In this document: in pieces, positions 1 to 24,021 of the stretch
Numbering within the stretch: position 1 is the stretch's first letter
Layout: the number at the start of each line of letters is the position of its first letter
Virus record (IMG/VR): IMGVR_UViG_3300033433_000009
Coordinates: 1-24,021 of that record
DNA: 24,021 nt
From: a virus
Taxonomy: Duplodnaviria > Caudoviricetes
Strand: one strand, 5' to 3'
The notes under the pieces: generated by a model
What the model was told of the DNA's origin: nothing
Seen by the model: the letters and a program-made list of their open reading frames with translations, nothing else
Database searches by the model: none
Program-made: the position numbers and the translations under genes

Positions 1-1230
1 GGATGTCGGGGCCGAATAAAATTTAACCCTGACTTGATACTGATCTGGTGTAAGACCTTTGATTGCATAGGTCTTACGGATAGCCGATGTCGTACTACCG
101 GTGATAGTGGTGTACGATGCCGAATATGTTGATGGCACGCCATACCACCAGTCACCTTCGACGGCCTGTATCAAAACCGATCCGGCTGGTAAGGTGGCAG
201 AATATTCGCCAAGTGCCGAGCCGCCAACCGCAGCGTAGTGCTGATACAGCGCGTTATCTACTGGTTTGTATCGCCAGACCCCAGAATACCCAGTTATAAG
301 CCCCGGATCACCAAATCGGTGCCATGAGGCCCCGTCAACGGAATACTCAATCACGACCTGGACTGAATTGGTTGTGATAGTGCCTTTGTTGTCAGCATAC
401 CACAAGCCTGATGGAAAAAGCAAACACACCGTCAACGAGGTGACGGCCGTACCATCAGTGGTCACCGTACGGTAACTTGTGCCGAGCAGTTGCAGGCTTA
501 CTGATTTTGTGTATCGGGTATCAGTCCAGTCGTATAAACACGCCTGATAATTGTGCCCATGCGTTACCTGGCACGATGATCCCGAAAAATTATCAATCGA
601 CTCGCCGTTAATGCGGATCTCGCTAACCGATGTCAACTCTCCATCATTGAGCGCATAAAGCAAATGGAGGTACTGCTTATCGTCAACAGTCTCAATGTAC
701 CGGCCAATTAATGGCGGAGTTACTTTGATCGTTCCGTAGACTTTCGGGAGCGAGGCTCCTTGCGTTACGACGTTTGATGCAGGTGCCCAGCCATAAGTTT
801 GTGATGTCTGAAATGCCCCTGCATCAACTTTTGCCGGAGGAAGGATTGCGTTAATTAGTAACGCTCCGCCCATGGTTACCCCTGCCGCAATCATTGATCC
901 TGTTGCCGTAAGCGCTCCCGTAGCGGAAGCAAACCCAAGAGAACCAACAAGCGCCGGCGCCGCAAAAATTGCAATCGAAAGCAACGCTACGGTGCGGATA
1001 ATGTCTTTTGGTCCATCCCCTTGAGGAACAAGCAAAAGCGCAATACTATCACTCTCCGCAATATCAAAATCACCATCGGTGATTATCCCGTTGCGTGATA
1101 CCACGACCTCATAAATCGATGGATCAAACTCCATCGCGGCAATCACATCGCTTACACAGCCACCCTCGATTGTCCTGGTTGTGCGGGATAGTGGGTCAAG
1201 TGGATTGTAGTATGTGACTAAGGCTGCCAT
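1..1230 (-). CDS. Tail tip / host-specificity protein: lambda gpI-like N-terminus fused to gpJ-like central fibre (3' part runs off the window)
   Basis: Missing from the ORF track because it has no stop in the window. Manual translation from ATG at 1230, overlapping the NlpC stop: MAALVTYYNPLDPLSR...LLLVPQGDGPKDIIRTVALLSIAIFAAP...GGALLINAILPP...TYGWAPASNVVTQGASLPKVYGT...KQYLHLLYALNDGE; the same frame reads KGLTPDQYQVRVKF at the left edge. Confidence 0.85.
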   Translation of the reverse strand, partial: MAALVTYYNPLDPLSRTTRTIEGGCVSDVIAAMEFDPSIYEVVVSRNGIITDGDFDIAESDSIALLLVPQGDGPKDIIRTVALLSIAIFAAPALVGSLGFASATGALTATGSMIAAGVTMGGALLINAILPPAKVDAGAFQTSQTYGWAPASNVVTQGASLPKVYGTIKVTPPLIGRYIETVDDKQYLHLLYALNDGELTSVSEIRINGESIDNFSGSSCQVTHGHNYQACLYDWTDTRYTKSVSLQLLGTSYRTVTTDGTAVTSLTVCLLFPSGLWYADNKGTITTNSVQVVIEYSVDGASWHRFGDPGLITGYSGVWRYKPVDNALYQHYAAVGGSALGEYSATLPAGSVLIQAVEGDWWYGVPSTYSASYTTITGSTTSAIRKTYAIKGLTPDQYQVRVKFYSAPTS

Positions 1231-1601
1231 GCGTGATAGTTTATGATTGACCACCTGACGGAGTCGATAGACACCAGGTGCGATCCCACGGATTTAAGTG
1301 TGTGCAAAATCTTGCCAGCAATGTAGATCCCGAAATGGTTGACCATCTTCGGTGCTCTTGGATTATTGGCCATAGCCACAACCGCAAAATCAGCTGCAGA
1401 TGATACTGTCCAATGTTGTTGTCGTGCGTTGATGTACTGCGCAAAGATTCTGGCTTTGTCATCCGGACTGATGTTAAAACCCGGCAACTCTATCATCAAC
1501 TCAGTGCGATAAAATAGCCGGATCAACCCGTAACAATCGGCGCCATCAAACCCGGATTGACGAGGCGAAAACGGGATCCCTATATAGTTTCTCAGGCTCA
1601 T
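1218..1601 (-). CDS. NlpC/P60 tail tip peptidase (gpK-like, no JAB domain)
   Basis: YIGIPF...GADCYGL (Cys)...NHFGIY (His)...ILHT; start moved to MSLRNY at 1601 (ATGA overlap with the gpL stop). Confidence 0.88.
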   Translation of the reverse strand: MSLRNYIGIPFSPRQSGFDGADCYGLIRLFYRTELMIELPGFNISPDDKARIFAQYINARQQHWTVSSAADFAVVAMANNPRAPKMVNHFGIYIAGKILHTLKSVGSHLVSIDSVRWSIINYHAWQP

Positions 1602-2209
1602 ATCCGTAGACCTTTCCCGATCCCAGGGAATCCCCCAAACCGGGCAGAATTCGTAAAAGCCCGGCAAGCAGAGAGCGTTTTTTCGCACGACGTCCCGAAA
1701 CCACTATATCCGCACTCACTCCCTTTAAATTTCCAACCACAAAAGTTTTGCAAGATTCGGCGACGAGGGAACCTCAGCGTAAACGGAGATGAGGCCCCAA
1801 GCTTGAAAGCAGCCCACTTCGAAGAAGTTGACCAGCTTGTAAGAGTAAAGTATTCCGTCATAATCGCCGACGACAAGTCAACCGTACTCACCACATAGCA
1901 GGTGCAGGAGATCTCGTTTCCGCTGATACCGTTTGCTTTGAGGTACGTGTCGTAATCTTGCAAGTAGCTCTCGATAATCCGTGACGAATTATCAATCTGT
2001 ATTTGCCACTGAGGGACCTCTCCCTTCGCCGCAGTCGTCAGCTCCGACAACTGAAACGGAAACGGCAGATAGGTCTCACCGGCAAAAACAAGATTTTCGT
2101 TGTTGCTACACAGCCGGACATACCCGGTTGCCGGGATGTTGATTTCCAGCAGCACAGCGATCACACTATCGCTTGACAGCGCGTTGATATCAGCAATAAT
2201 TGCGCTCAT
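1598..2209 (-). CDS. Minor tail protein L-like (Fe-S binding C-terminus)
   Basis: C-terminal four-Cys motif CGWKFKGSECGY...SCEKTLSAC and FGGFPG ending; position after gpM. Confidence 0.85.
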   Translation of the reverse strand: MSAIIADINALSSDSVIAVLLEINIPATGYVRLCSNNENLVFAGETYLPFPFQLSELTTAAKGEVPQWQIQIDNSSRIIESYLQDYDTYLKANGISGNEISCTCYVVSTVDLSSAIMTEYFTLTSWSTSSKWAAFKLGASSPFTLRFPRRRILQNFCGWKFKGSECGYSGFGTSCEKTLSACRAFTNSARFGGFPGIGKGLRI

Positions 2210-2529
2210 AGCTCCTCAAGTATTACAGTGTATTCCGAATATCCACCAAACATCGACCGTTTAAGACGATCCATCCCATAAACGACAATGTGGGTTATGC
2301 CGGTTTCTTGGTGCAGCCAGGTAAACGAGCTACCCTGATTGCCGTTAAAATGCCCTTTAATCGTCTCATAGTCCGAGTTAGGAGTCCGGAAAATGAGCGT
2401 AAACACCTCTCTTTTTTTTGTCGATCCCCGGCGGACCCGGATATAGTTGCCCTCGGATTCCGTTTTGATGATCGGGATGATATACTCTTCGCTGCTGCCT
2501 CGACGGTACCTGATTGCCGGAAACACCAT
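2206..2529 (-). CDS. Distal tail protein, lambda gpM-like
   Basis: 107 aa directly after the tape measure; F-x-W motif (GSSFTWLH); coupled to both neighbours. Confidence 0.7.
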   Translation of the reverse strand: MVFPAIRYRRGSSEEYIIPIIKTESEGNYIRVRRGSTKKREVFTLIFRTPNSDYETIKGHFNGNQGSSFTWLHQETGITHIVVYGMDRLKRSMFGGYSEYTVILEEL

Positions 2530-5069
2530 TACCTTCCTCCTGTTATCATATCCCGCAACCCGTGCCGGTTACGAGATATCCCGTCAATCACTACAGACAA
2601 AATCATATCATCACCTCTCATCTCCGACGTAGATGAGGTTATCGCCAAATCCTGACCACCCTGATTAATAATCTCCACTTTAACCACGCCAGGCGACGAC
2701 GCCCGTTGACCGCCCCGAAAATCAACAGGGATCGACCTGCCGTCTGGCAGCGGGACTATTGCTTCGGACTGTCCACCCTCAGCGACGCGGACAATCTGGC
2801 CGCCCTGCGTCGGAGCAACAACGCCGCCTGTCGCATACTTTTTGAGCGGCATCTCACCATACGGAGTCATCACTCCACCATCAGCAAAAGCTCGCGTGTA
2901 GGCACTGCCATCAGTGCTCAGTGACCACCCGCTTGCAGATCCAAAAACATTAGATGCTGCTGGTGACAACGCACTTGCGATAAGCCCTTTTAACGGTGAG
3001 ATAATGGACGACTGTATCGCCATCTGTGTCACCATTTGCAGAAATGATCGACCTATATCCGCAAAGTTGGCTTTCGCACTCCACACTAGGTCAGTCAACT
3101 GACCATCAAGAGTGTCAACCCAACTTGTAAAGTTTTTCGCGAACTCTGACTGCAAGCTATGCTTTGCCTCTGAGAGGTCGTCAAGCTTACTCTTGATCAA
3201 CTGCCCAACAGCAGAATCCATCCCGACGCCTGCCCGTTTTAAGTACGACTCAAGCGCGTACTCTTGTTGAGTCATAGACTGCTTGCGTAGCCGATCATCA
3301 AGCTCCAGCATCACCTTTGATACTTCCGCAGCGCTATCTTGCGCCGCAACCAGCTCATCAAGCGCAGCAACTTTCCGCCGGATAGCATCGGCCTGTGCAC
3401 CATTCAGCGGGATCCCCGCCTGAACAATTTTATGGTACACCTCGTACTCTTTTGCTGATGAGGTGAGTTTTATTCGTTCATCGTCAAGCCCCGCTATGAC
3501 GCGATCATATGCCGATGCACTCGGCGAGTGCGAGCTGGTGGATCCAGTTCCGACTCGAGGATACGACCGTGGTGGCGGAGGAGGAGGGGGCGGGGGCGGT
3601 GGTGGAGGAGCCTTTTGAGCTGCGGGAACCACCGCAGGCTGAGCCACTTTTTTTATCGCTTCAGTCGCAGCAATCTTGTCCGTAAGGGCGAGATATCCAT
3701 TACCCAAAAAGCCAGCCGACCCAAGTCGCAATTTTGCATTCACAAACCGCTCAAACCGTTCGATCATTGTCGGCAACCCCGATACAACCGTGCCGATCTG
3801 CGTGCCGACCCAACCGATCATTTCGCCGGTACCCTGCATCGCAATCGTCACGCTGCGGGCGGCCCGCTCCATGTCCGACATATCACTGACCAGCTTCGTA
3901 GCGTCATCGCTGAACCCGTAAGTCACCCCGGCTAACACATCTTTAATCCCAACCAGCGAGTCCCGGAAAAGGTCGCTGTTAATCATCGCATCACCAATCT
4001 CATTTTTAACCGATACGAAAGCAGCTTTAGCCTGCTCTTGCAAAAATGCCGACGAATCAGCCATCTGCCTAAACGCCTTGTCCGTTGCTCCAGCATTATC
4101 AGCCATCTGCTTAAGGTCCTCTGCGTAAGTCTGCGCCGCAGTACCAACCAGCGGCATAATCGCCCTCAGCGCCTCCTCTCTGAGGAAAAGCTTGTTAATC
4201 GAGACCCCTGACGCATCACTTGCCTTTTCCACCAATGCGAGAGCACCCGTCAACCCTCCGCCCGTCTTGATCAAATTATCTGACTCAATACCAGCCAGCT
4301 TGAGCGCAGCAACCAGCTCCTTGCTCGGCTTTGATAGCTCCATAATCGACGCAGAGATCGACGTTGACGCCACCGACGTTGACTGCCCCTGTACCGTCAA
4401 AGCAGCAAGAGCAGCTCCAACCTCATGCACCGAAACACCCATAGGCGCAGCCACCGCAGCGACCACGCCAAACTGGGTTCCAAGCTCATCCATTGTCGTT
4501 TTTCCGAGCTTGACAATCGTAAACAAATCGTCCGACACCGCCCGCGCATCCGAAGCTTTGAGCTGGTACGCGCTGATCACCGTTGTCAAAACATCCGCAG
4601 ATGTCGCCACCGATGTCACACCACCAACCGCCAGCTTGGCACTCTCCGAAAGCAGCAACGCGGAATCAGCCGCCCCTGTAAACCCGCTCGAAACAATATC
4701 GTACCGCGCCTTGGTAAGCGTATCCATCGATTGTCCAAACTCGACAGACATCGCCTCCAACTCACTACGCATACTCTTAAGCGCACCCTCAGTAACATTG
4801 TCCATAAGGGTACCGATCTCTCTGATACCCTTATCAACCCGCATAGCCGACTGCGCCACATCGTTGAGAGCATACACAACGGCACCAATCGCCGCCGCTC
4901 CGGCCGCAAACTTTTCGAGCGAACCTGCAGCTCCGTCAAACGAATGAGCTGCTCCATCCGACGAATGGCCAACATGCTGCAAATCATCATCAAACGCCCG
5001 GAATCCAGAACCATCAGCCACAGCATCGAGCTGAACCTTAATCTGTATGTCGTTTGATGATAAAGCCAT
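2529..5069 (-). CDS. Tail tape measure protein (TP901-type core, lambda-H-like C-terminus)
   Basis: 846 aa, Ala/Gly-rich and helical; ARYDIVSSG, LGKTTMDEL, FADGGV, VAEGGQSEAIVPL motifs; follows the tail chaperones. Confidence 0.95.
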   Translation of the reverse strand: MALSSNDIQIKVQLDAVADGSGFRAFDDDLQHVGHSSDGAAHSFDGAAGSLEKFAAGAAAIGAVVYALNDVAQSAMRVDKGIREIGTLMDNVTEGALKSMRSELEAMSVEFGQSMDTLTKARYDIVSSGFTGAADSALLLSESAKLAVGGVTSVATSADVLTTVISAYQLKASDARAVSDDLFTIVKLGKTTMDELGTQFGVVAAVAAPMGVSVHEVGAALAALTVQGQSTSVASTSISASIMELSKPSKELVAALKLAGIESDNLIKTGGGLTGALALVEKASDASGVSINKLFLREEALRAIMPLVGTAAQTYAEDLKQMADNAGATDKAFRQMADSSAFLQEQAKAAFVSVKNEIGDAMINSDLFRDSLVGIKDVLAGVTYGFSDDATKLVSDMSDMERAARSVTIAMQGTGEMIGWVGTQIGTVVSGLPTMIERFERFVNAKLRLGSAGFLGNGYLALTDKIAATEAIKKVAQPAVVPAAQKAPPPPPPPPPPPPPRSYPRVGTGSTSSHSPSASAYDRVIAGLDDERIKLTSSAKEYEVYHKIVQAGIPLNGAQADAIRRKVAALDELVAAQDSAAEVSKVMLELDDRLRKQSMTQQEYALESYLKRAGVGMDSAVGQLIKSKLDDLSEAKHSLQSEFAKNFTSWVDTLDGQLTDLVWSAKANFADIGRSFLQMVTQMAIQSSIISPLKGLIASALSPAASNVFGSASGWSLSTDGSAYTRAFADGGVMTPYGEMPLKKYATGGVVAPTQGGQIVRVAEGGQSEAIVPLPDGRSIPVDFRGGQRASSPGVVKVEIINQGGQDLAITSSTSEMRGDDMILSVVIDGISRNRHGLRDMITGGR
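3570..3608 (-). repeat. Poly-proline tract (13 Pro codons) within the tape measure
   Basis: 13 consecutive CCN codons using all four Pro codons. Confidence 0.95.
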
Positions 5070-5072
5070 TGA

Positions 5073-5264
5073 TCAATTCCCGTTTCGCCGTTTAGCCTCC
5101 TCTAAAGCCTCCTCCTCATACTCCTGATTGAGCTTGTGAAACTCTTTCCAGTGAACAAACTCATCCATCGTCATCTCTCGCTTCCACTCTGCCACAGTTC
5201 GGCCACCTAACTTTTCAGCCAGCCAGAACCAGGTGTACAGTCCTGGCTGGTTTCTTAGTTTCCC
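5073..5264 (-). CDS. Tail assembly chaperone gpT extension (expressed as G-T fusion by -1 frameshift)
   Basis: The -1 frame from GGGAAAC reads LRNQPGLYTWFWLAEKLGGRTVAEWKREMTMDEFVHWKEF...RRNGN-stop(5073), ending 3 nt before the tape measure ATG; gpT-like LA..LG.TV.E...M...E...W pattern. Confidence 0.88.
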   Translation of the reverse strand, partial: GKLRNQPGLYTWFWLAEKLGGRTVAEWKREMTMDEFVHWKEFHKLNQEYEEEALEEAKRRNGN

Positions 5265-5587
5265 TCCGCAACAGCCGATGGCGTTACAGCACTGATCGCC
5301 CTGGCAAGCCGTCCCGTAGTCTCAACAAAGCCCTTGCTCATCAGGACATCGATATCCTCATCGGAAAACACCCGGGCTCCCTGGGCATTAAGCGCAGTCG
5401 ACACAATAAGCTGCGCATTGCGACGTGGTCCCGTAGCCTTCTCATCAAGCAGATTGTTCGCGACGTCATACTGTTCACCAGTCACCGGCTTATAGTATAT
5501 TTTTTCATTTTCCCACTCAGGAACAACAATGTCGAGCAGCGGAAGAGCGTCATAAATCCGCGCAATTTTTTCAATCAACCGTCCCAT
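5255..5587 (-). CDS. Tail assembly chaperone gpG-like
   Basis: 110 aa between tail tube and tape measure; IVVPEW, G.RVFSDED motifs; slippery site at the 3' end. Confidence 0.85.
   Translation of the reverse strand: MGRLIEKIARIYDALPLLDIVVPEWENEKIYYKPVTGEQYDVANNLLDEKATGPRRNAQLIVSTALNAQGARVFSDEDIDVLMSKGFVETTGRLARAISAVTPSAVAEGN
5258..5264 (-). promoter_or_regulatory. -1 ribosomal frameshift slippery heptamer G GGA AAC
   Basis: GAG GGA AAC TAA at the end of gpG; same class as lambda G GGA AAG. Confidence 0.9.
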
Positions 5588-5593
5588 AAAAAT

Positions 5594-5638
5594 CCTGTTA
5601 ATTACCTGTTAAATAAGATTTGAACACAATTTGAACAC
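5594..5638. repeat. Two pairs of short direct repeats with 11-bp period (CCTGTTAA x2; ATTTGAACAC x2)
   Basis: CCTGTTAA at 5594 and 5605; ATTTGAACAC at 5618 and 5629; in the tail tube/chaperone spacer. Confidence 0.75.
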
Positions 5639-5645
5639 TAACAAA

Positions 5646-6065
5646 TCAAGCCGAGAACGTCCCCGGAGTCAACCCACCGGACACTTTCAGCACATACGTG
5701 CGGGTAACAATATCCTTCTTGTTGAGCGTCTCTTTTCCTACAGACTGCACGAGTGCACTGCCTGTCTGTTTTGTTGACCCGGTTGTACTTCCTTCCGGGG
5801 CGACAGTGATCGCAAGGAAGGACTTTGCGGCATGAGCGGTGTTCAGCGCCAACTGCCCGTTTGTATCAGTCGTCTTTTTCTCCACGGTAACAGTGATTGT
5901 CGCGGCCGCCTGCCCTCCGGGATACACCACCGGCGGATCGTCATCAAGATTGTCACTTTCAGTGACGACGATATCACCATAATCGAGCTCAATCGACCTA
6001 ACACCCTGCACCCATGATGGCGATGCTCCAATACCGATTTTTGCGTTTTTTCCAAGCATACCCAT
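5646..6065 (-). CDS. Major tail tube protein
   Basis: 139 aa, beta-rich; GKNAKI N-terminus, V.PEG...G...TG.ALV motif; immediately upstream of the chaperones. Confidence 0.78.
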   Translation of the reverse strand: MGMLGKNAKIGIGASPSWVQGVRSIELDYGDIVVTESDNLDDDPPVVYPGGQAAATITVTVEKKTTDTNGQLALNTAHAAKSFLAITVAPEGSTTGSTKQTGSALVQSVGKETLNKKDIVTRTYVLKVSGGLTPGTFSA

Positions 6066-6068
6066 AGC

Positions 6069-6254
6069 TTAGCTCTCCTTACTTTTGATTGTTACTGGTT
6101 TTTCCGTTACTGGCGTAACTACCGGAGCCACCGGATCCGGAACCTCCTCCCACCCTAAAGATTTCAACCGCGAAACATGACCTATAGGATAATCAATTAC
6201 ATGCTGCATAACTCCGGACGCAGGATCCTTGAGAAATACCCCCTTAACCTTCAT
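6069..6254 (-). CDS. Small hypothetical phage protein
   Basis: GGAGG SD upstream; fills the gap; Pro/Val/Lys-rich tail. Confidence 0.6.
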   Translation of the reverse strand: MKVKGVFLKDPASGVMQHVIDYPIGHVSRLKSLGWEEVPDPVAPVVTPVTEKPVTIKSKES

Positions 6255-6266
6255 TTCCAGCCTCCA

Positions 6267-6707
6267 TTATATTATTGCAATCTCAGCCGACCCATCGGCT
6301 GTCTGATACTCAACCTTATAAACAATCTCTCTTACCGTGTGCCGGAAAGCAGCACTATCCTTGTACGTCCTCGTTGCACCCTCATACACCACCGCAAGCG
6401 CCAACCCGTCAAAATATCCGCCCTCCGAATCACGGTAAAGAGCAGCCTCGACCTCCGCCAAACTCTGAGCAGAAATATCAAAATCATCACCCGCAACAAA
6501 AACCTTAATCAGCAGCTCAACCGCTTTGGTCGTCGCATCAAGAGTCCCTCCAGCATTAGTCTCATTCCCCAGGGCCACACACAGCCCCGGCATAGTCTCC
6601 GGAGTCTCCGGATGCATCGACCCTCGATAGACTTTTGCCCCTGTTGTCGCGAGCCCAGTTAACAGACTCTTAACCCGCGCTAAAATCTGTGACTGAACGT
6701 GGCTCAT
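6267..6707 (-). CDS. Tail terminator / completion protein (siphovirus type)
   Basis: Start MSHVQSQI at 6707 (ATGA overlap); LTGLATTGAKVYRG, LAEVEAAL, Y.VEY.T pattern; upstream of the tail tube. Confidence 0.65.
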   Translation of the reverse strand: MSHVQSQILARVKSLLTGLATTGAKVYRGSMHPETPETMPGLCVALGNETNAGGTLDATTKAVELLIKVFVAGDDFDISAQSLAEVEAALYRDSEGGYFDGLALAVVYEGATRTYKDSAAFRHTVREIVYKVEYQTADGSAEIAII

Positions 6708-7201
6708 ATCGATACCGTTATCTGTACCGGCACCGAAACAATCAACCCATACTCCCAAGCTCCGCCCTTCTCCATCACGTAGTCATCCTGCACCAGCTCG
6801 ATGTAACCGCACGCCCCGTCAGGCTGATGTCCGATCAGTCGCAGGGCGGCCAGATCCAGCATGTCATAGATCCCCGACGAAGCCGCCTCCGGGATGAGCG
6901 TCTCCGAAACCGTGTGCACCTCGAACAACATAGCTCTGTCCTGTACCATCAAGCCCTCCGGATAACGGGGAGACCCGTACTTGCTTCCGAAATACCTGAC
7001 CAGCACCGCACCGGAAGAAGCCAGCGTCTTGAGGGCTTGGTCGTTCGGCTTCGACGGATACGACTTGATCGGTACCGGAACTGTCACAGGAGTTCCTGCA
7101 GGCCCAGCCATCGACCTGGTGATCAGCGCAGGTCCATCCTCACCGAGCTCGGCCTGCAGCCTGGTGATCAACGCCTGCTCTATGTCTGTTATTTGTCCCA
7201 T
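6704..7201 (-). CDS. Mu/BcepMu gp37-family neck / tail-terminator protein
   Basis: IEQALITRLQ...SYP...GAVLVRYFGSKY...QDR...F...LIGHQP...W.Y pattern typical of the Gp37 family. Confidence 0.75.
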   Translation of the reverse strand: MGQITDIEQALITRLQAELGEDGPALITRSMAGPAGTPVTVPVPIKSYPSKPNDQALKTLASSGAVLVRYFGSKYGSPRYPEGLMVQDRAMLFEVHTVSETLIPEAASSGIYDMLDLAALRLIGHQPDGACGYIELVQDDYVMEKGGAWEYGLIVSVPVQITVSI

Positions 7202-7256
7202 TGATACTGTTTCAGTGCCTCAATTCATTGTTGCGAGTCCAGCATTATTGCACGAC

Positions 7257-7460
7257 TCATTCAATTTTTTCCTCCACGACAACATCCGGATCATGCAGAA
7301 TCGTCTCCCGGATATGCCGGGTAATTGCGTCAACCTGACTATCGGAATCCGTATCGACATAACTCCGTGTCACCGGAATCGGTCCAACACTGTAAACATC
7401 AAACGTCACTCGCATGAAGCTATCTCCACGATCCTCCTCATTAATCACATCGTAAAACAT
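7257..7460 (-). CDS. Small acidic hypothetical protein
   Basis: 67 aa, GAGGGG SD, 8 nt after the stop of the 300-aa gene. Confidence 0.6.
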   Translation of the reverse strand: MFYDVINEEDRGDSFMRVTFDVYSVGPIPVTRSYVDTDSDSQVDAITRHIRETILHDPDVVVEEKIE

Positions 7461-7468
7461 TACCCCTC

Positions 7469-8371
7469 CTATGCTGAACGCTTACCGGCAACAGCCGTAA
7501 TGCGCACATCGGTTACTGCGGCACTTATCTGTGCCGTCCAGTTGTTGTTCGAAGCTGCTTGAATAATTGGTGCAGTTCCGATAGGGATTATAACCGTAAG
7601 AGTGGCTGGTGCCATTACGGAGATCCTTACCGTCCCGTTTGTAGCGTCTCTGATGTCAACTCTTACGGCCGTCGCAGAGGTATTTGTGACAATAATCGAA
7701 GTGATATCGACATAAATACCTGCACCACCGGAACTTACCAAAGTTGTCTCCGTGGTACTCGTCAACGTTATCATGTTAGTCAGCATCAGCGCCCTTGGGA
7801 ATATTGGCACAAAAACCGGCTTGCCGAGCAGATCCGTATAAAGGTCTGTACGATCCAAGTTTAGGACTGGAGATGGATCTGCATTACGTCCTTTACCGCC
7901 GATTTTTACCGGATTCCCGGAATCGACAGCATCATGAGCAACAGATCCGGTGATATTCATCGATGTAACCAGCCAATCGATATTATGTTCAACTGTCGAG
8001 AGACGCAGTGATCCGGTGATCACTCCCGAAGTATAAGCAGTACGCCGTACCCGAAAATACTTTAGGTATAGCGGGATGATCCATCCCTGACCTCCCGTAG
8101 ATGGTTGAGATGCGGGGATTCCGCTGGCCGTTTGTACCCCCACAGTGGAATACCAGTTAACCCCATCGGCAGACGCCTGAAAAGTCACCGTTCCGACAAA
8201 TGTCCCTGATAATATCAGCACAGCAACTTTAAAGACAGACACATCCATTGCCGGCACGAGATCGTCATTGAGTGCAGCTGCGCTCAAATTTGGAAACTCC
8301 AGTACCGTCGACGCAACCGGATTTTGCGGCACAGTCGGATTAACGAGCACACCATAAGTTTCAAACCCCAT
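7469..8371 (-). CDS. Beta-rich putative virion accessory protein (head fibre/decoration-like), function unknown
   Basis: 300 aa, Thr/Val/Ser/Gly-rich; SGTFVGTVTFQASADGVNW and VAHDAVDSGNPVKIGG motifs; lies in the late operon. Confidence 0.55.
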   Translation of the reverse strand: MGFETYGVLVNPTVPQNPVASTVLEFPNLSAAALNDDLVPAMDVSVFKVAVLILSGTFVGTVTFQASADGVNWYSTVGVQTASGIPASQPSTGGQGWIIPLYLKYFRVRRTAYTSGVITGSLRLSTVEHNIDWLVTSMNITGSVAHDAVDSGNPVKIGGKGRNADPSPVLNLDRTDLYTDLLGKPVFVPIFPRALMLTNMITLTSTTETTLVSSGGAGIYVDITSIIVTNTSATAVRVDIRDATNGTVRISVMAPATLTVIIPIGTAPIIQAASNNNWTAQISAAVTDVRITAVAGKRSA

Positions 8372-8463
8372 GACTATTCCCCGAATTAAAATTTAGAAAC
8401 AGGCCGAAACAGTCTCCGAGGTGGATGCAGTTCAGCAGATAATCCAAAAGAGTACTCCCGTTT

Positions 8464-8661
8464 TTACTTCCCGTTGATGGCCTGCTGCAGTTCTTCTCTC
8501 GCTGTGTCATCCATCTGGCGCACCTCAGCCAGTTCCGCTTCGGACGGTTCACGGTTCTCCGCCTGCGCCTTGCGCACCAGAGCAACCGCTTTTCCAGCCA
8601 TACCAAGCAACTTTCCGCCGAACGAAATCAGCGATTCAATCGTCTTCCACAACTCAATCAT
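8464..8661 (-). CDS. Small amphipathic-helix protein of the lysis cassette (possible spanin partner)
   Basis: 65 aa, ATGA-coupled to the lipoprotein; GGAGG SD; amphipathic N-terminus, acidic helical C-terminus. Confidence 0.6.
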   Translation of the reverse strand: MIELWKTIESLISFGGKLLGMAGKAVALVRKAQAENREPSEAELAEVRQMDDTAREELQQAINGK

Positions 8662-9005
8662 AATCCTGGCACCTCCACGCCGTTAGATTTCAGTGTTTCC
8701 GCAAGTTTAGTAACCAGATCAATCGCCTCGGCAATCTTGCCGGCAGCTCCATCTGTATTAATGATGTCAAGCGACTCATCGAGCAGTACGCGAGCCGAGT
8801 CAGTTCCTTTCAACACAGCCTTCGCCGCCGTCACCGAAATCTTCCCGGACTTCAGCGCCTCCGTCGTTGCTGTCCTCACTGACGCGTTTGCAGTCACGGC
8901 ATAGACATACCCCTGCTTCGGCGTTTTCGGTACTACACCGACTGAGCTGCATGCCGTAAGCAGCACCATCTGCGCGGCAAGCAGCCACGCGATAAGTTTT
9001 TTCAT
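8658..9005 (-). CDS. Lipoprotein, putative spanin component
   Basis: MKK + hydrophobic stretch + lipobox LTAC; directly after the endolysin. Confidence 0.7.
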   Translation of the reverse strand: MKKLIAWLLAAQMVLLTACSSVGVVPKTPKQGYVYAVTANASVRTATTEALKSGKISVTAAKAVLKGTDSARVLLDESLDIINTDGAAGKIAEAIDLVTKLAETLKSNGVEVPGL

Positions 9006-9484
9006 TTTACCTCCATTTTCGATTCAAAAAGCTTTCTCGCCTTGGCTCTACGACTGACCAAGCCGGGCAGACGACTTCGAGGGTTCCCGCCATATACCCA
9101 ATTGTCGATCTCCTTTGCTGCGCCACCATAATTGCCTGCATTCAGCAGCTTCAGCAGTCTCGAATCACCGAGACCCTCGGGAATCGTGTCGTCATCGATG
9201 TCAGGACCGACGTTGAACACGAAATCCACCAGTGCGTCAAACTGACCCTGCGTCAGCAACACCGTCACAAGTTCCTTCACAGCACGCTCGGCTTCCGCCA
9301 CGTCCTCATGCAGCATTTTTTCAGCCTGTAGAAGTGAGATCTTCATCCCGGCCTTTACACCCTTCGTGTGTCCCCAACCAACCGTCCAGACGCCAGACGG
9401 GCACTTGTACGAGATGAGTTGCAGGCCTTCCGACTCCTTGATCAGAGCATAGAGCGCCGGACTTGCCTGTAGATGCTTGTTCAT
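9002..9484 (-). CDS. Endolysin, GH24 (T4/P21-type) lysozyme
   Basis: SEGLQLISYKCPSGVWTVGWGHT (E-x8-C-x5-T triad), LTQGQFDALVDFVFNVG, LPGLVSRR. Confidence 0.95.
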   Translation of the reverse strand: MNKHLQASPALYALIKESEGLQLISYKCPSGVWTVGWGHTKGVKAGMKISLLQAEKMLHEDVAEAERAVKELVTVLLTQGQFDALVDFVFNVGPDIDDDTIPEGLGDSRLLKLLNAGNYGGAAKEIDNWVYGGNPRSRLPGLVSRRAKARKLFESKMEVK

Positions 9485-9903
9485 CAGTATTCGACTCCCT
9501 GAAAATTGTTATCAAAACGCCGACCAGGAGCACTCACCGAGATCCCCGCTGAACTACCAGCCTCAGGCTCGACACCCGGGATACCCAGTGACGACGGCCC
9601 GAGCTGCTCAAGCTTGCGCATCGTCAGCTTGTATGCCGACTGCACCTCCTCTGGAACTACACGTCGACGAGCGTACAGATGGTACTTTATCAACTGCATC
9701 ACCAGAGCCTTGACCGACTCCACCGACGGCAGAGGCAGAGTGTAGTACTTCGCTGCATACAACTCCAGATCACTCACCGCAGCTCGCTCCGCTGCATCGA
9801 GAACCTCGTCAGATACAGCTCCAACTCGATAATCATCAGTCAGATCGATCAGATCCTGCAGACTCATCGCGGCCAACAGATCGGATTGCGTCAGGTAATT
9901 CAT
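9484..9903 (-). CDS. Mu gp36-like head-tail connector (DUF1320)
   Basis: YLTQSDL...LIDLTD...YYTLPL...YHLYARR...AYK pattern; follows the capsid gene. Confidence 0.88.
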   Translation of the reverse strand: MNYLTQSDLLAAMSLQDLIDLTDDYRVGAVSDEVLDAAERAAVSDLELYAAKYYTLPLPSVESVKALVMQLIKYHLYARRRVVPEEVQSAYKLTMRKLEQLGPSSLGIPGVEPEAGSSAGISVSAPGRRFDNNFQGVEY

Positions 9904-9993
9904 AACACAGACTGTTAAATTGGGTGGTTACGTATGGTTAGAAACGATTTTCTCTCCAGTTCCCGACACGAACAGCCGGCACGATCTAATGAA

Positions 9994-10068
9994 GCGCCCA
10001 GAAGGGCCTTTACGGTGCAATGCATCTGAGAAGTAAAGGCCATTCGAGCGCGCCCCGATCAACGGGGC
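9994..10068. promoter_or_regulatory. Tandem stem-loops downstream of the capsid gene
   Basis: GGCCTTTAC(10005-10013)/GTAAAGGCC(10033-10041), extendable to GCGC(9994)/GCGC(10048); GCCCCG(10052)/CGGGGC(10063); no U-tract. Confidence 0.6.
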
Positions 10069-10073
10069 AATAC

Positions 10074-11039
10074 TCATCCGACCCGCAGACCTGGCAAGCA
10101 GGCAATCGAGCGATCATTGAAGCACCCTGAATCGCACTGCAGCTCGACGAGGATCTCGCTGAACACGTCGTTTGCCACCGGCTCGCCGACATACAGACCG
10201 TACGGAGTGGTCATCATGGACAGGTAAGCCTGCTCCTCGGAACGGAAGGCAAAAATTGATGAACAATTCACTGACGTGCCAAGAGTTTCAGAGAACGGCA
10301 GGTTCTCGACTCCAGCAGGGGTGTACCCGCCTCCGACTATCGGAATCCGGTCGAATTTCGTTATCTGACGGCCGAACTCATCCTCGGTTATCTGTACCGC
10401 CTGGTCGGCAATCGTTGTCAGAATCGATACGGCCTCCTCGGCCATGACGATACAGGACGCACCGCCGCCGACACTGCGGATCAGCTTCCTCAGCGCCTTG
10501 ATGAACTTCTGCTGCGACTTCACAGCAGTATCCGAGATACCATCAAGCACCTGCAGACCATTTTCCCCAAAATCGGTTAGTGTCTGCGTGGCAGGTAGTC
10601 CAGCACAGAGTACCCTGAGCCCGTCGAACTGCTTGGAATCCACTGAATGGTTGCCGTTGATCACATACCCCATGAACTCCTTTCCGAGGTTTCCGGAAAA
10701 CGATTTCAGGTTTCGCACCAGGGCAGTGGCGACCGGATCGGAACCGCCAGAAAGCACACCTCGACGGCTACGGGCACCGTCTGCCCGAACCTGCTTACCG
10801 AAAATCTTCAGCAGGAAATCTGTTGTGCTGTCACTGGCCGTTTTCTTTCCCTGATAGGCCGTGTCGAGCTGACGGAACTCGCCCTGCGACACGAGATTTG
10901 TGTCATGGTTCAGCGAAGCACCTCCACCAGCCTCGACGAAGAAATGCAGAAAAGAGCCGAGTGGAAAGTTTTTTTTGAACTCGGTTATCGCCAGCTTTGC
11001 GTTTGAGCTGGACGTATTGGATATCTGATCAATAAGCAT
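10074..11039 (-). CDS. Major capsid protein (B3/BcepMu-type, HK97 fold inferred)
   Basis: 321 aa after the protease/scaffold; FRQLD, LKIFG..V.AD, KQFDGL, FGRQITKF, SSIFAFR motifs; strong GGAGG SD. Confidence 0.88.
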   Translation of the reverse strand: MLIDQISNTSSSNAKLAITEFKKNFPLGSFLHFFVEAGGGASLNHDTNLVSQGEFRQLDTAYQGKKTASDSTTDFLLKIFGKQVRADGARSRRGVLSGGSDPVATALVRNLKSFSGNLGKEFMGYVINGNHSVDSKQFDGLRVLCAGLPATQTLTDFGENGLQVLDGISDTAVKSQQKFIKALRKLIRSVGGGASCIVMAEEAVSILTTIADQAVQITEDEFGRQITKFDRIPIVGGGYTPAGVENLPFSETLGTSVNCSSIFAFRSEEQAYLSMMTTPYGLYVGEPVANDVFSEILVELQCDSGCFNDRSIACLPGLRVG

Positions 11040-11070
11040 AAGTCAGTCCTCCGTTGTTGATAAAAATATT

Positions 11071-11111
11071 ACCTCCCCGCATCACCGCGCACAGATGACG
11101 GGCGGGGAGGT
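11071..11111. promoter_or_regulatory. GC-rich stem-loop between the protease and capsid genes
   Basis: 10-bp perfect inverted repeat ACCTCCCCGC / GCGGGGAGGT. Confidence 0.7.
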
Positions 11112-11148
11112 GCGGCATCATGCATCATGGTTGTATTTCTGCTAAGCT

Positions 11149-11589
11149 TTACCGAGTGCTGCCCTTGGCAAGACTCTCGCTCGTCTCCTCGACTGCTCGA
11201 TCCTCCAGCGATCTCTTATCATCGCCGTCGGCATTGGCACCGACGCCATACGTCGCCACCTCGCCGAACACCACAACTGGCTTTGCCGCCGACAGGAGTT
11301 CCCTGAACAAGTCGAATGAACTCTTTTCGATCGTCGTCCCGTCGGCCGCCGCGAACGTCCTCGGCTTCAGTGCCTTCAAGTCCTCAAGGATACCCTCGAC
11401 CTGCTCGCGCATCGACCCCGGCACTCGGTCAGCAATGCCGTCCAGGAAAACCTTGATCTTGCGCTTGCTCTCACTATCTTCCAGATCAGCCGCCCGTCTT
11501 TGGGCATCGTCACGCTGCGTTTTCAGCGAAGCATTCTCCGCCTCGAGCGCATCAAGCCGGGCGAGTTTGTTTTTTGTCTCTTCGTCCAT
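11149..11589 (-). CDS. Possible nested in-frame scaffold (Mu gpZ-like)
   Basis: Met of MDEETKNKLARLDALE follows a disordered linker; Mu Z is nested in I; no clear SD. Confidence 0.4.
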   Translation of the reverse strand: MDEETKNKLARLDALEAENASLKTQRDDAQRRAADLEDSESKRKIKVFLDGIADRVPGSMREQVEGILEDLKALKPRTFAAADGTTIEKSSFDLFRELLSAAKPVVVFGEVATYGVGANADGDDKRSLEDRAVEETSESLAKGSTR

Positions 11590-12285
11590 ATCAGTTTGAG
11601 TTGAGTTATCGGAAAAATGGTTGCCCACTGAATCGCCCGACGGTTCATCGTCCGGCAGAGGAGAGCCAATCGACTCGATCAGATACGCCGGCACCTGCTT
11701 GTCTGCCTCCTCGACAGACGACTGCTCGATGATACGCTCCCGCATCCGGCGCATCCAGTCCGCGATATCAGACATTTTCCACTGCAGAGAACTCCGCAGT
11801 ATCGAGCCGAACGCAGCCCGCACCGGATGGTCAAGCTCGGACGACGAAAACATGACCTCCATTTCACCGGCGGAAGCCTGCTCGCCAGCCTCAGAGAATA
11901 CGTTCCCAAGCCCCTTGACCGCCGGCTTCGGCACCAGACCGAGATGAACGATCTCGTCATCCTTTCCGAGCCCGACAGACACCTTGTCGAGCCCGCGACC
12001 CTTGAGCGCCGGAATGGCTGCCTCCGCAAACGTCAGAGGCATGATATCGATACCTACCTCACCACTCGGCAACTCGCGAAGCTGTAACGAGTCACGATCA
12101 GCAAACCCGAAAATTGGCAGATGATCAGACGGATGAAGAAGGGTATACGGAATCCGTGAGGGCGACAACCGTTTCGATACATCGAGCACCCCACGCACTC
12201 GTGATGCCGGCCATACCTGGTCGCCCTCGTTGGTATGAATGCCGCTCTTGAACACAAGATGACGGCCGAAAGATGGTTTTGCCAT
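11149..12285 (-). CDS. Prohead protease/scaffold, Mu gpI-like
   Basis: VFKSGIH, IPYTLLHP (His), DKVSVG (Ser), HLGLVPKPAVKGL; acidic coiled-coil C-terminal half. Confidence 0.88.
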   Translation of the reverse strand: MAKPSFGRHLVFKSGIHTNEGDQVWPASRVRGVLDVSKRLSPSRIPYTLLHPSDHLPIFGFADRDSLQLRELPSGEVGIDIMPLTFAEAAIPALKGRGLDKVSVGLGKDDEIVHLGLVPKPAVKGLGNVFSEAGEQASAGEMEVMFSSSELDHPVRAAFGSILRSSLQWKMSDIADWMRRMRERIIEQSSVEEADKQVPAYLIESIGSPLPDDEPSGDSVGNHFSDNSTQTDMDEETKNKLARLDALEAENASLKTQRDDAQRRAADLEDSESKRKIKVFLDGIADRVPGSMREQVEGILEDLKALKPRTFAAADGTTIEKSSFDLFRELLSAAKPVVVFGEVATYGVGANADGDDKRSLEDRAVEETSESLAKGSTR

Positions 12286-12469
12286 TGGCGGAATAAAACT
12301 GGTTCAAACTGGTCAAACAGGGGTATCTCCCCTCGAATTACCAGCAACTTACCCGACGGTTACCCGCCGTTTAAACAATTCTATTTCATTGAATCGCATT
12401 CATTTAATAATCAATGCATGCTCAATGTAAGTTGTCCGGTGAAGAGCCAGACAAACCATCAACGACGAT
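12286..12469. promoter_or_regulatory. Divergent late promoter region with candidate Mor/C-type operator
   Basis: AT-rich spacer between divergent operons; CAACTTAC(12345-12352)/GTAAGTTG(12427-12434) inverted pair centred on TTCATTGAA(12385-12393); dyad TGAAT-CGC-ATTCA (12390-12402). Confidence 0.6.
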
Positions 12470-12877
12470 ATGATCCTTATCCTTTTTGCGACCACCGAGG
12501 CCGCCTCCACGATTCCGGTTACGACGGAAATGAATGAGCTTGCCGCGCAGCTCGGCATTGCTACGCTGCTCTTCTTCGGCCTGATCACCATCGCCACCGT
12601 GCTCATCCTCTATATCCGTAGTCAGTCCCGTGAGGCTGAAAAGCGGATCGAGACCAACCGCCAGACCTACGACAAGATCATCGAGACCATCCGCACTGAC
12701 AGGGAGCACGATCAGCAAATTTTGTTGGGCGCCCTCGAGGATAACCGGGAACAGATCGCTGTCGTCAGCAAAGCCGTCGAATCGATGAAGGCACAGAGCC
12801 AGGCAATCAACGTCCTCCTCGACAAAACCTCGCGCCTCCTCGAGACGCGCTGCATCCACCAGATGAACAAACCATGA
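12470..12877 (+). CDS. Single-TM coiled-coil protein (Mu gp25-like position; holin candidate)
   Basis: LGIATLLFFGLITIATVLILYI TM followed by a coiled coil; alternative start at 12530. Confidence 0.6.
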   Translation: MILILFATTEAASTIPVTTEMNELAAQLGIATLLFFGLITIATVLILYIRSQSREAEKRIETNRQTYDKIIETIRTDREHDQQILLGALEDNREQIAVVSKAVESMKAQSQAINVLLDKTSRLLETRCIHQMNKP

Positions 12878-13119
12878 ACCATATCCGACTACAAAAAAAA
12901 GGCCAGCTCTCTGACCTTGAGGCGCGACGAAAGAATCTTATCATCAAGGCCGACAACCAGCTCATCATCATCCTGCAGAAAGCCTACACCGATGGTGACT
13001 CTGGCAGCATCGATAGCCTTGGCCTGAAAACAGCCGCCGACGAACTGCACGAGATCGTCGTTGAAATTGGTGTCATCGACACCCAGATCAATAAGCTCCG
13101 CGACGAGCTGTATAGCTGA
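12874..13119 (+). CDS. Hypothetical coiled-coil protein (Mu gp26 position)
   Basis: 81 aa, ATGA overlap with the upstream gene; precedes the small terminase. Confidence 0.7.
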   Translation: MNHIRLQKKGQLSDLEARRKNLIIKADNQLIIILQKAYTDGDSGSIDSLGLKTAADELHEIVVEIGVIDTQINKLRDELYS

Positions 13120-13135
13120 TACTGATACTGATACT
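13116..13135 (+). repeat. Hexamer tandem repeat (CTGATA)x3.3
   Basis: CTGATACTGATACTGATACT, spanning the stop at 13117-13119 and ending just before ATG 13136. Confidence 0.9.
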
Positions 13136-13567
13136 ATGGCCAAGAAAGCCCAATACTACCAGATCGCCGAACAACTGTTCGTCTACGACCACCTGAGCGT
13201 TGCCGACATCGCTGAGCAGCTCCCCGTCAGTGAACGCACCATCGGCGACTGGAGGCGAGACGGAAACTGGGACGCCCGGCGCGATCAGACCGTCGCCCTG
13301 CAAACCTCAACGACTGAGAAGCTCCACAAGCTCGTCGACAAGCTCATTGACAACACGGTCTCCAGCATTGAAGGCGGGACAGAGCCTTCACAATCACAGC
13401 TCTACCTCATCGGCAAGCTGACCCCGGCACTTATCCGGATGCAGAAGTTCGAAGAGACCGTCACGACCACCAAACCAGCCGCCGGCGTTACCGAAGAGAC
13501 ACTTTCTCAACAGAAGCAGGTACTCCAGGAGATGCAGGAAACGCTCATAAGGCTCGGCCTGGCATGA
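13136..13567 (+). CDS. Terminase small subunit (N-terminal HTH, DUF1804-like)
   Basis: MAKKAQYY..AEQLFV...SVADIAEQLPVSERTIGDWRRDGNWD HTH; overlaps the terL start; start moved from 13061. Confidence 0.8.
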   Translation: MAKKAQYYQIAEQLFVYDHLSVADIAEQLPVSERTIGDWRRDGNWDARRDQTVALQTSTTEKLHKLVDKLIDNTVSSIEGGTEPSQSQLYLIGKLTPALIRMQKFEETVTTTKPAAGVTEETLSQQKQVLQEMQETLIRLGLA

Positions 13568-15114
13568 CCCGGAAAGCCATACATCCCGAGGAGCTTGCTG
13601 GCCACTCGAAAGTGGTCGAGTCGAAAGTCTTCCTGAAATATCAGCAAGAGGTAATTGACGACGAGCACATCGCCCAGTTAGTCGAGAAGGGGAGGCAGGA
13701 AGGATTGTCCTGGGCACTCGCCTACAAGTCCCAGAAATGGACTGGCAAGGAGGGGCGATACTCGACCTACTTCGCCACCAAGACCAAGATTTTGGCCAAA
13801 CAATTTATACAGGACACCGCCAACTGGGCCAAACTCGACCGGCTTATCAAGAGCGTCTCCGACAGCACCTTCGAGAGCAGCGTCAAGGTAGAGAATGCCG
13901 ATGGCAAGGAGATCGACGTCAGCACCTACGGGATCCGCTTTGCAAACGGCCTTGAAATCGTCGCTCTCTCCAGCAACGCAGACGCCTTTCGCGGCTGGCG
14001 CGGCTACAAGATTGCAGACGAATTTGCCATCCACAAGCAACAGTCCGAGATGCTCGACTCTATCCTTCCATCGAGGATGTGGCGATTCCCGTTTACCCTC
14101 TGCAGCACGCACAAAGGCAAGAACAGCGAATTCAACAAGCTGATCGTCAAGTTCAAGAAAGGAGTTCTTGGAGACGACTGGAACCTGATCTCCATTACCA
14201 TTGACCGAGCAGTCGAAGAGGGCTTGCTCGAAAAAATCTACAAGCGTCCATTCACACCTGAAGAACGCAAAGCCTGGATTGCCAACCTCGAACGAGAGGA
14301 AGGTGTTCGAAGAATGAATCAGGAATACCGATGCATTCCTGAAGACGAAGCAGGATCCTTTTACAGCTATGACCTGATCGTCTCATGTGAATACGACGAG
14401 GCTTTGTTTTTTTCGGACGACGGCGTCAGAAAATTTACCGGCCAAGGTCAAGAACAAGAAGCCATTGCCTGGTTTAAAAAGGTTGCCTTTGCCGTTGAAA
14501 TACTCGGCACAGGAGCCTTTTATCTCGGTATGGACATCGGTCGTAAAGTCAACTACACCGTGCTTGCTCTTATTGAGGTAGTAGCCGGCATCCGTATCGT
14601 TCGTGCCATCGCCGCCCTCGACGACTTCCGATACCAGGCACAACAGGACTGCGCATCAATCTGGATCAAGACACGGCGATTCCATCGAGTCTGTGTGGAC
14701 AACCGAGGTATGGGCAACGAAACCGGTGAGCGCCTCCAGGAGCAGCACGGGGAATACGCCGTCGAACGCATTGACGCCACCAACAAGCTTAAAGAAATCT
14801 TTGCCTACGCCTGTCTGCGCCTCATGCTCGACAAGTTGCTCAGATTTCCGTCAGACGACACCGTCCGAGACGACTTTCACAGCATCAGAAAAGAAACTAC
14901 CGACTCCGGAAACACCCGCTACGTCGCAGGAACCAACGACAGCGATGAAAACAGTCACGGTGACTTCTACACTGCGATCTCGCTCGGTGTGCATGCCGCC
15001 GAAGGATCAATCGTCAGCCTCGACACTCTCATCGAGGCCGCCGAATCCAGCTCTGCAGGATACCCCAGCCTTGGAGACTCGCTCCTCGACCAACTCAGAC
15101 AGTTCCACTCATGA
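13564..15114 (+). CDS. terL: Terminase large subunit, Mu gp28-like
   Basis: Q motif LKYQQ, Walker A-like EKGRQEGLSW, Walker B IADEFA, motif III CST, nuclease GMDIGR, D..GMG, HGD. Confidence 0.95.
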   Translation: MTRKAIHPEELAGHSKVVESKVFLKYQQEVIDDEHIAQLVEKGRQEGLSWALAYKSQKWTGKEGRYSTYFATKTKILAKQFIQDTANWAKLDRLIKSVSDSTFESSVKVENADGKEIDVSTYGIRFANGLEIVALSSNADAFRGWRGYKIADEFAIHKQQSEMLDSILPSRMWRFPFTLCSTHKGKNSEFNKLIVKFKKGVLGDDWNLISITIDRAVEEGLLEKIYKRPFTPEERKAWIANLEREEGVRRMNQEYRCIPEDEAGSFYSYDLIVSCEYDEALFFSDDGVRKFTGQGQEQEAIAWFKKVAFAVEILGTGAFYLGMDIGRKVNYTVLALIEVVAGIRIVRAIAALDDFRYQAQQDCASIWIKTRRFHRVCVDNRGMGNETGERLQEQHGEYAVERIDATNKLKEIFAYACLRLMLDKLLRFPSDDTVRDDFHSIRKETTDSGNTRYVAGTNDSDENSHGDFYTAISLGVHAAEGSIVSLDTLIEAAESSSAGYPSLGDSLLDQLRQFHS

Positions 15115-16406
15115 TCCTCGACAAATACGGCAATCCCATGCTCAGCACTGCGCCGCCACAGACCGGAGACGTCGCAACAAACTCCCTCGTCGAAGGGCTT
15201 CTCGCCATCAGTGAGGCTATGCCAAACCCAAGCACGACCCTCAAAACCATCGGCAAAATTATCGACGCCTTCGACCAGACACAGGCGCATCCCGACGTTG
15301 CGTCTGCCAGTGGCAACTTCCACGACGGCATCAAAGCTCTAACCTGGGACCTTAGCCAATCCACCCAGGAAGGTCCCCGTTCCGCCTGGCTCAAAGCAGC
15401 ATTCGAGCCGATCGACATTCCCGAGGCATGCAGCAGCTTCGTCTCCGCCCGCGAGTACGGCTACACCGTCTGCGAGGTGCTCTGGTACAAAGACGGCTCG
15501 ACCACGCTGCCGTACAAGATCGTTGAGAAGCCCCGCAAGTGGTTTAAGTTCGACAACTGCGGAAAGCTCCTCCTCATCACCAAGGAGAAGCCCAACGGCA
15601 TCGTTGTCGACGAAGCCTGGCCGCGAAAGTTTCTCGTCGTTCAGCATAAACCGACCTACCTCAATCCTTACGGCAAAGGACTGCTTGACACAATCTACTG
15701 GTACGTCCAGGGACTCTACAGCAATTTTGAATGGCATCTCCAGTTTTTGGAAGATGACGGGTCAGACCACTGGATCGCCTACGTCAACAAAGACGCTGAC
15801 CAAGGGTATATAAACCGAGTCCAGGCGGCCATATCGACCCTGCGCCGCCGTGGTGTCTGCGTGCTTTACGACGGAGTCAAGGCGGAACAACGCGAAAATA
15901 AAGGGCGAAAAAGCAGCAGTGACGTCTACCTCGCATTCGAGACGTCAGTCATCACGAAAATAAACAAGCTGTGGCTTGGCACTGACTTGAGTATGCAGCT
16001 CAACGACGTCGGAGCCCGCGCAAGCTCCGAAACAGGAGCCGATATCCGAGGCGAAGCCCTCTCCAGCGGTAAAAAGCTCGCCGAGAACGCGATGAACCAG
16101 CTCATCCGCTGGATCCTCGAAATCAACAAGGTTCCCGGCAGCGATACCGAGCAGATCAACTTTGTCCTCTCAAAGACTGCGCTCAGCACTAAAGAGCAAG
16201 CCGATATTGACAACACCTACTCGACCGCCAGTGGGATGAAAATTACCGAGCAGCTCCTTACCCGCAGGGGCTACGAGCCCGGCGACTTTGAGCCGGCAAT
16301 CCCGGCAACACCGACAACAACCTTCGCTTCACGACCGGAGTCTGGATACGGCAGCGGACTCGACAGTCTCCTCAACGCCACGGAGGACCGCAAAAAAAAA
16401 GCATGA
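15111..16406 (+). CDS. Portal protein, Mu gp29-like (DUF935)
   Basis: YGYTVCEVLW, KFLVVQH, NPYGKGLL, INKLWLG.DL, GARA motifs; follows terL. Confidence 0.92.
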   Translation: MILDKYGNPMLSTAPPQTGDVATNSLVEGLLAISEAMPNPSTTLKTIGKIIDAFDQTQAHPDVASASGNFHDGIKALTWDLSQSTQEGPRSAWLKAAFEPIDIPEACSSFVSAREYGYTVCEVLWYKDGSTTLPYKIVEKPRKWFKFDNCGKLLLITKEKPNGIVVDEAWPRKFLVVQHKPTYLNPYGKGLLDTIYWYVQGLYSNFEWHLQFLEDDGSDHWIAYVNKDADQGYINRVQAAISTLRRRGVCVLYDGVKAEQRENKGRKSSSDVYLAFETSVITKINKLWLGTDLSMQLNDVGARASSETGADIRGEALSSGKKLAENAMNQLIRWILEINKVPGSDTEQINFVLSKTALSTKEQADIDNTYSTASGMKITEQLLTRRGYEPGDFEPAIPATPTTTFASRPESGYGSGLDSLLNATEDRKKKA

Positions 16407-16436
16407 CGGCCGCCGAGGAGTACCTTCGAGCGGCCG
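16392..16436 (+). promoter_or_regulatory. Candidate -1 frameshift cassette (A9 run + 6-nt spacer + stem-loop) joining portal to gpF
   Basis: AAA AAA AAA GCA TGA; the -1 frame AAA AGC ATG enters gpF; hairpin CGGCCGC(16407-16413)...GCGGCCG(16430-16436) with inner CGAGG/CCTTCG pairing. Confidence 0.55.
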
Positions 16437-17269
16437 CACCCGACATATCCTTTATTACTGCCTGGTCAACAGCTCTTGAACAGGTGTTAAACGATGCATG
16501 GTCAACCGGCTATAGCGACAAGCAAAACGAGGTCGATAGTATCGATCGGAGCGAATCCGGTACGGCCACGACCTTCGCCAGCAAAGATTTTAATCTGAGC
16601 TGGGGAAACAAGGAAGCCGCACGGTTCCACCGGCTCAAAGCCTTCGCCAGCGCCATTATCACCGATTCCGATCTTTCGGATGCCGTCAAGACCTCGCTTG
16701 CCGACGCCCTCGACACTGGCCAGAGCTACCGCGACTGGCGCAAAAACGTCAACCAGGTCTTTGATGATTCCGGTTACAGCCGCCTCGGGAGCTGGCAGGC
16801 TGAAACCATCTACCGCACCGAGAGCAGCATGGCCTACGGCGCCGGCAGCTATGCCAAGCAGTTGGAGGTTTCCGACCGCTTCCCGTTCTACGAATACTCG
16901 ACAGCCCACGACGAGCGCGTCCGCGCTGGTCACCGCGCCCTGGACGGCAAAATCTTCAAGACTGACGATCAGCAGTACTATCCACCACTTGGATTCAACT
17001 GCCGATGCAGATCCATTCCGGTCAGCAAGCTCCAGGCAAAAAAACGAGGCATCACAGGTCCCGACACCGTCACCCCGGAGATGCAATCCCAGCTCGGCAA
17101 CGTTGAGTTCATCGGCGACAAGATTCACTTGTTCGAGACCTACCTGCAGGACAAACTCAACCGCCTCGATGCGGTACGCGCCCAGATGATCCTCGATAAA
17201 ATCGCCGAGCTGCGCAAAGTGGCCGCAGTCGACGTCAATACCGAAACCACAACAACACAGACCCTATGA
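16403..17269 (+). CDS. Minor head protein, Mu gpF / SPP1 gp7 family
   Basis: ETIYRTE...AY.AG, YSTAHDERVR..H.ALDG, YPPLGFNCRC. Confidence 0.93.
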   Translation: MTAAEEYLRAAAPDISFITAWSTALEQVLNDAWSTGYSDKQNEVDSIDRSESGTATTFASKDFNLSWGNKEAARFHRLKAFASAIITDSDLSDAVKTSLADALDTGQSYRDWRKNVNQVFDDSGYSRLGSWQAETIYRTESSMAYGAGSYAKQLEVSDRFPFYEYSTAHDERVRAGHRALDGKIFKTDDQQYYPPLGFNCRCRSIPVSKLQAKKRGITGPDTVTPEMQSQLGNVEFIGDKIHLFETYLQDKLNRLDAVRAQMILDKIAELRKVAAVDVNTETTTTQTL

Positions 17270-17913
17270 GCACCATTGCCACCAGACCAGACCTCGTCGC
17301 CAAACTGATCGTGCACCGGCAGCGTTTCGAGGCCATCGCCAGCCTCAGCGCCAAAACCGAAGCACATGCCCTCAACATCGCAAGGCGCTACACCACATGT
17401 GCAGGCATCGACGACATCACCGCCGCTCTGCAAACCATCGAGCGCACCAAGCTCAAAACCTACGCCAGCGTTAAATCTGCCGGCATCGACGGAGAACCCT
17501 ACGCAGGGATCCTCGATTTACTGCACAGCGCAAAAATATCAATTGCCGAGCTTGACGCCTGGGTCATCGCCATCAAACGAACCACCTTCGCCTCAGGGAA
17601 CAAGTTCCAGCCATTGCCGACGCATGACGAAGCCTGGCAGACCTTTTCCCGTGTCTTCAACGAACTCCACACCGCCAAACTGACCGCCCGGACGCTCCTT
17701 AGTACCATACCACCAAAGCTCTCCGACGAAGACATCCGCACCGCCGCCCGGTTCTATTGGGAACTCATGGCCCTGCCCCTTCGGCAGCAAGCATGGCTGC
17801 TCATCCCTGAAGACGAGCAGCTCGCTATCCGTATCAGGCATCCAAACAATCCCGATGGAGCCATGCAATCCACCGCCAACTACTACAACAAGCCCAAGAC
17901 GACAACATCATGA
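17266..17913 (+). CDS. Hypothetical helical protein between F and G
   Basis: 215 aa, ATGA-coupled at both ends, codon style like its neighbours. Confidence 0.75.
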   Translation: MSTIATRPDLVAKLIVHRQRFEAIASLSAKTEAHALNIARRYTTCAGIDDITAALQTIERTKLKTYASVKSAGIDGEPYAGILDLLHSAKISIAELDAWVIAIKRTTFASGNKFQPLPTHDEAWQTFSRVFNELHTAKLTARTLLSTIPPKLSDEDIRTAARFYWELMALPLRQQAWLLIPEDEQLAIRIRHPNNPDGAMQSTANYYNKPKTTTS

Positions 17914-18356
17914 ACCAGTTCGTTCGAGTCACTCTTCGCGGCCTCGACGAGGCCCGTAATAGCATCGAGCAGTTTCCCCGCAGATGCCAGGCCATCCTGC
18001 GCACGCACAGCGTCCTGCGCGACATAGGCACCGTCTTCGTCTCAAGTGCAGTCCGAACCATCGATGCTGGCGGTCGACCGCCATACAAACCCCTTGCCGA
18101 AAGCACAACCTCCGCCAAGCTCCGCAAGTACAAGAAATCCAGTCACATCCTGGTTGCCGGAGGCCAGCTCCGCCAAAGCCTCGACTACGACGTTGCCGGT
18201 GGCAAACTGACCCTCACCTCGGTCGAATACCTCAAGTTTCACCAGTGGGAAGAAGACCGCGTCAAGGCACGCTTCCCGGCTCGTCCCGTCTGGGGCATTC
18301 ACGACGACGACCATGATGAAATCAGCGATATCATCATTGAAGCCCTGAAAAAATGA
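17910..18356 (+). CDS. Virion morphogenesis / tail completion protein, Mu gpG-like
   Basis: GRP.YKPLAEST...K, ILVAGGQLRQSL, YLKFHQW, FPARPVWGI...D..EI. Confidence 0.9.
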   Translation: MNQFVRVTLRGLDEARNSIEQFPRRCQAILRTHSVLRDIGTVFVSSAVRTIDAGGRPPYKPLAESTTSAKLRKYKKSSHILVAGGQLRQSLDYDVAGGKLTLTSVEYLKFHQWEEDRVKARFPARPVWGIHDDDHDEISDIIIEALKK

Positions 18357-18423
18357 CGAAAAATTTGCGAGTGCACATAAAAATCATTATGGATAGATAT
18401 CCCATGCACTCAACGCCACAATC

Positions 18424-18690
18424 ATGTCCAGCGCACAACCCAACGAACTCATATCATTCATAGCCAAGCACGCCGGCGAGCAGGTGGCGCATCTAGTCTG
18501 GAAAGAGTTCGAAAAAAGCCAGCCATACATTCCCAGTTACCCCAAGGCTGACAAGAAACAGGCCTACATCCTCAGCGCACTCGAACGAGGCGAAAACGTT
18601 CGATCAATCGCAAGGCAGCTCAACCTCAGCGACCGACAGATATACTCAAGGCTCAACCAGCCCTTGCGCAAGCAGATCAGCCTTTTCTGA
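18424..18690 (+). CDS. Mor/C-family late transcription activator
   Basis: G..VA..VW.EF...PYIP dimerisation-type segment; HTH NVRSIARQLNLSDRQIY; ends QISLF. Confidence 0.85.
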   Translation: MSSAQPNELISFIAKHAGEQVAHLVWKEFEKSQPYIPSYPKADKKQAYILSALERGENVRSIARQLNLSDRQIYSRLNQPLRKQISLF

Positions 18691-18705
18691 CCCCGTTCAA
18701 ACAAC

Positions 18706-18735
18706 AAAAAAGCCCCGTGTTACCGGGGCTCTTTG
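18706..18735 (-). terminator. Intrinsic terminator between convergent operons (strong on minus, possibly bidirectional)
   Basis: AAAAAA-GCCCCG-TGTTAC-CGGGGC-TCTTTG. Confidence 0.85.
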
Positions 18736-18752
18736 CTGTTAAAAAATCATCC

Positions 18753-19187
18753 TCACTCAACAAACGACAACTCACGCAATTTCCAACGACCATCAGACAC
18801 CTGCTCAACCTTCGCCGCAAACACCTTCCGCAGCACCGCGCCGAAAGAATTCTGAGCATCAACCCACGACACCACGGTATACACCTGACCCTCACGGTTA
18901 ACGCTCGTATCATCCCTCATCGTCTCAGCAAACTTTGCAGATGATGGTGCTTTCAAGCTTTGCTTTACGGCCATCTGAGCAAACACAAACGCCCCGAGCG
19001 ACTCATCCCGATCAACCCACGACCTCTGCACCGAAACCGGAGCAGTAACAACCGGAGCATCATCCATTGATCGCATCGCAATAAACAGCGCAACGGTAAC
19101 CAGGGACAACAGCAACATACCCCTATAACCACCAGATTTACCACGACTCACAGGAAGCTCAGGCTCCCGCAAAAATCTTTTGTCCAT
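18753..19187 (-). CDS. Membrane-anchored exported protein (moron-like)
   Basis: One N-proximal TM; LKAPSSAKF and VDAQNSFGA motifs; strong GGAGG SD. Confidence 0.8.
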   Translation of the reverse strand: MDKRFLREPELPVSRGKSGGYRGMLLLSLVTVALFIAMRSMDDAPVVTAPVSVQRSWVDRDESLGAFVFAQMAVKQSLKAPSSAKFAETMRDDTSVNREGQVYTVVSWVDAQNSFGAVLRKVFAAKVEQVSDGRWKLRELSFVE

Positions 19188-19233
19188 ATTACCCTCCTTT
19201 TTTTGTGAGTTATCCTCGAATATACATCAAAAA

Positions 19234-19689
19234 TTACTTTGCCCGCTGCACCCGCATCGCCTCAAGCGCCATCTTGATCTTCCCCACCTGATCTTTCTCA
19301 ATATGTTCCGGCACTAAAATCCTAAACCGGTTATGCAAAAACACCTGGTAAGCCTCCAAAGCATTCACCCTATTTTTCTGCGACGTTACATCCATCCACA
19401 TAGCCTCCAGCATCCTGAGCTGCTTGGGAGTCGCCATCTCACCAGACCGCCGACCAAGATCATCATACCTCTTATGCACCGGCCGCTTCTCCGGCACTTT
19501 ACCAGCCAGACCCTGCAAAAAATCGATCACCTTCCGCGCGTCAGCAATCGTCAAATCCTTGCAACTCTCAACCTCATACCCCCACAAAAGCGATCTGTAT
19601 TCCTCCTCCGATATCCCCGACAACCCCTGCAAAGTCATGATCCTCCGCACCATCATCGGCGGCAAACCCGGTTTTTTAATCTCAGCCAT
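19234..19689 (-). CDS. gemA: GemA / Mu gp16-like protein (DUF1018)
   Basis: GISEEEYRSLL...VESCKDLT....KVID, ATPKQLRMLEAMW, ALEAM; start moved to MAEIKK at 19689. Confidence 0.82.
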   Translation of the reverse strand: MAEIKKPGLPPMMVRRIMTLQGLSGISEEEYRSLLWGYEVESCKDLTIADARKVIDFLQGLAGKVPEKRPVHKRYDDLGRRSGEMATPKQLRMLEAMWMDVTSQKNRVNALEAYQVFLHNRFRILVPEHIEKDQVGKIKMALEAMRVQRAK

Positions 19690-20122
19690 GGTTATTCTCC
19701 GGTTGCACATATTCCAATCCTTCCAGCTTTTTAAACTGATTAACAAAAGTTGACGATGACGAAAAAAAAGGCTCATACCACACCATAACCGTGTCTGGGT
19801 ACTCTTTCTTTAACTTGTTCATAATCGCAATCTGGCGCTTACTTTTTCCGTTGAGATCTTGTTTTTTAAACAGTGATGTGGTACAAGTCTTTTTCCTCCA
19901 GACCTTTTTAACAAAACTGTCATAATCACCATGCGACGGCCATCCGGTAGAGATCCTGATTTTCTCATCAATAAAGACAAACAAAGAATACTGTATCCTT
20001 GTCTGCGATGACCGCCTCCATTGCACAGTGATCTTTCGTCCATCAAGGGCAAACTGCACGACCGCAAATTGGTTCTGCAGCTTCGTATTGATAACCGTCC
20101 ACTGCTCTGATGATATCGCCAT
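19682..20122 (-). CDS. Hypothetical early-region protein
   Basis: 146 aa, AT-richer than its neighbours, basic; overlaps the gemA start. Confidence 0.75.
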   Translation of the reverse strand: MAISSEQWTVINTKLQNQFAVVQFALDGRKITVQWRRSSQTRIQYSLFVFIDEKIRISTGWPSHGDYDSFVKKVWRKKTCTTSLFKKQDLNGKSKRQIAIMNKLKKEYPDTVMVWYEPFFSSSSTFVNQFKKLEGLEYVQPENNHG

Positions 20123-20136
20123 TTTTTACCCCTGTT

Positions 20137-20727
20137 TTATTCCTGATACTCTTTCTCCGATCCGCCCAACACCAGCGCCTGTGTAGCCATCCCGGCCTTG
20201 ATATCGGGAACCCTTAAATCACCCGTCATAATGAGGTACTCACCAAGCGCCAGCAGCATTCCGAAAGAGCGCCCAAACTCAGCCCTCTCCGCTGTGCGCA
20301 ATGGCGAACGCCGCCGTTGATCATCATCACTCCACCCGTTTGATGCTTTGCGCAGCTTGAGGTGCAAGGTGTCCGCCACCATACTCACACTCATAATCGA
20401 ACCAAACCGGTCCGTCAGTTTCGGAGCCCGGTTAAACCGCTTGAACATCCCCGGTTTTGCTTCCAGCTCTTTCGGTACGGCCGTATCACCAAACCTGGCC
20501 TCCGCTGCAAGTCTTGCCTCAACAGCATACTCCTTCTGCTCGTGATAGCTATGATAGACCTGCTTCTTCCCTTTGTGCAGATATGCCCTCCAAAGCCCTT
20601 TCTTCGGGTCCCAAGCCACACCCTTCACCGGGTGCTGATCAACCATCACCACCCGCGAATCAACCGCCGTATTAAACAGCTCCGGAAGCATCACCAAAGC
20701 CTCCACTCCCTTCTTTTTTTTACTCAT
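20137..20727 (-). CDS. AP2-domain DNA-binding protein (no HNH domain)
   Basis: VKGVAWDPKKGLWRAYLHKGKKQVYHSYHEQKEYAVEARLAAEARFG matches the AP2 pattern. Confidence 0.75.
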   Translation of the reverse strand: MSKKKKGVEALVMLPELFNTAVDSRVVMVDQHPVKGVAWDPKKGLWRAYLHKGKKQVYHSYHEQKEYAVEARLAAEARFGDTAVPKELEAKPGMFKRFNRAPKLTDRFGSIMSVSMVADTLHLKLRKASNGWSDDDQRRRSPLRTAERAEFGRSFGMLLALGEYLIMTGDLRVPDIKAGMATQALVLGGSEKEYQE

Positions 20728-21068
20728 CTTAAATCACCTCCCATGTCAATCCGAGTGAGGAATGCAGCGACTGTTATAGGGATGCACATATCCTTTGGTT
20801 GTTGCTGCATAAGCGCATCAACGCTCCTGATTGCTTCCTCGCCTCGAATTATGACTTTCGGCAACGATGCTATAGCGTAGGCAATCGCCCTTTGTAAATC
20901 TTTCTTCCCCTCCCTGATCGTTATTGACGCCAGACATCCTGCGCTATCCGGCGTTCCGACCACACATATCCGGAAAGCTGTTTTCGTTTCTCTCACTTCC
21001 CACTCCTTTTGCAGCAGATCATTTACTGCTTTATCTACCATCTTTGCGTGATCGATACCGTACATCAT
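20724..21068 (-). CDS. Hypothetical early protein
   Basis: 114 aa, ATGA overlaps, GGAGG SD. Confidence 0.7.
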   Translation of the reverse strand: MMYGIDHAKMVDKAVNDLLQKEWEVRETKTAFRICVVGTPDSAGCLASITIREGKKDLQRAIAYAIASLPKVIIRGEEAIRSVDALMQQQPKDMCIPITVAAFLTRIDMGGDLR

Positions 21069-21310
21069 CTCACACCTCCCATCCTTTTTACTTCAATCCG
21101 GATCCTCATCCCAGAAACAAAAACCCGCTGACCAACCCGGCCAATCCACCTCGATACAGCAATCACCACCCATCCAAACCGGTCCGCAACCTCAGCAAAA
21201 ACCGGAATCACCAACTCGCCATACCAGCCCCAAAACTTCGGCAAATTGTACAGCAAAACCGCCCAGACGCATATAACCCAAAGCGCCACAAAAACTGATC
21301 CTATTTGCAT
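21065..21310 (-). CDS. Small membrane protein
   Basis: 81 aa, hydrophobic N-terminus, overlapping neighbours, SD present. Confidence 0.6.
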   Translation of the reverse strand: MQIGSVFVALWVICVWAVLLYNLPKFWGWYGELVIPVFAEVADRFGWVVIAVSRWIGRVGQRVFVSGMRIRIEVKRMGGVR

Positions 21311-21492
21311 GAGTCATCCTCCATCTGATTAAGTTGTACTTGATTTCTCACACATCTGATCACTTCCGGAGATATCAGCGCATTTGTCAGCAGCACCTGC
21401 GCCTCCGACCCGTCAACCGGAAACGATACTTTCAGCTCATCGATGAGCTGCTTCACCGCCTCCGTTAACATCGGCTTAATCCGTATATTCAT
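21301..21492 (-). CDS. Hypothetical early protein
   Basis: 63 aa, ATGA overlap, GGAGG SD. Confidence 0.65.
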   Translation of the reverse strand: MNIRIKPMLTEAVKQLIDELKVSFPVDGSEAQVLLTNALISPEVIRCVRNQVQLNQMEDDSCK

Positions 21493-21797
21493 ATCGCACC
21501 TCCTCTTGAACTCATCTCCATCCCGTCCGGCCTGCTTTCGCCTCGCACGCAGTACCCCCAGTGAGGCTCATACCCAGACACCTCCGCAGACGCTTTTCGC
21601 ACTGTTCGACCATCATGAGTAACCAGAGTCTTCTGGTCATTTCCGATCGCAAGCTCCAGCTCGCACGGCATATGCTTTCCTGCAACCGTCCGAACAAAAT
21701 GTAGCTTTCCGCACACCGGGCACACCGCGTGTGGCCCTGACCCCGTCAACATCCTCACCGGAGCCGGACGCTTTCCTTGTTCCGTTACCTGTATCAT
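21489..21797 (-). CDS. Putative Zn-binding early protein
   Basis: CPVCGK...T.AGKHMPC...GYEPHWGYC (CxxC...HxxxC). Confidence 0.7.
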   Translation of the reverse strand: MIQVTEQGKRPAPVRMLTGSGPHAVCPVCGKLHFVRTVAGKHMPCELELAIGNDQKTLVTHDGRTVRKASAEVSGYEPHWGYCVRGESRPDGMEMSSRGGAI

Positions 21798-22762
21798 GCT
21801 GCCACCTCCATCTCAAGCTGTTTCGCCACCGCCGTTATCAGCGCTGGCGTCATCGACTTCCCGCTCTGCCGCACAGCCTTCAGCGCTCCGTAATACAGCG
21901 CCTCCAGCTTCCGGACGTCGCCCCCGCAGCGCGCATGGTACGCCCGTACCACACCATCGTCCAGCAACGGCAGCATCAGCTCCAGCAACTTCCGGATATC
22001 GCCGATCTCAACATCTGCAGACCGCTCGATCCCCGCTCTGACCCGCACTCTGTTCCATATATACTCGTAGTCACGGCGCAACGACTGCAGCGACGCCATA
22101 AAACGGGGCAGTCCGACGTACACGATTCCGATACCTGACCAGTCATTCAGCCGTCGTACCACATCGAGCACCGGCGGTTTCAGGTGCTCCGCTTCATCCA
22201 GGACAAGCATACGCCCGGATCCACGCAGCCGGTCACACACCGACACCAGCAACTCATGGATCGATCCGTGCATCTCGATCCCACACGACGCAGCGATAGC
22301 ACCAAGCACCATACGTGCCGGGAAAGAGTGATGACACTCGATCATCATCACACCTGCATTCCGCGATACATACTCCTTTACCGAGCGAGTTTTCCCGCTG
22401 CCGCTCGCCGCCGTCACAACACCTATCTTCCCCTTCAGATGGCACGACCGCAGCGCCGACGTCACCGACTTGTACACCTCCGTCTCAACTGTCGAAGGGA
22501 ACCGTTCATCCTCAGGGATCTCCGAATCGGCAACCTCGCGGCGCCTGTCCATCCACTGCCTGACCTTCTCTTCGACCGCCTCCGAGCTGCCCTTGTAGGT
22601 CCCGGATAGCCAGGTCGACAAAGCCGAATGCGACACACCGATCTGAGTCGACACTGCCCGCTGGCTCAGGCCCAGTCTGGTCATTTTCCCGAGTAACTCC
22701 TTGCGAAGTCCCTCCGGTACTTGCGGAATCGCTCCCGACCCTTTACATTGCTCTTGTTCCAT
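21794..22762 (-). CDS. MuB-like transposition ATPase (N-terminal HTH + AAA)
   Basis: HTH LSQRAVSTQIGVSHSALSTWLSGTYKG, Walker A AASGSGKT, Walker B LVLDEAEHL, GIVYVG; start is 22762 or the coupled ATG at 22825. Confidence 0.93.
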   Translation of the reverse strand: MEQEQCKGSGAIPQVPEGLRKELLGKMTRLGLSQRAVSTQIGVSHSALSTWLSGTYKGSSEAVEEKVRQWMDRRREVADSEIPEDERFPSTVETEVYKSVTSALRSCHLKGKIGVVTAASGSGKTRSVKEYVSRNAGVMMIECHHSFPARMVLGAIAASCGIEMHGSIHELLVSVCDRLRGSGRMLVLDEAEHLKPPVLDVVRRLNDWSGIGIVYVGLPRFMASLQSLRRDYEYIWNRVRVRAGIERSADVEIGDIRKLLELMLPLLDDGVVRAYHARCGGDVRKLEALYYGALKAVRQSGKSMTPALITAVAKQLEMEVAA

Positions 22763-22790
22763 TGTTCTTTCGTTTTGGTTTTTTTCTGCC

Positions 22791-22820
22791 CCCGGAGTGC
22801 GCCAACACTCCGGGTTTTTT
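22791..22820 (+). terminator. Stem-loop + T6 at the A/B junction, terminator-like on the antisense (+) strand
   Basis: CCCGGAGTG-CGCCAA-CACTCCGGG-TTTTTT. Confidence 0.6.
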
Positions 22821-24021
22821 ACCATAAATCGTACTTACTCATCCCATATTTCTTCCCGAAATCCTCTTCCTCCGAAACCGCGTCAGGCAGAAGGATGTAC
22901 TCCGCAGGGATCTCCAGATTGTCATCCGTTCCTGTTCGTTTCCGCGCAGCCTGTTCACGGCGGAGCTGTTCAGCATCAGCGGTTGCTCTGAGTCGAGCAA
23001 CATCAGGCGCAACCTCGCGACCAACAAAATCACCAAACCCTTTTTTCGCAGCAGCAAGCACACTCTGACGCACCCTCTTTTTCGTCCCATTACGCAGCTC
23101 TGCCTGCTGTTTTGCAACCGCAGCAAAAGCCTCTTGATCCTCTTTCGATCCCAACAGCCTTGCCTGAGGATGCACACCACCTTCCGGGCACCATTCTGTA
23201 GCAACACATAAATATTCACCGTTGGGATGATAGACTGCGATCCTGTCCATCCTGTCGAGATCGTACCGCACAACAAGTTCTCTTTCACCTTTAGCCAGGT
23301 CGTGCAGTTCCGGAGACAAAAACCAGCGGTCAAACAACCGTATACCGTTCCTTTTGACGCTCCTTGTTACCTCTTGCATCATCAAAAACCGCAGCTCATC
23401 ACCCGATATAATCCTCCCAGCCAAATCATCACTCTCCCTGAGCTTCTCAAATCCCTCATCAAGCGCATCATAATGGCTTTTTCCGTTCAGGTACCGGCTC
23501 TGCTTTCCTTCTCGTTGATGATGCTCATGCACCCAAAGCGCAACGAGATAATGAGCCTCTTCAAGAGTTGGGACAACGTTGGTCTGTAGGATTTCGGCAA
23601 GGTCGCGGTGGAGAAATTCACCTCGCATCAAACGGGCTGGTTTGTAAGCAATAGAGGTACCGGTGTAAGACGACACACTGCGTTCCAGCTCAGCAAACAT
23701 GCCAAATGACCGCTCAACCGGTTTAGTTTGACCGTGATATGCACGAGCAAACTGCACACCCTTAAATCCATACGGCCGCAGCTCATCAAACAGCCCGGCA
23801 ACGCCTGATGATTCAAGCGTTTTATCTCCGAGCCCACAGAAATACTTGCTTTTAAATGCCTTTCCGTTGTCAAGCATCATTGTTCGAGGCACCAATGCGG
23901 CATCTTCATCGCCGGTCAAGAGGTATCCAAGCCATAACATTGACCGCCGCAGACTTGCTGCGATTGCCTGAGTTGACTCGGTAGGCATAATTTCCCAACC
24001 TGCGATAGTCTTTGTTCGCAT
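22819..24021 (-). CDS. MuA-like DDE transposase, C-terminal part (start outside the window)
   Basis: MMLDNGKAF (second Asp), GQTKPVERSF (Glu), Mu-transposase C-terminal NGIRL...VVRYDL.....IAVY; upstream of MuB. Confidence 0.93.
   Translation of the reverse strand: MRTKTIAGWEIMPTESTQAIAASLRRSMLWLGYLLTGDEDAALVPRTMMLDNGKAFKSKYFCGLGDKTLESSGVAGLFDELRPYGFKGVQFARAYHGQTKPVERSFGMFAELERSVSSYTGTSIAYKPARLMRGEFLHRDLAEILQTNVVPTLEEAHYLVALWVHEHHQREGKQSRYLNGKSHYDALDEGFEKLRESDDLAGRIISGDELRFLMMQEVTRSVKRNGIRLFDRWFLSPELHDLAKGERELVVRYDLDRMDRIAVYHPNGEYLCVATEWCPEGGVHPQARLLGSKEDQEAFAAVAKQQAELRNGTKKRVRQSVLAAAKKGFGDFVGREVAPDVARLRATADAEQLRREQAARKRTGTDDNLEIPAEYILLPDAVSEEEDFGKKYGMSKYDLW

What the first reader, a model, noticed from the sequence alone, without database searches (positions are those of the whole stretch)
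16392..16436. Candidate programmed -1 frameshift fusing portal to gpF
Seen: the portal ends CGC AAA AAA AAA GCA TGA and gpF starts at the overlapping ATG (16403) in the -1 frame. A slip on A AAA AAA reads AAA AGC ATG straight into gpF with no stop, giving a fusion of about 719 aa. Exactly 6 nt downstream is a GC-rich hairpin (7-bp CGGCCGC/GCGGCCG plus inner pairing, 16407-16436). Known: heptamer + 5-9 nt spacer + stem-loop is the canonical -1 PRF layout (dnaX, IS3 family), A9 runs also permit transcriptional slippage, and SPP1 gp7/MuF binds portal at low copy. Inference: recoding tethers a few gpF molecules to the portal ring and sets their stoichiometry. I know of no description of portal-F recoding. 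The hairpin would also occlude independent gpF initiation, and there is an SD-like GGAGG at 16382-16386 that could serve either process.
Basis: partly seen in the sequence, partly recalled or inferred. Interest (0 to 1): 0.85.

Follow-up and report, generated by a model that had tools for sequence, protein, structure and literature searches.

The report
Nine-A slip joins portal to MuF
This bacterial virus's portal gene ends in a run of exactly nine A's that diverged relatives keep letter for letter, although almost none give the next head gene (MuF) a start codon there, so slippage at the run likely makes some portal subunits carry MuF as a covalent extension.

Summary
The window is a Mu-like phage whose closest host-labelled relatives are prophages of Chlorobiaceae. 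In 43 distinct related portal/gpF junctions (portals down to 32% identity; Chlorobiaceae and Bacteroidota hosts) the run is exactly nine A's followed by G, and gpF begins at the run in the -1 frame. Only the window has an ATG there, and 13 of 43 lack even CTG. The ninth A sits in rare synonymous codons, whereas no comparable synonymous site elsewhere in the portal is invariant. A sister locus with ten A's is a hard portal-MuF fusion. Run length is the invariant, it survives a change of codon phase, and host dnaX uses the same device (A10). I therefore favour RNA-polymerase slippage (0.52) over ribosomal -1 frameshifting (0.36). Both give the same 719-aa fusion. No expression data could be obtained. 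I found no paper on portal-MuF recoding, but unchecked notes from this scan report it in many other phages.

The parts
15111..16406 (+). Portal gene (Mu gp29 type), 431 aa, ending ...DRKKKA-stop; the unshifted product
   Evidence: ORF; Pfam Portal_Mu E 5e-47; phrog_113; the family profile matches solved portals 8rka and 9khx
16392..16400 (+). A9 slip site (codons K428-K430); the invariant core of the element
   Evidence: Sequence; exactly 9 A then G in 43 of 43 distinct related junctions
16382..16386 (+). GGAGG, SD-like; possible accessory stimulator in this branch only
   Evidence: 5 nt before the run, 16 nt before the ATG; z -1.95 against synonymous recoding; present in 7 of 43 loci
16401..16406 (+). 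6-nt spacer GCATGA, holding the portal stop (16404-16406) and the ATG (16403-16405) that only this locus has
   Evidence: CTG at this place in 29 of 43 loci, other codons in 13
16407..16436 (+). GC-rich hairpin (about -22 kcal/mol); possible accessory stimulator, would also hinder fresh initiation at the ATG
   Evidence: shared with a compensatory C-G to A-U change by L001; strong folds in only 9 of 42 loci
16400..17269 (+). gpF/MuF reading frame as entered from the run (Ser, then the 288-aa ORF from 16403); MuF domain at about 16682-17014; no C-terminal toxin domain here
   Evidence: conserved from the first codon after the run, dN/dS 0.13-0.36 in 7 of 8 pairs
13564..15114 (+). Terminase large subunit (context)

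Best explanation
The A9 run is a conserved slip site at which RNA polymerase likely adds an extra A to part of the transcripts, so that ordinary translation would give both the plain 431-aa portal and a 719-aa portal-gpF(MuF) fusion, and some subunits of the portal ring would carry MuF into the head. Shown here: the site, its conservation, the lack of a conserved gpF start, purifying selection on gpF, hard-fused relatives, and the same kind of A-run in host dnaX. Inferred: that slippage happens (about 0.88 for either route), that the polymerase rather than the ribosome is the main slipper, and that the fusion assembles into a mixed portal ring. In the window's branch the GGAGG and hairpin may add ribosomal -1 shifting, and the newly gained ATG may add some free gpF by re-initiation.
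For: For the fusion: (1) 28 of 30 distinct junctions with portal identity of 30% or more have exactly A9-G with gpF in the -1 frame; the two others are L058 (A10, fused) and L069 (31%, no run). A separate search by gpF added 15 new junctions, all A9-G. The portals fall into 13 clusters at 70% identity. (2) In 41 of 43 the codons are NNA AAA AAA AAG, with TTA (29), CTA (5) or GCA (7) first. A-ending Leu codons are 7% and GCA 22% elsewhere in the first-set portals. Control: 0 of 27 invariant four/six-fold columns and 0 of 5 invariant K/E/Q columns keep their third base across 29 genes. (3) An ATG right after the run occurs in 1 of 43 loci (L067 has a GTG at codon 4). In 16 of 42 the first ATG/GTG/TTG is at codon 104 or later, inside or past the MuF domain. 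In 59 of 60 distant, unfused loci a start does precede MuF, and the longest A-run at 73 distant portal ends is 7. (4) The codon between the run and the CTG is constrained in the -1 frame (Ala/Val, 26 of 26) and free in the portal frame. (5) L058 is an 880-aa portal-MuF-ART ORF with A10 at the joint. For the polymerase: length 9 is kept when the phase changes and A_AAA_AAG is lost (window, L001). Nine is the length at which bacterial RNA polymerase slips efficiently (PMC5009743, PMC1088944). Most loci lack a stem and an SD. A tRNA-Lys(CUU) is present in 7 of 10 host genomes, the condition PMC5009743 links to Thermus using slippage. In-frame A_AAA_AAG is not avoided in host ORFs (O/E 1.6 and 1.3, like the other frames). 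dnaX has A10-G with a long -1 frame in 6 of 6 Chlorobiaceae hosts, which PMC3711429 reads as transcriptional slippage.
Against: No RNA or protein evidence was obtained. All 43 A9 loci shift in one direction, which by the rule of PMC3711429 predicts a ribosomal mechanism. NNA AAA AAA AAG is also two overlapping -1 heptamers, so ribosomal shifting could select the ninth A too. The window has a well-placed stem, and stem and GGAGG co-occur in its branch. Runs of 9 or more A are not clearly avoided in host ORFs (3 seen against 2.1 expected; 8 against 10.0, crude ORF calls, small numbers), so A9 alone may slip only modestly. The phase change may be a single event: only two loci show it at DNA level. 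The window itself has a usable ATGA overlap like its neighbours. L058's A10 rests on one contig and could be an assembly miscall.
Confidence: 0.52

Rival explanations
1. The same 719-aa fusion is made mainly by programmed -1 ribosomal frameshifting on A_AAA_AAA / A_AAA_AAG, helped here by the GGAGG and the hairpin 6 nt downstream.
For: A canonical heptamer in frame in 43 of 43 loci, A_AAA_AAG in 41, always in the -1 direction. Window hairpin z -3.2 against synonymous recoding. Covariation score 0.254 against 0.136 +/- 0.043 in shuffles (1 of 500) among 10 sequences of the branch, with slid controls at most 0.114. Five loci have a strong stem starting 6 nt after the last Lys codon, and all five have GGAGG. 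The phage also carries a lambda-type G GGA AAC site in its tail chaperone gene.
Against: Stem absent in 33 of 42 loci and GGAGG absent in 36 of 43. The mean SD z-score over 29 loci is -0.19. SD use at host starts is weak (6 of 51 against controls 7 and 8; 14 of 54 against 6 and 5). Hosts have tRNA-Lys(CUU). The window and L001 lost A_AAA_AAG but kept nine A's. The covariation test used a structure taken from the window itself, and L009/L013/L067 pair in a register three bases away.
Confidence: 0.36
2. No fusion: gpF is a separate protein started by translational coupling at the ATG (window) or a weak CTG (relatives), with the A-run as an initiation enhancer.
For: ATGA overlaps are the norm in this operon; CTG or ATG overlaps the portal stop in 30 of 43 loci; other starts in this operon also lack an SD.
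Against: 13 of 43 loci have neither ATG nor CTG there yet keep A9 and gpF homology from the run on. L008 and L021 have no near-cognate start from -30 to +45. The codon upstream of the CTG is constrained in the gpF frame. An enhancer would not need exactly nine A's. L058 reads through in frame.
Confidence: 0.06
3. Phase variation at DNA level: replication slippage toggles A9 (portal only) and A10 (fusion) among phage genomes.
For: L058 has A10 and is fused, while its sister L008 has A9.
Against: 43 of 44 assemblies of this group show A9, a state that under this model would never express gpF, yet gpF is under purifying selection. L058 differs from L008 by further substitutions around the run, not only by one A.
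Confidence: 0.04
4. The run is a by-product of a conserved Lys-Lys-Lys tail with no recoding role.
For: All 24 aligned portals have a Lys-rich end.
Against: Lys-Lys pairs elsewhere in these genes use all four codon pairs (27/23/12/11). Two loci use AAA for only 11-15% of Lys yet keep A9. Third bases are free at all 32 control columns. It leaves gpF without a start.
Confidence: 0.02

Closest known systems
Two-ORF dnaX of Chlorobi (PMC3711429; PMC5009743) and Thermus thermophilus dnaX (transcriptional slippage on nine A; PMC1088944)
   Same: A-run of 9-10 near the end of the short product. In Chlorobi the stop follows in the zero frame and the long product needs the -1 frame. Seen here in 6 of 6 Chlorobiaceae host genomes as SAA AAA AAA AAG, nearly the phage's own string.
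   Different: Cellular replicase subunits (about 1:1 in Thermus); here a virion portal and a head protein, with a run one A shorter than the host's. In Thermus the long form is the default. The Chlorobi mechanism is itself argued, not measured, in the passages I saw.
Shigella flexneri mxiE (two overlapping ORFs joined by transcriptional slippage; PMC1088944)
   Same: Insertion of one untemplated base joins two overlapping ORFs; the longer product needs the slip.
   Different: A run of U, in a transcription activator.
E. coli dnaX and IS3-family -1 ribosomal frameshifts (A_AAA_AAG, SD, stem-loop; PMC4066793, PMC5009743)
   Same: Same heptamer in 41 of 43 loci; SD-like motif and stem in the window's branch.
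   Different: Stimulators are missing in most relatives, three extra A's are conserved, and hosts have a second tRNA-Lys(CUU), which E. coli lacks.
Frameshift-extended phage structural proteins (tail chaperones lambda G/GT and SPP1 17.5/17.5*, SPP1 tail tube 17.1*; PMC6316719)
   Same: Recoding sets a fixed ratio of a short and a C-terminally extended virion or assembly protein.
   Different: These concern tail and capsid genes; none of the passages I saw concerns the portal or MuF.
Hard portal-MuF gene fusions (Microbacterium clusters EA3/EA5/EA8 and EB; PMC7302621) and SPP1 gp7 bound to portal gp6 (PMC5576092, PMC6316719)
   Same: MuF is linked to the portal, covalently in the fusions and non-covalently at one to two copies in SPP1. 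Fusions were also seen here (P0025, L030, L070, L076, L058, L319).
   Different: Here the link is conditional, so one locus would give both forms; no recoding is mentioned in those passages.

Membership tests
Programmed transcriptional slippage (T. thermophilus dnaX / mxiE type) | Homopolymer of at least nine A or T at the frame change | tested here: met
   A9 in the window and in 43 of 43 junctions
Programmed transcriptional slippage (T. thermophilus dnaX / mxiE type) | Signal independent of codon phase | tested here: inconclusive
   2 of 43 loci changed phase and kept nine A's, possibly one event
Programmed transcriptional slippage (T. thermophilus dnaX / mxiE type) | Orthologues shift in both directions (rule of PMC3711429) | tested here: not met
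   All 43 A9 loci need -1 (+1 A). L058 and L319 reverse which form is the default but need no opposite shift. The same paper assigns its -1-frame dnaX cluster to slippage.
Programmed transcriptional slippage (T. thermophilus dnaX / mxiE type) | mRNA population with untemplated extra A's | not testable with these tools
   No raw RNA reads could be laid on the junction
Programmed -1 ribosomal frameshift (E. coli dnaX / IS3 type) | In-frame X_XXY_YYZ heptamer with a conserved -1 direction | tested here: met
   A_AAA_AAA in the window; A_AAA_AAG in 41 of 43
Programmed -1 ribosomal frameshift (E. coli dnaX / IS3 type) | 3' stem-loop a few bases after the heptamer | tested here: inconclusive
   Met in the window; a top-10% fold in only 9 of 42 loci, about 4 expected by chance. 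PMC4066793 notes such structures are not always found in prokaryotes.
Programmed -1 ribosomal frameshift (E. coli dnaX / IS3 type) | 5' internal SD | tested here: inconclusive
   GGAGG 7 nt before the window's heptamer (the optimum of about 9-14 nt is recalled, from no call); 7 of 43 loci
Programmed -1 ribosomal frameshift (E. coli dnaX / IS3 type) | Host with a sole tRNA-Lys(UUU), which makes AAG shift-prone | tested here: not met
   tRNA-Lys(CUU) in 7 of 10 host genomes of related prophages; the window's own host is not held
Programmed -1 ribosomal frameshift (E. coli dnaX / IS3 type) | Shift occurs on an mRNA of templated length | not testable with these tools
   Needs in vitro translation or ribosome profiling
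Mu-like transposable phage head module | Terminase - portal (gp29) - gpF - gpG order, plus Mu transposase A/B | tested here: met
   Pfam and PHROG hits; a 215-aa orphan lies between gpF and gpG
Hard portal-MuF fusion genes | One uninterrupted ORF | tested here: not met
   Portal stop at 16404-16406; the portal frame also stops after the run in all 43 A9 loci
MuF polymorphic toxins (PMC5576092) | Toxin domain C-terminal to MuF | tested here: not met
   Window gpF is 288 aa with MuF only. Relatives carry ART (L008, L058, L248, L316) or PBECR2 (L012, L018) domains. Immunity genes were not examined.

The most novel reading that the evidence does not exclude
These phages have borrowed their hosts' dnaX slippage device to build a mixed portal ring. 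The length of an A-run acts as a dial that sets how many of the twelve portal subunits carry MuF and, in many relatives, a MuF-linked nuclease or ADP-ribosyltransferase cargo. One-base changes flip a lineage between portal-default (A9), fusion-default (A10; L058, L319) and permanently fused states. This would be transcriptional slippage used to set the stoichiometry of a tailed-phage virion protein, and it would mean that start-less 'gpF' genes are systematically mis-annotated.
Probability: 0.35. Interest if true: 0.85.

Novelty: new variant of a known kind. Interest (0 to 1): 0.72.

Why it matters
MuF/gp7 is encoded by about a third of tailed phages (PMC5576092), rides on the portal at low copy in SPP1 and often carries toxins, yet how it is loaded and counted is known from essentially one phage. 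A conditional covalent fusion gives a concrete, testable answer and implies portal rings with unequal subunits. It adds the portal to the short list of recoded phage genes, perhaps by polymerase slippage rather than by the ribosome. It also explains why gpF in these prophages is called with a wrong internal start or missed. The site differs from the host's dnaX site by one A, so run length and product ratio can be compared in the same cell. Within this scan the idea is no longer unique: unchecked notes report portal-MuF slip sites in many other phages. What this case adds is the Chlorobiaceae lineage, the phase-shift and codon controls, and the host dnaX and tRNA comparison.

Tried and rejected
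RNA evidence: for a relative's junction (L039:2500-5600) no RNA holder was listed, so no reads were laid; this is no evidence either way. The single-protein search of genome contigs found no relative; alignment queries did. A search for longer proteins like gpF found none above threshold (weak evidence by the tool's own note). Idea that the first 55 residues of the gpF frame are the displaced C-terminal helix of ordinary Mu portals: profile tests were not significant (best E 0.5; hhalign probability 0.4%), so it is not claimed. A structure prediction of gpF was queued but unfinished; no fold evidence is used. No solved relative of gpF was found by sequence. The first pair count used a structure string that was misplaced and is disregarded; one search is the corrected one. 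A universal hairpin and a universal SD were tested and rejected. A CUG start as the general route was rejected. An assembly error in the window's run was rejected, because 42 other distinct junctions from separate assemblies have nine A's. The host avoidance test for A9 was inconclusive. Strict tRNA-Lys patterns missed most genes (1 of 5 and 0 of 5) and were replaced by similarity search plus ARAGORN. One search picked the wrong ORF for L333; one search corrected it. Motif scans presuppose A9 and were not used for the counts; 5 of their 27 hits were unrelated to portal or MuF. PMC3199440 is not held, and one of the two supplement files of PMC3711429 could not be searched; either could list a portal cluster unseen by me.

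Full report
Observation. The window is a 24-kb virus record of a Mu-like phage: transposase A and B, GemA, a Mor-like activator, terminase, portal, gpF, gpG, protease, capsid and tail genes. The portal (15111-16406, 431 aa) ends CGC AAA AAA AAA GCA TGA, and gpF (16403-17269, 288 aa) lies in the -1 frame. The A9 run (16392-16400) is the longest homopolymer in the window. The hairpin 16407-16436 starts 6 nt after the run and is unusually stable: z -4.2 to -4.9 against dinucleotide shuffles of short stretches, -1.8 for 121 nt, and -3.2 against synonymous recoding. GGAGG is at 16382-16386, and a slip gives 719 aa. The ATGA overlap alone is uninformative, since four other junctions of the operon are ATGA overlaps.

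Relatives. All 24 aligned portals (the window and 23 of the 25 proteins) have a Lys-rich end, almost all KKK-X-stop. Searches with that alignment returned 129 loci. With L001, L002 and the window, 130 of 132 gave a portal end. Among the 30 distinct junctions with portal identity of 30% or more, 28 have exactly nine A's, then G, with gpF homology starting at the run in the -1 frame. The exceptions are L058 (A10, fused) and L069 (31%, no run, gpF in another frame with its own starts). A second search by gpF (102 loci) found a run of at least eight A's at the junction in 36 of 38 full-length relatives; the two without are 30%-identity matches starting at residue 53. It added 15 new junctions, all YTA AAA AAA AAG, each behind a portal by profile search (one only as a 36-aa fragment). 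Record titles name Chlorobiaceae for the near group, and Odoribacter, Rikenellaceae and Oscillospiraceae for the far group. Portal identity to the window runs from 82% to 32%, with 13 clusters at 70%. Among 73 distant loci (portal under 30%) the longest A-run at the portal end is 7 and three are hard fusions; 59 of 60 unfused ones have a start codon ahead of MuF.

Selection on the run. In 41 of 43 loci the codons are NNA AAA AAA AAG, and the first is TTA (29), CTA (5) or GCA (7). In the first-set portal genes A-ending Leu codons make up 7.4% and GCA 22%. Two loci use AAA for only 11-15% of their lysines, and Lys-Lys pairs elsewhere use all four codon pairs. Across 29 portal genes, none of 27 invariant four/six-fold columns and none of 5 invariant K/E/Q columns keeps its third base. 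The window and L001 differ from the rest by a base gained before the run and one lost after it. This moves the run's codon phase and removes A_AAA_AAG, but nine A's remain. Only 2 other plus-strand A-runs of nine or more occur in 176 kb of these loci.

No independent start. The ATG after the run exists only in the window. CTG stands there in 29 loci and neither codon in 13; L067 has a GTG two codons further on. In 16 of 42 loci the first ATG/GTG/TTG is at codon 104 or later, inside or beyond the MuF domain that begins near residue 90. Others have one at codons 21-64, at no fixed place. L008 and L021 have no near-cognate start from -30 to +45. The codon between the run and the CTG is always Ala or Val in the -1 frame (26 of 26) while the overlapping portal codon varies freely, so the gpF frame is constrained upstream of any start. 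gpF is under purifying selection, with dN/dS 0.13-0.36 in 7 of 8 pairs (L019/L041 is 0.28). L058, sister to L008, has ten A's and reads portal-MuF-ART as one 880-aa ORF. L319 is a 943-aa portal-MuF ORF with A10 at codon 431 and a -1 stop two codons on. I conclude, by inference, that the run joins the two frames; about 0.88.

Which machine slips. For RNA polymerase: exact length is the invariant and survives the phase change. Nine is the length at which bacterial polymerase slips efficiently (PMC5009743, passages; PMC1088944, abstract and passages). A top-10% fold follows the run in only 7 of 27 and 2 of 15 loci (L056 too short), and GGAGG precedes it in 7 of 28 and 0 of 15. SD use at host starts is weak. 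tRNA-Lys(CUU) was found in 7 of 10 host genomes (incomplete genomes, best matches only), and PMC5009743 links two lysine tRNAs to Thermus using slippage. In-frame A_AAA_AAG is not avoided in 469 crudely called host ORFs. The hosts' dnaX has A10-G, a stop 16 nt later and a long -1 frame in 6 of 6 Chlorobiaceae genomes, a gene type PMC3711429 (passages, section 10, one of two supplements) reads as transcriptional slippage. For the ribosome: the direction is -1 in all 43, which that paper's rule takes as ribosomal. The string is also two overlapping heptamers. In the window's branch a stem 6 nt downstream and GGAGG occur together in five loci, with covariation above shuffles (structure taken from the window, second group in another register). 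A9 runs are not clearly avoided in host ORFs. I put the polymerase at 0.52 and the ribosome at 0.36 as the main route. Both may act, and in the window the ATG may add free gpF by re-initiation.

Function (inferred). In SPP1, gp7/MuF binds the portal, is present at one to two copies and is needed for efficient infection (PMC5576092, PMC6316719; passages). In the Mu-like phage JBD30 the portal crown lies inside the capsid (PMC11445458, passages); that the crown is C-terminal is recalled. A slip-made fusion would co-assemble into the portal dodecamer and bring MuF, and in relatives an ART or nuclease domain, inside the head at a ratio set by the slip rate. That ratio is unknown. An A9 cassette of another gene gave 40% in E. 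coli (PMC3711429), so several subunits per ring are possible.

Known and new. Recoding of phage tail and capsid genes, slippage in dnaX and mxiE, and hard portal-MuF fusions (PMC7302621, passages) are all known. Searches (listings), and term searches within PMC5009743 (first 300,000 characters), PMC3711429, PMC4066793, PMC10885494, PMC7911831, PMC4493119 and bioRxiv 10.1101/2025.10.02.679949 (passages), gave no report of portal-MuF recoding. PMC10885494 only notes that genes found fused elsewhere might be joined by frameshifting, citing VIP2 and MuF. Subscription journals are not covered, PMC3199440 is not held, and unseen supplements could bear on this. Earlier notes of this scan (none by sequence) describe portal-MuF slip sites, several with A9 or A10, in other genomes. 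My reading was recorded before I saw them. They are unchecked and are not counted as support, but they make this one case of a recurring phenomenon rather than a singleton.

Verdict. Real feature; conserved recoding site; new variant of a known kind. Interest 0.72.

Noticed in passing
window 5264-5258 (- strand), ORF 5255-5587: Lambda-type tail-chaperone slip site G GGA AAC directly before the stop. The -1 frame runs 63 codons to 5075-5073, just before the tape-measure gene. It looks like the well-known G/GT frameshift.
   Followed up: partly
L180-L184, L333 (host genomes G001-G005, G010); L331 (G006); L334 (G009): Host dnaX: A10-G with a stop 16 nt later and a long -1 frame in 6 of 6 Chlorobiaceae; A11 with a long -1 frame in the Odoribacter genome; A9 inside one ORF with a -1 stop after 2 codons in G009; no run in G008; G007 truncated.
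   Followed up: yes
L319:884-3712: Flavobacteriales 943-aa in-frame portal-MuF ORF with GAA AAA AAA AAG (A10) at codon 431, a -1 stop two codons later and a -19.8 kcal/mol fold behind it: the same switch with the fusion as default.
   Followed up: partly
L058:2992-5634: 880-aa portal-MuF-ART fusion with A10 at the joint, sister to A9 locus L008; one contig only.
   Followed up: partly
L008, L012, L018, L248, L316; L011, L022, L024, L038, L040, L041: Many relatives extend gpF by about 150-200 aa: ART or PBECR2 domains in the first group, an extension without a Pfam hit in the second. The slip would make portal-MuF-toxin chains.
   Followed up: partly
window 12470-18690 (+) against the flanks (-): The terminase-portal-gpF-gpG-Mor block is on the opposite strand to both the early genes and the protease-capsid-tail genes.
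   Followed up: no
window 17266-17913 (+): 215-aa ORF between gpF and gpG with no Pfam or PHROG hit; similar ORFs lie at the same place in L001 and L002.
   Followed up: no
window, L001, L004: By portal protein L001 groups with L004 (98/96), yet it shares the phase-shifted junction and the hairpin with the window, which suggests recombination near the junction or a parallel change. Proteins P0001 and P0004 also end in RKKKA.
   Followed up: no
L248, L250, L251: GC-rich palindromes lie in frame about 15-45 nt after the run in these distant relatives; possibly repeat elements or stimulators.
   Followed up: no
window 12893-12900 (+), 10969-10976 (-), 20714-20721 (-), 2412-2419 (-), 19762-19769 (+): Five further runs of eight A (on the strand given), one inside the capsid gene.
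   Followed up: no
L317: Genome titled Oscillospiraceae, but its junction and proteins resemble the Bacteroidota set; possibly a mis-binned contig.
   Followed up: no
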